A stretch of 64,000 nt of DNA, taken from assembly GCA_977020255.1 (NCBI GenBank), contig CDROCS010003447.1, forward strand, positions 62,001 through 126,000, in the 5' to 3' direction. How positions within the stretch are numbered: position 1 is the stretch's first letter; every line of letters begins with the position of its first letter. Source of the stretch: Obrimoposthia wandeli (lineage: Eukaryota). The notes under the pieces are model-generated. The model made no database searches and was not told where the DNA came from. It was given only the letters and a program-made list of their open reading frames with translations. Positions 1 through 64,000 of this stretch are shown piece after piece. Both the position numbers and the translations under genes were made by a program.

Positions 1-630
1 TTGAGTCTTTTCATTCCTACTTCTAGAAAGGAGTCAAAAGAATGGGTATTCCTGGAGAAAGTCAGGCGAAGATGCTTCATTCAGACTTAACGCACAGAAA
101 GAGCACAATGTTAACATTATTTTGGGACTATAACGGAATTATAAAGAAATTATACTGCAGGATATACGAAGATACCGAATATTATTCTTCATTAGTAAAA
201 GAAACCAGATCTCTTCGTACAAAATTCTGGAGGTCAGACAATGTTTTTGTTACATGATAATGCTGCAGTTCATAGTGCAGAAAAAACCCGACCAACAGTA
301 GCACAAACAGGTTTTCTGCAATTGGATCATCCTCCTTATAGTTCAGATTTTGGCTTTTTAGTCATCTTAAAAAGCATTTAAGGGGAAAGATGTTTACTAC
401 TAAAGATGAACTAAAAGAAACTGTTGACAATTTTCTCATTCAAAAATACGATATTTTCTTTAAAAGACCCTTTTAACTGCTATTTGAACGGTGGAAAAAG
501 TGTGTATTGGAGGAAGGCAGTTGTATTGAAAAATAAACCTAACCTATAATGTATTTATAAATATAAAATCTTATTGTTATAACAGTTTTTATTCATGTCG
601 AGTATCGATACTTTTTATCCATACCATGTA
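1..630 (+). mobile_element. Mariner (Tc1/mariner) transposase remnant, 3' half with right terminus
   Basis: Frameshifted translation gives KSTMLTLFWDYNGII, LHDNAAVH, LDHPPYSSD, HLKKHLRGKMF and ERWKKCVLEEGSCIEK-stop (~536). These are the standard mariner catalytic-domain motifs. The element appears to end ...TTATCCATACCATGTA at 630, followed by TA. Confidence 0.85.
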
Positions 631-1827
631 TATATTAGAAAAGGAGGAAAATATTTCAAAATACATTATCTATGTTACGGTGGAGCTTTCAATGGGGTTT
701 GAAGTATGGATTAACGGTATTATTGGATGTACTCAATTAGTTTATAGATCATGTTTGTACTTGTGTCGAGCAATTGAATAAATACCCTTTTGTTTGGGTT
801 TCTTAATTAACGGTTTTCCTTTCTGCATAACCAGTTCATTTAACAGATTTTTCCTGGGCTGAATTATTGGTGTGATAACTTTGTATTGATAAAATACAGA
901 GTTTCTAAGATTTTGACTGCATTATCAGGTGCCCATCAGGTGTAAATAACTTGAAAGAAATGATGTAACTATTAAATTTATACTCAATTCATTTATATAC
1001 TCTTTAATATATAATCATAAATAATTTATTTTTAAATCTGTATTTCTACATTTCGAGTACAACAAATTTCGGCTACAACGCATATTTTTCATGAGTCCGT
1101 TAAAATTCGTTATAAATGAATCCTCAAGTACCATGTTTAAGAACAAGTAAGCTATCTGCTCAAGCCAAAAGGAAAAATAATAAAATAAATGAGTTTTAGA
1201 TAAGCGGATTGACACTTTTGATTAGGTTGTCATCTTGATGTGGTACAACTCAAATGCGAGAGTTTTATCCACCGGAGTTGAAATATTGCTGAAGATACGG
1301 GTTAGTACTGTTCTTCTAAATAAGGTACACATGTTTATTCTTTGTTCAACAATATTAATCACAAAAATGAGAGCTGTTACAAATATAAACTTGTCGTCCA
1401 AATGTATTTATATTTGAATTCATATTTAGGTTATTCCACCAAACATTCTCTACCCAGGGCCAAGGGGAATGTATCCAATGTGGAAGTTCTTCTTCGTCAA
1501 GAAACCCGCCAGAAGGTCACGTCTTCAGCATCCATGACAGGAATCTCAGAGTACGAGTCGAATAAGAAGTGAGTTCAGATTTGGTTCAGTTCATACACCC
1601 CCAGAGAATTGAGCATTATATTATTAATACAACTTTAAAGTTTACAGTTGAATTATCTTTTTGTTGAGGTTACAGTTGTTGCAATTCGTAGGGAAGCCCC
1701 TAGCTCGTGAAAGTTTATGGCGTACCCGGAATCTCATCTCAAATCTGAAAATTACCATGTTCTGTCCCAAATCGGTTTATAAAACTCGAAAATCTAAAAT
1801 AAAGTTTTATTAATATGACAATATATC

Positions 1828-2020
1828 AGTAGGTGGATGTGTCCGGTCTAATCCACACCCCCCTCCCCCTCTTGTCCTTTAAAACCGTGCATGTGTGTGG
1901 AGTGAAATTTCGTGTAGGTGTGTGGAGTGAAATTTCAAATAGAAACCACACATATGCACGGTTTTAAAAGACAAGTGGGGGGAGGGGGGGCGTGGATTAG
2001 ACCGGACACATCCACCTACT
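1828..2020. mobile_element. 193-bp foldback MITE with ~73-bp TIRs (5'-AGTAGG...CCTACT-3') and 6-bp TSD TATATC
   Basis: 1828-1900 is the near-perfect reverse complement of 1946-2020. TATATC occurs at both 1822-1827 and 2021-2026. The centre has two direct copies of GTGTGGAGTGAAATTTC. Confidence 0.85.
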
Positions 2021-5000
2021 TATATCGAATACACGTAGCCAAATACACAATAAATTCGATTATCAATTTCTAACACAAATTTCAAAATGTTCTGTAGTCG
2101 TCCAACATGCCTGCGTCTTTGTCACACCTAATTCCTGTGTGGTAAATCAGATGGTTTCTTAACAAAGGTTGAGATTGCAGAGATCGTTTCACAACGCTTC
2201 ATTCGATCCACTGTCGTCTACAATCTTAATTTGGTTCCACGGGGTAGCTTCTTCTTATAATCAGCTGGTTCAACTCTGTTTGACGGTCGTGGTGTGATAA
2301 TTTCTTGCTTTAAATCGCTGCTTAAGATTTTCTGCGCTCACACTCGCTGCCTCTATGTTATTTTCTGCTCTCCCTTTTCCTTAATGCTGTTCTGACCCAC
2401 CCTAACTAATTATGACTATATATAGGTACAATCAATTGATCTTTATCAAGCCTTTTTTGTTGTCATTTCAATTTAATATTTATTTAATTATTTTTAATCC
2501 GCACTATTCCATTCACCAGGACTATAAAAATTCGTAATTTTCCTGTTTAACTCCTTATTTTTGTAAGACCGACTTAGTTAACTTAAGATTTCAATATAAA
2601 TGACATCAGAATTAGGAAATACCATATGCGAGTAAATATGGTGAAAGAGTTGAGAAACAATTTCAATATTGACATTGTGTACAAATAACAAAATATTTCT
2701 TGTTTGAAAAATTAATAAAATTTGTAATAAAATACACAAATTAAAAATTACCAAAAATAGAAAATACTAAAATTACTGAAATAATCTATTACGATGATAA
2801 AGATATCCAACTACAATTTTATTGAAAATTTCTACGTGGTTAGCTACCCGAAATCTTTCAAAATGACAGACAAACCCGAACCATCAAAAACATCGTAATC
2901 GAATAATAAAAGTTAAAGAAGGACATTTTTTGATTTTATCATTTAAATATTAGAAAAATATAAATACAAATTTTAATAAAAGTTTTAATATTTACATATT
3001 TAAAAGTATTTTCATATGGTTATTAACTATTTGACTTAAGTAGTTAACCTTACGTAGAAGTCTAGAGTAACCTTGCAAAAACAATATCTTTGTACATTTT
3101 CGAGCGAAATTTAGAATATAAATTCAACTTAATATATCTAAGGAAATACGCAATTCGGTTAAGGGGGAGTTTGAATATCAGCACCCTTTTATGACTCAAA
3201 ATTCGGCCTATTTCTACAGATAATTTACCTTTTGAGTTTTGATGTGAGGTTAATATGAATATTTTTAAAAATTACATTCCTATGTCATACTATGTAACTG
3301 ATACAAATTTTTTAATATTGCGGACAGGTTATAATTTTCAAAAAATTAATTACTTCATTGGATTTTTATTATTTAAATGGGAAGCACAACCAATATTGTT
3401 ATTGATTCAAAACCTTCGGGTGAAATGTAGTTTAAAACCCTTTTATGACAAAAAGAGATTAAATAAATAAATATGCTCTAAAACATACTCAAACATAAGT
3501 CCCCCTTGGATCCTTTTGTTATGGATTAATGATTTTCCTTAGCTTGAGTGTCTTTACCTGTGAGACTGATTTATCTCTGTTTCATATATTTAGGGGCCGA
3601 GGCCCACATAGGATTATGGGGAAGTAGAAGAATGAGATAACAGTGGCAAATTGATGAGCAAAGTTGAAGATTTGTTTTCTCACTTCAATAGATAAACTCA
3701 TTTGTTGAGGAACTAACCGATGAAATTGATGCTAAAGAGAGAACTGGACAAACGTGCGAGTAAATCGAGTACAAATAAACACAAAGGAAGATGGAAAGAT
3801 TCGATTTCAAGGGATAAATTACAAAGAATGCAAATTTTGTATTTAGCAACGGAAAATGCCTTTGTCTAGATTGCAGTGACGCACTCATCCCCGGGGAGGT
3901 AGTCAGGGTGAGGTCACAGTTTGATGGTTCTTCTCCTTGTTTGATCCGCCTCAATGGTGTAGAATGAGCAATCTGGCCCAATGCTGAGAGAGTCCCCACC
4001 CTGCCTCTGCAATATGACCGGGTTTGGCTACCCACCGGCGAGGAATGACAGAATAGACTATCCCCAATGATGTTTACTTCTCGGTTCAAATTGAGGACAA
4101 GGCAACAGTGTAGCCCGAGGGATTAGAAACACAAATACCTAAATAAATTTGCATTTCAAAACATTGTAAATTTTTATTTCTGGCACTGAACACCACCGTC
4201 GTTTTTACAGCACCCCGGAGAACCTATAATAATTATTATTCAACAAAACGACAGTAAAATGATTTTGCATTCATTATAATTCTTAAAAAAGTTAAAACAT
4301 TTTGATACTTTTTAGAATTTCATACGCTATTTATAGCGTATTAATCTTGGCCTCATTCTAACTGCTGCCTACCACAGCACACAACCACCAACTGGGACTT
4401 CGTTCGGTTAATTAGTTACTTTCCGTCACACACCGCTGATGCCACCACAGACGTCAGGAGCTCCCAAAACCACGATCTCAGCTATGATCTCGGCAAGAAG
4501 ATTACATTAAATGTCCGAAATGGCCTCAAACTATTTATTGGAAAATTAATTTATTTGCACTTTTTTTCAATTTTCGGGTTAAGTTTATTTTGATCTATTA
4601 AGTGTAGCTTTAAATCGTATTTTTGGAAAAGATCAAACTGCAAGTTCCATTCAAACTTTGTTTATCATCAAGATTTTGTTATCTTCATTGAAACATTTGA
4701 TTTATTACTCTTCAAAGTGCTCGATAATCAGAAGGTTGGGCTCCCTAAACGTTCAGATTGGAAATTAAGCTCATTGGGCACGAATCTACTTGTCAAAATT
4801 GTTTCTTAAATGATTATTTGTTTCCAAAAAACGGCACTGATTTACATTTTATTCAGCGATGTTGAATGAGACAAATCTCAGAAAATGGAGAAATGGAGAA
4901 TGGGAACTCTAAAGTCGACTGAGATTTGCATCATTAGATAAACCCATAAAATAAAGGCATAATTTAGAGTGGTTTCCTGTGACAGAAATCCACCCAGAAA

Positions 5001-7079
5001 TGCAGTCTGATTGGATCCATACAACTTCATAAACAAATTTCACCTTAAATTCACCGTACAGCTGTCAATATTTCTGGGAATTCTGCTTCTCGTCGGCATT
5101 TTATCAAGGAATTTCAAGCCAGACATCTTCAAAATGAGATCCCAAAGTCTCTATCAAATTTAGACATTATTTCCCTGGAGATTTGCTGAAATAGATGTAA
5201 CATTTTATTTAAATCTAACTATCCATCTGAATTCTCGCTTGAATTAGCTTTAACAATTAAATAATCAAGTCGTACCTATGAAATCATTCTAACTTCAGGA
5301 CATAAATGCTTCCAAGAATTTTGAATTATATCCTGGCTTTAATCGATAGTCAGTGCATTTTCATACCATTTCTGAGTTAGTAACCCTAATTTGAACGGAC
5401 CTCAGAAATCTGTAGAATTTAAATAGATCGTAAAACTGTACCAAAACTTTATCACTTTTAAAAAAAAATTAAACAAAAAAATGTAAAATTACGCTTGAAA
5501 TTGCCATAATATTCCTGTTGGACGTATTTCGGAAGCCGCTTAATCCCCATAATTCCCGCAGAAATGTCACAAGCGGCCCCGCGCGATTTAGCCTCTCAGA
5601 ACGGAGCCACTACCAAGCTCCAGGATCTTCCAAAGAACGAAGTAAGTGGTGCCAGAACTCGAATGTTACTCAACTAAAGACTTATTTAATAAACTTTATA
5701 AACTGAAGTGTGATATATATAAGAAAAGATTATTTTTATTTATTCAATTACCTTTTTATAGTTTAAATGCAAAATACCCGAACCCTTTATAATGACCTTG
5801 GGCATCTGCTGTAAATGCACATGATTAATTTCCAAATATATTTCCAACAGCTCATTGGTTTAAACTTTATTCTGTAGAATTCAAGGACAACTAGAATTAA
5901 TGTAATAACTGTTAATCTTATAATTATAAATTTCAAGTTTGAATCTATTTCAGTCACGGACATTTTTTCTTATTTTTGACATGCATAAAGTACGAAATTC
6001 TTTCTTATAGATATTATAAATTTAAATTTATTTGATATTTAGCCGGATTTTATTATGATAAAATCGATTTCATATCGATAATTCCAAAGAAATAATTCTA
6101 AAATTAAAATGATAAATTTAAATTGAAATTAACCAAACAAAATGTTCGAAGATATTTTCTACAATTTGTTTTAAACCGCATTTTTTATATGTTTTTATAA
6201 AATTAATCGACATGGGTTACTGGAATAATTTGTAAATAAAGCAATTAGGTAAAATTATTATTATTTTTTCAAGGCAATTAACTTTACAAATCTTTTTTTC
6301 AGTACATAAACTATTTTGAATTTGTATTTTATTGAAAATAAGTCGAAGATATCTGCGAAGCCTCCAACACCAACTCAACCAGGCGCTATTCTGACAAGTT
6401 CCCAGATGCATCGCAAATATGGAGAGTGCCGTGCAAAATGGGGATTTATTTCATTGCTCCAATCTCGAAAAGAATCGTGTGGATTCCCAATAGGGCTGGG
6501 GCAGAGGAGCGCATGAGAGAGCGTGTGAGAGCGCGCGAGACAAGAGGGATAGCTTCGTGAATGTTGCAGAACGAGGATGGATGGAGAATACGAAGAAGAA
6601 CATTTCAATTTGTGGTTAATTAATGCGTCCTCGAACCGTCATAGTGCTGTATGGAGTCTGAGTGCATCGCCAAGATTGTCTCACGAAGGGGGTAAAGAAG
6701 GCTGGCTAATTACCATCGGTGTGGGACCTCCCTAAACTTTCTGTCACCTTTGCAAATAGGAAAATGTGAGATTAGAACAATTTCAACAGCATTTTTTGAA
6801 CTAAATCTTCAGAAAGATTACTTTAGAAAACTGGAATAAAACCCAATTGTGAACTTCCTATGCACATTAGGGAGATTTAAGTTGGCTTTTATATTTGACC
6901 CATGAGTAATCTCAACCTAATATATGTGCTTATAAAATTTATTTTTACCTCTTAAATAACTGCAAAAAAGCTGCAATAACTGATATGTTTATTGATGTAT
7001 TGAAACATTCCATAATTCGTCCTTTATTTTACTTCTTACATTGAGATCAGATATGTCTCGAAATGAAAGAAACATAAAT

Positions 7080-7440
7080 TGATATGAATTCATTTATTGT
7101 GATTTGTCTTCCAATGGCGCATTCTTTTATACTAATTTCTAACAAAGACATGAATCTCATTGATTAATATAACAAAAGCATTGAATTTGATTGGACTAAA
7201 TCCATATTAAAAATCAAAATTGATTGGAAGAAATATATCTTCCAATTATAATAGGTTTGCAAGATAATTACAAGAAACGTGCAATAAAAAAGCAGGTTCA
7301 GACATATATAAAGAAGATTTTACAGAATACAATTTCAGTCTAATGAAACTCGTAAATATAAATTATAAAGGTAGAACAGAAGATGATGTTTCGTACTTAC
7401 CATTCAATGAATGGAAGCCGAGACAATATGTGGAAAAGTT
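7080..7440. repeat. Unclassified young dispersed repeat, inverted copy of ~30140-30500
   Basis: About 360 bp match the reverse complement of 30140-30500 with only scattered substitutions (e.g. GGTAGAACAGAAGATGATGTTTCGTACTTACCATTCAATGAAT). Boundaries approximate. Confidence 0.85.
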
Positions 7441-7554
7441 TGACAATTTTACAGTTGTTATTTATTTAAGTTTTTGAAATAAATATAAAATATGTAAAAA
7501 TAAAAGAAAACACATAAGATTATTTTTTATAAATTATATTGTTTCTAAAACCCT

Positions 7555-8019
7555 TCACAAAGTCATCATTGGGATCATCGTCATCGATATTCCTCCGACT
7601 GAGTGGTATGGGAGTAAGCGGCACTGGCTTCTTCTTCTTTGGTCGGCCACGTTTTTATTTTTCGGCTGCACCGATTGCTGTACAGCAATTGGTCTTCCCT
7701 GAGGTTTTGGCAATAGTTGCAGCAACCTTTTAGGAAAAGGTGCAGCCAATGTTGATGGCCCCAACGAAGAAGTTGTAGCCTTCCTCTTCCTCGGAGCTTT
7801 CTTCAATTTATCTTCCTTCTCACGCTGAAGCTGGTGTGAGACGGCATCCTGCTGTCCTCGCGAATCTGGAAGCATTGCCGATTGTGGAGAATCCAGTTCC
7901 GCCAGGAATTCGTCCAATCCAGCATCATCCGAGGCCCTCTTCAAGTTCTGGCTGGTAGATGCTGTTGGCAGAGGAGAAGCAGTCTCCCAAGCCCTAGCCA
8001 AATTTTGGCTTATACTCAA
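7555..8019 (-). CDS. Uncharacterised low-complexity ORF-like segment (TTG start), possibly a decayed exon
   Basis: 154 codons, richer in GC than the flanks, with an acidic patch (DDAGLDEFLAELDS) and a basic KKAPRKRK stretch. No recognisable domain and no ATG start. Confidence 0.25.
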   Translation of the reverse strand: MSISQNLARAWETASPLPTASTSQNLKRASDDAGLDEFLAELDSPQSAMLPDSRGQQDAVSHQLQREKEDKLKKAPRKRKATTSSLGPSTLAAPFPKRLLQLLPKPQGRPIAVQQSVQPKNKNVADQRRRSQCRLLPYHSVGGISMTMIPMMTL

Positions 8020-8601
8020 TGAAGCCGGTGCCGTCTCCTGCAGGTTTCGTTGCTGGGTGGCGGACTAATTTCGATCGGAGAGACTGAGAGACTTATTACT
8101 TCGAATTACTTAAATTAACCCCCCATTTCCTGCTCCATTTACGAATTGCTTCTCTTTGGTGGTTCTCTCGTCCGGTGACAGTCCACTCCAATTTGTCTTG
8201 TCTTGGTACGCAGTGTCCTCAGTTGTCCAGGTTCAAGGACTTTATTTATTGGCTCTCTTTTTTAAGTTGAATTTATTTTAATTAATTTTATTTTAATTAA
8301 ATTTTAATTATTTTCTTCACTAAGAGGTTATTCATTGGTTATATATTTTTCATTGTTTATTTTATTTTATACCTTCCTTATTCTAACATATGAATCATCT
8401 ATGGTTAGAGGTTAAATATTTAAATTAATAATTTTTATTCTATATTTACAACTTAAACAAAGTTTCAAATCAGCATCCATTTGAAATTAAAAAAAAAGAT
8501 TTCTGTCACTTTTCAATGAAAATTTTACTTTGACAAATTAAATTTATGTATTTTGTACTTTAGAAATTTAAAAGAAATCATTAAGTTATTTAAAATACAA
8601 G

Positions 8602-8754
8602 TACCAGTGATGACCATGCAGTAAGATTCCAGTTGAGATCCGAGTTTCCAGAGGTGGACAATCGAATCATCGACAGAGTTCTAGATGTGTGTGACTACTC
8701 ATTGGATCGGTGTTTGGCAACCTTGAGAGGAAATGCAGGATCTAACTTGTCAGA
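8602..8754 (+). CDS. Putative exon encoding a CUE (ubiquitin-binding) domain
   Basis: The open frame 8594-8755 reads TSDDHAVRFQLRSEFPEVDNRIIDRVLDVCDYSLDRCLATLRGNAGSNLS, matching the CUE pattern L..xFP..d...I..vL..c......al..L. Donor GA|GTAAAC follows 8754. It is below the ORF-track length cutoff. Confidence 0.5.
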
Positions 8755-9205
8755 GTAAACATAATTTTGTATATGGTGAAATAAAGGAAGATGAAGTGAG
8801 ATGAGAGAGATGAAGGGAGATGAGAGAGATGTGAAAAGAAAAAATTAACTGAAAATAATTTTAAATAACCTTTAAAAAATATGAAAAATAAAAGACATTT
8901 TAATACAACTTCGTACATCACTATAATGTCAAATATATGTGGCACCAGGCTTCTGTTTAATTGTGATAATCGAGTAAATCTTTGCACATTTACACAGCAC
9001 CACTGATGAATGAGGAAGTGAATGTAAGCTAAATATCGACTTAGTCAGTGCCATGATAGATATCAAGTTTCGATCTAATGTTGGTAATAATGACAGAAGG
9101 ATGACAGTTGTACGTCAGAATTTATGAAGAGGGAGTTGTGAAATGATGCTGACGTTGATGATTCTGGTTGTGGAGAATTAATATAATATTTTGTTCTATA
9201 TTTAG

Positions 9206-9311
9206 ATATCAACCTTCTGTCAAACCTGAAGAATTAAAAACATCAGAAAAACACATTCCAACTGCATCTTCCTCAAAAGAAGCAAACCATTTTCTAGAGC
9301 AATTTAAAAAT
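9206..9311 (+). CDS. Putative internal exon in phase with the CUE exon
   Basis: Acceptor TTCTATATTTAG| and donor AAT|GTATGT. The phase-2 start matches the phase-2 end of the CUE exon and gives EYQPSVKPEELKTSEKHIPTASSSKEANHFLEQFKN. Confidence 0.35.
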
Positions 9312-9341
9312 GTATGTCAAAATAATATTTTTTTGCCCCGC

Positions 9342-10214
9342 TCATGCACAACCTCAATCATGCACAACCTCGATCATGCACAACCTCGATCATGCACAAC
9401 CTCGATCATGCACAACCTCGATCATGCACAACCTCGATCATACACAACCTCGATCATGCACAACCTCGATCATGCACAACCTCGATCATGCACAACCTCG
9501 ATCATGCACAACCTCGATCATGCACAACCTCGATCATGCACAACCTCGATCATGCACAACCTCGATCATGCACAACCTCGATCATGCACAACCTCGATCA
9601 TGCACAACCTCGATCATGCACAACCTCGATCATGCACAACCTCGATCATGCACAACCTCGATCATGCACAACCTCGATCATGCACAACCTCGATCATGCA
9701 CAACCTCGATCATGCACAACCTCGATCATGCACAACCTCGATCATGCACAACCTCGATCATGCACAACCTCGATCATGCACAACCTCGATCATGCACAAC
9801 CTCGATCATGCACAACCTCGATCATGCACAACCTCGATCATGCACAACCTCGATCATGCACAACCTCGATCATGCACAACCTCGATCATGCACAACCTCG
9901 ATCATGCACAACCTCGATCATGCACAACCTCGATCATGCACAACCTCGATCATGCACAACCTCGATCATGCACAACCTCGATCATGCACAACCTCGATCA
10001 TGCACAACCTCGATCATGCACAACCTCGATCATGCACAACCTCGATCATGCACAACCTCGATCATGCACAACCTCGATCATGCACAACCTCGATCATGCA
10101 CAACCTCGATCATGCACAACCTCGATCATGCACAACCTCGATCATGCACAACCTCGATCATGCACAACCTCGATCATGCACAACTTCGATCATGCACAAC
10201 CTTCATCATGCACA
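9342..10214. repeat. 16-bp minisatellite (ATCATGCACAACCTCG), about 54 near-identical copies
   Basis: Read directly from the sequence. It accounts for the three overlapping 293-368 aa ORFs with a 16-aa period. Confidence 0.98.
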
Positions 10215-10300
10215 TATTTACATAAAGTTGTGGATTCATTGACTCGATTTTGGTTAACATATCCTGACTGTTAATTTAGAATTAACCTACTATCGTCTAG

Positions 10301-10486
10301 TGTGTCGTCAACAAGCCTGACCACATCACCCAACGGCTAACAGCATCTGCAGCTCCTACAGTAATCATAGCTCCTGCTAGCTCCACCACAAGTTCCCTCT
10401 CCAAGTCGAGCCTCGCTGCAGGCCCTGACCCCAAGAATCGACACGGCCCCCGATTATCCCCCCACAAACTGGTTACGCCTCCTTGA
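10301..10486 (+). CDS. Possible terminal exon of the CUE-domain gene model
   Basis: Weak acceptor CTATCGTCTAG| at 10300, then a phase-0 open frame CVVNKPDHITQRLTASAAPTVII...KLVTPP-TGA. GC-richer than the flanks. Confidence 0.25.
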   Translation, partial: CVVNKPDHITQRLTASAAPTVIIAPASSTTSSLSKSSLAAGPDPKNRHGPRLSPHKLVTPP

Positions 10487-11199
10487 GCTGCATCCAGCAG
10501 CCTGGGTTAGATTGTTCTCATCTCCATTGATTGCTAGTAAACATAGTCATCAGCAACTTGGTCATGGTTCAATCCCGCTATATTCTCTCTCAAATCCACA
10601 TGTATCCTCTTTAAAGTTTATGTGCAAAATAAAAAGTTGTATCTTTCAATTGATATTTTCATTTTGACTTGCACTTTCGTCTACATTACAAAAAAGCATT
10701 GCTTAAAAATTCTGTAGACATTTTCAAATGCATTTATAAAATGTGAAACTTATTTATAATTGTGATTTGAGGAAATGGGAAATAGACAGATATAAATCAT
10801 ATATCAGCCCGGGGAGAACAAGACCCATTGAGTGACAGTTTATGATATGGCAAACATGCCGGGCAGTAAATTAATACCAGCCTAATAAATAGGAAGACAC
10901 ATCAGGACAAAAATAAAACTTCAAACAGAATTTAAAACTTGGGACAAAAAGGTGTTTTAATAACTCATAATAAATATATTAAACATGAGGATAAATTTGT
11001 GCAGCACCAGAACATAATGTTCCCGCATTGCTCAAGGGGTGGTTCTTCAGAACAAGCCGGCTAAATCTCACCTATACCAAGAAGTGGAAATATTTGTGTC
11101 ACCAGAAATTCAAGGATTCAGGATAATCATTCTAAAAATTATTCACACAAATGTCACCTTTGTTAATTAAAACAGCAAATAATAAAACTTTGTCTGAAA

Positions 11200-12410
11200 A
11201 CATTTCGTCAAAATATAGAAAGTTATTCGTCAAGTAGGATCAGAACGGACGAGTCGCAAATTGAAACTTTTTGGATATAGAACTCGACAGTGGAATTGTT
11301 GAGCAAAGAATCAAAGGAAACGAAATAGACTGTCAGACAGAACTCAAATATTGCAATTCCAGTCTGATTAAACCAAGTACTGAAACTCGGAACAAAATAT
11401 CACAAAGGCGAGCACAGATCAGAACTGGACGAATAGATCGGTGAGAAATTGAAAACAATAAACTAGTAAAAAGTAACCATACTCTATTGAAATCCAAATT
11501 AAACAGTAATCATATCTAGGATAAATTGAACGAAAGGAATCTAACCACACGAATAATTCATTACTCATTAATAATTGATACTCATAACTAGGGTCCAGAT
11601 TTTCGGTCAAAACCCGAAAAATATCGTTTTTAACCGAAAATTGGCATTATTAAGACAATAACCAAAATTCAAGTAATTCAAGTTAATTTAATTTTAAAAT
11701 AAATTTTATCTGTGTTTTGCTCTTATTTTAATTAAATTAGATAAAAAAATACAAATTATTTAACTAAAATTCTAATCTTCTTTAACCTAAAAATCCAGAC
11801 CCTACTCATAACCCACGGTTAAAAAATTCATACGTGAAAATAAGTTTTAATAGTTAAGAAGTTTTACCGTTAAAGATGTAACCGCCATAGCATTTGTAAA
11901 TGCTCCGTCAGATTTTGATAGAATCCTCCGTTGGAGAACTTGTGTATTCTAAAGTGTAATCTTTTGTCGTTTATATCAAATATATTAATCCCAAATTACT
12001 CAAAACTATCGTATACGTTTTAATGAACAACCCTCGATTTCAGACAGGTTTACGAATACCATTTTAAAACACGTTACAAGCCAAGAATTAACCAGTGAGA
12101 CGCTAAGCTGAGTCCTGACATATTCAGAGGTTGTCGTTGACACCGCTTGAGTCCAACTTATTTTACCTATTTCTGTTCATGGCTTTGTCAGACTTTTTGA
12201 ATCCCTAATCAAATTCAGCCTAACCGGCTTATTGATTCAGCCCCACACCACACAACATTAGTTTTAGGGACTTTTACGTTATCCTGTACACAACTCTTTA
12301 CCATAGCAAAAACCTTCAGAGTAGAATAGGTAGGACACATCTATCTGAGGGCTCCATCGCTACAAAACTCATGTTTGGGGTCTCCGCACGAGGATTCTAA
12401 GAGTTACAAA
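11200..12410 (+). mobile_element. Diverged LTR-family copy F, closest to copy E at 39987-40975; 5' boundary uncertain
   Basis: 12190-12410 shares ordered blocks with the reverse complement of 40000-40280 (TTTTTGAAT, CAGCCTAA.CGGCT, ACATTAGTTTTAGGG, AACTCTTT, AACCTTCAGA, GAATAGGTAGG) and has the family 3' motif CTCATGTTTGGGGTCTCC. Confidence 0.55.
11589..11804. mobile_element. 216-bp hAT-type MITE
   Basis: TIRs TAGGGTCCAGATTTT / AAAATCCAGACCCTA with a perfect 8-bp TSD CTCATAAC (11581-11588, 11805-11812). TAGGG termini plus an 8-bp TSD are the hAT signature. Confidence 0.9.
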
Positions 12411-15400
12411 TATCGAATTATATAATTTAGATTAACGCAATTACGTGGCAATATAAAATTATCGCTTGTTGTAATTTTGAAATTTAAACTTTACAATATT
12501 ATAGAAGATGATATTAAATTACTAAATTTAAACAAAAAAAGACTGTTTTTTAGTTTGTCGAAATTTGAAACTTATCACAAACTTAATCAGTGTGAAAAGA
12601 TTTAACTGGAAATGCAACTCAATAATTAAACTGTGAAAGGCATTTAAATATTTCGTAATTTAATAAAATTTAGATCATTTTCAGTTTTTTACTGATCTCA
12701 ACATATTTTTCCTTTTAGGTGATGATTTACAATTTTACTTTCAATCTTGTGACGGATTTACATGTTGAGCCATGTTGTTGAGTGTGTTGGTTACTAATAA
12801 ACTGACTGTTGGAAAGTGTCATGTATTCAAAAGCAATAAATTGAAATAACCTTCCCAGGGATAATCCATGATAATAGTTAAATGCAGAAACGCTCCAATT
12901 TTTGTCCCATAATTAACGAATGAAAACCATTATATGCATTATATATTATTATTTTTCTCAATCACTTGCAGTATGGAGGACACTATTAAGTCTGCTGTCC
13001 AAACATTTAGAAATAAATAACTAAAAATGTCCAGCAAGTAATGATGAATTTTATTTTATTAGTAAATACTTAAATACGATTTTGGTTATGTTCTTATGGT
13101 GAATGGTTGACCTTACAAAAACAGACAAAGCGATGTGCACGCGGTGAGCGGCCTTGACCAACTGAAGAGTGCAGCTGACTTCGGTTGGGAATTCAGCCTC
13201 CCACCAGTTTCAATTGTATCGACCGCGCTTCCAAACACTCAGGGTTGGTGAGGCCGGAGGAGACAACGATTACTAACTATATATGCTCACAGAGCAGGGA
13301 CAGCGAAAGGCGCAGGCTGGTATGCCGGAAGGAGGTCGTGTTCTGAGGCCGGAAGGGGAGATGTATGTGTGTGCTCGTGTCTCTATTTATAGTTCACCTT
13401 GATTTCAATAAAATCTGGAAATTGCCCGCGATCTTGGAGCGCAGTTGGCTGCCGTCGCGCCGGAGTTTTGCTCAGAAAATTGTACCTGCAAAAGAGATAC
13501 AATAGAATAATCCACACAAGAAATGACTATTGAAAGTAACATTCTACAAAAAATGTTACAGAAATTAGTTTGGGTCAGATGAGTGTGTTCTAACTGAAGT
13601 TCTAGCATGATATCGCTACTCAGAACTAAAAAGTACAGAATTTCATCAATGTATATCCTAGTGGGCTTGTCATGTTCGTCATCCCACATCGCCAGTTTTA
13701 CTAACCAAACATTGCCCCCAAACAGTCCTAATAAATCGTGCGACTTAATGAAGACAGCCACACATCCTTGACATTTGACAGTTGAGTATAAGTTGAACTT
13801 CTGATCATTCACGTTGCCTGCTACAATGCCAGCTATCAAAATGAAATTCCGAAGAGAATCCCAATAAAGACCACATTGTGTAACAGTTAATCAATTACAT
13901 TTGTCGAGAATGAGCAAACCTCACTCTCATTTGACAATATTTGCACACCTGCAATTTGCAGTTTCCATGAAATTGCTAAAACTCCCAATGGCTTTCTGTG
14001 GGTTTAAATCGCGGACACCCAAACTTTTTAACCCGTCGACCCTTTATAGAATATTTACCTTATCATCGACCTACAGATAAGTTGAATAAAAACAATAAAT
14101 CATTTTTTCCATTTCTGATTTTGAGCAGTAAAGATAACTGCAAAATACCCAGCGAAACTTATATTTCCCAGATCTTTCAAAATACCAAAAAATTAAATTA
14201 ACAGAGCAAAAATAAATTATTTGCTGTTATAAATTCAACGACAAAAATAGAAAAATTATGGATAATAAATGGAACAGCGGCACATGCTAAGGTTAAACTC
14301 AAGTTATAGGTGGGGTAGCCAGTAATTGATCTTATCGTGTTTCTATGTCTCTATTTTTACCCTAGAAAGTTCAATTGATCCTCTTTAGCATTGATCGACC
14401 CACTTTCGACCCTCTTGAATTAATCGACCCCTAGAGAACTCTGATCGACCCCGGGATCGATATCGACCACGTTGGGGATTTATGGTTTAAATGATTTTTT
14501 ATTAAAAAGATTTTTGAAGTAAATTATTATCTAGGTTACCGCCATAGACAATTTTTTTCATGTAATATATATTGTGCTAAGCATAATTTTGTGTATGTTA
14601 ATTAAGAAAAAGAGTAAATGTATTTATCAGAAAAGATTTTTAATAATTAATTGATATTAAGATTTATGATGGTATATTAAAACAATTGAATGAAATATAT
14701 AAAAAATTATAATAAAATATCTTTTAAATATTTCCTGTTCGCTTTTCTAAAATGATTCTGAATTTCATTTTCTAAAGTTAAAACTAAACATCATTTTATT
14801 CTCGAGAAAATTCTTGCGAATGAGCTATGAAGATCGATACACACTTGATTATATAGTGCAGCTACTCGATGGTTAATTTAGTCTTCAATTGTTGAACTAA
14901 TATTTGTGATATCAATGTTTACTAATTTAACAGGGTTAAACTCTTTTTGTAAGTTTATGACAAATTTATTGAAGAAAATGAAATTTACTATTGGATATAA
15001 TTTTAATAAACAAAAACGAGAAATAGAATAAATTATTAAAGATGCTGTCAATTATGCGTGTAATGTTTAAAGTGGAGTAAGGGAAATTATTTCTTTAATT
15101 TTATTGCAAGAAAGCAAAATATTCTTTGTATGGCTTTTCAATTTAATCTTTAAAATATAAAAATGAATTTTTAATCATATGAAACCACAAATAATAACCT
15201 AATTCTCAATAAAACCGATAATAGTTGCTTGCTAAATTTAGACCACTTTTCCTAATGCCGTTTTCCAAAGCTGCGGATTAAATTGGCTTTTAGATGTTTT
15301 CGAATATACAAGAATCCATTTCATTCTGATAAGCCGGTTTCTCTAGAATTAATTAATTTTGTTGGTATTTTGACATATCCAATTCACAGCTCTACGGATT

Positions 15401-15659
15401 TTACGACTAACAAGTCAATATGTTTATTTATGGGACTCGGTGAACTGCAGGACGCCGTAATCCCAATCTGTGTCCAGTGAGGCGTGACCTTGACTCCCGC
15501 TCTGTCATTCTGTCGCCCTGAAACTCCGATTGGATTCAGAACATTTTGTCACCATCATCAATCTCGATTGGGTTGCGCACGTACTCATTTGTCGAGACTG
15601 ATTATGAATACTAATGAAATTATTCCAGAACCAATTTAACTTTATGATCTTTACTAACC

Positions 15660-17640
15660 AGACAACGTTAGATGATGATTGAAATAACAAAAGGCAGCGC
15701 CAATATCTGATAAATGTGAAAATTGTTGTAAAGATTCAGAGCACAAATTGTCAAATATTCCCTCACTCTGTTTGTTATTTGAGAATTTCTTGGCCAATTT
15801 GTAGTCGTCATCGTTGCTCCTAAGATGCATATACATGCTCACTGCACCAGGCTCAAACTGTTTTGATAAAATATACTTTTTGATAATATGTAGAATCTTG
15901 AATTTAATTCAAACATTGATGTGTAGCCAATGGAGCTTCATTAAATGATCACTTGTGCTACACATATTGCAATAAAATAATAACTGTTAATATTAATTAG
16001 ATTAAATATAATTACAGAAATAAGAGAAAATATTCTAATAATTTTTTAGAATTTTCAGTAAAAGTTGAAACATTTTAAATTCTGGCTTCATAATTAGACT
16101 TTGATTTTAACTAAATTTAAGTTTTATTTGTGAAAAATTAAAATTTTACAAAAATATCAATCAAAAACTTTCTAAATATCATTCTGGAAATCCAGTTAAA
16201 TTTCTAATGCTCAAATTTTATTTGATTGATATAAATATTTAACTTAATAAGGTTTATCAAAATTTGTACCGCTCGTTTGATTTTCACTCGACGCTTCTTT
16301 GTGCACATCTGTGTATGTTTGTGGTATTGTTGGGGTTGTTAAACTATATTATTGTTAGAGTTAAATTTAAAAGAACATTAAAAATAGCAATATTTCAATT
16401 ACTATCCTTAAAAAATTTTAAGCAAATAAATAACAATTACTTAAGTTATGCATAAAGTTTATACCAAAATACTTATTAAAATGTTATGAAGTGACTCACA
16501 ATAGAGAATAATAGTTTTAAAGTATTAATGAATTTAGTGTAAAATTCCCATTTTTACGAATAACTTTTTAAAGAAAGACCTTAGATCAAATTCTGAACTT
16601 CACATGAGTAAATGAGTAATGAAATATCGATTTATTTCATGTATGTTCGAAAGATTTTCAACTTTCGAATTAAGAAAGATCCACAAAAATGTAATTTTTG
16701 TTAATTAAAACGTTAATTAATAAAACTTTAAAGAAGAATTTCTAGACATCTAAAAGTCACAAATAAATGAACAAAACATCATTTTAAAGTATAAATTATT
16801 TCTATTTGAAAAATGTACTTGAAATTGCCCTATATTTTGATCATTGAATTTTGATAAAGAAGTTAAAGTAAAACTTGAAATTGCCCTATATTTTGATCAG
16901 GGAATTTTGATAAAAAGAAGTGATTTTAATAAATATCACCCGATATATAGAACTCGTAAATTGTTAGGACATCTCCATTTGTGTGAAGTTTAGTGAAGTG
17001 AATTTAGGACTAGTTGTTGTACTTTTTAGAAACGTAGTTACAGTGAATTAGAGAATAAAATTTCCTACAAGTTAGACGGTGTTGTTTTGAACAAATCCCT
17101 TGAAATCAAGTAAGTATCAACTACTCCATACATTACACCACATTAAGGGAATTTTTCAGCGCCCGCATACACAACTCCTCACACATCTCCACAACACCAA
17201 GAAAAAACAAACCTTCAAATTAGAATTTGAGACAGGTAATAAAATCTAAATAGGCCACAAACAACTGCAAGCCCTATTGCTATAGAGTTCACGTTGGGGG
17301 CCTCTATCCGAGGATCTATTTAAGAGTTTCGAATAGAAACCCCAACATCTACATAAAGATTAGGGGGATATAAAAACCCTTTTTTTTTGAGAAATAGACA
17401 GAATAAAATATTTCTGGACATCGTGACTAGCCTCCTACAAAAAATTCGACAGGTCATTATTTTATTTTTGTAATTTTTATTCTTCAATATTATAACGTTT
17501 TTAAAAATATTGAAATTTTGATTTGAGAACTCTCACAATTGTTAGCCCCTGGTCATTTTTTGTATGTAATAAAATTATATTACAAATTTTGTATTTTCTT
17601 TTTATATTTAAATTAAACCCCACATTATTCACTAAAATTT
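15660..17640 (-). mobile_element. Decayed L2-clade LINE copy (RT to 3' end), interrupted by an LTR fragment
   Basis: Collinear inverted match to 37300-38990 (16355-16820 vs 37845-38305, 17500-17640 vs 37380-37480, 15680-15960 vs 38660-38890). Boundaries approximate. Confidence 0.7.
16965..17347 (+). mobile_element. 3' fragment of the Gypsy-type LTR family (copy D)
   Basis: Contains AATAAAATTTCCTACA (17054), TAGGCCACAAACAACTGCAAG, CACGTTGGGGGCCTC and terminal GAAACCCCAACA at 17347, as in copies A, B and C. Confidence 0.8.
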
Positions 17641-17749
17641 ACACGGAAGTAGGGCGACACTCTATAACCTTTACAATTGATCAATCCGTTATTTCACAAC
17701 CGATTGTTTCCTTTGCCAGTTGTCCAATTTCCTTTCCTTAATTAGGGTA

Positions 17750-18350
17750 AATACCCTACTTTAAATTAGTTTACCAAATACTTAAATTCGTTCGATCGTT
17801 TTCAATTAATCATCTTATCAATTACGACACAAGTCTGTTTTATTACAATTAACTGTCACTCACCGATTCCAAAAGTTTCACGTTCTTCTGCTTTTCTAAC
17901 GAGCACTCGATTAGTCTTTTATCGGTCTATATTACAATTAATTTGCTTGATACTTCTTTACTTCAATACTACACTTCTTTTTCCGACTGGTGATTCCCGT
18001 AATTCGCTCTTTTACGATTCTGGATTAGGCGTCTTTTCTACTGACAATTTCGGCTTTCGTTGGTTAACAATTGCTGAAATGCGGTGTATATATACAGTTT
18101 TACCTTCGCCGGCTATCACTGCGAGACTGGATGCTGGTCTGACTGCATTATTGTCGCTCTTGTAGATCAATCGAAATAACAACGTTCCCTAGTGTCGCAA
18201 CTTGATGTACTTAAATGGAATAACGAATTTCTTTCTAAATTTAAATGTTTCTTTAACAATCTTCTTCGGTCTTTTTTGACACTTTTATTATCATATATAT
18301 TCATTCCTATGACATTTAAGGTCTCAATTTATTAAAATAACATATTTTTA
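17750..18350 (-). mobile_element. Possible diverged 5' half of the same LTR family (copy G)
   Basis: The reverse strand shows the A-rich U3-like block AAGGTTAAAAAAGTAAAATT...GAGACCTT, then a GC-richer segment with AAG|GTAAA...TTTCAG. Similarity is patchy. Confidence 0.35.
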
Positions 18351-20229
18351 ATTTTACTTTTTTAACCTTTGAATACAGTAATTATTCACCTATAAGGGTG
18401 TCCGGTCACCGAAAATTTCACGCTTCACCTATAATAGTACCTTTCCAAGCTTTTAAATAAAGCATCTATAAGTGATTCGGTGTCGGTCTCTCTCAAAAAC
18501 ATGTTTTAATGAATACCCTTAAATAAACTTACGAGTCAACGACACTAATCATATTGCTATCGGCAATATCGACTTTGATTGGGTGTACTATTCCATACAA
18601 AACACAATTAATTACCGAGCATCACCATTGGCCAATTGGCACTTTGAATTGCACACCTACAATAATCGACTCTAATTGGTCACTACAAACGAACTAAATA
18701 TGCGATTCCGCAATTTTGCTGAATCACGTTTTACTTATTAATTTGTACTGTACAATACATTTTATTAACTCGCATTAAGTAATGCATTTAACTTAGCCAA
18801 CAAAAACCCACAGAGGCAAATTACTTAGCCATTTTGAATTATCGTGACAATAATTCGTTCTTGATAATTGGCTGATATTAATTATCGACAGATTTAATTG
18901 GCATATCCGGATATAATCAAATTAGATTTTTTACTAAAATAAGTTTTAGGAAGATTTAGGTTTAGAAAATGGGCAACGCGATTCCAGAGTTGAATTTATT
19001 CTCCAACCATTCACAACAAGTACAGAAGTCAATAATGAGACGTTGGTTTCTTCTTCGACCATTTAGTAAAAATACCCCGACATGACAGACAAGATATTTA
19101 CAATTAATTTGCAGACATTCTTTGATGTAGCGATTTGCTTCTGAAACCATCGTGTAAGCAACTGACAAACGTTGGAACAATTTTCTGAAGACTTACCTGG
19201 ATTAATTTGGTAGATAAAGAAATTAACTATTGGATATTATTTTAATAAACAAAAGCGAGAAAATATAGGGATAACTATTTTCCAATATTTTATTTGATAA
19301 GCAAGAGAATGTACCTCAGGTGATAATGATAAAAATAGCACCGATTTATATATTATTCGAGTAAGTTATTAACTCATTTCAGTCAATTTTCTTAACCAGT
19401 CCACTAATGTTAAAATTTAGAAAACTAATTTTTTTTTAAAAAATTCGATTAGTTAGAACAAAATTAATTAATGCAATAATGCTGGTACAATTTAAATACA
19501 ACTTTAATTTTTGCTTTTAAAATTATATTAGTATTGTAAATTATAAATATATTAATTCAAAATATTTTCAAATTTGATACGCTACACTTTGATTTAATTT
19601 TTATTTGTTGGAATAAGTCATATGAAACAATCTTGTAATTCTAAAATAAAAATCAATCTTACAGTAAATTACAATTAAATAAGAAGAAAATTATATTTAA
19701 ATCAAATTTCTAAGGAATTGTTCATACCAGATATCTGATTTATTACACACATTAATGAGTTATAAATTCAATATCGAGGAAATTAACCATTTTCCCTTGT
19801 AAACAAGAATAACATTATGATGTAAATAAACGATTTATTAATAAAACAGTATAAAATAATCTATTTGATAAAAAGTCTGAAAATATATTTAAAGAAGTCT
19901 TTCTAATTGTGGTTTATTTTAATAATATTTCTTTGTTTAGTAAGTTTGTATTATTTGACAATTGTAAATGAAAGGATCACAACAATACAAAACGAAAAAC
20001 ATTTCACTACCCACATTTATTTTCACACCAAATATTTTATTGCTCATATTTCCTAACTTTTTAATATTTTACATTTATTTAAATGCAAAATAGTTTTGAC
20101 TACCGCCTGTCCTTGATGGTCCGAATAACATTACTGTGTACTTCTATAAATTGGTTTAATTCTTTAATCATTTTAATCAGCTTTTGATCAATCGCAATAT
20201 CGTCACTTATATTTTATCTTAATATATTT

Positions 20230-20830
20230 ATTGAAATGTCGTCGACTCGTTCATATCAAAAAGATTTATCTATTAAGAAAATACCTTAGTACTGAGATAA
20301 CTACAAAGCAAATGCGTACAATTTTTACACCAAGACTAGATTTTCCTAATTAATGATTGTTTAATATTCAAGCTCATCAATTAGGTAGCTTATAAAAAAA
20401 ATTAAGCACAGCCGTCAGAATTATATTCAAATTAAAGAAAAGTGATAGTACAAGTGACCATTTAATGAATCTTCATTTACTACCATTAAATACCAAAATT
20501 GAATTCAAGATCCAGCTTTTTATCAAAAACACGTTCTTTAATACAGCCCAAATATGTATATGATCTTCTACATCCCGGTGCAGTGAGCATGTATATACAT
20601 CTTAGAAGCAACGACGACTGCAGATTGGTCAATAAATTCTCAAATAACAAACAGAGTGAGGGAATATTTGACAATTTATGCTCTGCATCTCTACAGCAAT
20701 TTACCGATGAATACGAGAAACTGTGACAATGTTGAAAAATCCTAGAAGCAGCGGAAGACATTACTATTCAGAAAATATTAAGAATAATAACGGAAACGAA
20801 GAAGCAGTTTTGAGTAAAAAATCATCGATT
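20230..20830 (+). mobile_element. 5'-truncated L2-clade LINE, ORF2 C-terminus
   Basis: Translates (with stops and frameshifts) as LRKYLSTE..TRLDFPN..AVRIIFKLKKSDSTSDHLMNLHLLPLNTKIEFKI..YALHLYSNLPMNTRNCDNVEK. This matches the L2/CR1 SRLDYCN...LHWLPI..RI.FK...LWNSLP tail. Confidence 0.8.
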
Positions 20831-21169
20831 AATCAGATATAAGGGCTATATTAATTATATTTTGAATTATTTTTTCATGTGAATGCTAGTTTTTTTTAAT
20901 TTTAAATAAAATTCATAATTGAATAATTTGAGTTTCTTTAAATGAGTCTAAATATAAAATGGATGAATTTTAAGTTTGCAAATTAGAAGGCGCATAAAGT
21001 CATTGCAAATAAATACGTTTATATCTATTAATGCGTACATAAATTATACTTTATTTTCCTTCGTTTTGAATTACAACAAATCTACACTTATCTGGTGGAC
21101 AAACGGTTAAGGCACCAATGTGATTGATCTAACGGCAGTTACAGGTTGTGAAGCGCACTGCACCTGTGG

Positions 21170-21300
21170 CCTTCTCTGGTGTCTTGCTGATGTCAGCAGA
21201 GGGGGAATCAAAACCACACTCCTAGCTAACAAAACCTCTTTGATTCAACCAATGGATCTAGGGTGATTGAGGGTTTGAGGCTTCAAATGCTGTTGGCTCA
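21170..21300 (+). mobile_element. pogo/Tigger DDE transposase remnant
   Basis: LLANKTSLIQPMDLG-(frameshift)-VIEG resembles the pogo motif LPPNTTSLIQPMDQGVI. Confidence 0.5.
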
Positions 21301-22276
21301 AGATGACTCAATTTCTCGTGCGTATTGCTCTCCTGCTAGTGGAATGAATGGTCGACTTCAGAATGAACTCTACAAATGTGGGGAACAGATTGAGGAGAAA
21401 GGAGCAACACAGTGACCTGGAATCTGCTCTAGAAGTGGAAGACACTGCAAATCGTCCGAGGACGTCAAATGAGCGAGCCAATTACCTCAGGTGATGTTGA
21501 TGGTTGGGCAGTCTCTTAAATGAACACGAAGAAGCGAATTGTGCTGACAGCAAATCAGACGAGACGACGACAGAGAATGACTTCTGAAGAGCCTCAAGCC
21601 ATAGAACACAAAGTCGACTGAAGAAGTAAAGTTCCAACTTCAATATGATGGAAAATTGCCCAATCAACAGTTGAGATATCATGTTCAAATACGACAAGAG
21701 TGAAGTGAGACCAAGAGCGGCTGTGTGATGTGCCACTATAGCCTCGACTGGAGAAATAGGGAGCTAATATTGACGCGTCAGTGTGCATGAGGAGGGTCTA
21801 TTGTGTCATATAAAGTTGCCAGCTTGAATGACGTGCAGGAGCAGCCTCCAACTACTCGTCTAATTTCATATATTGTTCCATTTCGTAATCTTAACTGAAT
21901 TAAATTTTATAAAAGCACACAAAACTAAACTAAGTACCGTTAACTGAGTGTGTGAGTTCAAAATGAGGAGACATCTTTGAAAACTGCACAAGCTATCTTG
22001 ATTTCAGCAAGCAATTAAAATCAAACAAATGTAATGTGTAGTAATATATTGGAAATTTCGCTTTACGTAGTAAATCCTCAATGTCGCGATTATTCCTTTG
22101 ATGATCCAAAATTATATGACCTGTTACATTGTCATGGTAACTATGGATTCGGACTCTCTTAGTACCCCCTACCAAGTGAATATGTGCGCCCACCAACCGG
22201 GAGTGAATGTGTGTATACTGGGAGTGATTGCGTAATCATCCAAGGGTGACTAACCATACCATAAAAGGTCTGGCTG

Positions 22277-22441
22277 AAAGGGTTATGAAGGTTTGGTCAT
22301 GACCCTCTTTTGTCCATCAACACATCTAAAGAGTTATGAGGGTTTGGTTGTGACCCTCTATTGTCCATCAACACATCTAAAGGGTTATGAAGGTTTGGTC
22401 GTGACCCTCTATTGTCCATCAACACATCTAAAGGGTTATGA
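22277..22441. repeat. 51-bp tandem repeat, about 3.2 copies
   Basis: Unit AAAGGGTTATGAAGGTTTGGTC...CCATCAACACATCT starts at 22277, 22328, 22379 and 22430. Confidence 0.9.
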
Positions 22442-23039
22442 TCGTTCACAGATGAAGGGGTCAGATTCAGATATAACTTGAAGGTTTAAGGTATGATTGT
22501 GAACATCTAGGAATGAACAATACTTCTCAGGGATTGTGGTCGTCCATATATGAAGGGGTTGGGCTAAAGATAAAATAAAGTTGAAATATCGAAGTGTCAA
22601 AAAAGTTGGAATTTCAAAATTTTAAGTACATGCTTCTGTTTGTCAAAGTATTGTGTTTCTGAATAAATTTTATGGTCGTCCACAAGGTAAGGGTTGGAAT
22701 CAGAACAAAAGTATTACTTTATTACATGGTTGGATTTGTCTATCAAAATCAAGTTTAACCATACTCTTGAGGAATTGTGGTGAAAAATCAAAATCATATT
22801 ATAATCTTTTATTGAGCAAGTGTCGGTTTTGTACTTTTGGTTATTTGTTTCTTTTATTGTTTACTTTCAATTGACAAAAATTTCAAATTATCAAACAACT
22901 TTATATTTTCTTAAAGCTTGACATACGTTTACAAAAGATAATTGTAATGTTTCACCAATTATAACACTGGCATACAATTTTCGAGTTGGTTTTCTTTTGA
23001 CAGCTTTAAGCAGCAGCAAGTTGAAATTTATCTGTTGGG

Positions 23040-23740
23040 GGACCTTCTTGAATGCTGTGCTGCAGGGCAATCTGTTTAGGCCTTGCTACAAATCTACATC
23101 GCGTGTATGCCCCATCTGCATTTATAGCGTTCTTCCATCACTTTGGCATGGTGGACGATGTCAGGTAGTGTACTCAGCAGTTCCTTGTGCCATGTAACGT
23201 ACTGCTACCTGTGCAGTTACAAACAAGACTCATTGGCTCATTGATGCAAGATTCTTTCAACTTCTTATGCATCTGGGAACCATCAAATAAACCTATTTTC
23301 CCTTCTCCTCGCACAGTTATATCAGCAACAATCTATATCTTGTTCTAAAGCTTTAACGAATTAGATCAAGCCAAAGGGGACTAAAACTAATCGACAAAAT
23401 CTTCGTTCTCAATGTCCAAACTTTCTCTTGGGGAACAATGTTGGTCCTTAGCTCTACTGACGCAGTAACAAAGAAATCAGGCCTACTGGTGCATATCTCT
23501 TAAATTATTTTACTATTCTTTGAGCTTGATAGAATCTCCGATGGAAATTGAGCCAAACAAGTTCCCTTTATGAAGTAGAACATATTTACTGCTTCTTTTG
23601 ATGCTGTCAATGCATTAAAGTTCTTGGTGTCAAGTTGAAGTAGATATTTCCCTCAATCTGGCAAGCAACTGGCAGAATTTATTTGAGATGTCAACGCCAC
23701 GAACTAAACCATTTAGTTCATTATGATTCAAAAGCTACAA
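23040..23740 (-). mobile_element. Internally deleted CMC/Chapaev-3-type transposase remnant
   Basis: Minus-strand fragments HNELNGLVRGVDISNKFCQLLARLRE, IDSIKRSSKYVLLHKGNLFGSISIGDSIKLKE and KVMEERYKCRWGIHAM match ELNDLVRDL.L.K...LLASRL, FIDSSKRSLK.VLLHNGN and ME.RYQGRW in order. Confidence 0.7.
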
Positions 23741-24099
23741 GACAGCACTTTGAAATTTATTATTCATTTCCCACTTTTATCTTCAAAATAATATAATTCA
23801 CAAAACACGAATTCGTCTGGACTTCACTGAGCCCCTCTCGGCTTTATTAGTCCTGTGCTCCATTAAAGGGCACAATTTCCCCATCTGCAGCATACGGCTA
23901 TAGCTAGGCCGATAATTTACACTTTTAGTGCTTTTAAAGTCGTTCCTCGAGTCTTCAACAGCATCACCAATTTAAACATCTTTTCTGCACGTAAGTTCAT
24001 CTTCATCATCACGGAGTTCCGGAAACTCAGTGAAAATGGAACCGGAATTTCTGAGTATTATTATTGTAGGTTGTTTCGGTAAAGCTCCCCGATGTAGTT

Positions 24100-24300
24100 G
24101 TGAGAAAACATGACGCGATAGATAATTATCAGAAAATCGATGCTGTAGAAAGCAAACAATTTTTATTTAGCGACTTAGCGATTTTCCAACATGACAATGC
24201 CCCAATTAATATGCAAAGGTCACAAATTATTGGTTTATCGGCCATAAGTTTCAGTTGTAGTTTGGCCTGCTGTGTCCGTCCTCATTAAAACACCATTGGA
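24100..24300 (+). mobile_element. Tc1-type transposase fragment
   Basis: IFQHDNAP followed about 30 codons later by a degenerate WP..S.DLN.IE-like segment. Confidence 0.45.
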
Positions 24301-25096
24301 AATAAATCACGATATCCGGTTCGCCTGACTTATCTATGTGGAAATAATCGTGAGTGTGTAGAGACTTAAAGGCAGCTTTATTCTAGGAATAGTCTGAATT
24401 GACCCCTAAATATTTATTTAGCAATTTATTACACATTGTAACAAACTTTTCTAATTCCATTAAAGTTATCCTCAGTTTCCATTTTTTATCAAATTTTGTG
24501 AAATTATGTTGGTACTTACTTACTGACCTTATATTACTTATAAGAGAACACAGACAATCGGGATAGTTTGAATGGTAGGGAAATAACCTAAGAGTTCCCT
24601 GTCTAAGATCAAGACGATGGTAGGGTCCACGGAGGCCCCCATTTCCTCAATCCGAATGAAATAGATACAAAGTCCAATGCACAACTTCTCATGTCAGGGC
24701 GATTGATTGGAATTTTCGGGATTAACGCAAATAATTTGAATGACAATATTATTAAAAAATTATTATCCCCGGAGAAAGGAACAACACCAATTTCACTGTT
24801 CTACAGTAAATTCAGTACTTATGCAATTTTGTTTGGGACAAATTTTATTCCTTATTTTGCTGCTGTTCTTTATGAAATAAATATAATTTGAGATTTGTTT
24901 CTACAAATTTATGGAGAAAAATAACAATATTTATAAAGTTATATGGATTTTTATCGCATACTTATTTATGTTTTTTCCCCCTGTATAAATGGAGGGAATA
25001 AAGAAAGTATCACACAATTGTTTTAAATAATTTGCATCGAAAATTACCGCTAATTTAAATATTTGAATTATTGAAGTATCAGCTTAGTTACTGTTA

Positions 25097-26356
25097 GGGT
25101 GTCTCGTGAGTATTTTCGTTTTTTCTCAAATTAAATTTATGAAAACACAAAATATATAAACATTTGAAACAAAGTCCATCATGATCTGTGGTTTGCCGCC
25201 ATCCTTGTGCTAATCGTCTGATTCCACGAAAATACCAGTCCTTGGATTTAGACTCGACAAACTCCAAGCCTCTCTTTACACACCATCGAGTTCATTGAAG
25301 CACCTGCCTTGCAGAAAAGATGCCATTGATTTAAACAGGTGGTAATCTGAAGGAGCTAAGTCTGGGCTATAAGCTGGATGTGGTAACAATTCGATGTCAT
25401 CTAAAATCTTGTTGGTTTACAGACATTTTTAAAAAATGTGAGGTCTTGCATTATCATGAGGCAGTACTACTTTCTTTCAGTTAACTAAATAAGGATGTTT
25501 ATAGTTCAAATATGAATGTGTGCTATCTTATTGTTCACAATGGAGATCAGAGTTTAATGTTTCACCCCCATGAAGCATCTCAAAGTGAATTATGTGTTTG
25601 AAATTCCACCAAACACACAGTATGTACTTCTTGACGAACCTTCGACTTTAGCTACCGGTTCGGCGGACTGACCAACACCTAACCGCTGGTTTTATCTGAG
25701 TTGCGTAATTAAACCCATTTTCATTCACTAGGAATAATTGGATTAAAAAATCTATCGACCAATTGATAATTCAGCACATTTTCACAAATTTTTACTTTTT
25801 CATTTTTTTATTGATTTTCTGACATTACGTATAGTTCAACTTTACCCCTTCGATTTACTTTCCCTAATTGCTGTAGCTCTCTGTGTGTGGTATTTTTAGA
25901 AAGCCCTAAATCAGCACCTAAATCTCTTGTAGACATTCTTGGATCAGCTTCAACTATTTTACGGTCTCTAGAATCGTACGTCAAGGGCCTTCTTAATCTA
26001 GATCTAAGTTTAAGGTTTAAATCTCCTGATTTTAAACTCTTGTACTAATTTTTGAGCTGTAAATGATGAAAGTACACTTTGTTCTTCGTATTTGCATATA
26101 CATATTGAAGCTTCAAAGTGTTCACACCTTGTTTGAAATAATGTCTAAAACTCACAAAATTTCCATGTTTGTTTCCCTTTTTATAAAGCTCAAAATAGAT
26201 TATTTTAAATAAAAAGGAACTACTTTTATATTTTTAAAATGGTCAATTTTTCTGCTTTCAAATTATTTATGGTTTGAATATATTTTAACAAACGTCTCTC
26301 AGTATAATATATTCTTAGAATGGTCATGAAAAAACAAAAATACTTTTCAGACACCC
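25097..26356 (-). mobile_element. Full-length but decayed mariner element (~1.26 kb)
   Basis: TIRs GGGTGTCTCGTGAGTATTTTCGTTTTTT and GGGTGTCTGAAAAGTATTTTTGTTTTTT, each flanked by TA. The minus strand gives FKSGD (HTH), HDNARPH, LPHPAYSPDLAPSDYHLF. Confidence 0.85.
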
Positions 26357-27079
26357 TAAAATTGCACATATTTGTGATATTCCGCTTAAGGAGGGCGATT
26401 GAATAGTGAGAGGTTCGCAGTATTCGTTGGTAGAATGTTGAGGGTCCCTAGTCGAATGGCAACAAGTCCACACTAAAGTATGTATTTACAATTCACAGAT
26501 GGCTGCATTATAATCTCAATAGGGGCTCTAAGTTGTGTGAGAAGATCTTCTGAATAAGAAGAACAGTGTGAAGACGAAGACGAAGTCTGTACATGATAAA
26601 AAGTCCGAATTGTCCACAATTCCGAGGTCCATCGAAGATGAGGTGTCCTGAATATGAATTTTAATCAAAGTTACAATATATATTTAACCAATAATCGCAA
26701 ATAAAACCTTATAAAATTTTGTTTCCTTAATAATCTGGAACAAAAGTTTACGAGGATTCTCTTTCAGTGATGACAGTTTTCGCTGTGTAATTTTTCTTAT
26801 TTCTGTATTAAGTAGCAAAAACTTTGAAATTCTGATCATTCCTTTTTCGTGTGAAAACAGCGATGTAATTTAATTTTCCATAATCGTTTTAACATAATTT
26901 TCTTTTAAATAATTTTTATATATATTTTAATTTTTTAATTTGGAGAAATTTCCTTATTAGTGTTACTTTAATTTAAAGTAATGTATATTATCAATTATGT
27001 GCGTGACGAGATAAATAATGTCACGGATGATACTTCTACATCCGTGTTAAGAATGGCCACAAGAGAGTCATACATGATT

Positions 27080-27210
27080 TGTCGCGAACAAACCACCACA
27101 AAGAATCAGGGCAGAGTGCTTTTACTTCAACTTTACAATGCAGTCATCCTACTATTTGGAAACTAGAACTTACATTAAAATCAGAAGAATCTTTACAAAG
27201 TTCACGTTTG
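27080..27210 (+). mobile_element. MULE (Mutator-like) transposase C-terminal fragment
   Basis: AFTSTLQCSHPTIWKLELTLKSEES resembles the MULE tail motif HP.IW..I..LK.E that follows RTNN..EGWH. Confidence 0.45.
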
Positions 27211-30139
27211 ATAATATCTTTATATGGGATACAGTGTTCAGGTTATGTTTAAATATTAAGTAAATTATATGAGTTAAACCGAAAAATATGAACAAAAAGA
27301 TGCAAGAATTAAAGATTTTATATCTACAAGAACACATCGTACAATGTGTGAATTTCTTTACAGAATATCACATAAAATTTCATCTATTATTATTTGGGAT
27401 TTTATTATTACTTTATAATTTTTTTCGATACTCTTTTACTATAAAAATCGATTTATAATCAAAATTTATTCCATTTAAGTTTATTTTAAGAGTGCAAAAA
27501 ATTAGCCTTAAAAAAATTACTCTATTACTATGCAAAATTAGAGATAACAAAATTAGAGTTTTTTAAATTTTATTTAAGCAAAAATATTTTTTATATAGAA
27601 ACCATCCGGAGCCGAAATAATCTCCTAAAGTAATAATTATTTGTGATTGAAACTTTGGAAATGGCCTGCAAACTTTCCGTTTAATCGGAATAACTCAACG
27701 AGATGATTTCATTTTGAACCCGACTAAACCCCGGCTGGGAAAGATGGTATTAAATGTTGGCCCGGGGTTAAATAACTCACCACTGTGATTGAATCCTCAA
27801 CATCGCTGTAGTGTAGGGAAAGATGAGTCCGGCTTACTTGAATGAGTTAGTTATTATTTTAAGTATATTAACAACACTTTCTATGAATACTTATTATGAT
27901 CTAACTGGTCAAACTTATTTTATTATTCAAAGAATTCTATTATAAATGATTTCTATTAGTAAGCAAATTTAATATCTGGTGAACACCAAAAATTATAAAA
28001 GATTTGCTAGGAAAATAAAAATAAAATTTAAATGCTGAGCCTAGCATACAAATTATTTTACTATTAGCCGTATTTTTATTTCTAATACGTTTTAAAAAAC
28101 ATTTAATATTATTTAGAAATATTACACAATGCAAAAAAGCAAGTTTTTGTTGCTGACTCTTAATGTTTAAAAATTAAAGTGTTATTAAAAGTTAATTGCT
28201 AAATAATATATTGATATTTCCATTATGATTTTGAGGCTAAATTTAGATTTAAAATATCTTTACAAACAATCTCCAGTTGAAATTAAATTTTTATTTGTTA
28301 TTTGAAAACCTTCTGGTAACTGTCTAGCACTATGGTTATTATTTCATTTAAAATTACGAATGCTTTCAAATGAGATTTAATTAATATTATCTGATAACTA
28401 ACTGAGACAATGAAATGAAATTCTCATTTCGAGTTCATCATTAAAATTAATGGTTATTTGTTATATTGAGTTATATAAAACTTCAAAATATAATCAAAAA
28501 CGCTTTATTAATCCCGTAAAATTTTATATATAGTTGTTTTTAATGTTCTGTAAGAGATAAACAGCTAAAAGAATAAGAAAGCGTTCCCCATAAACTTCAG
28601 AATACAAATAAAAATAAGTTGTCACACAATTATATCAAAAAATGAAGATTTAAATTCAGGCAAAGAAATCTGAAAAAAAACTCAAAAAAATCTGAAATTC
28701 AAAATATTATGCATTCATTTGTTCTTGCATTTATATTCATTGCCACCGGTACCGTCTTTTATTGGATCTACATTCGTACTCATACATACTCTCGAGACTC
28801 CTAATTTTACTCGTTCTCGCAAGAGATTTTTATTATTTAAAAAGTTAAAACTATATTGAGATAGTAAGTTGATATTCGAATATGTGAGCAATTTGATTTA
28901 TTTACATATTGAACAATACGATTAAAGATTTGACATTCTCATTTATTGACAAAGATTTCAGAGAACTCTTGATAAAATTTATATGGAAATTAATTTTAAA
29001 AATTCTATAGAAATAGAAAAAGCTATTTTACCAGAATTTTTATGTTTCGAATATATATTTGAATATAAAAATAAAACTACATAATGAAAATATATATATT
29101 TTAAACCGGTTCTTCGAAAATAAAATACTCAGATAATTAAAATATTTTACAAAATATTCAAATTGAGTTGTGTTATCGAACGAGTCAAGGAATTTTATTC
29201 ATTTAAATCTACAGGTTTGTATGAATATGGGAAAATATGTGAAGTAGCACATTTTTAATTGATGTAATTTTCATCATTGATGGCTATTATAAAATTTCAT
29301 AATTTGCTAATAAATTAAAAATTGTATTTTTTCCTTTAAAAATTCACTCTAAAATTATTTTAAAATATTTTCCAAAAATAGTGAAGTTTTTTGATTTATT
29401 ATTAAACATTTTGCTTAATTTTCATTTCTAAAAATTGCATCTTTTATATTCTAAAAAACTTTTGTTGTCAAATTAAAGGGTTATTTTAACCAATATCAAC
29501 GAAATATTTTTCCTTTATTTTAAGTTGTAGTTTCAAACATACTTTTTAATAATAAAAAATGTACGTATCAAATGTAAACAAAAAATCTTCGATATATTTT
29601 AAAATGTTTAATTTTAAAAATGAAAAATATTTTCACTGGAACCTATAAAAATACTCTAAGCTATGGATGATCATGAAGGCATGGTTGAACTCGTATTTTA
29701 TAGACGAACCCAATGATGTTTGTTCCGACTCCGACCTGAGCTTGTGGACGACCATAAAATATGTACATGACTAAACTCTCAATTCTTGGACAAACTCAGC
29801 CATGTTCTTAAACCTGTATAACCGCAACTGTTTTCAAACATTTCAGATATGGTCGACCACACAAAAATAAAATATACCACGAAGAAATTTTTAACATTTG
29901 AGGAAATAAAAAGGAACTAATGATTTATAAAATATTTTCACAATTTTAAAAACCCCGCATACCCTTCTCACACTGTACAAAGAAAGCTTAAATTTATGGT
30001 TTAACGATAACAAATATCGGAAGACGGTCGAATATCAGTAAAAGATTGGCTAATTTTATTATACGAACAGCAAGTAAGATCAAAGAAGTATATGTTAAAA
30101 TATGGTAAACCAAAGAACACTATTTTTTTATAGTTTTAT

Positions 30140-30500
30140 CCTTTCCACATATTGTCTCGGCTTCTATTCATTGAATGGTAAGTACGAAACATCATCTTCT
30201 GTTCTACCTTTATAATTTATATTTACGAGTTTCATTAGACTAAAATTGTATTCTGTAAAATCTTCTTTAAATATGTCTGAACCTGCTTTTTTATTGCACG
30301 TTTCTTGTAATTATCTTGCAAACCTATTATAATTGGAAGATATATTTCTTCCAATCAAATTTGATTTTTAATATGGATTTAGTCCAATCAAATTCAATGC
30401 TTTTGTTATAGTAACCAATGAGATTCATGTCTTTGTTATAAATTAATTATAAAAGGATGCGCCATTGGAGGACAAATCACAGTAAATGCATTTATATCAA
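30140..30500. repeat. Unclassified young dispersed repeat, inverted partner of 7080-7440
   Basis: Reverse-complement match over about 360 bp with few substitutions. Confidence 0.85.
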
Positions 30501-30990
30501 AGACAATTATCAATGAAGGACGATAGCCAACGGATATTAAGCGGCGATGAAGTTTTAGAAATGTTTGAAGAATTGGATAAGGATATGTATGAAGAAATGA
30601 AACAATATTTCAAATACAAAGTCAGATTCTTGAAGAAAGCTCAACTGATTGCTTTAGTAAATCCTGTGACAATTGAAAGAAGAAAGTTTAGCTATTATCT
30701 ATCAAATATTCAAAAACCAGATTTTCAATATCTTAAACAGAAAGTTGAAAGGCAGTTCCAAATTTTACTTTCAATAAGAACGAATTTTATATCCGAGGAA
30801 CCGATACAGCATTTCTAGATGACTATGGAAGAGAAATATATGTTGATGCGTTTCCGAAAAAGAAGCAATGGACTGTAACAATTCGACTTTATGGTTACAA
30901 GAAGGATGAAATTGGAACAAAGTTACCTATGTGGAATATTGATCGTGCTCATATCCCTATGTTTAAACTATTTCCTTTCATTTTAATAAA
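30486..30990 (+). pseudogene. Unidentified coding-like remnant (110-aa ORF plus frameshifted continuation)
   Basis: ORF 30486-30818 continues in another frame as LDDYGREIYVDAFPKKKQWTVTIRLYGYKKDEIGTKLPMWNIDRAHIPMFKLF. Composition is protein-like, but I do not recognise the family. Confidence 0.3.
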
Positions 30991-31574
30991 TTGTAATAAA
31001 TTGTAATTGGTTTTATTCATTTTTACTATGTTTCTTTCATTTAGCAATTAATAATCAGTTTTATTTTTCATAATATTTATATCTTATGTATTTTTTTCTA
31101 AACATTGTTTTTTTTAATCAGTTTCCTTAGTTTAGAATGGATCTTCTTCAGAGATATGTAGAAAATTTTTATTATCCAAAAATAATTTTGAAAAGAAAAC
31201 TATTTCTATGAGACAGGCTAACAAAATGATTATTTCAGATTTTCTCAATAAAATTTTACTCTGATTAAGTTAATAAGGAAATATTTCCAGAATGCGGAAA
31301 ATTTCAGACCAAACAAAATAAAAGTAATAACATAAATATTTTCTATTTGATTCATTTATTACAATAACCAAAACAATTCAGAACATTTGACCGCCCGCCA
31401 GAGATTCTAATATTTTGATTGGCAATGTGAACTTTTACAGAAAGAGGTAACATTTGTCAGACACATTTTGCAGATATGAGATATGAAAGAAGCCTCATTT
31501 ATTGACTATCTAAAGGAGGTTAGAAACCCCAATAACAGAATACTTTATTAACTGTTCATTTAACAATTGACGCT

Positions 31575-31700
31575 GTGGTGCACATTAATAAAAAAGTAAA
31601 TATAAATAATTTTAATGATTTTGACGCAACATTTATGGATGTGGATATTAAAAACTTCTATAGTCAGACCAGTAAACAAATTCCCTTTGTTTATGTTGGC
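31575..31700 (+). mobile_element. Possible Penelope-like reverse transcriptase fragment
   Basis: FMDVDIKNFYS resembles the PLE RT motif (S/F)xD(V/I)xxLY/FYPSI. This single motif is the only support. Confidence 0.25.
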
Positions 31701-33001
31701 CGGATGGCGGGAAAGATCCCAAAGAGAGGGAGAGGGAGACAGTCATTTGGGGGATATAATCCCAACTTAACTCTCATGGGAATTGCAAACTGTGATTATT
31801 TTGCTGGTTTGCTAGACTAATGAATATTGTCGACTAAAGAGGTGTCATTTGGCAATCTAGAATTATCTGCAGTTATGGTGTTCTTTGTACTCGAATGTTT
31901 GACTTGCCAGCTGCTTTAGTTGGTTCAATAATCTTGGGTCAAGTTCGGTTTGTGTGAAGTTGAGCCACGAGTAATATGTATGAGTCTGGCGAATACAGTC
32001 ATGGAAGGTGACGATGTGTAGGTGTATATGAAGAGGGAGGCAGATGCAATATCTGCAGGTCACCATGGTCTCCTCTTCTCCCGCTGCTGATTACGATTGC
32101 TGCTGCAGCGCTCCCTATTCCTCTCTCCGTGCTCGCGATTTGGAGAAATACTCTGGTCACCATATCCCCGTCACTCTATGCATAACTTTCCTTGTTCTGA
32201 GGCAGATTTTCAGATTTAACTGCATACTTAATATTTGTCCCAACAGCGTTTACATTTTCTAGTACTACTTGAGAAAGAAAACTTGGACAAATAAATACCT
32301 TCTAAAGTTGGGCTTACACTGAAAAGTGTATGAAACAAAGAATGATCGATTTTCTTTTTGATTTTTCTCCTAGTTCATGTGTAATTCCTGTGAGCCCTGC
32401 AGGACCGAAGTTGCATATGTGCAATATGAACAAAATCACGAATAGCGTACTAAACATGTTTCTAGAAGTTTCCAATTGAATTATCATTTGATAATAGCAT
32501 CCAATCTAATTTTAGTATTATATACATGGTATTGAAGGTCATATATGCTTTATGTAAGTCATTGCGATTTCTCATGTTAAGCAGTACTTTAAATGTGAAA
32601 ACAGGAACTCTTTTGTAATGTATAACTCTTTCTCCTTACACTTTTGTCGAAACTCTAAGCAAAATTGTTTTTATGATCATAAAATATTTAGAAAAATAAT
32701 TATTTTTCGGAATTTTCGTGTTAAAAAACTTCAAATATGAAATATTTTGAACCTCTTAACTTTTTCTAGAAAGAATAAAAACCAAATTAATTTTGTAATC
32801 CGCTCATTTACTTATCAATACACAAATTAATATTAAAAAATCATGAAAAAGGCATTTTTCTTACATTAGTCTTAAAGGGATTAAATAAAAATGAAATATA
32901 TCTCTTCTCGAAAGGTTTTCGTATGACCTACACAGAAACCTATTAATGTGTCACTGCTTCTCACCCAATGTTTCAATGCTGCTCTACATATGCGTGTGTG
33001 T

Positions 33002-33328
33002 GTATGAGTGTGTCAGATGCTCACCCAGTGAGGTTGTGGTTGTGCCTGTGTGTGTGGGTGTATGAGTGTGTCAGATGCTCACCCAGTGAGGTTGTGGTTG
33101 CGCCTGTGGGTGTGTGGGTGTGTGGGTGTATGAGTGTGTCAGATGCTCACCTAGTGAGGTTGTGGTTGAGTGTGTCAGATGCTCACCTAGTGAGGTTGTG
33201 GTTGGGCCTGTGGGTGTATGAGTGTGTCAGATGCTCACCCAGTGAGGTTGTGGTTGCGACTGTGGGTGTGTGGGTGTATGAGATGGTCAGATGCTCACCC
33301 AATGAGGTTGTGGTTGTGCCTGTGTGTG
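33002..33328. repeat. Variable-length GT-rich tandem repeat with a 36-bp core, six copies, directly after the GPCR stop codon
   Basis: Core GAGTGTGTCAGATGCTCACCCAGTGAGGTTGTGGTT recurs six times between 33002 and 33328. The GPCR TAG is at 33329-33331. Confidence 0.92.
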
Positions 33329-34046
33329 CTATTTGAGACTACTGCTTGCGTGTCGGATAAAGACGCGGTGGCAATGGCAGCGCATCAGCCGCTGGTAGGT
33401 CTGCCGAAAGACGGGGTTGAAAAAATGGTACACGATGGGGTTGAACATGGACCCCGAGTAGCCGACCCACTCGAAGATGAGGAGGATGCGCTCGGCGATC
33501 TCGGAGCTTGATGAGGAGCCGAGCTTGACGAAAAAGTCTACTAGGTAAGTGACAAAGAAGGGCAAGTAACAGAGTACGAAGAGAAGAAAGAGAATGCCGA
33601 GAGTCTGGACGGCCTTGCGAGAACGGTTAATCTGCTTGAGCTGGCGCTCAGATTCTTTCTTCTTGGAGAAGAAGGAGTTGTAGACGTCACCGTTGCTGGT
33701 GTTGGTGGTCTTAGGAGAGCTGGGGTTGCGGAATGAGCGGCGGAGCGATGTAGTGGACGAGGTTAGCGGGTTGGAGAGGATGCGGCAGACGGGGGGCCCC
33801 AGGTTGTCACCGCGGAATGAGACCTGTCTGTGCGGGAGTGAGGCGGGCGGTGGTGTGGATGATGCCGAGGAGTTGATAATGACGGGAGAGGCGATGTCCA
33901 GGTTGGAGGGAGATGGAGATAACAAGATCGACCGGCTCATTGAGTTGCTGGTGATACTGCTGCGATTGTGGGTGGATGAGGCTCGCTGTAGCATTGGTGA
34001 CAGCTCCACCACATCGGATTGGGCTGGCTGTGGTTGGCTCTTGATC
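33329..34046 (-). CDS. HTR2-like: 5-HT2-like aminergic GPCR, last exon (ICL3, TM6, TM7, helix 8)
   Basis: Acceptor CCCCATACAG| at 34046 (phase 2). Encodes ...RKAVQTLGILFLLFVLCYLPFF...EWVGYSGSMFNPIVYHFFNPVFRQTY..., with NPxxY and a C-terminal Cys. Stop at 33329. Confidence 0.93.
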
Positions 34047-37000
34047 CTGTATGGGGATGATTTAGGTCAAGTGAATTTACCTCCATTTATGAAGGTCTGG
34101 CAAAATCTGGGTTATGTGAACTTTGGTCGTGAACACATGAAGATGAAGTGATTGTCAAAACCAGATTTAAACAATCTTAGATATTCAAAATTGAAATGAT
34201 CATAACAGGAAATGCAACATTTTAATTTAAATTCTTTCACCAGTTCGAATAAAGTGTGAGTTATATTCCGACTGAGGGTTTTATTCGAGAACTTTCTTTA
34301 ATTTATGGATCCTATCAAAATAGTTTTCAGTCAAAGAAATTTTCCCACTGACAAAATATTTTGGTTCAGTTTTTGTCGAAATTCTTCCAAAATGTACAAT
34401 TTAGTTAAATGATATTTCAATGTTAAATTTCATAAATTCAAGAAAATTCTTTCAGTAAACATGCTTAGACGATTCGTACTCCATCAACCCCATTAACAAC
34501 TTTGGTAAATTAGAAGTCGTGTCAGAGTATGTTAGCAGACAAATAAACATTCAGAGTAAACTTCAATATGACACAAACTCCTTGATATTTCTACAGAAGG
34601 AAAAACCAGTGTAATTGGAAAAGAAGCACATGCACGGTGAAATTAGAATTAATACTGAAAAACTGTCATAAATCATAGATTAAATTATAAAATAAAATCG
34701 GTAATATATTTAACAATTAATTTACTTAAAAGGACAAAAATTTGAAATGAAAAAAAATTATTTGTTTTTGAAGTCATAAAAATGGAAGGATATTTGTGTC
34801 AAGCTATTCTTCAGCCCAGCTGCTTCAGCCCATGATATCTCAGCATTATTAAATATGAAAATTTATATTCCTACAAGTCATACGAAAAATAGAAGAAACA
34901 AATTGCTGTTTTAAAAACGAATTTATTCCATTAAGAAGATGAAATGTAAAAATTGCTCTAAAGCAGCCTTCTATAAAATGCAATTAAAACTTTCTTTTAT
35001 TTCTCAGATTCTACCCATATTATGAATGGGTTCATAAATTGCGAGTGATTTCTTTCTCTGCATTGTTTCTTCTTCTAAGTATTTTGTAACAATAACTGCC
35101 ATATTTTTAAAGAATAATTTATTTTTACACCTGTTTTATTATTATTTATTTAACTGCAGTCCCTACTAAGCCATATTTCAACCCGACTAATTTACTTTTA
35201 ACGTATTTTAATAAAAAATTACATTAACCTATGAAATACAAACTTCAACTTGACTTTCTTTTTTTCTAAAATTCGTTTTATCATTTATTTGACATTTATA
35301 AACAAATGCTGAAGATTGATAAAATACTATTTACTATTAACAGTAAAATAATGTTTAGCTATTTTTATATGTTCTCAAATCATTTTAAATAACTATTCAT
35401 TATTGTAAAGAAAATTTTATCTTTCTAATTAACAGAATTTTAAATAAATTTCTAAATTAATATAAGAATCAATTTAAATTTAAAAAAAAATTTATCTACA
35501 ACGTAACACTATTGTAAGAATGATTTAAAGTACATATTTCCAATACATACGGATTTTACTTTCCATATTGAGAACATTTCTTTTAATTCTCTTTTATTGT
35601 AAAAGTAAAAATCTTTATAAAAGCCAATGTGAAATTCGCAAATTCGTTATAAGAATATTTTGTTATCCAGGGCGAATCAAAGATAGGGCGTGGAGGGTGT
35701 GTCACGGCCCCCTCCAAATTCTGCATCAAAATCTCTTCATTCGTACTAAGAATTTTACCGTTTCTTAAGCCGACTTTTTCAATTCGATAATTTTGTTGAG
35801 TCCACTCCAAGAAATTGTATGGAACATCATATATTTATATTCTCTTAATTCATGTATTTTGGAATTTTGCTACATCTGTATATAGTTCAATTATCGCAAA
35901 CTCTGTAAGTTCTTCTACCTGCTATACCCATGTATAGTACTAATTTTGTTGTAGAAATTTCAAAAGTGCAATTGAACAGCCACACCCCCTCTTCTAATTG
36001 AACTAGCCACCACTGCCAATGGTTATATATCAATATGTTGAGTTAATATGCACACTCAGACTTGTAGATGAACTTGATATTTCAGTCCCGGCTCAGTCCG
36101 GTGTGGTTCGAGATATGAACGAGTTTGTATCTACAGACTCACCACGACTCATATCCAGATCGCTACAACCGCCGTCGAGATAATTGAGCTTTCTGAGTCG
36201 ATATCTTGAATGACATTAAATTAACTTAGTCGGAGACGATTTCGAAATATGAAATAATCAGCCCGAAACTGAAACTATTATAAGGAATTTATGAAATAAA
36301 CTATTACATATTACTGCAGCTATATATCATCGAGCTCAATGTGAACTGACTTTTAATGTAGAGGTCCATAAACTATTAATATACTTCAAAATAGAAATGA
36401 CTTAGAAAATCTTAGAATGGACGAATAGTGATAAATATAAATTTTATTTCATACATCGTGACAGGAAGTCCATTTCTGAGCGTGCTAGATATCAGTATAA
36501 TGCCAGACAAATGTTTGATCTTTAACTGAGCATTGGGCATGATTGGGCAAATGTACAGGCGTTCCTCAATGTTCCACAAGTTAGACGATTTCGATAAAAA
36601 TCTAGAAGAGTAGTCATGAGCCTTTGAAATTAATAAACAGTGTTCATAGATTTTACTTACTTCAAAAATCAAGTTGTATACCAGTCAAAGTTGAGAAATT
36701 TTGTTGTTGCTTAACTGCTTTTAAATAGTCAAAATTTCAAATGAAATTAATTTTGAAAGAACTTTTGTTACAATTGTGTATAAATGTTATAATTAAAGAT
36801 TAGCTGTAAATTTTTTCATATAAATACTTTTTAATTTCAGAACTTCTGATGCTTTTGGAATCTTTGTAATTAACTTATAATTTGAAATAATACAATCTTA
36901 AACAAGAGTTTTTAATTATTTTTTGTTACTTCATTTATTCTGTATTAAATATATTAAGCAAATATTAAGCACAGATTCATCGTAAACTTATTATTATCAA

Positions 37001-37299
37001 CCTACATTTAAGTGATTAAGATTAAAGGACACCGCTTGGAATTTTCTCTCTGTAAAACAATTCTATTTAAATTAAATGCAACAGCTTTTTTAGAGTTTAT
37101 GTACCAAAATGATTTTTAATTTCATTCATTTCTATAAAATATTTAACTGCGTTCTATATCCGATAGAAGAAAAAATCGTAGTGGAAGAACATCTCCTGAT
37201 ATTGATATCACCGCCAACTGCAGTTATTTCCATGTCTTATCACTTGAAAAAGCGTCATGGGATTCAGATAATACATAAATTAAATTAATTACGAAGAAT

Positions 37300-38990
37300 G
37301 CTAAGAGAAATATGAAAAAAAATAAAAGTCATGTTTAATATTAATTAAAACTTTTAAACACAAACTGGATATTATCAAAATGTTGGGCTTTATTAAATAT
37401 AAAAAATACAGATTTTGCAATATAATTTTATCACATACAACAAAAATTACCAGGGGCCAACAATTATGAGAGTTACTAAAATAAAATAAATATTGTAGCG
37501 ATGGAAAATGTGATAAAATAAAAAGAATAAAAATAAACAAATTAAAAAACGGATCTGATTTTCAAATCACAATCTTGTGACGTTGGCATAAAAAATCTTA
37601 TTTATCTCCAAAATTTGAGGGTTTGTATACCCTTTCATTTACACGATGTGCCCGGGTCTTCCTGTCGGGGCTTTTGATTTAGATTTGTTTAATTGAAATG
37701 GGGTTTGGTCATTAAGATAATTTGCCCACTTAGGTTCCATTGGGTAACCCGTTTGTAGGTGTGTCTGCCTGCTAGTATTGCAAAGTTTAATGTACTTCTT
37801 ATACTATAGGAATTTTTTACCCAAAGGTAGGATTTTGATGAATCGTACATGTTTCAATTGGAAATAATTTATGCTTTAAAATGATGTTTTGTTCATTTAT
37901 GTGCAACTTTTAGATGTCAAGAAATTCTTATTTAAAGTTTAATTAATTGACGTTTTAATTAACAAAAATCACATTTTTGTGAATCTTTCTTAATACGAAA
38001 GTTGAAAATATTTCGAGCATACATGAAATAAATTGATATTTCATTACTAATTTATGTGTAGTTCAGATTTTGAGCAAAGGTTTTTCTTTAAATAGTTATT
38101 CGTAAAAAGGTGAATTTTACATAAAATTAATTAATATTTTAAAGATATTATTCTTTATTGTGGGTCACTTCATAGTATTTTAAAACGTATTTTAATCTGT
38201 ATGCATAACTTAAGCAATTGTTATTTATTTGTTTTATAATTTTTAAGGATAGTTATTTAAATATTTGTTATTTTAATGTTCTTTTAAATTCAACTCTAAC
38301 AAAAAGAATGTTGTAACAAAATCATTTTCATATACTTTAGTTGTTCATATTAATTTTGTAGATATATGGATTAAAACAAGACACTTGAAGATGAATTAAA
38401 AAAGAACTGGGGCTATATTATTTGGATTTACGAAGTGTCATTACAATGAATTGTTAAATTAATAAAGTGATAGCAACATACAACAGTCATAAGAAAATGA
38501 TTTATCCAATAAGAAAAACCTTGCTACTGAGAAAATTGAAATGCTAACGCATGCAATTATTACACCAAGAATTGATTTTCAAAATTCTTTTTTGTTTAAT
38601 AATCCAGTTTATCAATTAAATCGCTTGCAAATCAAAGCAGTCAGAATTAAATTAAAATAAAAGAAAAAGTGCTCGTACAAGTGAATATTTAATGAAGCTC
38701 CATTAGCTGGCCTTTAATGACAGAATTCAACTCCAGATCCTGCTGCAGTGAGCATGTATATGCATCTTAGGAGCAGCAATGACGACTGCAGATTGGCCAA
38801 GAAATTCTCAAATAACAAACAGAGAAAGGGGTTATTTGACAATTTATGCTTTGAATCTTTACAGCAATTCACCGATGAATATAACAAACTTTGAAAGATT
38901 CAAGAAGCAGCTGAAGTCTTTGATATTAAGAAAATACTACGAAGAATAATGGAAAACAGTAAGTGCTTCTGAGAAATAAATCAAAGAAAT
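37300..38990 (+). mobile_element. Decayed L2-clade LINE (RT domain to 3' end) in the GPCR intron
   Basis: MLTHAIITPRIDFQNSFLFNNPVYQLNRLQ (~38540) and the LH.L/NDRIQ segment are the L2 ORF2 tail. A GVPQGS-like remnant is near 37820. Collinear with the copies at 15.7-17.6 kb and 20.2-20.8 kb. Confidence 0.75.
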
Positions 38991-39986
38991 TCATCATATA
39001 TTGACACTGTATTGAAAATACCATTGTATTGTCATAAAATATATGTTCATGTGACAAATGCCACAGCCGTCAACTTTCAGCCTTTCAGGAATGTCATGTA
39101 CACAAAATTTGTACCTCAAAGTCACTAAAGAAATTAATAAATGAAGTGGATGGATTTATTAAAATTATACGATGAACTTTTTCCGATATGACCTTTGAAA
39201 TCCCGAATATATTAAAATAAGTTTATTTAAATTAAGATAAAGATTTTCTGTAATTGCAGCTAATATAATTCCCTCTTTTAACATAGGAAATGTAGGATAA
39301 TTTTGTCTTCTAATCCTTCTGAAAGTCCCCTCAAGACGCTAACAACCTTGTGTCCTTAGCTGTTTAGGCCTACATAGTAACCATAATTTGCGAATAAAAA
39401 TGCAACAGAAAATGATTTGCCCAAGTCTGCAGACATTTTTTGTCATTTCTGACATTTCTCCAAGTTTTAGTTATGTAAACAGTCGCCCTTCTGTGACAAT
39501 TTTCCCCAACGCTGGAATCGGGAATGCTGTCTCAAGCTGAGATCTCATTTGTTGTTTATCAACTGAGATATTCTCTCTCTTTGCATTTTCAACACCTGCA
39601 ACATTCCCACTCGCATGTCACACACACACACACCAACACATTCACCATGTTGCAATCATCCAAGACGGTTTTCTGTAATTCTTTCGCATAGTCAAAGTTC
39701 TGACACTCAACCCTGCAGCTGCCTCTAGGAGCTTATTATCACCTAAATTCAATAAAGCTGCTCTGCAACTGGTCCTTGAACTTACTTGCATTGTAACTTT
39801 AACATGATCAAATATTCATCTAGTCATACTTCTATTTAAATTTAAGTAAAATCAAGTATGTATGATTTTAAAATGATGAAAATGATCATTTATTTCTTTT
39901 AATAAGCAAATTTAAATAGTAGTTTTTAAACTTTATAACCTCTAATGTGATCTTTGGTCTGTTGTCTATTTTTGAATATGTAATAG

Positions 39987-40975
39987 TGTTGAAATTTCTT
40001 TTAAACTGCATCCACGTCTGGAGGCCCCCAACGTGAATTCTCTAGTGATAGGGCTTACATATGGATGGGGCCTACCTATTCTTACTTTACTGGATTTTAG
40101 TCTCAATATCTGAAGGTTTATATGTTTTTGTTCGATGCGGTGTGCAAAGAGTTATGTTTAGGATAACTATTAAGGAACCCTAAAACTAATGTGGCGTAGT
40201 GAGGGTTGTAATTCTGAGCCGATTAGGCTGGTTTGAAATCTAATTCAAAAAGGGTCTGGCTAAACCTAGACCAAAATATGCGAAACAAAGCCAGAAAAAA
40301 GCAACGCTAGCAATGCTTCTCCAATATACCAGGGTTTAACTATTCGCCGAATACACCGGGGCTCGGAACACCGTTACGTGGTTAGCCCTCGGCTATCATA
40401 TAGGCCACTGGGTTCGCAAAATCAACGCAGGGTGACTATTACTAAATGAACTTTCTGATTTTCTGTTGGCATTTATTTTCAAGTCTGGAGTATTCTAAAA
40501 TGACTACAAGATTACATAATAGTAGACACTCTACTACGTGTGGTTTAGTACCAATTGAGTACAATTCAGTCTCGTAATTTAATACTAATAGATTACGGTT
40601 CAATATCGCAATTCAATGCAGATGATTACAGTTCATATTCTTTTATTGTACATTTTCAAAAATGTAACTTAAATTAACTTTCGTCTAATTCTCACCAGTT
40701 AACGTTCTCGTGCGTTCGGGATTCCGATAGTCGTACGTACTCAAAATTCGTTTTCTTGATATTCAGACTCTGATTTCTACGGCTATTTGCACATATTTGT
40801 CTTCCCTATTTACATATTTTTACGAACTCTTCAAGGTCTTCATTTACTCAATATACACACTTAATTTTTATTATAAAACTTATTTATTTTATTTTAATTT
40901 CGATCTTGTATGTTTCGAAGGTTAATTATAAATAATTGCTTTATTTATTTTAGTTTAGTATTTCTTAATCTAACA
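39987..40975 (-). mobile_element. Solo LTR, diverged short member of the Gypsy-type family (copy E, 989 bp)
   Basis: The minus strand starts TGTTAGATTAAG and ends GAAATTTCAACA. It carries the GACCTTGAAG and CACGTTGGGGGCCTCC family motifs. Flanks ATAG/GTAG are a near-perfect 4-bp TSD. Confidence 0.75.
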
Positions 40976-41249
40976 GTAGCATATACAATTTTTGTGATAG
41001 AAAATATAATACAATGATGCAGTAATTAACAAAATTTGACATTTTCACCCCTTCAAATTATTGGTGGTACAAAATCATTTACTCTCTAATTGGTATTTTG
41101 GAAACTTTGGAAATTAATTTTAGGTCAATATACACACGAAGAAGCTTGTGAACGTTAAAGAAACACTTTAAAGTTTTAAAACCTTAAAATAACATTTTAT
41201 TCAAGAATATTGTAAATATTTTTTTACAGATAAAATTAATGCAAATGGT

Positions 41250-41400
41250 TATAAATCAGAAACCAGAAATATCCTACTGACAATATTTGTTTATAAGTTC
41301 CTATGTAAACCTGATAATATAAATTGTGTTGTGGAATCTAACTTCTGAATTATGTCTACGATAGAAAACATAACTGGCGACTACGTTGAAATACATGTAG
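41250..41400 (+). mobile_element. Fragment of a second Gypsy LTR family, matching 51738-51863
   Basis: Shares AATCAGAAACC.GAAATATCCT and GAATTATGTCTACGATAGAAAACATAACTG with the LTR start downstream of the PPT at 51724. 3' boundary unresolved. Confidence 0.6.
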
Positions 41401-41643
41401 TGACGAAAAATAATGCATAGAAGAAACTTCTCGAGACTATGCCAAAAGAGCATAGAATGATGTTTCAGTACAACATAAGAAGATATGAGGGAACGAGTTC
41501 AAAGGAAGGGAATATGTAGAAGAATGGGTCAACGCAAATGGGACTAATATTGTGGATTTTATAGTTTATGTGTTCAATCAGGCTTCGAATAATCGTGTAA
41601 CAGTTAATCAATTCCCTTTGTGGTGGTGGGGCAGAGGACGCAC

Positions 41644-42014
41644 CGGAGAATGTGAAGAGCAGATCGATTGGGGAGTGTCGCGGATGTTGATGGAGTGCAC
41701 AGACCGGCGGTGGCAGCAACGATGCTGGTCTGCAGACGGGGCTTGAAGACGAGGGAGGCCACGGCATTGGAATAGAGGCTGGCCTCGGCCTCGCGACGCT
41801 GTACATGCAGGATGTTGACGGTGAGCACGTACGTGGCACTCATGATGCCCAGGGGGATGAAGAAGGTCACGACGGTCGCGATCAGGATGAAGTACGCGTT
41901 CTGGGGCCCGCAGCCCTTGAAGGAGGACGAATGCTCGTGCTGCTTGTCGAGCTCCATCGCCAGCAAGAACAACGGGCAAGCAATACTGAAGGGGATCGCC
42001 CACGCACAAAGAAT
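41644..42014 (-). CDS. HTR2-like: 5-HT2-like aminergic GPCR, middle exon (TM4, ECL2, TM5, start of ICL3)
   Basis: Acceptor TTTCCATGCAG| (phase 0) and donor CG|GTGCGT (phase 2, matching the last exon). Encodes ILCAWAIPFSIACPLF...KGCGPQNAYFILIATVVTFFIPLGIMSATYVLTVNIL. FFIPL.IM..TY.LT is typical of 5-HT2 receptors. Confidence 0.92.
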
Positions 42015-42449
42015 CTGCATGGAAAGGATAACCCTCAAATAGGTCATGCAGTCACAGTCTGAAATCGATGAATTATAAAGCAAATTATAGGTTACAAAAT
42101 CTAGAATGCATATTATATAACCTGGTATTCATAAATATGAAGATGCATTGACATTGATTGTTCTATCGATCGAACTGGAATATAATATGATCTGAGTTGA
42201 ATTTACCATGAGTACTGTGGGTACTTAAGTGAAGTCTGTCACCTTATAATGAAGATGCAACACGATTCCTACCCAAATAATGAAAAACATGCAGTTGTCT
42301 GTTGAGTAATAGCCATGCTAATCAAATGTAGCACCGATACTTGGTATTCCAGATTAATGCATTCGAAAAAGGAAGCAAATTGAATAATTGGTAGGGAGTA
42401 TTTTTCAAGAAATTCTGGGAAAAGGTAAGTCTGATAAGAAAGGCAAAGG

Positions 42450-42520
42450 ATCAGAGAATTGAACCACATGTCTCACTACTTCCAAGTTGCTTCTTCTACC
42501 ACTGAACGATCGTGGCTCGT
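42450..42520 (-). mobile_element. tRNA-derived SINE head or tRNA pseudogene
   Basis: The minus strand GCCACGATCGTTCAGTGGTAGAA...GTGGTTCAATTCTC has A-box and B-box-like motifs but no complete cloverleaf. A weaker similar segment is near 49535-49600. Confidence 0.35.
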
Positions 42521-43348
42521 AATCGTTACCAAAATGCCTGATCAGCAATTGCGATTTATTACGTCTGTACTTTAGAATTTATTCTGCCATTTGTGTTTTA
42601 GTCAATGTTTGGTCAATGCGGTTTGTAACTACGCAAATGTGATATATTTATCTGAGGTGTGTAGCAAGACGACTGTTGTAGTTGTTAATGGGGTTTATAA
42701 ATGTTATTATTATTCTTATTTGTAATACAAGGATGATGAAGAAGTTTAGTTTTTTCCTGCTATCAAATATTTATCCCAACAATAATAGTATTAACAAGGG
42801 AATAATTTCACCGGGCACCTCTGAAAATAAAATTTATCAATTTTAAATAAATGTAAATATTTATAAGATATCCTTTCTTTCATTTATATCTACCATATAA
42901 CTGTAAAACTGAAATTCTTTAAATAAAAACTTCAATTTTTTTCTGTTTTAATGCTGTTAAATAGCCAAAGTTCAAACACAAAATTATATTTAACCTATTT
43001 CCGTTCCTTTTTTAAAATAACTAAAATAAGCATATATTTGGAAATTTCACGAACTCAAAACCATACTTTTATCATTTTCTCTTTATAGATATAAATAGCA
43101 AATATTGAGCATAGAATCGTCGTCAACTTAACATTATTAACCTATAAGATCGAAGGAAACTGTTTGGAATTATTTGCTTGTGAATGTATTATTTAAACCT
43201 CTATGTGATTCATAATTTCCCTGCAAAGCTGTAAACAGAAGTGTGACGATATAATTCACTGCGGGTTTTCTTTATGATTTCATTCTCCTTACAACTGGAT
43301 GTGTGGGTATCTGCAATTGGGGTCGACCTGTGTGAGAGTCGTACTCAC

Positions 43349-43524
43349 CTGAACGACGAGGGAGCGACAGCGCTTCTGTCCGTGGAGCTTCAGTGGGTTG
43401 CGCAGTGCGGTGTAGCGGTCGATGGAGATGGTGCACAAGTGGATGATGGTGGATGCAGTGAAGAACACGTCCAGACTGTACCAGATGAGGCACCAGTGAT
43501 GGCTGATGGTGCTCAGGTACTCTC
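43349..43524 (-). CDS. HTR2-like: 5-HT2-like aminergic GPCR, TM3/ICL2 exon
   Basis: Acceptor CACACAG| (phase 1) and donor CAG|GTGAGT (phase 0). Encodes EYLSTISHHWCLIWYSLDVFFTASTIIHLCTISIDRYTALRNPL, with C3.25, amine-binding D3.32, the 5-HT2-type H3.42 and DRY. Confidence 0.93.
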
Positions 43525-46500
43525 CTGTGTGACAGAGTGATTGCATCAACGTCAGCTTTGCCAGTCGGTATTCAGAAATTTCCCAATTTCTCCCAACATG
43601 CTTGTGGGTTCATTCTAACAATCTGTGGATGAATTTTCATGGTTACTCTCATTATATATTCCAAATTTCGACCAATTTTCCCCAATAGTCTGAGAGATAT
43701 TAAGGCCTAAAGTTGGCTCCCGCGGAATTTGGCCATTTGAACAAACTTGCTGAAGTTCTCTCTTTGAATGTTGAGCGTGTTTTATTCAAAATCGGTATAA
43801 ATATGCGAATTCACATCCAATGAGAAATGCACTATGGAATCGATGCTGAAAGTCGTATCATCCTTAATCTATGGTTAATTTAGAGGGTTAAAGCAGTTCA
43901 AAGCTCCCCGAGCAAGTAGCGTGTCGTCTTATTGAAGTTAAAAAATGTTTCAGTGTTCTAATTACAAATGTAAACTCTGTTCGACATTCCCCTTAGTTAA
44001 CAATGTCACAGAATAACCTGAAGAAGAAAAACAGCTATGTTAACTGTTGAAGACATTTGAAAATAGCCCAACTTTGCGGGTGTTTTAATAACTGTCTTAG
44101 AAATATTTTCTAGAATGTCTTGTTAAACTTGTAACGCATTTTGTCATGAATTATTTATTTAATTTATGTTTTCCGATCCTTTTGATTTCTACAGGATATT
44201 GTAACTTATTTTCCTGAGTCTAGTCACAACTTACTTCAGTAACTTTGTTCCTTCCAGAGTTCTTGTGCCAAATATCGTCAGAGAAAAATTATCCTAATTA
44301 ATTTTACATGCTTCGATTTCCATCCCAAATTGAAGATAATGAATGAGTAATTTTAATTCAATTTCATCCCATTTAACCAATGAAACTCACTGATACTAGA
44401 GCTCAATATGAAACCAAATATCGGTGAAACAACTTTTAATTCTCTCCACGATTTTGTTTTCACCAATTACGCTTTTTATTTTAATAAACTTGATACAATA
44501 AAAATCGTGTAACAGTTCTCAATTTCAAACACGAGTAAACATCACAAATGTTTGCAATTTTTCCCCAGCAAATTGCAGTTTGCTGATAAAGCCAAAATAG
44601 CAAATGACTTTATCTCGGTTTAAAGGAATATTTATCAGCAAAGTTTGTCGGAATAAATTGCACACTAAATTATTTCCATCTTCAGATTAGAATCTCCGGT
44701 TCTGATTCTTTGTAAATATTGCAGTCTCTGAAATATGAGTTTTGAATTGAAAATTAATAATATTTTTTGTTGGTTTTTGAACTATTTATAGAGCGTTTAA
44801 AATAATTGAATTAAAAATATATTATGTATATCATAAATATGTTTAACAAATAATATGTCGTTAAATCGTCCCCTTAAACTGCTCTAAATTGCACATTTAA
44901 CTTTCAATTTAGGATCATTAATTTTTTCGGAAAATTATCTATTATAAATAATTTATTGTTTCTTAAAGTTAGTTCAATCTTAAATCTGAAAATAATAAAA
45001 TAAATATATAAAATATGATATGAGAAAAGATTAGATATTTATAAGTTTGACGTGATAAATTTTCTTTTTCTTGTAGGGTTTTTTGAATCGGTAGCAGTTA
45101 GTATTAAATGAAAAGGAACCTATATACGAAAAGGGTATTTAATGGGTTTAACAATATAATTTTATTGTAAAACGTTTTTTTAATAAATTGTTTGTTCATT
45201 TTCTTTTATTTTGTATATATGCGATTAAGTTGACATATTTTTAATAGAGCTATTTTTGCATAAATTATAAAAGATAATTTTATTAATTCGATGTTTTTGT
45301 ATCACGATAAAGTTTCTTTTAAATTTTTACAAAACATTCAAGTACATCAGCATGGTGTACATATTCGTATGTCATGTCTAAATATACCATACTGCACATA
45401 AAAGAGTTAACAAAGGTAATTATATTGAGCTAGCAATTTATCTTATTTGAAAGATATTTTCAATGGCCATTCTTTTTTTCTGGCGTGGAAACGGAAATTT
45501 GCTTCATTGATATTTTGCAGTTTCCTGCGTTTAATTTCTTCAATTGATTCTGGGGACTAGGGAGTTTGCTAGTTGAATGTGCTGGACAATAAGCTGCAGT
45601 AGAAGAGAGGATACAAAATTAGAAGATAAATTAAATAAACTCGTAAGTTAATTTATATGGGATTGAAAAAAGAGCTGAGAGCTGCTGCTCAATTTATGTG
45701 ACAGGATACAGAATATCCCCATTTTTTCATCGAACATAATTTTAATACGCATAAATCGAATTAGAGCGGATATTTGCCTCACTGATTGATTGTGAGGGGA
45801 TCAGCGCTGACCCTTGTGTACTTGAGACCCGACCGCCAAATACAGATTGTAGGGGGGCCACTGCTATTTTTGACATTTCCAGACTCGCTCTCGCATCTGA
45901 CAAACGTTGCTTCCAGCTCAGTCTAAGCTTAGACAATGACCATGTTCTCAATGTTACAAAATTTCGATTTCTCCAGATCGTTACATTGACTGAATGATAT
46001 TATTCGCACCGCATTGACCATATTTTGCAATATTTGTTTCACCCTTTCATGTTTGGTAAGCTTTATTTAGCGCATTGTAGAAGTATCATGATACATATAT
46101 ACATTCCCACAATTCTATAAGGTGACTCGTATCTCTATTACTAAATGAGAGTTGTATACATAGATTTTGAAATTTTAAAAAATATCTTGAACTATATTTT
46201 AGACAAAAAATTTTTTTAATTAAAATCACTTTTCATAAACGCATAATTAAATAATTTGTATGTAAAAATGAATGCTTAATTTGAAGATTGTAACTTTAGT
46301 ACACGCTGCTGTGTTGTAACACAGATGTAAATGTTAAAGAAATGCGCAACCACGAAAAACAAATGAAAAAATAAAAGAAACAAAATTTCATCAAGAAGAC
46401 AGCACACGGAGATTTCACAATCGTCAAGTCGGAACCTCTCCCAGCGACAAATCGTAAATTACCTTCCTAATGGTACACTGTTGGCTGACAAATTGTTTTA

Positions 46501-47920
46501 GCAGCAGTTCTATCGTTCCACTCTAATTGTCAAAAATCGACTCGTTCCAAAATGACCTAAATATATATCAGAGCTAATGAGCAAAGAGCTGAGATGTATA
46601 TTAGAAAAGGAGACAGTATAATTACATTATAAAATCGAAACCACTTCGTATTCTGTTGCTGAAGCTGCTAGAGATTCAGATATGACATTTTGAAGCATAT
46701 AATTAGTTAGGTGAAGTTTTATCAGGGCAAAATATCGATAGATAAATTGTTATAGATTGAGACTGGTGAGCACATTTGAATCCCTCCCAAATGGGGTAGA
46801 AGGGGTGATATTTTTGTTTGCAAGCAACATTTTTACTTTTAATAGCTCGAGCCTGTGTGCTATCAACGCCGTTTCAAAGTTAAGCTATTCTTATGCGCTA
46901 TTTTTTAACCAACTGTTTGATTTTTTATTTTGTGATTATTTTAGCAGAACTTCACCCTCCACCGTTTCTTTCCACAGTTATTTTTTCTTTGAATATTTAC
47001 TGTTTTTATTCGAGATTCCATAAATTATATGACAAGCTAATCGGTCTTTTTGTCAGTGTCCCTATTTTCACAATCCTGGCGCACAAACACACAAACTAAA
47101 TCGATACTTGTGTACTTGAAAATATATATTTTGCAATATGTGTGACAATAGAAAAATAATTATAGAATATTACACGATAACTTTTACCATTAGGTTTAAT
47201 TCAATTTTCGAAAGACGACCAAATTTTCAATTTCTTGTTGCGATAAATTAGTTTAGAACGTTTTGAGCTTCTTCTTTTTTAATACTTCATTTCTCGACTT
47301 TGGGATATCAGAGCCGCAATTCTGCTCGAAAATGTGACCATTGGTTATCGGTTACATCTGTCTGCCTTGCTGTGCTCTGTAACCTGAGAGTATGAAACGC
47401 CTCAGTACACCCTGAACATTGTCTCACAGACCCCTCGACATTGCACTTCAAGGCATTACACTCCTCAGACTTACTAATTGACTGAGCAGCCTCATACTTA
47501 TTCATCCAGTCTTTGTAACCTTTTAAAGAATTAAATGCTTGAAGAAAACAGTTTCCTTTGAAAAGGTTGATCTAAAAATAACTTTTATTACATAATTTAT
47601 ACTTGACATAACATAAGAATTGATGATAATGTACTTTTGAGAAATATTTCATAAACAACGAATATTTATTAGAATATAATACAACTTCTGAAGATTACAA
47701 ATAATTACCTGATACATATTTTATGTATTTTAAATCCTCAAACGTTTGTTCACTTTTTCAGAAATTTGAAGTTCTGAATTTCTTTACAGATTTCATGAGA
47801 AGCCTTTTAAGTCGTCGTAACTATTGAAATTTCTGAAATAGACTTAGTTTATAAGGAAATAAAATAACTTCTGATGGCACTAATTAAAATCTGAATTATG
47901 TGAGGGCTAATTTCACTTAT

Positions 47921-48300
47921 TTACACCCACACATATCGAAGAAATATTTGCATCTTTGACACAAGAGGTCTAGCATTATCATTCATCAGGGTCTTTGTTG
48001 GTCGACCAATATCTAATGAAGACTTTTCAAAAGACTTGATTGTTTCTCCATTTGCAATATGTATAGTCATTGCTGCTTTGCAATGGAACATTTTGTCAGA
48101 ATGCATTCGCATCGCCGTTTGTTTTGCAGATTCATCCGGTTTATCTAAGATTCGTTGCTTTTTCTCGTGCTTATTTTTATCGACTATAACCAACTTTTTT
48201 TCATTCATTCCCGATCTTTTGACAACCGAAGTTCACGGACATAAATACCAATTTTCGTTTGTCCTTTCTGATCTCTTATCTTTTTCTGCTACGCTTTTAC
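47921..48300 (-). mobile_element. Possible Helitron 5' coding remnant
   Basis: A charged R/E/K-rich stretch followed by SSLDIGRPTK loosely resembles the region before the Helitron N-terminal zinc finger. Weak. Confidence 0.2.
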
Positions 48301-48879
48301 CTGTGCACGAGATGGTGGAAAATCATTGCAGTGCCGAGGCCGACCAACAGAGACTAGCGCCATAAATTGCGCACAGCACTGCACTTCCGTCATTTTGGAT
48401 CTGGCGAATTAAATCGTTGGAGTTGTTTAGAGAATTTTGATGAATAAAACAAACAAGTTCTATACTCGCATGACCCAAGCGATTGGGGTGGGCAAAACGA
48501 AGTTGGTATGAGTGAAAGTAAACATCAAATCGATTGAAGGCACTGTCAAATGAGTACAGGAGAACAATACATAGATCAGTGCCATGTGTTCAAAAGATTG
48601 TCCTTAGAAAACGATGGGAAAGGTTGTGTAATAAATGTTGATGGAAAGGCTATCGACTAAAATGTTGTAGGCGTGGACGATTATGTCATAGATATGGATG
48701 AAGTCAAGGGCATTTTTTGTTTCACACGATGAATGCAAACCAAATATCAAGTCAGTATTTTTGAATTTTGAATTTAAACTGTTTTTCTTTGTATATTATA
48801 TATTGCCTCGATTTTGCCTGTACACATTTGTAATTCCTTATAGCATAACTGTTACTACCCCATATTGTCTTTCGGATCT

Positions 48880-49090
48880 TCTCCGAATAATCTCTGTGGG
48901 TTTCCTAAGCCAACTTCCGCGGCAGAAAGATCCAATGGCGCATCAGAACGACTCAAAATTGACATACAGCCAGCAATGGGTGATGCGAGAATGGTAGAAT
49001 TACCTCTTATTCACATACATCGATCAATTGCCTTGGATATAGAGAAATTGGGACTATTTTGGTCAAGGTCAGCCCGGAAAAATGAGAATG
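48880..49090 (+). mobile_element. hAT transposase dimerisation-domain remnant
   Basis: PTSAAERSNGASERLKIDIQPAMGDARMVELPLIHIHRSIALDIEKL matches the hAT tail ERSFS.L.RLK..LRSTMG..RL..LAL.HIHR.I.LD. Confidence 0.6.
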
Positions 49091-51434
49091 GTTCATCTTA
49101 TATCTGGCAATTCTTAATGATTTTTTTCATGTTTCCTATTCTTTTTGTTGGTTTTTAAAAGTGACTTAACCTAATAACTCGTACAATACATGGATGCTGG
49201 GCAAAGTAAATTTGTCTGATAGATATTATGAATATTTTTTCAATACATCATGAATACTGATAACCGTAATCCATGATTTTTTCCCAAGACCAAATCGGAC
49301 CCTCCCACCCAAAGGACACCTCTAGATACACCACTGAAAATGATAATATATATTATAAAATTGTAATTATCTTAATTTAAAGATGCCCATTTATTTTTAT
49401 TTTTTAAAAATTATTTAATTTTTTTAATCATTTTTAATGTATCAAGAAAGTTATTTATTAGTGAAAATAAATAATTTCTTAACTAAAACATGATTAAAGA
49501 TATTTTGATTTGAAAATACGTAAAAAAATACAAATGAGAGGATTTAGAACCGAAGAGTCTAACATCATCATCTCCTCTCTACCATATGATGAGTTGGTTT
49601 AAGTAGCGAGGGAGAAGGATACTTCTGTGGATTCACGTTTAAATGAGGTTTGTAAAAGTTCTACTTTCGAAGTCTCATTGCCTGACTTCTTACCAGAGAT
49701 TCATCAAATTACCCTCTATACTTTATTACCAATTTGTTTCGTTGGTTTTGTTGCTCGCATTTTCTATTTTTGGGAAATTTTATTTTTCATAATGAATTGA
49801 GATGTTAAAAAAGGTCACAAATTTTCCGGTAAGCAAAGTAAAATTGTGATATTAAGTTAGTAAATGTTTAAGGAAATATGCAGATCATCCTAATCCAAGG
49901 AAATAAAAAAACAAAAATTAATTATTTTACGGGGATTGAGTGTAGACAACCCCACAGTGAAGCCCATTTCAATTACCAACGAACCGATTGCGGAATTCTC
50001 TGAGGACTGGAGAGAAAAACATAAATATCTGTTAAAACTATTGTTGAAATGGAAAATAATGAAGAAGGCTGCCTATTGTGGGGATCTGAAGGGAGATTGA
50101 AGCAAGACAATTTCGTGTTCAATTTCCATTATTATCCTCGCTACAGAATTGCATATAGTTTCCCCTTTAAATAGACCAACAAATTCTATGCTTTTCCCAC
50201 AGGCAATCGATGAAAACCCAAGAATTAAAGTGACTCTAAACAGAACAGAATTTCAAAAAGCAAACTGAGGAAGAAATGGTATTGGAATTGAGTTGGGAAG
50301 ATAAAAGTCTTGCAATTACAGAATTGTTTGGAAATAAGGCTATCGATCAGCTGCTCGTGGCTCAGGGTACAACACACATCCCCACTTCTTCCTCGTCACA
50401 CAAGAACCAGGGGGTCCCTCTACCTTAATACGGTGTACTTTAGCACCTGAGAATTTTTCCCACGCAATTCTTCAGCGCAACAAACTGAATCTCTCAGCTC
50501 TGTAGTGCAACCAAATACTTGAACTCTCCACCCATATTCGGTGGTAAGTAGTTATCTGTATTATATTTGCTAATTTAGTTTTATTGTGTTTTAAAATAAT
50601 ATTATGACAATCAATTTGCAACATAAAATGTTACATAAATAATAGTCCAAAGTTTTTATATCAATTACATATTATATTTTAATTTATATTTCACAATGTA
50701 TTCTAAAACTAAATATTTAACTACTTAATTAAATTTTGTTTTAATCTGTTAATTATTTCTAATTAGTTGACATTTGAAATTTGAATATTAAGCGATATCA
50801 GCTAAAAAGTGTAACTATTAGTAAATATCTGTAATCTTAATAGATATTGAAAGCTATATTGAATCTTATTTGTTAAATGCTTGATTTATTGTGTAATAGT
50901 CATAAATTGCTTGTTTAAACCTTAAAAGTGCAATACTCTTCAATACTGTCGAAATGTAATTTGTTATTCCTGTAAACAACTCTGCCTGGCGGTTAATTAC
51001 CGCTCATTTACCTATAATTGAGTTGTTTCCTCTAGTTAATACATGTCCCCTTTATATCAGTTTTCTATTAATTTTCCTACCTGCAGACTAATAAATCCCT
51101 TCTATAAATAATAATAATTATTATAAATTTATGTAAATTTTGATTTTGAATGTTAAATAATTTAATTAACAAAAATAATTGAAATACGAATGTTTTCTTT
51201 TCTCATATCAAGATGTAATATTTGTTGAGTTATCAAGGGAACATTCCCAACTGGACATCTCTGAATAACAAAATAATCAATGTTAGAAATGGAAATATTC
51301 TTACAATATCATTTTTGTCATTCATAACTACTAAACACCGTAAAAATAAAATATTAACTTAATTTTGTTAAAATGTTCTTAAAAATACAAAATTTTAAAT
51401 GAAACTGAATTTATAATGTTTCCTATCAATAACA

Positions 51435-51863
51435 TTGAAAATTTATAAAGAAAATATCATTCAAGACGTAAGGAAGAACCAACAAATCGCAGCTGAAAAG
51501 TTAGAGAAGTTAGACAATGAAAGAAGAGAGGAAAGGATATTTGAAGTAAATGAAAAGGTGCTTGTTACAAAGGACCCAATTAAAAGAAGCAAGAATAGTG
51601 ACCAGTATGAAGGCCCATATAGAATAGTAGAATTCTTGAGTCCACGACAGGTGTCAATTCAGTTTCCAAGAGGAATACTTCTCAGGAGAATCGAATGGCT
51701 GAAGAAGTGCAAATTTGATTTGTGAAGGGGAAAGTTATGTAATCAGAAACCGGAAATATCCTCCCGAGAAGATTTGTCACATTTCCTTTACATGTATGAA
51801 TATATGGTGTTTGTAGAATCTGACTCCTTTGAATTATGTCTACGATAGAAAACATAACTGATA
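51435..51863 (+). mobile_element. 3' end of a second Ty3/Gypsy element: integrase C-terminal GPY/F region, polypurine tract and start of the 3' LTR
   Basis: FEVNEKVLV...DQYEGPYRIVE is the Gypsy integrase GPY/F module. The stop at 51725 overlaps PPT GAAGGGGAAAG (51724-51734), and TGTAATCAG starts at 51738. Confidence 0.85.
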
Positions 51864-51867
51864 ATAT

Positions 51868-53794
51868 TGTTGGGGTTTCTATATGAAACTTATAGATCCT
51901 TTTGAATGCGGAGGGCCCCAACGTGAGTTCTTATAGAAGCAGGACTTAAGGATGGTTGTGGCCTACTTAATGTTATGCTTGCCTGTCTCAATTCTTATCT
52001 GAAGGTTTTTATTGTGTCTTAATCTGAAGGGTTTAAAACAATGCTTGCTAATGTAGGAAATCGTTTATTTTCAATACACTAGACTAAAACAATACAATAC
52101 GTTTACGTACGTATTTTCTAAAAAGCTGTAATAAAATTCCTAAGACTTCTGTAAGTCTCTACACAAGTGGGGATGAACCACGTATCGATTTTACGTTAAG
52201 GTCGGTTAGTTTATTTGAGTCTTTACTCTAACTTGTGGATAAACTCCGGGCACAGATTTTGAAGAGCTGGTTGCTCTAAAATAGGGAACGAATTTAGAAA
52301 GCTTATCTCTCTAATATGGGTGATTGGTTAGTCGCTAGAGTCCTTGCTCTAACACTTAGTAGTTTAATATTCAAAATCAATTTATCAAATTCGGTTTGCA
52401 AAGGCAACACTTAGTAGTTTAATATTCAAAATCAATTTATCAAATTCGGTTTGCAAAGGCAACACTTAGTAGTTTAATATTCAAAATCAATTTATCAAAT
52501 TCGGTTTGCAAAGGCAACACTTAGTAGTTTAATATTCAAAATCAATTTATCAAATTCGTTTTGCAATGGCAACACTTCGTAGTTTAATATTCAAAATCAA
52601 TTTATCAAATTCGTTTTGCAAAGGCAACACTTCGTAGTTTAATATTCCAAACTAATTTAACCAAATTCGTGGGTATTTATACCTTTAATTTACTGTGGTT
52701 ATTAATCCTCCTCGTCTCCCGGCTTAAGTCTCTCGAATTGGCGAGACGGAAATGGCGATATGAAAAACTGCTGGACGGCAACCGTGGAATTGAGCAGCGG
52801 AACTGACTGTGAGACGGAACAGTGGAATTGACTGCGAGACTGGAACTGCAACTTTGAACTGAGCTGTCTGATATCGGCAGTGAGATCTGGTTGTATTGAA
52901 TTGTTGCTGCGAGACCTGCGCGTATTGACTTAACTTTGGTGGCGATATTCTTGCTCCTCTTACCTTTGGTTCTTTTCGTCTATTGTCTTCTCCTGGGCAA
53001 TATTGATTCTTCTCTTTTTTAGCAAAATTGTGGCCACCGCGATATTGGTGAACTGCTATTTATATTCCACGATTGATTTTCAGGTTGGCGCTGGCTCGAT
53101 GCTAGTTGGCGCGATGATGACGAATCGATTTGATGCGGCGCTGTGGATAGCTCGATGACTGCTGCTGCTGTGTTGCTGCTTGGGTCGATGACGATGCGAA
53201 TCGACGATACTGTGGGAACTGTCAAATGCATGTCAGTTCGCCCACTAATTGAAGCGCACTTACCTTGATGCTGGAATTGATGACTCCGCTGCAACTGTTC
53301 TGGCTCCCACTGAGATTTACCGTTGTTGCTGTATTGCTGCTGTATTGCCGCTGCGACACTGTGGGAACTTGTTGCGGCGCTGTTGTATTCTGTCCAAATA
53401 TGACAGTTATCTTACTAATTGCTTTTTTCTTACCTTGATGCCGTTTGATCAATCCGGCTGGCTCCCACGATACAATTACAAGATTTTCTTCTTCGTCCAA
53501 TTTCTTGTAAATTAATTAATTGATTCGTTAATTTCTTCTTTGCCTTTTCTTCTCGTTTTCTAATTTCTTGATTAATTCTTTTTCTTTGAGGGCCCTTAAT
53601 AATAACTCAAACTCCCATACATACAGCGCACTACACACGACCTTCGTGGTCCTTAATATTTAATTTTACTCGTAATTTTCCAATTTAATACTAATATTTA
53701 ATTTTTTATTTTAATTATAACCTTGCTTTCAAGGATTTTCTTTTTATATAAATTAGGTAAATTATCTAAACTTTATCAAATCCTAATCCCAACA
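51868..53794 (-). mobile_element. Solo LTR, Gypsy-type family copy A (1927 bp)
   Basis: The minus strand starts TGTTGGGATTAGG and ends GAAACCCCAACA, with a perfect TSD ATAT (51864-51867, 53795-53798). It has AATAAA..TTTCCTACA near 52052-52069 and GGACCACGAAGGTCGTG near 53640. Confidence 0.93.
52351..52670. repeat. 55-bp tandem repeat (~5.8 copies) inside LTR A
   Basis: Unit AACACTTAGTAGTTTAATATTCAAAATCAATTTATCAAATTCGGTTTGCAAAGGC starts at 52351, 52406, 52461, 52516, 52571 and 52626. Confidence 0.95.
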
Positions 53795-53879
53795 ATATAA
53801 ATGCTTTTTAATTATTTTAGATTCAAATTTATTTTTATAATGTTTATTTATTTTCAAAACATTATAAGTTATATCCGTA

Positions 53880-54010
53880 TATTATATCAACCAACATCTG
53901 CATCGGTGGAACGGAGTTTTTCAATGTTGAGAAAATTGTCATCAAATGACCGCAATTTTTTGCCGTCAAATGTGGAAAAATACCTAATTTTTTTACATAA
54001 TAATAAATAC
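53880..54010 (+). mobile_element. hAT transposase dimerisation-domain remnant
   Basis: QPTSASVERSFSMLRKLSSNDRNFLPSNVEKYL is the canonical P.TSASVERSFS hAT motif. Confidence 0.7.
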
Positions 54011-54819
54011 AAAATGTTTTGTTGTTGTTCTGAAAGCGATTAATTTGAAAAATCTTTGAATTTTGTGAGCATAGTACTTGAATAAATGATTAAAAATAAA
54101 ATAATAAATACAACTTTAAATCGCCCTAATTTATAACTATTCAAATAATTGGATTATATTTAACCTACTTAAAATCACAGAATAGTTCCAGTTTTCTCAA
54201 AGCGCAATATTCATGCGATTTACCGCTTCGACTCAGTTGAGACATAGCTGAAAATGAAGCCGAGGGAGAAAGTTAGCCGGTTGTGCATTCACCAAGAAAT
54301 ATCGAAACGCACAATTTATATAGCAATCGAATATAGGTTTGAATTATCCTCCGGAAAGGGCATCGGATTTGCAAAAATCCACATTCATAAAATTGTAAAA
54401 AGAGGATATAAAGAGGGAAAATTATAAAATAAGGCAGTCATTTGACATCACATAAAGATTGTTGGTAGGAAAGAAGACCCTAAGCGACATCAATTTCATT
54501 AACAATTATTTTTCAATTTAAGAACTATTTCAGAAAAAAAAAATTGCAAGCGTTGGTACATAAACGCATTTACTTTATTATGTAAAGTTTGAAAACAATT
54601 GCTATTAATAAGGATATCAAGAAAGTAAACGCACATTGTTTCTCGTGGGGTTATACCACAATTGATTTATTCCACATATCTATTGTTCATATTTGAAAAA
54701 GTGAATTTTATTTGCTGAAATTTGAACAAAATTAAATCTTGCATTTGTTCCTAAATAACTGTCTACGCTTTTGAAAGTCGAATTCCCTTTCTATAAATTT
54801 TCTGAAAATGCGATTCCTA

Positions 54820-55419
54820 TTTGTATAAATGGTCAGAAATTGATACTCCAAGTTCAATTAATTTAAGAAGAAAAGACGATAATGGAAGACTGGCAACGCA
54901 AAGATCTAAATCGAAGAAAGAAGACTGGATGTGTACATACAAGCTTTACAATAGTTTACTTCAGGCGCTAGGAAAGTATCACACTATTGAAGAATTCCGA
55001 AGGCACATCAAGATGTTCCTGTTTAGAAGATGCTGCAGTTAACTACTCAAAGTTGCTGATTTGTAGAGCGTCTTTGAATAATAATTCCCACATTTATCGA
55101 TAAATTGGCGCTGTATTAAAGATGTTCTTATTCAGAAGATGCTGCAGTTGACTACTCAAAGTTGCTGATTTGTGGAGCGTCTTTGAATAATTATTCCCAC
55201 ATTTATCGATAAATTGGCGCTGTATTAAAGATGTTCCTGTTCAGAAGATGCTACAGTTGACTACTCAAAGTTGCTGATTTGTGGAGCGTCTTTGAATAAT
55301 TATTCCCACAATTATCGATAAATTGGCGCTGTATTAAAGATGTTCCTGTTCAGAAGATGCTACAGTTGACTATTCAAAGTTGCTGATTTGTGGAGCGTCT
55401 TTGAATAATAATTCCCATA
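54820..55419 (+). mobile_element. L2/CR1-type LINE 3' end whose tail is amplified as a 109-bp tandem repeat (~3.8 copies)
   Basis: YKLYNSLLQALGKYHTIEEFRRHIKMFL is the LINE ORF2 terminus. GAAGATGCT recurs at 55026, 55135, 55244 and 55353. Confidence 0.8.
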
Positions 55420-56990
55420 ATTATTATGAAATTTGCTTATTTTGAAATATAATACATACATTAATTAATTAATTTTCAATAAAATGCCAAAAGTAGAAAC
55501 AGTAAGTTTATTTCAGAGAATATTTCACTGATTCCCCTTATCTCAAGCGGACCAACTTGATAGTATCAATATGTAACAAACTTTATGTAGTAGAATGCAA
55601 TAAGTATAATCTGGTACATTATAAATTGTATTCGGAGAAATAATTGATCGGAAGTGCCTTAATTTCAAATGAACTGAATGTAATTAAATATTTATTATAT
55701 GCACAGCGTAATTAAATGAGAAATCGAAGTGAAAATAAATTAAGGCTCTTGTTACTGTTTAAAACACTCCCGTTAACCTGATTTCTCGATATGGGAAAAG
55801 TGCACTTTCTGACTATCATCATCATCACCAAATTATAGGGAAATATTTCGTTAACTTTTGTAAGATCATTTATAAGAAATAAAACGAGCAATTTACACAA
55901 GACCGTTTTCATATATATTTCTAATGATACAAAATGTTCAATTTTATTCATTTTCTGACGTCTCACGGCTGTACAGGTTCGGATGAAAACTGCCTTTTTG
56001 AATGAAACTTATTCCATATGGTAGGAAGATGACAAATAGCATAAAATATATATATTGCTATTCTTGTGCTTCTTTCGCCATTTTGTACACATACCACTAA
56101 TATTTCTACAGCTTTACCTTCATTATCCTCTCCTCTTTTTCCGTTTAAGAGCAAACTTGGCATTTATTTGATAAAATATCTTCAATTTATTAAAATAACT
56201 CTCTCCTAAAAGTCTTTTAACTTTAAAATTCCTGATGACGATGGGACATTGTCTACCAATTTTTCTGCTCTTCTTTGTATTATTTGAGGAGAAGCATATA
56301 TTTCACCAAACGCATTTGTTTAAACTTCACGTGGTGTTTTGGGACGGCACTTGATCGCAATAAAACATTGAACTCATCAAACTTTTATTTTCAACTACAA
56401 TCTTTAATCAGTATCGAACACAAATTTTTTAATTCAAACCTTTTTCTTAACAACTTCAATAAATTATTTCTATATCTCCACCACCAAGGTCATTTCTTTT
56501 TAATATTTTTAAACAATTACTTTTTTAAGACCTTCACCACTATCTTCATTACCTACCCATCATCGTCATCATAATTATTACTATTTAATTTAGTTTATTA
56601 TTTAAAATATTTTAATATTTAACTTTATTTTATTAGATAATCACATGCTTACTTTTATTATTCAGCATGTGATTATCTACATCAATTAATTTCGTTCCAA
56701 AACGATATTCTTGAAATGTGAAGTTGTGTAGAAGATTTTACATTTTGACAACTAAAACTCTCATCAGACGTACACAATGATATATTTGGTTCATTAGCGG
56801 AAGCTTCTGTTAAAGCACCATATATTTTACTATTTGATGAATTTTAATTTTTTGGAAATAATGCTTATTATTAGCATTCACTTTAAAATATTAATTATGA
56901 AATATATTTCATTTTCTGAATTTATTTTGTTAATACACCCAATCAAATTGGTTAGCTCAATTGTAAAGCTGAATACCAATGACTGGATGT

Positions 56991-57047
56991 AAAATGGCTA
57001 CAAGATGGCTACAAGATGGCTACAAGATGGCTACAAGATGGCCACAA
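56991..57047. repeat. 11-bp tandem repeat (CAAGATGGCTA), about five copies
   Basis: Read directly from the sequence. Confidence 0.9.
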
Positions 57048-57099
57048 GTCGATGTATACGGAGTCCTTAGTTGACCATCCTTCGGATAAATATTTAGAG

Positions 57100-57490
57100 A
57101 CAAGTCCTCTGCAGATCTTTTCTGCGATCCGAATTTTTCTGCTCGACTGTGCCCCTGTTTAATTTGAAACTAATCATTTTTCCTCGAAGAAAATTGTACA
57201 CAGTCATTGGGGTACATCGGATTGATTGATCATTCAGAAAATTCGCCATATCCCGAAGAGTCATAAAATGATTTTTGTCTAATCAATTAATAAAGAATTT
57301 CCTGTTTCTTCTGTTATTTTAGGTTTGGAACCCCCTCAAAGTCCTCTTGATATCTCATTGAATTGTTTATACCTATAAATTATAAATGTTGCGCTGTTTT
57401 GATTTATGCCTAATTGTCTGGATAAAAGAACATAGTTCTCCTCATTCGAATAGGCGTTTACCAATCTCTGTTTGTTCTCATTAGATATCC
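57100..57490 (-). mobile_element. IS630/Tc1-like transposase N-terminal (HTH) remnant
   Basis: ISNENKQRLVNAY...LSRQLGIN..SA..II.RY......GGSKPKIT...TLRDM..FL.....TVYNFLRGKMISFK follows the tandem-HTH layout of IS630-type transposases, with stops and frameshifts. Confidence 0.6.
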
Positions 57491-58160
57491 TTAAAGCATT
57501 TAATTAAGCACAAATAAACCCTAAAACTTAAACTTTCCGATTTTTTTCACCTCCTGACTCATTTTCTGCTCTATTTATGAATAAAAATTGAAAATATAAA
57601 AGTTAAATTACCTTTCCGTATCCATAGATGTGTTAAGGTTGAGAATTAAGAAAATTAAATATTTTAGTTGATTAAATACTAAAATAAAAATCCTTGAAAA
57701 CAAGGTCGAAAATTAAATTAAAATATTAATTTAAGTTTTAGAAGTAAAAATAGTGAAATATTAGGGTAAAATTAGGAGGACCACGAAGGTCGTGTATTAT
57801 GCGAAAATGTATAAAAGTTAAATTAATTAACCCAAAAGGGACAATTGCAAAAAGTAATTAAGGAAAATTAAGAAAGAAAAACGGTTAATTAAAACCGTCA
57901 ATCAAGAAGAAGAAAGGTAAGCACTTTTGCGTGCAATAACTAAAATTTATTTTTGCAGCTGTCAATTGATTGACATTGCATTATTCGCTCCGGTTTCGCT
58001 GAAGGAAGACTCAAAACAGCCGTCAACTGATTGACGTCCAGTGCCAATATATAAAGGCAGGGTTTCCAACTACAATCACAAATACGGGATCGACCACGGA
58101 ACCAGGTAGTGATTTGGTTAGAGTGGAGATAATTAATTTTATTGAAGGTCCCAGTCAACA

Positions 58161-59246
58161 TATATCCGAAAGTATATCCGAACGTATATCCGAAACGTAT
58201 ATCCGAAAAGTATAACCGAAAAGTATATCCGAAAGTATATCCGAAACGTATATCCGAAAAGTATATCCGAAAAGTGTATCCGAAAAGTATATCCGAAAAG
58301 TATAACCGAAAAGTATATCCGAAACGTATATCCGAAAAGTATAACCGAAAAGTATATCCGAAAGTATATCCGAAACGTATATCCGAAAAGTATATCCGAA
58401 AAGTGTATCCGAAAAGTATATCCGAAAAGTATATCCGAAAGTATATCCGAAAAGTATATCCGAAAAGTATATCCGAAAAGTGTATCCGAAAAGTATATCC
58501 GAAAAGTATAACCGAAAAGTATATCCGAAACGTATATCCGAAAAGTATAACCGAAAAGTATATCCGAAAGTATATCCGAAACGTATATCCGAAAAGTATA
58601 TCCGAAAAGTGTATCCGAAAAGTATATCCGAAAAGTATAACCGAAAAGTATATCCGAAAAGTATATCCGAAAAGTATATCCGAAAAGTATATCCGAAAAG
58701 TATAACCGAAAAGTATATCCGAAACGTATATCCGAAAAGTATAACCGAAAAGTATATCCGAAAGTATATCCGAAAAGTATAACCGAAAAGTGTAAAAAGT
58801 ATATCCAAAAAGTATATCCAAAAAGTATATTCGAAAAGTATAACCGAAAAGTATAACCCAAAAGTATATCCGAAAAGTATAACCGAAAAGTATATCCGAA
58901 AAGTATATCAAAGTATATCCGAAAAGTATAACCGAAAAGTATATCCGAAAGTATATCCGAAAGTATATCCGAAAGTATATCCGAAAAGTCCGAAAAGTAT
59001 ATCCGAAAAGTATATCCGAAAAGTATATGAAAAGTAAAAGTATCCGAAAAGTATAACCGAAACGTATATCCGAAAAGTATATCCGAAAAGTGTATCCGAA
59101 AAGTATATCCGAAAAGTATAACCGAAAAGTATATCCGAAAAGTATATCCGAAAAGTATATCCGAAAAGTATATCCGAAAAGTATATCCGAAAAGTATATC
59201 CGAAAAGTATATCCGAAAAGTATATCCGAAAAATATATCTGAAAAG
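58161..59246. repeat. 12-13 bp minisatellite (TATATCCGAAAAG and variants), ~1.1 kb, inside LTR B
   Basis: Read directly from the sequence. It explains all the FGYTFRIYFSDIL / KVYPKSISEKYIR ORFs. Confidence 0.97.
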
Positions 59247-59361
59247 AAGACAATATCGGGAAAGAAGACGATCCCACGGGCGCTCCACACGGATCTGCAT
59301 CAGACATCCCGCTAGTCGACGGAATCAGCGAGTAACTGGTAAGAACACAGACTAGGTTCAT

Positions 59362-59790
59362 TCATTGCCCCTAGTAGGCAATTAGGTTACTTTCATTACC
59401 CCTAGTTGGTAATTCTACGTTTAAAATAATAAACAAATTCATTACCCCTAGCTGGTAATTAGGATCTTTGTCTCTTTAGCACAATCATTGCCCCTAGTTG
59501 GTAATTAGGATCGGACCTTTATTCATTGTCCCCAGCGACAATTAGGAAACCTACCAGACGTTTTTCCCGTAAGATCATTGTCCCTAGCTGACAATTAGGT
59601 TCATTCATTGCCCCTAGTTGGTAATTCGGATAAATATTCATTGTCCCTAGTAGACAATTCGGTAAGACTCATTGTCCTCCAGCTTATAATACGGTTTGTT
59701 AATTGACCGTAATTGACTATTTGGAGTAAGTTTTTATTGTCATCTTGACAATTAGGTTTTAGGAGATCCCTTGTCTACAGTAGACAATTT
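59362..59790 (+). repeat. Array of about 11 short palindromic units (ATTRYC-N5-7-GRYAAT) with unique spacers, inside LTR B
   Basis: Stems start at 59364, 59395, 59441, 59487, 59525, 59577, 59607, 59640, 59671 (broken), 59736 and 59771. Confidence 0.85.
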
Positions 59791-60329
59791 GGGTCAAACA
59801 CACACAGAGAGAGTAAGGAACAAAGAAACATTTAGCCAGAGATAAGAAGTAGGAGCGAAGAAATTTAAGAGAGTTGCGTTATAGAGTAACCAACCTGAGT
59901 AAGAAGACTAAACCTAAGAAACTTAATCACCTGAACGTAAAATCGATACGTGGTTCATCCCCACTTCTTGTAGAGACTCACAGAAGTCCTTTAGGAATTT
60001 TATCATACTTTTTAGAAATACGTACATAAACGTATTGTGGTGTTAGTTACGTGAATTTTGAATAAACAATTTCCTACATTAGAACAAGTTGTTTTTACAC
60101 CCTTCAGACTAAGAGACATCAAATCAAATACCTTCAGATAGTACAAGAGATTAGGCAACCATAACACTAAGTAGGCCACGACCAACTTTAAGACCTGCTT
60201 CTAATCGAACTCACGTTGGGGCCCTCCGCACACTAAGAGGCTCTATACCAAGTTTCGTATAGAAACCCCAACAGATGCATCCGAAATGTCAGATAACATA
60301 TAAATAACTGCATTTTCGTCGTTTGCTAT

Positions 60330-61663
60330 TGTTAGGATTAGGATTCTAATAATTATGAAAAATTAATTATTTATATATCAAAATAAATCCTTGAAAACAA
60401 GGTTAAAAATAAAATAAAATTTTAAAATAAGAAATTAAAAAATTAAATAACAAAATTATTAAGAATATTTGGGACCTTGGAAGGTCATGTTTGATGCGTA
60501 GTATATAGTAAATATTAAATCTAGTAAAAGGGCCAGTTAGAGAAAATCCAACTTAATTAAGAAGAATCAGAGACAATTAAAAAGCACTCAAAGAAAAACG
60601 GACTCCGAAAGCAGTCCATTTGACCAAGAAGAAGAGCCGCTGAGAAATAAACCAGCCGCCAGACAGTTTCAATTAATAACTGGGAGCGAAGCAGCTTTCA
60701 TTGTGATCCCGGTAAGTGGAAATTGCAACAGTGCACTTAAACTAATTGTTCTCATTCAGATCGGCTGGCTCTTGATAAAAGTGGAAAATACAGGAATTGT
60801 TCGCACAACATTTCAGAAATCAGTTAAAAGTTAAAATCAGTTGCAACCTAAATCGGAGCCGACTAAAGCGAAGTGAAAAAACAAAAAGGTAACGATTTAG
60901 AAAAGAAATTCATTATTCCGATTCCAGAAATACCCTATATCACCGAAAGCCGATATTCTCCAACGCAATCACAGAGGCCGAAGACCGGATTTCGCAGCCA
61001 AACGAAGCAGACTACGGATTGGAGGAAGGTAAGAAAGGCAAATTCATTTATCGAATTGAAAAAAATGGACCCATAATTTCGTTTATCATATATTTATCGA
61101 ATTGAAAAAGAATTGACCTATAATTCCGTTTGTCATAAATATCGAATTGAAAGAGAATTGACCCATAATTTAATAGTAATTTCGTCGACAAGAATTGTCC
61201 CGTATTTTTAGAGCAATTAACTCTATAAACTTTACAACTTAACTTGCCCATATTTTAGAGCGAAAAGCTCTCTAAAATCAACGAAACAGACAACGCCCAT
61301 ATTTTTAGAGTAAAGACTCCAGTGAATAAAAACCCCAAAATTAAAATCGATACGTGGAACATCCCCACTTGTGTAGAGACTTTGTAAAAAGTATTTAGGA
61401 TTAGTTTTGAAATTTTTAGAACGTGTTTAGAACGTAACTTAGAGTGTTTTGGAGAATAAAAGATTTCCTACAACTAGACAGCGTTGTTACAGACCCTCAC
61501 ACTTAGACATAACAAACCTTCAAATAAGAATTGAGACAGGCAAGCACAACTTAAGTAGGCCACAAACAACTGCAAGTCCTGCTGCTATAGAACTCACGTT
61601 GGGGCCCTCCATCAGAGGATCTATATCTAAACTCCAAAGTAGTTTCATATAGAAACCCAAACA
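60330..61663 (+). mobile_element. Solo LTR, Gypsy-type family copy C (1334 bp), flanked by a 56-bp direct repeat
   Basis: Starts TGTTAGGATTAGG and ends GAAACCCAAACA, with AATAAA at 61455. 60274-60329 matches 61664-61719 at 54/56. It contains a ~46-bp repeat in three copies at ~61048-61170. Confidence 0.9.
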
Positions 61664-61893
61664 GATGCATCCGAAATGTCAGATAACATATAAATAACTG
61701 CAGTTTCGTCGTTTTCTATTATGGTATTCACTTTTCGTTATGGTATTCATTTTGTTTAATCTTCATATATATTAAAATCACATACAAACTTTTTCTACCC
61801 ATGTAGGTTAGTGTATGTATGCGTCCATATATTTATGGAATTGATTTTGCGCCATGTTATTCATTTATGTTGAATGGTAAGTTTTTATTAGTG

Positions 61894-62080
61894 TGTTAGG
61901 ATTAGGTTTTGTTTAAAATTAAAAATAAATAATTGTTTTATAGTAAAACGAAAATCCTTGAAAGCAAGGTTAAGAATTAAATAAATTTTAAAATCAAGTT
62001 AAAATATTAAAATTAAAATAAGAATAAATATTAGAAGACCACGAAGGTCGTGTATAATGCGTTGTATATAAAGATATTAA
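61894..62080 (+). mobile_element. 5' ~185 bp of another family LTR (copy H), joined directly to internal gag-like sequence
   Basis: TGTTAGGATTAGG at 61894, ATCCTTGAAAGCAAGGTT, GACCACGAAGGTCGTG and TATATAAA (62065). Similarity to the other LTRs ends abruptly near 62080. Confidence 0.85.
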
Positions 62081-64000
62081 AGTGTTACTAGCAGTATCGG
62101 ATACAAATGATTTTGATAACGCCGTGCGAAAGGCGAGAGAAATTGAGAAAAATATAAAAAATAACGCAGCATTGGCAATTTACGCAATGACTGCAGGTGA
62201 CGACGATAAGACAAAGGTATTCGTGAATAAAACAGAACCGAGTAATTTTCAGAATCGAAATTATGGACAAAATAAGTTTGAAAAAGTAGATGAATCCAGT
62301 AACGGAAACAGAGATAATTTCCGAAGTAGGAATCGAGATGATTCGAGAGGTAGAAATAATAGTGAGTCTTGGAACAGGAATCGAGATGATTCAAGAGGTA
62401 GAAATAGTAATGATTCCAGGAATAGATTTAATAGAGATAATTCAGGAAATCGCCAACCTTGGAGAGGAGACGATAGGAATTATAACGCAAACAGAGGAGA
62501 GCGAAGTGACTCTCGATTTGGAAATAATACAGGAAGTAGTGACGGAAGATTCAATAATCGAGGAAGCGGTTTTGAATCGAATTTCCGAAGAAATGATTTT
62601 AGAGGACGATATGATAATAGACAGAATAGTCGTCGAGTACAGTTCGAAGATGAACAAAATAAGATATATATTCGAGGGAGAATAATGTGTTACACGTGTA
62701 AACAAATGGGTCACTATTCGAGAGATTGTACGAGAAGTAAAGAGTTCGGAACTAACAGATTTGGAAATAATAATTTCGGTAATAATAATTTTGGAAATAA
62801 TTATAGAGGATATAATTCACCCCCGCCATGGAATAGAGGTGGTGGATATACTCCACAGCCATGGAGACCGAATAATCAGTATACAGATAGACAACAGTCA
62901 CCAGGTAGATACAATAACTATGCAGACAGACAGCAAGGAGCTGAGAGATACAATAATTACGTAGGACAGCAAGGAGCTGACAGATATAATAATTCCGGTC
63001 GATATAATAATAATAATGTTGACAAGACAAATAGTCGCGAGAGTTCGCCGAAACCGAAAGGAAATTTTAGTTATGTAAACGATGACAGCGATAGGAATCG
63101 CGAGACCGAGCTTCGACGCGAAATAGATTTTGAAGATAGTGATAGTAAATTTGAACGAATGTTGGGAATAATTAAAGATTCACCACATACAAAGATGGCG
63201 AATTCATCTACGTTGTCGAAACAAGAAAAAAGTCTACACTCGAGAGAAGAGATGAATGATTTAATGAATCGAATACTAGAAGCGTATGAGACGCCAATAG
63301 AGAAAACGTGTAACGCACAACCTATGACTGATCATGTAGAAGCAGCAAGAAATGCTACGAGTATGGAAAATGTAAAAAAGATAATTAGCGAAGCTAAGGA
63401 GACGTTGAATCAACCGTTAGACGACACGAGTGAAGTTTTGGCCAAATTACAAACAATTAAAGTGCACAGATTGGAAGAAGTACGAGCGGAATTGGTTAAA
63501 CATAGTCATGATAACTTGGGTTACAAAGAAGTAACACGAGGATTATTGAAAGGATATGGTCGCTACGTACAGAGATCAAACCAAAAAGGAACGATGAAAA
63601 TTTCACTTCGATTAATTTCCGGACAGATTATACATGAAAAACTTAACGTGTATCAAACAATGAAAACTATAAGAAAAAAGTTGGCCGAGAAACTTGAAAT
63701 TGATGGAATGAACATGTTGTTCCATTATAAAGGAAGATCACTAGATGATGAGGACGTACCAGTCGAGTTTGGATATCCGATAGGAAATGAATTAGAGGAA
63801 AAAATTGATGTCATCACTGTAGGACGTCAGGAGTTAGTAGATAATGAAGGATTAACTGAGATATTAAACTCGGCGTTAGAAATGATAAAAACGCCTATAG
63901 AAATTTTAGACAGTTCAAGCGAAAGCGGAGATAATGATGTAGCTGAAGCTTGGAACAAGACATCCACACCAGAACCGTACGTAGCTGAATTACAAGACGT
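62058..64000 (+). CDS. 5'-truncated retrotransposon Gag-like polyprotein with CCHC zinc knuckle and ubiquitin/SUMO-like domain; open to the window end
   Basis: No stop in frame from 62058 (after TAA at 62055) to 64000, about 647 codons. The first in-frame ATG is at 62187. CYTCKQMGHYSRDC lies at 62688-62729 within R/N/D/G/Y-rich low-complexity sequence. The UBL is at 63594-63824. Confidence 0.88.
63594..63824 (+). other. Ubiquitin-like (beta-grasp) domain within the Gag-like ORF
   Basis: MKISLRLISGQIIHEKLNVYQTMKTIRKKLAEKLEIDGMNMLFHYKGRSLDDEDVPVEFGYPIGNELEEKIDVITVG aligns without gaps to ubiquitin 1-59, identical at M1, I3, G10, I13, T22, K29, K33, I36, G47, L50 and D52. It has SUMO-like P56/G60/IDV features and no C-terminal GG. 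Confidence 0.78.

Follow-up and report, generated by a model that had tools for sequence, protein, structure and literature searches.

Probable short introns within the predicted AUG-free leader of giant Burro-like LTR retrotransposons

The long terminal repeats (LTRs) of a Burro-like retrotransposon family in Obrimoposthia wandeli probably contain one to three introns of 38-50 nt, likely spliceosomal, lying in a predicted 5′ leader of 2-3 kb that is devoid of AUG. Because retroelements replicate via RNA, introns are expected to be lost from them. The window, i.e. the whole stretch of 64,000 nucleotides analysed here, holds three LTRs of this family (A, B and C) and part of a further element, D (Table 1). 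The six GT-AG segments described in an earlier note on this DNA (A1, A2, B1, B2, C1 and C2) all have the coordinates and lengths reported for them. Also present are the further donors in B (59339) and C (61029) and the AATAAA..ATTTCCTACA motifs about 200-213 nt from the LTR ends (A 52069, B 60061, C 61455), and the single ATG of A, at 53231, does fall within A2. The likely third intron of A keeps its 48 nt in 22/22 stored matches, and B2 has an alternative CAG acceptor at 58154. The 3′ LTR of element D (L045), located beyond the window, has the same two-intron layout as the window LTRs.

Table 1. LTRs of the window and their predicted features
Feature	Position	Strand	Remarks
LTR A	51868..53794	-	solo LTR; TG..CA ends; 4-bp target duplication ATAT
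A1, 44-nt short intron candidate	53390..53433	-	GT-AG
A2, 45-nt short intron candidate	53219..53263	-	GT-AG; contains the sole ATG of A past the first TATA
A3, likely third short intron, 48 nt	52916..52963	-	absent from the earlier note
A internal (second) TATA-like box	53057..53064	-	sequence motif
A last donor-like site AAG/GTATAA	52677..52682	-	immediately ahead of 55-bp array
A poly(A) signal	52064..52069	-	AATAAA
LTR B	57631..60273	+	target duplication GATG
B anchor GACC..GAAGGTC and first TATA-like box (57808)	57779..57815	+	conserved
B1, 42-nt short intron candidate	57917..57958	+	GT-AG; donor in 4-bp GCAC/GTGC hairpin
B second TATA-like box	58048..58055	+	sequence motif
B2, 42-nt candidate, weakest signals	58106..58147	+	GTAGTG donor, AAG acceptor
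B 13-bp tandem array	58161..59246	+	repeat within LTR B
B last donor, candidate major splice donor	59339..59344	+	GTAAGA
B conserved 3′ block	59940..60273	+	AAATCGATACGTGG box, poly(A) signal 60061, predicted U5
LTR C	60330..61663	+	LTR of same family
C1, 48-nt short intron candidate	60712..60759	+	GT-AG
C2, 39-nt short intron candidate	60889..60927	+	GT-AG; relatives 39-42 nt
C last donor, candidate major splice donor	61029..61034	+	GTAAGA
C three TAGAG-x-loop-y-CTCY hairpins	61205..61325	+	'acceptor-like' motifs of the earlier note
C poly(A) signal	61455..61460	+	AATAAA
Element D	61894..64000	+	5′ LTR truncated past first TATA, fused to gag region (CCHC knuckle)

Judged by their sequence, the window LTRs belong to a giant, envelope-bearing Ty3/gypsy element of the Burro type, 20-25 kb in length. 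The GACC..GAAGGTC anchor has 17,245 matches genome-wide, and paired LTRs lie 18-23 kb apart, giving an element of more than 20 kb. The gag region is followed by an env-like fusion protein and then by protease, and the order PR-RT-RH-IN was confirmed. A Pfam scan found PF00098 and PF24664 within one ORF of L037, while L032 encodes PR, BIR, RING, PR, RT, RNase H and integrase. The BIR match is at 1.6e-9 and a ubiquitin-like match is weak (0.066); the 12 ORF pieces scanned gave no Pfam match at 0.01 to MATH, BCL2, ankyrin or dUTPase. An acceptor-like YAG stands 0-2 nt ahead of the RING ORF starts in 4/4 elements. Burro/GYPSM1 of planarians shares the size (>20 kb), the thousands of copies, a Gag with CCHC knuckle, the BIR, RING and PR-RT-RH-IN domains, and a mononegavirus-like fusion glycoprotein between gag and protease (PMC6431247). 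The present element differs in its two DSPc phosphatase domains and 3′ RING ORFs, and the two are likened by description rather than by sequence identity. The section of that paper on Burro/GYPSM1 is silent on LTR introns or leaders.

The short segments are far more abundant in these LTRs than chance would allow, although this emerges from a genome-wide sample and not from the three LTRs judged by eye. Under a loose rule (GTRR followed 39-48 nt later by any AG), shuffled versions of A, B and C gave at least two matches in 60-95% of cases; under a stricter rule A, B and C score 1, 2 and 2 vs. 0.07-0.08. In a sample of 100 LTRs that followed contig order, at least one intron-like segment of 38-50 nt is present in 85 and two in 44, compared to 7 with one and 0 with two on the reverse strand of the same LTRs, and 11.8 and 0.7 in shuffles. 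The corresponding numbers for 75 distinct interiors are 61 and 28, for an intron rule written after the first loci had been inspected and for types that share descent. Segment density is 2.0 per kb in the LTRs vs. 0.2 both in the coding part of the element and in window DNA outside LTRs, and lengths peak at 40-47 nt.

The segments have the attributes of U2 introns: GT..AG ends, a GTRAG donor, a T-rich 3′ part, a narrow length range and strand specificity. When anchored on GTAAG only, the first YAG occurred at 38-50 nt in 68/96 cases (35-40% for control words), with the T fraction climbing from 0.17 to 0.38. In one lineage, comprising 31 GTAAGCAC introns, the length is 37-49 nt in 28/31, and the 3′ halves and flanks are ~40-47% alike. 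TRAY motifs resembling branch points occur at positions scattered between -4 and -36, with small peaks at -11/-12 and -15/-16. A host chaperonin gene contains a 42-nt GT-AG intron, and most host introns found measured at least 78 nt; we trusted only those obtained with a close reference and having an AT-rich interior, as a distant reference yielded spurious short calls with the spliced aligner. The LTR introns sit at or under the low end of the short-intron peak of Schmidtea, 45-85 bp (PMC13594981).

Intron-less LTR variants, which the earlier note had proposed looking for, were found in sister copies of the family. In 188 LTR segments, 7 of 19 groups of simple 25-80 nt indels were exact GT..AG removals (gain vs. 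loss unpolarised), 6 of them 42 nt long. These seven are non-repeat events with 1-4 possible placements, and the chance of an exact GT..AG fit is about 1% per indel (0.8% for two placements). Most indels in the family LTRs are repeat-mediated, and unfiltered scans, dominated by tandem arrays, were replaced by scans with a filter that drops repeat-mediated events and those with at least 6 equal placements. Two exact or near-exact losses (L070/L074 and L023/L033) fall outside the 7/19 count. An intron that is retained in 18 relatives is missing from L256 as well as from L257, two LTRs separated by 21 kb and identical at 599/600 positions; this loss evidently occupies both LTRs of one element. 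Moreover, L118-type LTRs, L167 and L074 have spliced and unspliced versions side by side in one LTR, in mixed order (intron first in two origins, spliced first in one), and in L074 the exact junction is located behind a partial intron. The exact removals and the chimeric LTRs make it likely that these are real introns, met by reverse transcriptase in both forms. Together with the strand-specific excess and the 40-47 nt length peak, the exact loss in sister copies points to spliceosomal behaviour, in line with the original reading of the segments, and we consider it likely that they are true spliceosomal introns.

None of the six window introns themselves was found to be exactly absent: exact-flank genome searches gave 0/22 for B1, 0/34 for A1, 0/19 for A2 and 0/4 for C1; A1 was retained in 34/34 matches with its acceptor altered in 2, B1 in 22/22 with its donor altered in one, and C1 in 4/4. 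Four sequencing runs that contain the B-C stretch (kind unrecorded, one sample) gave no clean GT-AG joint against the interior of LTR A. In runs X2 and X4, joints from the A1 donor swap 50 or 48 letters for 6 or 4; the net 44 nt, which is the length of A1, is a hint of splicing. Retrocopies with a poly(A) tail that terminate past the poly(A) signal were sought, and none turned up.

Between a point shortly past the first TATA and the start of gag, AUG is ~14-fold depleted on the sense strand, the AUG-free zone beginning about 40 nt past the anchor (+40..+60). Outside the short introns we counted 71 ATG vs. 1002 expected (815 vs. 1018 for the reverse-complement control CAT), and inside them 2 vs. 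57. The depletion is also seen in the 3′ block (5 vs. 102) and past the primer site (1 vs. 56); ahead of the polypurine tract, observed and expected counts are equal (129 vs. 129). From anchor+60 to the LTR end, A, B and C contain one ATG each, with that of B (59027) inside the array and that of C (61065) beyond the last donor. The idea of a nearly AUG-free leader thus holds up. Since AUG is as rare within introns, splicing is not the cause of this scarcity, and translation probably extends to the leader in its unspliced form.

The first TATA is found at anchor +26..+34 in 73/75 LTR types, and in 34/37 LTRs the poly(A) signal is 200-229 nt away from the end. Transcription would start ~60 nt past the anchor, predicting a U3 of ~200 nt, an R of ~0.9-2.2 kb and a U5 of ~190 nt. 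The fixed poly(A) signal agrees with the earlier proposal of a short U3, a long spliced R and a ~200-nt U5; its U3/R border is a prediction only, because a second TATA (TATAWAWR) is internal to the LTR in 64/75 types (15 in shuffles), and for the same reason some introns could be U3 for replication.

A donor coincides with the switch from T-poor to T-rich sequence in 31/49 LTRs (22 being late donors), compared to 4.5 in shuffled sequence, and the AAG/GTATAA motif of A recurs at this switch in other LTRs. The last donor stands at the start of the T-rich stretch that the arrays fill, and its predicted role is that of major splice donor, linking the leader with the acceptors ahead of the 3′ RING genes; such a product, having no primer-binding site, would never be copied back to DNA. 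It lies upstream of the poly(A) signal within the LTR, as in foamy viruses, and may likewise help to silence the 5′ poly(A) signal. A long intron in R ending at TTTTAG/AG is not supported. These motifs are present as described, but look like arms of covarying hairpins rather than acceptors: TTTAGAG is followed by CTC in 43/46, and 45/62 variable pairs are complementary vs. 25.7.

How could such introns persist? We propose that a fraction of the RNAs have their short introns spliced out and that these introns would favour expression in the manner of promoter-proximal introns. The R copied by reverse transcriptase would mostly be unspliced, coming either from unspliced RNA or from the 3′ R copy after strand transfer; loss would then be rare and intron-less copies would fail to take over. 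A more elaborate version, which we offer tentatively, has the 5′ R spliced for expression and the 3′ R left unspliced as the template of new LTRs, donor hairpins switching between the two states; introns would thereby survive RNA replication, and template switches between spliced and unspliced RNA would shuffle promoter-exon-intron modules across ~17,000 LTRs. Many first introns do have a hairpin spanning donor positions +5..+8 (pair probability 0.7-0.8), with weak covariation (16/21 vs. 13.4, p 0.06). The earlier argument that persistence implies regulated retention does not follow, as a mostly unspliced template, or selection against intron-less copies, suffices. Regulated retention is plausible in itself, and the donor hairpins, which could tune U1 binding, and the rarity of losses in young families speak for it. 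A scheme that packages unspliced RNA as the genome, uses spliced RNA as mRNA and excises the array as a long intron in R seems improbable to us: introns and arrays are AUG-free too, the proposed acceptors are the hairpin arms described above, and 907 donors yielded no long-intron loss, though RNA spliced in this way would retain the primer site and could be copied.

The introns could also be real while transcription of the genomic RNA begins no earlier than the second TATA, the first intron being part of a U3 inherited from the RNA 3′ end and the LTR a tandem of two promoter-exon-intron units. We regard this as rather unlikely. It would account for the prevalence of the internal TATA, for the 14 donors clustered 80-119 nt behind it (the spacing of a short first exon) and for the exchange of interiors as modules among near-identical LTR ends. 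A linkage test tied the interiors to neither end, and 47/78 introns lie upstream of the second TATA. However, AUG depletion begins far upstream of this box (11 vs. 101 in +60..200), so that RNAs that begin at the first TATA probably undergo translation, and the palindrome in which the box often lies, whose outer pairs covary (25/40 vs. 12.6), suits an RNA hairpin equally well. Another reading takes the segments as promoter or enhancer modules acting at the DNA level, with palindromic factor-binding sites, which mimic introns and whose exact gaps are microhomology deletions; this strikes us as very improbable. Many segments do contain CACTT..AAGTG or GCAC..GTGC palindromes, 8/78 contain the second TATA, and repeats mediate most LTR indels. 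Against this, the exact GT..AG ends of the seven non-repeat indels, with so few placements, are hard to reconcile with microhomology, the donor-to-YAG distance is fixed although the sequence has diverged, and the L074 junction is not expected from plain deletion.

If short introns spliced on some of the RNAs are indeed the explanation, an animal LTR family retains minimal terminal-repeat introns across dozens of mutually unalignable LTR types. The rare losses and the spliced/unspliced chimeras recorded in the genome would allow intron loss through reverse transcription, and intron retention, to be assayed in nature by counting. A 2-3 kb AUG-purged leader would imply cap-dependent scanning across an unusually long distance, and ~17,000 LTRs with promoter and splice donors could furnish first exons to host genes.

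Our literature search, with supplements and Grohme 2018 outside its scope, found no report of introns in the LTRs of Burro or of other animal gypsy elements. Burro is named in PMC8532177, and 'intron' and 'splic' are absent from the main text of that paper. Solo-LTR donors spliced to host exons, as opposed to introns within LTRs, are described in PMC4558846. The closest parallel is in maize LTR retrotransposons, where spliced LTR-contained transcripts were presented by the authors as the first evidence of introns within LTRs (2026 preprint, PMC13192763). Introns within the LTR, often two, with canonical junctions, are common to both systems. With a mean length of 1303 bp, the introns of maize were demonstrated by long reads and belong mostly to LTR-contained non-coding RNA, whereas the candidates described here are animal, 38-50 nt long, lie in an AUG-free leader and show exact loss at the DNA level. 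Penelope of Drosophila virilis likewise has a short start-proximal intron (75 bp) in its terminal repeat, which is spliced in most transcripts and yet retained; its removal abolished reporter protein, which is the authors' explanation of its retention (PMC2377424). Penelope does not, however, belong to the LTR elements; its pseudo-LTRs are not products of reverse transcription, and the paper describes one intron rather than a modular set. In foamy virus, the major splice donor lies in an R of 193 nt (PMC3694450), and a donor within the LTR upstream of the poly(A) signal as well as spliced accessory genes are shared with the present element, for which U1-dependent suppression of the poly(A) signal of the foamy type is a hypothesis by analogy. 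The foamy R has a donor only; the R predicted here is 5-10 times longer and would contain whole introns.

The six GT-AG segments that the earlier note had described, two in each of LTRs A, B and C (A1 to C2, 39-48 nt), agree with the sequence, and the two extra donors in B and C, the poly(A) signals and the low number of ATGs in the LTR interiors are likewise present. However, at least two hits by a loose rule occurred in 60-95% of shuffles of LTRs A, B and C. These three alone are thus not above chance by this rule, and the case for introns rests on the family, whose sample did exceed shuffles.

Features in the window
Feature	Position	Strand	Remarks
LTR A	53794-51868	minus	solo LTR; target duplication ATAT
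LTR B	57631-60273		
LTR C	60330-61663		
Copy D	from 61894		truncated after first TATA, continues into gag
Two U3 palindromes	57688-57707, 57779-57791		
56 nt after LTR B	60274-60329		
Recurrence after LTR C	61664-61720		two differences
3′ part of a more distant LTR, same family	16800-17347		poly(A) signal and hairpins present
Host rhodopsin-family GPCR exons (PF00001)	33329-34066 and 41604-42128 (minus)		

The 56 nt that follow LTR B recur after LTR C, whose expected CTAT duplication comes only behind this repeat; this could be a target duplication of unusual length or the product of unequal crossing over at the extreme LTR ends.

The conserved 3′ end of LTR A gave 3189 candidate places, and the GACC..GAAGGTC anchor near the LTR start matched exactly at 17,245 sites of the 1.35-Gb assembly. 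LTR pairs are spaced 18-23 kb apart, and 51 complete LTRs measure 1268-2637 nt (median 1886). The element encodes Pfam domains for a Gag zinc knuckle, a mononegavirus-type fusion glycoprotein, a protease, BIR, RING, a second protease, RT, RNase H, integrase and two dual-specificity phosphatase domains. LTR interiors are exchanged between near-identical ends: they were unrelated in 18 of 41 pairs with 3′ blocks at least 97% identical, and in 4 of 15 with 5′ blocks at least 97% identical. On one contig, at least seven B-type LTRs stand in tandem, ~3.3-4.2 kb apart (G000 C460:1500-25100; loci L079, L080, L090-L092, L100, L101).

An intron rule, written after viewing the first 99 interiors, was applied from +80 to +700 downstream of the anchor in the first 100 anchor matches in contig order, representing 75 distinct interiors. 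At least one segment of 38-50 nt was present in 85 LTRs and two in 44, vs. 7 and 0 on the reverse strand and 11.8 and 0.7 in shuffles; for the distinct interiors, the numbers were 61 and 28 (vs. 9.4 and 0.7). Segment density was 2.0 per kb in LTR interiors, compared to 0.2 in both coding and non-LTR DNA; the 3′ block had none. Starting from GTAAG, the first YAG fell at 38-50 nt in 68/96 cases (26/73, 10/25, 18/48 and 6/15 for control words). Introns beginning GTAAGCAC were 37-49 nt long in 28 of 31 cases, their 3′ halves and both flanks being just ~40-47% alike, and the 3′ LTR of D, beyond the window, has two 39-nt segments of its own. These introns lie at the small end of sizes: a host chaperonin gene has one 42-nt GT-AG intron, other host introns are 78-90 nt and longer, and short introns of Schmidtea peak at 45-85 bp (PMC13594981). 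Some 20 full-length, intron-less ORFs of the TCP-1/chaperonin family, ~550 codons long and on different contigs (G000, L142-L165), are present in addition to ordinary intron-bearing CCT genes, which may reflect either expansion or mobile cargo.

Exact gaps provide indirect proof of splicing, because RNA-derived copies should occasionally lack an intron exactly; such intron-less variants, which the earlier note had suggested seeking, do occur. A scan of 188 LTR segments for indels of 25-80 nt, with repeat-mediated events filtered out, left 19 groups, of which seven were exact GT..AG differences (six of 42 nt), each a loss or a gain. The chance of an exact GT..AG is 0.8% per event (two placements); even at 2%, simple arithmetic gives less than one in a million for 7/19. 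A separate scan added two exact or near-exact cases. Loci L256 and L257, 21 kb apart and 599/600 identical, are both missing a 42-nt intron that 18 relatives retain, as expected if the loss went through reverse transcription. Three LTR kinds have both spliced and unspliced forms: the L118-type (intron copy first; 5 joined and 3 intact sites genome-wide), L167 (spliced copy first) and L074 (partial intron, then a duplicated exon end and exact junction). Such structures resemble the outcome of template switching between the spliced and the unspliced RNA. Intron loss is rare in young groups: exact-flank genome matches, whose copies are not independent replication events, included no exact absence for B1 (0/22), A1 (0/34), A2 (0/19) or C1 (0/4). 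On this DNA-level support, the segments are very probably true introns.

From anchor+60 to the 3′ box, outside the short introns, 71 sense-strand ATGs were found vs. 1002 expected. ATG is the most depleted triplet there (CAT 815 vs. 1018), and 40/49 LTRs contain at most one. The depletion extends through the 3′ block (5 vs. 102) and beyond the primer site (1 vs. 56) as far as the start of gag, 0.7-1.2 kb downstream of the LTR, with an earlier ATG in one of four copies; no depletion was seen in the 600 nt preceding the polypurine tract (129 vs. 129). ATG is common from 0 to +40, falling just after the first TATA, located at +26 to +34 in 73 of 75 interior types. This pattern fits a start near +60 and a U3 of close to 200 nt, with scanning along a 2-3 kb leader, although a second TATA complicates the earlier reading. 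The short introns are AUG-free too (2 vs. 57), so translation of the unspliced leader is probable as well; that the sole ATG of A falls inside an intron therefore carries little weight. Four copies (L031 5876-6964, L040, L041, L037) have a gag frame open for 104-128 codons upstream of the first ATG, which could reflect a non-AUG start. The primer-binding site, 8 nt past the LTR end (TATTAAAT spacer), has two forms (after the 5′ LTR in L031, L037, L040 and L041) and, we presume, matches elongator tRNA-Met. Two U3 palindromes conserved in all LTRs, CCTTG-AAAG-CAAGG and GACC-N5/6-GGTC, presumably resemble nuclear-receptor half-sites.

The second TATA occurs at ~+190 to +580 in 64/75 types (15 in shuffles, 11 on the reverse strand); of 78 introns, 47 are located upstream of this box and 8 include it, while donors are concentrated 80-119 nt downstream of it. 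Since it is often within a palindrome whose outer pairs covary, it may act as a promoter, as an RNA hairpin or as both. The TTTTAG|AG motifs, previously read as acceptor-like, are instead 5′ arms of TAGAG-x-loop-y-CTCY hairpins: CTC follows in 43/46, and the variable x and y are complementary in 45/62 (vs. 25.7, a figure inflated by related sequences). No exact loss of a long intron was seen among 907 donors. The last donor before the repeat array nevertheless looks real, a donor marking a T-poor to T-rich switch in 31/49 LTRs (22 late donors; 4.5 in shuffles). In four of four elements an acceptor-like YAG stands 0-2 nt before RING ORFs near the 3′ end; splicing to it from the last donor would delete the primer site and so leave no DNA trace, while trans-splicing is an alternative route to these ORFs. 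Many first introns could form a small hairpin over donor positions +5 to +8 (pair probability 0.7-0.8; z < -2 in 14/47; covariation weak), a possible brake on splicing.

We propose, leaning modestly in its favour, a model with a long R in which the short introns would be spliced on part of the RNA, aiding expression. The R version copied by reverse transcriptase would be mostly unspliced, intron-less copies failing to spread, and the last donor would serve accessory genes and perhaps also poly(A) control.

Published accounts offer several points of comparison. The element's domain layout is common to planarian Burro elements, to which we liken it on that basis (PMC6431247). Penelope retains a 75-bp promoter intron required for protein output (PMC2377424), and foamy viruses have their major splice donor in R, with U1 silencing the 5′ poly(A) site (PMC3694450). 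No account of minimal introns in animal gypsy LTRs was found in the literature searched; the DNA-level evidence for those described here is unusually good. Introns inside LTRs are already known in maize (published 2026; PMC13192763), but those are long and were demonstrated in RNA by long reads, whereas the ones described here are minimal and known from DNA.

Follow-up and report, generated by a model that had tools for sequence, protein, structure and literature searches.

The 64,000 nucleotides of the Obrimoposthia wandeli genome analysed here (contig CDROCS010003447.1, positions 62,001 to 126,000; referred to below as the window) contain, inside a long terminal repeat (LTR), a row of short hairpins with varying stem sequences. 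The questions raised by this locus are whether the pairing of these stems has been kept by selection, on which strand, and which step in the life of the element such an array could serve.

The array lies in a solo LTR (LTR B, 57631..60273, plus strand, as are the other features listed here) of a Burro-like giant Gypsy family, with TG...CA termini, a 4-bp target duplication (GATG) and ends which both match the paired LTRs of full-length copies. A TATA-like box at about LTR position 180 (57810..57817) is the likely promoter, the motif being present at LTR positions 171-181 in seven of seven LTR starts examined, and a second TATA-like box (58048..58056), also upstream of the array, may act as an alternative promoter. 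They are followed by a 13-nt satellite of 85 copies (58161..59246), which is lineage-specific and has other repeats in its place in close relatives, a 5' splice-donor-like site, CTG/GTAAGA, with the predicted cut after CTG (59336..59344), the array itself, a family-wide conserved box (59942..59964; 17,708 copies, against none for the control), and a conserved AATAAA (60061..60066), the likely poly(A) signal, which in 29 of 30 LTRs follows the box at a distance of 106-121 nt. The first part of the box (59942-59951) recurs just before the 3' LTR in full elements (L036, 4920-4960), a place without a visible purine tract of the ordinary kind. Near the 5' ends of LTR B (57917-57958) and of a second LTR, A (60714-60760), donor-acceptor pairs about 42-47 nt long possibly represent a mini-intron, which, if real, would place the transcription start close to the first TATA box. 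Between 57631 and 64000, LTRs of different types follow one another in tandem, namely B, then A (60330-61663) and, from 61894 on, a truncated element; the same 55-nt flank comes after both B and A, and like stacks were found at other loci (L031-L033).

In all three full copies extracted, the paired LTRs are 20.7-21.7 kb apart, and the pairs are 99.5-100% identical, indicating that the family moved recently. One full copy contains an open frame of 5,461 codons, in which Pfam recognises a CCHC knuckle, a mononegavirus-type fusion protein, two proteases, BIR, RING, reverse transcriptase (RT), RNase H (RH), integrase (IN) and a dual-specificity phosphatase; a ubiquitin-like stretch was seen by eye only. 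The Gag knuckle sits in an RG/N-rich region. An LTR element of more than 20 kb with one polyprotein of about 5,000 aa, a Gag-CCHC, an in-frame mononegavirus-type fusion protein, BIR and the order PR-RT-RH-IN matches the published layout of the Burro-like giant Gypsy elements. This architecture, together with a GC content of about 30%, suggests a planarian as the probable host. The primer-binding site (PBS; element L034, 5131-5147) is one which we take to resemble the 3' end of elongator tRNA-Met.

The array occupies positions 59364-59789 and consists of 12 hairpin units, with left arms starting at 59364, 59395, 59441, 59487, 59525, 59577, 59607, 59640, 59671, 59702, 59736 and 59771; the earlier note on this DNA had recognised the units themselves but counted about 11. 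Units 1-8 (59364..59658) have a 6-bp stem, ATTRYC/GRYAAT, and a loop of the form C-N-N-N-G-Y-(W). Units 9 and 10 (59671..59720) are decayed in the window copy only, being intact in its close relatives, and unit 11 (59736..59752) has a shortened loop. Unit 12 (59765..59795), with a longer stem and a 3-nt loop, is the most stable unit, has a different fold, and carries inherited mismatches in some lineages. The stem tally in the note is reproduced by our count of seven perfect 6-bp stems, ATTGCC/GGCAAT once, ATTACC/GGTAAT twice and ATTGTC/GACAAT four times, as are the two units with ATTGCC/GGTAAT, each of which has one G-U pair on the plus strand. The start-to-start distances, given there as 30-65 nt, are 30-52 nt, the larger value arising only if unit 10 is skipped. 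The spacers (11-33 nt), described as unique, are not fully so: they are related to each other, the segments 59362-59415 and 59575-59627 are 87% alike, and the array is a decayed old tandem repeat with a period of 31.

The 461 nt analysed hold seven perfect stems of at least 6 bp with loops of 4-10 nt, whereas 1000 dinucleotide shuffles average 0.77 and only one of them reaches seven; with G-U pairs allowed there are 14 stems against 7.3, and 25 of 1000 shuffles are as high. A cluster elsewhere in the window (37700-38300) is denser in short perfect hairpins, with 10 per 460 nt at about 37.7-37.9 kb, the densest of the window. Both strands of the array region fold better than shuffles (z of -2.3 for the plus and -2.9 for the minus strand), so that energy alone gives no choice of strand.

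Genome-wide, the unit pattern has 57,173 matches, compared with 7 for a reversed control. The anchor of the hairpin-bearing clade was found 5,228 times, i.e. in about 5,200 of about 17,700 family LTRs, and the absence of this array from about 70% of the family's LTRs indicates that it is dispensable or replaceable. We gathered 126 array loci, 112 of them distinct, with 6-26 small units over several hundred nucleotides; 83 arrays belong to a sub-clade in which the units align one to one. The 19-nt unit is retained while lineages replace spacers and periods. Elements with unrelated LTR repeats encode proteins mostly 85-100% identical by segment, with the same knuckle. Most LTR types (L043-L072) have a tandem repeat of their own in or near the slot upstream of the box, with units of 19-57 nt in up to about 50 copies, many without clear hairpins. 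Most types also carry, just upstream of the box, one to several copies of a second hairpin class, AGAG-loop-CTCT (61185-61325 in the window), which is reduced in the B type. Two other abundant genome repeats resemble the array unit, one of them occurring in inverted pairs 0.7-3 kb apart, like transposon ends.

The comparison of orthologous units provides the main evidence that the stems are under selection. Five stem states are found at an orthologous unit, GTC/GAC, GTC/GGC, GCC/GGC, GCC/GGT and ACC/GGT; all five occur at unit 3, which nevertheless has its own loop in 81 of 83 arrays, and unit 4 has a G-U pair in 61 of 83. A tree of all 83 arrays was built without the stem columns, and stem changes in units 1-11 were counted on its branches. 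All 18 changes on internal branches keep pairing (nine from a Watson-Crick pair to G-U, six from G-U to Watson-Crick, and three double changes), and the inherited changes run via G-U and never via A-C. On terminal branches, where the changes include noise from indel errors of the assembly, 12 of 33 break pairing, six of these in one decayed copy and three in the window's own. New G-U states come from either arm, six from the right and three from the left; both A-to-G and C-to-T are among the steps that make them, and the steps that restore Watson-Crick pairs mirror these. Non-stem columns lean 1.2-1.3-fold to such G-U-making transitions, which gives P of about 0.005 for nine of nine, or 0.017 for the seven distinct unit-pair states. 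Stem pairs 1-3 and 6 of units 1-11 have no inherited change, compared with 0.79 per column in the spacers and 0.35 in the downstream LTR; the variation is confined to pairs 4 and 5.

A pairing test was performed on units 1-7 of 38 arrays, picked for diversity from the 83 with the most decayed copy and near-duplicates omitted. All 1595 cells are paired and seven pairs have changed on both sides, a result reached by none of 500 shuffles; slid controls gave no pair with changes on both sides, and a shifted register, in which a right arm is matched with the next left arm, gave 96.3% pairing and three such pairs, with 277 of 500 shuffles as high. Related sequences can exceed the shuffle baseline of this test, and the tree count was added because of this vulnerability. 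Genome-wide counts, which are inflated by copying and not independent, show G-U 4,651 times and A-C 74 times at pair 4, and U-G 1,975 times and C-A 170 times at pair 5. The 74 A-C cases are scattered and make up 0.13% of units, the level that later mutation or assembly error would give, and a single inherited form of unit 12, with its longer inner stem, accounts for 77 of the first 100 C-A matches.

According to the earlier note, the stem variants would lose their meaning if they descended from three duplicated founder units. In its plain form this explanation fails, as one and the same unit changes its stem state between lineages while its own loop is kept. Conversion may nevertheless have copied a small number of original mutations from unit to unit, and many of the counted changes could go back to a few mutations multiplied in this way or by recombination, which puts the number of independent events between a floor of two compensatory double changes and an upper value of about eight. 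However, exchanging arms between units should produce A-C hybrids no less readily than G-U ones, yet units 1-11 contain no inherited A-C; the one-sidedness therefore survives this caveat. The covariation at orthologous units, together with the asymmetry between G-U and A-C, supports the proposed selection for stem-loops, and we regard selection on a plus-strand fold, as read from the sequences, as highly probable. That G-U was kept and A-C was not fits a fold of the plus strand rather than a double-stranded DNA site. The asymmetry fixes the strand and not the chemistry, since G-T wobbles are tolerated in DNA hairpins too, and covariation alone does not distinguish a hairpin from an in-register duplex of two RNA copies.

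The loops combine fixed and free positions. Among 20 seven-base loop types present in at least two arrays, C is at position 1 in 18 and G at position 5 in 19, all exceptions belonging to unit 12, and positions 2-4 differ between lineages. Within the sub-clade of 83 arrays the loop is near-constant, with one inherited change in 23 columns where about eight were expected. The CTAG palindrome is limited to some lineages, others having CGAAGTT, CACAGTT, CATCGTT, CCTCGTT or CAGAGTT. In a genome-wide search for loss of C1, about 10 of the first 100 of 1,388 matches were family units by eye, nearly all of them C-to-T, the search being swamped by another repeat; in a search for loss of G5, about 21 of the first 100 of 817 were family units, and about 60 belonged to another repeat in inverted pairs. 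By this estimate by eye C1 and G5 both look fixed, with losses near the level of later mutation, and no paired change between them was seen among the first 100 matches of either search. A cross-loop pair between C1 and G5 is possible; the energy model disfavours it, and in NMR work a C-G closing pair prevented such a pair (PMC3884659).

Units 1-8 each fold at about -3.6 to -5.9 kcal/mol, mostly no better than their own shuffles, and unit 4 prefers another hairpin. In an equilibrium model of the naked RNA of 13 arrays, the mean probability of in-unit pairing is 0.38-0.85 at a span of 26 nt and 0.01-0.23 at 150 nt, the in-unit stems losing to inter-unit pairing once long-range pairs are allowed. 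As evolution nevertheless marks the in-unit register, co-transcriptional folding with a bound protein, or same-unit pairing of two RNA copies, is suggested. Several other identities of the unit were considered. A hairpin of loop and tail (CCUAGUU with AAUUAGG) is, by eye, not kept across lineages, and a small-RNA precursor was rejected since 6-bp stems are too short for Dicer. The iron-responsive element has a CAGUGH loop and a bulged C five pairs below, while the middle of the array loop varies freely, and Rfam gave no match to this element at E up to 5; its only match of any kind was a chance one outside the array. A kissing-loop dimerisation site has a conserved self-complementary loop, and CUAG is present in only part of the lineages.

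The position of the array in the transcript may be approached through the motifs around it. The GTAAGA donor pointed out in the note is present, with its GT at 59339-59340, 25 nt before unit 1, and GGTAAG or GGTGAG precedes the first unit by 23-33 nt at 119 of 126 loci, or 105 of 112 if only distinct arrays are counted, i.e. the donor is kept at a near-constant distance in both its GTAAG and GTGAG forms. The order within the LTR is TATA-like box, donor, array and AATAAA. The note had placed the array in R; the motifs argue for this, and the TATA-like box upstream, the AATAAA downstream and the donor before unit 1 suggest that the array probably lies in R, at the head of an intron. An acceptor-like AG is found 0-2 nt before the start codons of three small RING genes preceding the 3' LTR, and 9-11 acceptor-like TTTCAG repeats, possibly cis- or trans-splice acceptors for the polyprotein message, stand right behind the PBS (L034, about 5170-5460), so that the donor has plausible partners. 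In four sequencing runs, none of them an RNA run, the depth tracks repeat copy number and the joints are skips of array units, with no donor joint among those listed. No poly(A)-tailed retrocopy was found behind the conserved AATAAA, a result which says little either way. An AATAAA inside the array (59428) was rejected as poly(A) signal, being present in only 30 of 112 arrays. An Arg-rich frame of 225 codons before the 3' LTR, considered as a Rev-like gene, overlaps two RING genes in another frame, has no Pfam match, is open in only one of three copies translated and is a probable by-product; no Rev-like gene was identified in the element copies examined.

From these sequence features we hold the chances to be about even that the array is a multivalent RNA dock for a protein controlling RNA processing at the donor 25 nt upstream. 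Transcription would start upstream of the array, which would accordingly be part of R and present at both ends of the RNA, its 5' copy opening an intron whose removal would yield the mRNAs of the small 3' RING genes. The hairpins, each of them weak, would fold during transcription and be held by a protein, probably the host's, which may read the loop C and G together with the fixed stem ends, and the many copies of the unit would provide avidity. The bound array could then set how often the donor is used, and thereby how much of the RNA stays unspliced as genomic RNA, how this RNA is exported, or whether the poly(A) site of the 5' or of the 3' LTR is used. A structured RNA conserved by pairing, as expected of an export or splicing-control element, is found here. 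Rather more tentatively, LTR lineages with almost the same proteins may diversify by means of an exchangeable RNA cassette behind the donor, each array recruiting a different host RNA-binding protein that would set splicing, export or 3' end choice by tissue or stage; if so, enhancer turnover would have a counterpart carried out at the RNA level. Present in about 57,000 copies, the hairpin might in addition deplete its host ligand by titration.

An unlikely but still substantial alternative is that the array is a scaffold for dimerisation or packaging, in which the units of two genome copies pair in register, or the Gag knuckle and its RG-rich region bind the loop G many times. An in-register duplex predicts the same covariation as a hairpin, the CUAG of B-type loops is self-complementary and folding predicts inter-unit pairing; however, CUAG is missing in many lineages. 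For Gag binding, which the note had listed among other roles, speak the CCHC knuckle in its RG/N-rich region and the fact that the 5' copy of the array would occur only in unspliced RNA. A packaging signal (psi) is shared by all elements with the same nucleocapsid and usually lies behind the PBS, whereas the LTR array lies upstream of it, and the knuckle is identical in all five elements in which it was found, one of which has an LTR lacking such a unit. The usual place of psi is instead occupied by a different hairpin array, common to four of five leaders examined and present in variant form in the fifth, although these elements have different LTR types. This leader array (L034, about 5470-6620, and the leaders of four other elements) has TCGAG/CTCGA stems, a frequent TCGGG (G-U) variant, a 49-nt period and 8-19 copies, and is the better candidate for a packaging signal, of which the LTR array would be a poor sole representative. 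Near-identical proteins combined with unrelated repeats in the slot, and a common hairpin array behind the PBS, make Gag packaging less likely than control of RNA processing.

Decidedly less probable is a set of double-stranded DNA sites, an enhancer or an insulator like the 12 Su(Hw) sites of gypsy, with dyads kept perfect by template switching. The layout resembles the gypsy insulator, with 12 sites in 340 bp and AT-rich spacers (PMC2374998), fixed outer bases and fixed spacing would suit a dimeric protein, LTR lineages swap the slot as enhancers turn over, and template switching can make paired changes without selection (PMC8794818). However, each of the same three half-sites can stand in either arm, but the combinations inherited in units 1-11 are restricted to those that pair or wobble when read as plus strand, and the mirror-image A-C is not among them, though either arm can change first. 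Template switching might account for the three double changes; it yields perfect pairs and not long-lived G-U states such as that of unit 4. The HMG-box half-sites offered in the note as a DNA alternative fare no better, as ATTGT is absent from the left arm of 5 of the 12 window units (four by stem variant and one decayed), and the strand asymmetry would be left without a cause if the target were DNA.

It is very unlikely that the hairpins act after export or on another molecule, whether in the control of translation or stability, as a decoy for host silencing or an RNA-binding protein, or as a fold of single-stranded plus-strand DNA during reverse transcription. The array would indeed also sit in the 3' UTR of every transcript, and the tolerance of G-T wobbles would suit a DNA hairpin; a role after export leaves the fixed donor distance of 23-33 nt unexplained, and plus-strand DNA is single-stranded only briefly. 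Least probable of these readings, and already strained, is a neutral satellite, in which the slot merely collects tandem repeats and a near-palindromic founder unit was shaped by conversion and strand-biased mutation such as A-to-I editing: most LTR types do hold some 19-57-nt repeat there, many without clear hairpins, and only two stem pairs vary, but the unit is kept while spacers and periods are replaced, no single bias explains A-to-G, C-to-T and the mirror-image restoring steps together, and one-arm swaps would give A-C as readily as G-U. The note was right to reject a CRISPR array, the spacers being 11-33 nt long and mutually related inside an animal LTR, with no CRISPR repeat match in Rfam and none of the even unique spacers, cas genes or prokaryotic host of such arrays.

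Control of RNA processing by a docked protein thus remains the preferred reading. Little is known of how unspliced RNA is retained, terminated and exported in those invertebrate Gypsy elements that have spliced accessory genes, and the array is a small, repeated and testable candidate with natural compensatory variants at hand, suggesting that LTR subfamilies may differ not only in promoters but also in control at the RNA level. At several units, moreover, the passage of stems between Watson-Crick pairs via G-U is recorded in nature with unusual completeness. Structured cis-elements in retroelement RNA are of a known kind; no description of a lineage-swappable tandem hairpin array with such compensation was found in Rfam or, at the level of titles and the first part of abstracts, in the literature outside subscription journals.

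Among known systems, the closest in element structure is Burro/GYPSM1 of planarians, which exceeds 20 kb, has one polyprotein of about 5,000 aa and thousands of copies, and encodes, besides Gag-CCHC, BIR, PR, RT, RH and IN, a mononegavirus-like fusion protein placed in frame between gag and pol (PMC6431247). Size, polyprotein layout and high copy number are common to both, while the window family has one knuckle instead of two or three, as well as a dual-specificity phosphatase and 3' RING genes. Tandem repeats are marked in a figure legend of that review, and its passages on these elements make no mention of a hairpin array in the LTR (PMC6431247); passages of PMC8532177 and PMC11410931 add nothing on LTR structure. 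The gypsy insulator is likewise built of about 12 degenerate sites, which are separated by AT-rich spacers, span about 400 bp and lie close to the 5' end of a Gypsy element (PMC2374998), but it is a DNA element in the leader, whereas the window array lies inside the LTR and its variation follows single-strand pairing. Insulators of this type and HMG/Sox site arrays would be expected to vary alike on both strands and to keep a core motif; the G-U versus A-C asymmetry and the loss of ATTGT in many units set the array apart from them. Pseudotriloop hairpins, known from HBV epsilon, the IRE, TAR and a foamy-virus hairpin, resemble the array loop in that C1 and G5 are fixed, the three bases between them are free and a pyrimidine stands on the 3' side (PMC3884659). 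They are hexaloops with one 3' bulge and a G-C closing pair (PMC3884659), whereas the array loop has 7 nt, two 3' bases and a C-G closing pair, and the loop length and closing pair place it outside this class.

The nearest parallels to the proposed function are retroviral. Foamy viruses have a donor that lies upstream of the poly(A) signal and, by binding U1, blocks 5' polyadenylation; at the 3' LTR an RNA structure releases this block (PMC3694450). Like the window LTR, the foamy-virus R region combines a donor, a structured RNA and AATAAA in both LTRs (PMC3694450), while the structure in the window is a tandem array of small units, variable between lineages and known from sequence. Retroviral export and splicing elements, such as CTE, the RSV direct repeats, NRS, RRE and RemRE, are structured cis-elements by which viral or host proteins handle unspliced RNA, as the array may be; unlike its many small units, however, they consist of one or two larger folds (PMC9143442).

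What the first reader, a model, noticed from the sequence alone, without database searches (positions are those of the whole stretch)
63594..63824. Retrotransposon Gag-like ORF carries an in-frame ubiquitin/SUMO-like domain
Seen: an ORF absent from the ORF track runs from 62058 past 64000 with no stop. It has a CX2CX4HX4C knuckle (62688-62729) and, about 290 codons later, a 77-aa block aligning gap-free to ubiquitin 1-59 (11 identities, plus many conservative pairs at core positions such as L5/V, L17/V, I26/V, L30/I, F43/L, Y45/F, F59/Y). Its DDEDVPVEFG...IDV tail looks SUMO-like, and it ends VG-R rather than GG. Established: canonical Ty3/Gypsy Gag is capsid plus nucleocapsid, with no UBL. 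Pestiviruses and baculoviruses have captured ubiquitin-family sequences, engineered Gag-ubiquitin fusions can recruit ESCRT, and some giant flatworm Gypsy elements carry accessory domains, so novelty must be checked. Inference: this LTR family has captured an integral, probably non-conjugatable UBL. It might act as a proteasome, ESCRT or SIM-binding handle, or as a decoy against SUMO/ubiquitin-dependent silencing.
Basis: partly seen in the sequence, partly recalled or inferred. Interest (0 to 1): 0.85.

Follow-up and report, generated by a model that had tools for sequence, protein, structure and literature searches.

The report
Ubiquitin-like domain in zinc-knuckle ORF
A long open reading frame at the edge of the window encodes a retrovirus-type zinc knuckle followed by a real but divergent ubiquitin-like domain that cannot be conjugated, an arrangement already reported once, in the giant 'Burro' retrotransposons of planarian flatworms.

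Summary
Frame +1 is open from 62058 to the window end: 647 codons, against at most 134 in shuffles. It contains a CCHC knuckle at 62688-62729, which passes the Pfam cut-off. The 77-residue block at 63594-63824 is a genuine ubiquitin-family beta-grasp. Pfam ubiquitin is its top hit but falls below the cut-off. A profile of bona fide UBL repeats scores it 34.9 bits, against at most 10.3 in 20,000 shuffles. HHalign gives 95.6%, and an MSA-guided AlphaFold model has the bb-a-bb-a-b order. It ends TVG-R, not GG, so it is an integral domain.

No capsid domain, LTR pair, PBS, protease or RT is visible, and no second copy could be found in any searchable collection. Retroelement identity is therefore likely but unproven.

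The novelty is limited. Arkhipova & Yushenova 2019 (PMC6431247) already report a SUMO-like domain (PF11976) downstream of the Gag knuckles in the planarian Burro/GYPSM1 polyprotein. I call this a new member of a known kind, of moderate interest. Organism and family remain unidentified.

The parts
62058..64000 (+). Open reading frame of 647 codons, open at the 3' window end. Purine-rich coding strand.
   Evidence: no stop; shuffle maximum 134 codons. (AT skew +0.25 to +0.30 and GC skew +0.22 to +0.35 across this stretch; the high AT skew is shared with parts of the upstream repeat region, the GC skew is unique to the ORF).
61894..62081 (+). Repeat 'unit2' (about 190 bp), with a TATA-like box TATATAAAG at 62065-62073. 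Its similarity to three other copies in the window ends between 62061 and 62081, just where the ORF opens.
   Evidence: Other copies: 57651-57803, 60330-60519 and 53797-53618 (minus strand).
62187..62189 (+). First in-frame ATG (codon 44). About 35 unique codons upstream of it are already open.
   Evidence: sequence. From base composition, the chance of 35 open codons is about 0.06. This suggests a 5'-truncated coding sequence or an internal exon rather than a 5' UTR (inference).
62238..62687 (+). R/N/S/D/G-rich low-complexity (RG-like) region, aa 61-210, with in-frame 48-nt repeats.
   Evidence: composition; repeat family D6.
62688..62729 (+). CX2CX4HX4C zinc knuckle of nucleocapsid type.
   Evidence: zf-CCHC above the gathering score; the five best PDB hits are all retroviral NC/Gag (RSV, EIAV, MoMLV), but weak (best E 0.017).
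62736..63077 (+). N/G/Y/R/P-rich low-complexity region, aa 227-340, with 33-39-nt in-frame repeats.
   Evidence: repeat families D10, D15.
63078..63593 (+). Acidic, probably helical linker, aa 341-512. No recognisable family.
   Evidence: no significant hit. (helices predicted, at very low confidence).
63594..63824 (+). Ubiquitin-like beta-grasp domain, aa 513-589. It has a roughly 4-residue insertion before the last strand and ends TVG-R (no GG).
63897..63938 (+). SIM-like motif IEIL followed by DSSSESGDND, about 25 residues after the UBL.
   Evidence: A motif of at least the scoring threshold used (7 of 10 D/E/S in the flank; the observed motif scores 8) appears in 6% of shuffles, so this is suggestive only.

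Best explanation
This is the 5' part of a long, intronless retroelement polyprotein ORF. Either this copy is 5'-truncated or its upstream part is spliced.

It encodes an RG/N-rich RNA-binding region with one nucleocapsid-type CCHC knuckle, then a helical linker, then an integral ubiquitin-family (type II, non-conjugatable) beta-grasp domain.

The nearest described architecture is the ORF1 polyprotein of the giant planarian Gypsy elements Burro/GYPSM1. There a SUMO-like domain lies downstream of the Gag knuckles.

Shown: the ORF, the knuckle, the UBL fold assignment and the absence of a GG tail.

Inferred: lacking a GG cleavage and conjugation site, the domain stays part of the polyprotein and acts as a non-covalent docking module. 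Candidate host partners are proteasome or ESCRT ubiquitin receptors, or Ubc9 and SIM-containing SUMO-pathway proteins. It would thereby tune the stability, trafficking or silencing of the element's ribonucleoprotein.
For: - ORF: real and far longer than chance. It is also more than 2.5 times longer than any other non-repeat ORF in the 64-kb window, whose host GPCR gene is split into short exons.
- Composition: the coding strand is strongly purine-rich; the positive GC skew is confined to the ORF.
- Setting: the ORF abuts a mosaic of dispersed repeats and satellites.
- Knuckle: passes the Pfam cut-off, and its best PDB matches are all retroviral nucleocapsids.
- UBL: Pfam ubiquitin then UBX are the top families. 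PDB hits are all ubiquitin, ISG15, SLD or SUMO. The only hits in 1.84e9 proteins are UBL-repeat proteins. HHalign gives 95.6%. The UBL-repeat HMM scores 34.9 bits against 10.3 or less in 20,000 shuffles.
- Structure: the AF2 model built with a UBL alignment has pLDDT 74-86 over residues 8-70 and the beta-grasp strand order. Its Foldseek top hits are ubiquitin variants, ISG15, Ddi1-UBL and SUMO1 at target-normalised TM 0.7-0.8.
- Precedent: Burro ORF1 carries Gag, then CCHC knuckles, further domains, and a Ubi2/SUMO-like PF11976 domain (PMC6431247).
Against: - No capsid (retrotrans_gag) signal in the ORF or in 6.5 kb upstream.
- Only one knuckle, whereas Burro has 2-3.
- No MATH domain between knuckle and UBL.
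- PF11976 itself does not hit.
- No LTR pair, PBS, protease or RT can be seen, because the window ends 58 codons after the UBL.
- No relative of the ORF exists in any searchable protein or contig collection, so multi-copy status and conservation of the UBL are untested.
- The AF2 model depended on an alignment of known UBLs and is partly circular. The single-sequence model was useless (pLDDT 34).
- The proposed function is pure inference.
Confidence: 0.55

Rival explanations
1. A host gene, or a domesticated Gag-derived gene. It would encode an RNA-binding CCHC protein with an integral UBL, transcribed from a repeat-derived TATA promoter (unit2). It would start at the ATG at 62187 or be joined to upstream exons.
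For: A TATA-like box lies at 62065-62073, about 115 nt before the first ATG. Other unit2 copies are followed by short stretches that end in GGTAAG donor-like sites, as if unit2 were a promoter module. No capsid, LTR or pol is seen. Only a single copy is present in the window. The ORF is intact, although the neighbouring repeat copies are only 73-76% identical to each other.
Against: No homologue exists in 1.84e9 or 5.8e9 proteins, whereas the neighbouring GPCR finds relatives easily. An uninterrupted exon of 1.9 kb or more is atypical for this window. The purine-rich strand bias (positive GC skew confined to the ORF) and the NC-like knuckle ranking point to a retroelement. The frame is open for 35 unique codons before the ATG (P about 0.06).
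Confidence: 0.25
2. An ORF1-type protein of a 5'-truncated non-LTR (LINE-like) element, or of another unclassified retroelement, rather than an LTR/Gypsy element.
For: There is an abrupt junction with the upstream repeat at 62061-62081 and the frame is open from the junction, as expected for 5' truncation. Several LINE clades have gag-like CCHC knuckles in ORF1 (established knowledge). The upstream promoter-like units are repeated in tandem, reminiscent of LINE 5' monomers.
Against: LINE ORF1 proteins normally end soon after the knuckles. Here the frame continues for more than 420 codons with a linker and a UBL. No UBL is known in a LINE ORF1 (my knowledge; literature searches found none). No RT or endonuclease is visible.
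Confidence: 0.1
3. The ubiquitin resemblance is convergent or chance similarity in a helical or low-complexity protein, and there is no beta-grasp domain.
For: The Pfam ubiquitin score is 17.9 bits, below the 25.4-bit gathering score. Individual domain scores against database UBL repeats are 12 bits or less. Single-sequence AF2 gave no confident fold. The MSA-guided model is biased by its alignment.
Against: Independent methods all converge on the same 70 residues and the same superfamily. No shuffle out of 20,000 reaches a third of the real score. The hydrophobic core pattern aligns gap-free.
Confidence: 0.08

Closest known systems
Burro / GYPSM1 giant Gypsy-like LTR retrotransposons of dugesiid planarians (Jurka 2007; Grohme et al. 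2018; Arkhipova & Yushenova 2019, PMC6431247)
   Same: A single huge polyprotein in which a Ubi2/SUMO-like domain lies in frame downstream of the Gag CCHC knuckles. Coiled-coil (Smc-like) sequence lies between them. The genome is AT-rich and tandem repeats lie in the flanking non-coding parts.
   Different: Burro has a typical retrotrans_gag domain and 2-3 knuckles, and in S. mediterranea a MATH_TRAF_C domain before the UBL. Its UBL matches PF11976. Here there is no capsid, one knuckle, no MATH and no PF11976 hit. No Burro sequence was available for direct comparison, and the organism of the window is unknown.
Integral SUMO-like domains of Rad60/Esc2/NIP45 (Pfam Rad60-SLD)
   Same: A beta-grasp without a GG tail, built into a larger protein. 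The acidic ...DEDVP.EFG...IDV tail resembles the SUMO/SLD C-terminal half. NIP45 SLDs and SUMO2 appear among the PDB hits. The best database hit, P0001, is a Rad60-SLD repeat protein.
   Different: PF11976 does not score the block. Ubiquitin and ISG15 score better than SUMO. Binding to Ubc9 or to SIMs is untested.
Ubiquitin insertions in cytopathic pestivirus (BVDV) polyproteins, and baculovirus v-Ubi
   Same: Host ubiquitin-family sequence captured by a virus and expressed inside, or next to, viral proteins. These are among the top structural matches in the viral library.
   Different: Those copies are near-identical to host ubiquitin and keep the GG. In BVDV the GG serves as a host-protease cleavage site. 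The domain here is highly divergent (about 20% identity) and lacks GG.
Ddi1/Ddi2 (UBL, helical domain, retroviral-type aspartic protease)
   Same: A UBL placed N-terminal to a retropepsin, if a protease follows beyond the window. The Ddi1 UBL is among the top Foldseek hits (rank 6).
   Different: Ddi1/Ddi2 are host genes with no knuckle. Whether a protease follows here cannot be seen. In Burro the UBL and the protease are separated by BCL2-like and Env-like regions.
RBBP6/Mpe1 (DWNN ubiquitin-like domain, CCHC knuckle, RING)
   Same: A host protein that combines a UBL fold and a CCHC knuckle.
   Different: The order is reversed (UBL first). There is no DWNN or RING hit here.

Membership tests
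Ubiquitin-like beta-grasp superfamily (Pfam ubiquitin clan) | Significant match to a curated family profile | tested here: inconclusive
   PF00240 is the top hit at E 0.0027-0.0042, but 17.2-17.9 bits is below the gathering score of 25.4. UBX is second. A custom UBL-repeat profile gives 34.9 bits against 10.3 or less in 20,000 shuffles. HHalign gives 95.6%.
Ubiquitin-like beta-grasp superfamily (Pfam ubiquitin clan) | beta-beta-alpha-beta-beta-(3-10)-beta topology | tested here: met
   The AF2 model built with alignment A3 has E8-14, E20-26, H31-42, E51-53, E56-58, H64-67 and E82-84, with pLDDT 74-86 for residues 8-70. Foldseek target-normalised TM is 0.7-0.8 to ubiquitin, ISG15 and SUMO1. Caveat: the alignment consisted of known UBLs, the last strand is low-confidence, and the single-sequence model failed.
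Conjugatable modifiers (ubiquitin, SUMO, NEDD8, ISG15) | C-terminal Gly-Gly at the end of the last strand, exposed by processing | tested here: not met
   The block ends ...KIDVITVG-RQELV and the frame continues. It is therefore an integral (type II) UBL.
SUMO / Rad60-SLD (PF11976) | Match to the PF11976 profile | tested here: not met
   PF11976 is not listed at E<=10 for any of the three query lengths, nor at E<=1 for the 97-aa piece. Only indirect support exists: the best library hit, P0001, is a Rad60-SLD repeat protein.
Ty3/Gypsy (Metaviridae) Gag | Capsid domain (retrotrans_gag / Arc-like CA) | tested here: not met
   No such hit in the ORF, in its first 70 residues, or in plus-strand ORF fragments from 55.5 to 62.1 kb.
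Ty3/Gypsy (Metaviridae) Gag | Nucleocapsid CCHC knuckle(s) | tested here: met
   One knuckle, with zf-CCHC above the gathering score. The best PDB matches are retroviral NC proteins.
Ty3/Gypsy (Metaviridae) element | PR-RT-RH-IN downstream, two LTRs, PBS and PPT | not testable with these tools
   The window ends at 64000, 58 codons after the UBL. No other copy could be retrieved. The upstream repeats do not behave as a simple LTR, because their homology stops 10-15 nt after the TATA-like box.
Burro / GYPSM1 | Sequence similarity to GYPSM1/Burro1-4, and a polyprotein of more than 4,800 aa with Gag, 2-3 CCHC, Smc, (MATH), SUMO-like, BCL2, Env, PR, dUTPase and RT-RH-IN | not testable with these tools
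   No Burro sequence is held in any searchable collection. Only the published domain order could be compared. The order knuckle, helical linker, UBL is compatible. The knuckle number and the missing capsid are not.

The most novel reading that the evidence does not exclude
The ORF belongs to a lineage independent of Burro: either a different retroelement family or phylum, or a domesticated Gag-derived host gene. That lineage has fused a nucleocapsid-type RNA-binding module to a non-conjugatable SUMO-like domain followed by a phospho-SIM-like motif (63897-63938). The pair would act as a decoy or adaptor for the SUMO-dependent transposon-silencing machinery, or for Ubc9. This would mean recurrent, convergent capture of UBLs by retroelements.
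Probability: 0.12. Interest if true: 0.75.

Novelty: new member of a known kind. Interest (0 to 1): 0.4.

Why it matters
Integral ubiquitin/SUMO-like domains in retroelement polyproteins are documented only by one sentence of HHpred annotation for planarian Burro elements, and nobody has tested what they do.

A second, compact example would give a tractable construct for testing the function. It consists of a knuckle, a linker and a UBL within 650 residues, with a possible SIM next to it. Such a construct could show whether these domains recruit proteasome, ESCRT or SUMO-pathway partners, or blunt SUMO-dependent silencing.

If the element turns out to be Burro itself, the finding is a rediscovery and adds little.

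Tried and rejected
1. Single-sequence AlphaFold of aa 449-647: pLDDT 34, unusable.
2. Homologues of the ORF:
   - phmmer against 1.84e9 representatives found only two UBL-repeat proteins.
   - The word-index search with aa 341-647 and with the 199-aa piece found none.
   - Peptide-pattern scans of metagenome and viral contigs found none.
   - A DNA pattern for the upstream repeat in metagenome contigs found none.
   - tblastn against the window found only self.
3. Organism identification through the neighbouring GPCR: the best relatives are only 44-51% identical, and the records carry no organism names. A literature search for the satellite units gave irrelevant hits.
4. Capsid search in the N-terminus and upstream fragments: nothing.
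5. Rfam and tRNA scans, to look for a SINE or PBS donor: nothing.
6. Reading the upstream unit1/unit2 repeats as a 5' LTR: rejected as a simple model. The copies share homology only up to 10-15 nt past the TATA-like box, the sequence after it differs between copies, and no TGG-type PBS follows.
7. The bacterial promoter/terminator scan is not meaningful for this eukaryotic sequence.
8. Grohme et al. 2018 could not be read because it is not held.
Full report
**What is there.** Translating window 62058-63998 on the + strand gives 647 codons without a stop. The preceding codon is TAA, and the frame runs off the window. That explains its absence from the mechanical ORF list. In 2,000 shuffles of the same bases the longest open frame averaged 66 codons and never exceeded 134. 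The two other frames carry 43 and 112 stops. The next longest non-repeat ORF anywhere in the 64-kb window is 245 codons. The coding strand is purine-rich: AT skew is +0.25 to +0.30 and GC skew +0.22 to +0.35. The positive GC skew is found nowhere else in the last 12 kb, while comparable AT skew also occurs in parts of the upstream repeat region.

**Anatomy of the protein.**
- aa 1-60: a short mixed segment. The first Met is at codon 44 (62187).
- aa 61-210: an R/N/S/D/G-rich region with in-frame 48-nt repeats.
- aa 211-224: the knuckle CYTCKQMGHYSRDC.
- aa 227-340: an N/G/Y/R/P-rich region with 33-39-nt repeats.
- aa 341-512: an acidic, probably helical linker with no family match.
- aa 590-647: an acidic tail.

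The knuckle passes Pfam's cut-off for zf-CCHC. Its five best PDB sequence matches are all retroviral nucleocapsid or Gag proteins, from RSV, EIAV and MoMLV, although the best E-value is only 0.017.

**Is the block a ubiquitin-like domain?** Several independent lines agree that it is.
- Pfam: the ubiquitin family is the top hit whichever query length is used (E 0.0027-0.066), and UBX is second. The score of 17-18 bits is below the gathering score of 25.4.
- PDB sequences: phmmer returns 34 sequences at E<=10, and the great majority are ubiquitin, ISG15, NIP45 SUMO-like domains or SUMO2. The best single-domain hit has E 6e-4. The printed alignment to ubiquitin 1-53 is gap-free with 11 identities.
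- Representative proteins: an exhaustive phmmer of aa 341-647 against 1.84e9 proteins returned just two proteins. Both matched on aa 512-580. Both are arrays of 8-10 bona fide Rad60-SLD/ubiquitin domains. Per-repeat scores are small, 12 bits or less, so the reported E-values are inflated by summing over repeats.
- Profile test: an HMM built from 14 of those repeats (A2) scores the block 34.9 bits, and 20,000 composition-matched shuffles reach at most 10.3 bits. HHalign gives 95.6% over 69 gap-free columns.
- Structure: single-sequence AlphaFold failed (pLDDT 34). With alignment A3 (the block plus the 14 repeats), the model has pLDDT 74-86 for residues 8-70 and the order b1-b2-a1-b3-b4-3(10)-b5. 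Its best PDB matches are ubiquitin variants, ISG15, the Ddi1 UBL, NEDD8 and SUMO1, at target-normalised TM 0.7-0.8. In the viral library the best matches are baculovirus v-Ubi, the ubiquitin inserts of BVDV polyproteins and giant-virus UBLs. This model is partly circular, because the alignment consists of UBLs.

I put the probability that this is a true beta-grasp UBL at about 0.9.

The last strand (KIDVITV) follows an insertion of about 4 residues. The domain ends TVG-R with the frame continuing, so it has no Gly-Gly and is an integral, non-conjugatable UBL.

A specifically SUMO-like assignment is not supported by Pfam, since PF11976 gives no hit. The acidic DDEDVPVEFG...IDV tail and the best library hit do lean that way.

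Ubiquitin's Ile44 is His here (alignment), so the canonical hydrophobic patch is not conserved.

**Is it a retrotransposon Gag?** This is likely but not shown.

In favour:
- the nucleocapsid-type knuckle flanked by RG-rich sequence;
- the purine-rich coding strand;
- an uninterrupted ORF of at least 1.9 kb, in a window whose host gene (a rhodopsin-type GPCR on the minus strand) is split into short exons;
- the position inside a 6-kb mosaic of repeats and satellites;
- the absence of any cellular homologue in 1.84e9 and 5.8e9 proteins.

Against:
- no capsid domain in the ORF, in its first 70 residues, or in upstream fragments;
- a single knuckle;
- no recognisable LTR pair or PBS;
- the window ends 58 codons after the UBL, so protease and RT cannot be checked.

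**The upstream junction.** Immediately upstream lies 'unit2', a repeat of about 190 bp that occurs four times in the window. It ends in a TATA-like box (62065-62073). Its similarity to the other copies stops between 62061 and 62081, exactly where the frame opens. The other copies continue into weakly related sequence of 110-210 nt that ends in GGTAAG. The ORF copy does not. About 35 unique codons are open before the first ATG, which base composition alone would give with a probability of about 0.06. The simplest readings are a 5'-truncated coding sequence joined to a repeat, or an internal exon with a possible acceptor at ttactag|CAG near 62091.

**Other copies.** None was found in the window, in metagenome or viral contigs, or in the protein collections. 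Copy number, conservation of the UBL and dN/dS are therefore untested. The organism could not be identified.

**Comparison with what is known.** Arkhipova & Yushenova 2019 (PMC6431247) describe the ORF1 polyprotein of the giant planarian Gypsy elements Burro/GYPSM1, which is 4,873 aa in Schmidtea mediterranea and 5,140 aa in a Dugesia tigrina relative.
- It begins with a typical Gag, followed by three or two CCHC knuckles.
- It also contains AIR1- and Smc-like regions and MATH_TRAF_C, which is absent from ORF1 in D. tigrina.
- It contains a 'Ubi2/SUMO-like (PF11976)' domain between MATH_TRAF_C and a BCL2-like domain.
- An Env-like region, PR, dUTPase and RT-RH-IN follow.

This was the only paper in the library that links PF11976 with retrotransposons. 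Other searches for UBLs in transposon proteins found nothing.

An in-frame UBL downstream of Gag knuckles in an AT-rich invertebrate genome therefore has a published precedent. The domain order here (knuckle, helical linker, UBL) is compatible with it. The missing capsid, the single knuckle, the missing MATH domain and the lack of a PF11976 hit are differences. Some of them could be due to 5' truncation and divergence. No Burro sequence was available for a direct test.

Other comparators share single features only:
- integral SUMO-like domains of Rad60/NIP45, which lack GG;
- BVDV ubiquitin inserts and baculovirus v-Ubi, which are captured but keep GG;
- Ddi1, which has a UBL before a retropepsin;
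- RBBP6, which has a UBL and a knuckle in reversed order.

**Mechanism (inferred).** Without a GG the domain cannot be released by ubiquitin- or SUMO-specific proteases or conjugated. It should remain part of the polyprotein, or of a cleavage product, and act as a docking surface. From what integral UBLs do in general, the candidates are:
- proteasome or ubiquitin-receptor binding, as in Rad23, Dsk2 and Ddi1;
- Ubc9 or SIM binding, as in Rad60 and NIP45;
- a late-domain-like handle for ESCRT, given its position after the nucleocapsid.

A SIM-like motif, IEIL followed by DSSSESGDND, lies about 25 residues downstream (63897-63938). A motif of at least the scoring threshold used arises in 6% of shuffles, so it is a lead and not evidence. 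I favour a SUMO/ubiquitin-pathway adaptor role but hold it with low confidence.

**Verdict.** The claimed novelty is reduced by the Burro precedent. I rate it a new member of a known kind, with interest 0.4.

Noticed in passing
window 58161-59246: A 13-nt satellite (TATATCCGAAAAG), 85 copies at 89% match, on the A-rich strand about 3 kb upstream of the ORF.
   Followed up: partly
window 59353-59665: Seven copies of a 30-46-nt repeat with a palindromic core (CATTGCCCCTAG..GGCAATTAGG) that looks like a binding-site array (family D4).
   Followed up: no
window 59938-60330, 61342-61720, 52231-51868 (minus), 17194-17347: Dispersed repeat 'unit1' (about 360 nt). Its conserved 3' end holds a small hairpin, GTTTC-rTATA-GAAAC, followed by CCCCAACA. 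In two copies an 80-nt stretch across its 3' junction is 95% identical, while the rest is about 73% identical. Its class is unknown; there is no Rfam or tRNA match.
   Followed up: partly
window 57651-57803, 60330-60519, 61894-62081, 53797-53618 (minus): Repeat 'unit2' (about 190 nt) starts TGTTAGGATTAGG, contains a hairpin AAATCCTTGAAARCAAGGT, and ends in a TATA-like box. Three copies are followed 110-210 nt later by GGTAAG, as if unit2 were a mobile promoter plus first exon.
   Followed up: partly
window 33332-34066 and 41607-42128, minus strand: Exons of a rhodopsin-family GPCR (7tm_1; TM3-5 and TM6-7 with NPIVY) with a long Ser/Pro-rich third loop. The best database relatives are only 44-51% identical, including one from Capitella teleta.
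   Followed up: partly
window 9342-10214: A very homogeneous 16-nt satellite (TCATGCACAACCTCGA), 54.6 copies at 99% match. It is open in all three plus-strand frames.
   Followed up: no
window 32991-33328: A GT-rich minisatellite of 52-60 nt (GC 0.44, strong GC skew), directly next to the 3' end of the GPCR gene.
   Followed up: no
window 55010-55424 and 52351-52669: Two further tandem arrays: a 109-nt unit x3.8 at 95% match and a 55-nt unit x5.8 at 96% match. The second lies between the minus-strand unit2 and unit1 copies.
   Followed up: no
window 63897-63938: A SIM-like motif (IEIL followed by DSSSESGDND) just after the UBL. An equally good motif appears in 6% of shuffles.
   Followed up: yes
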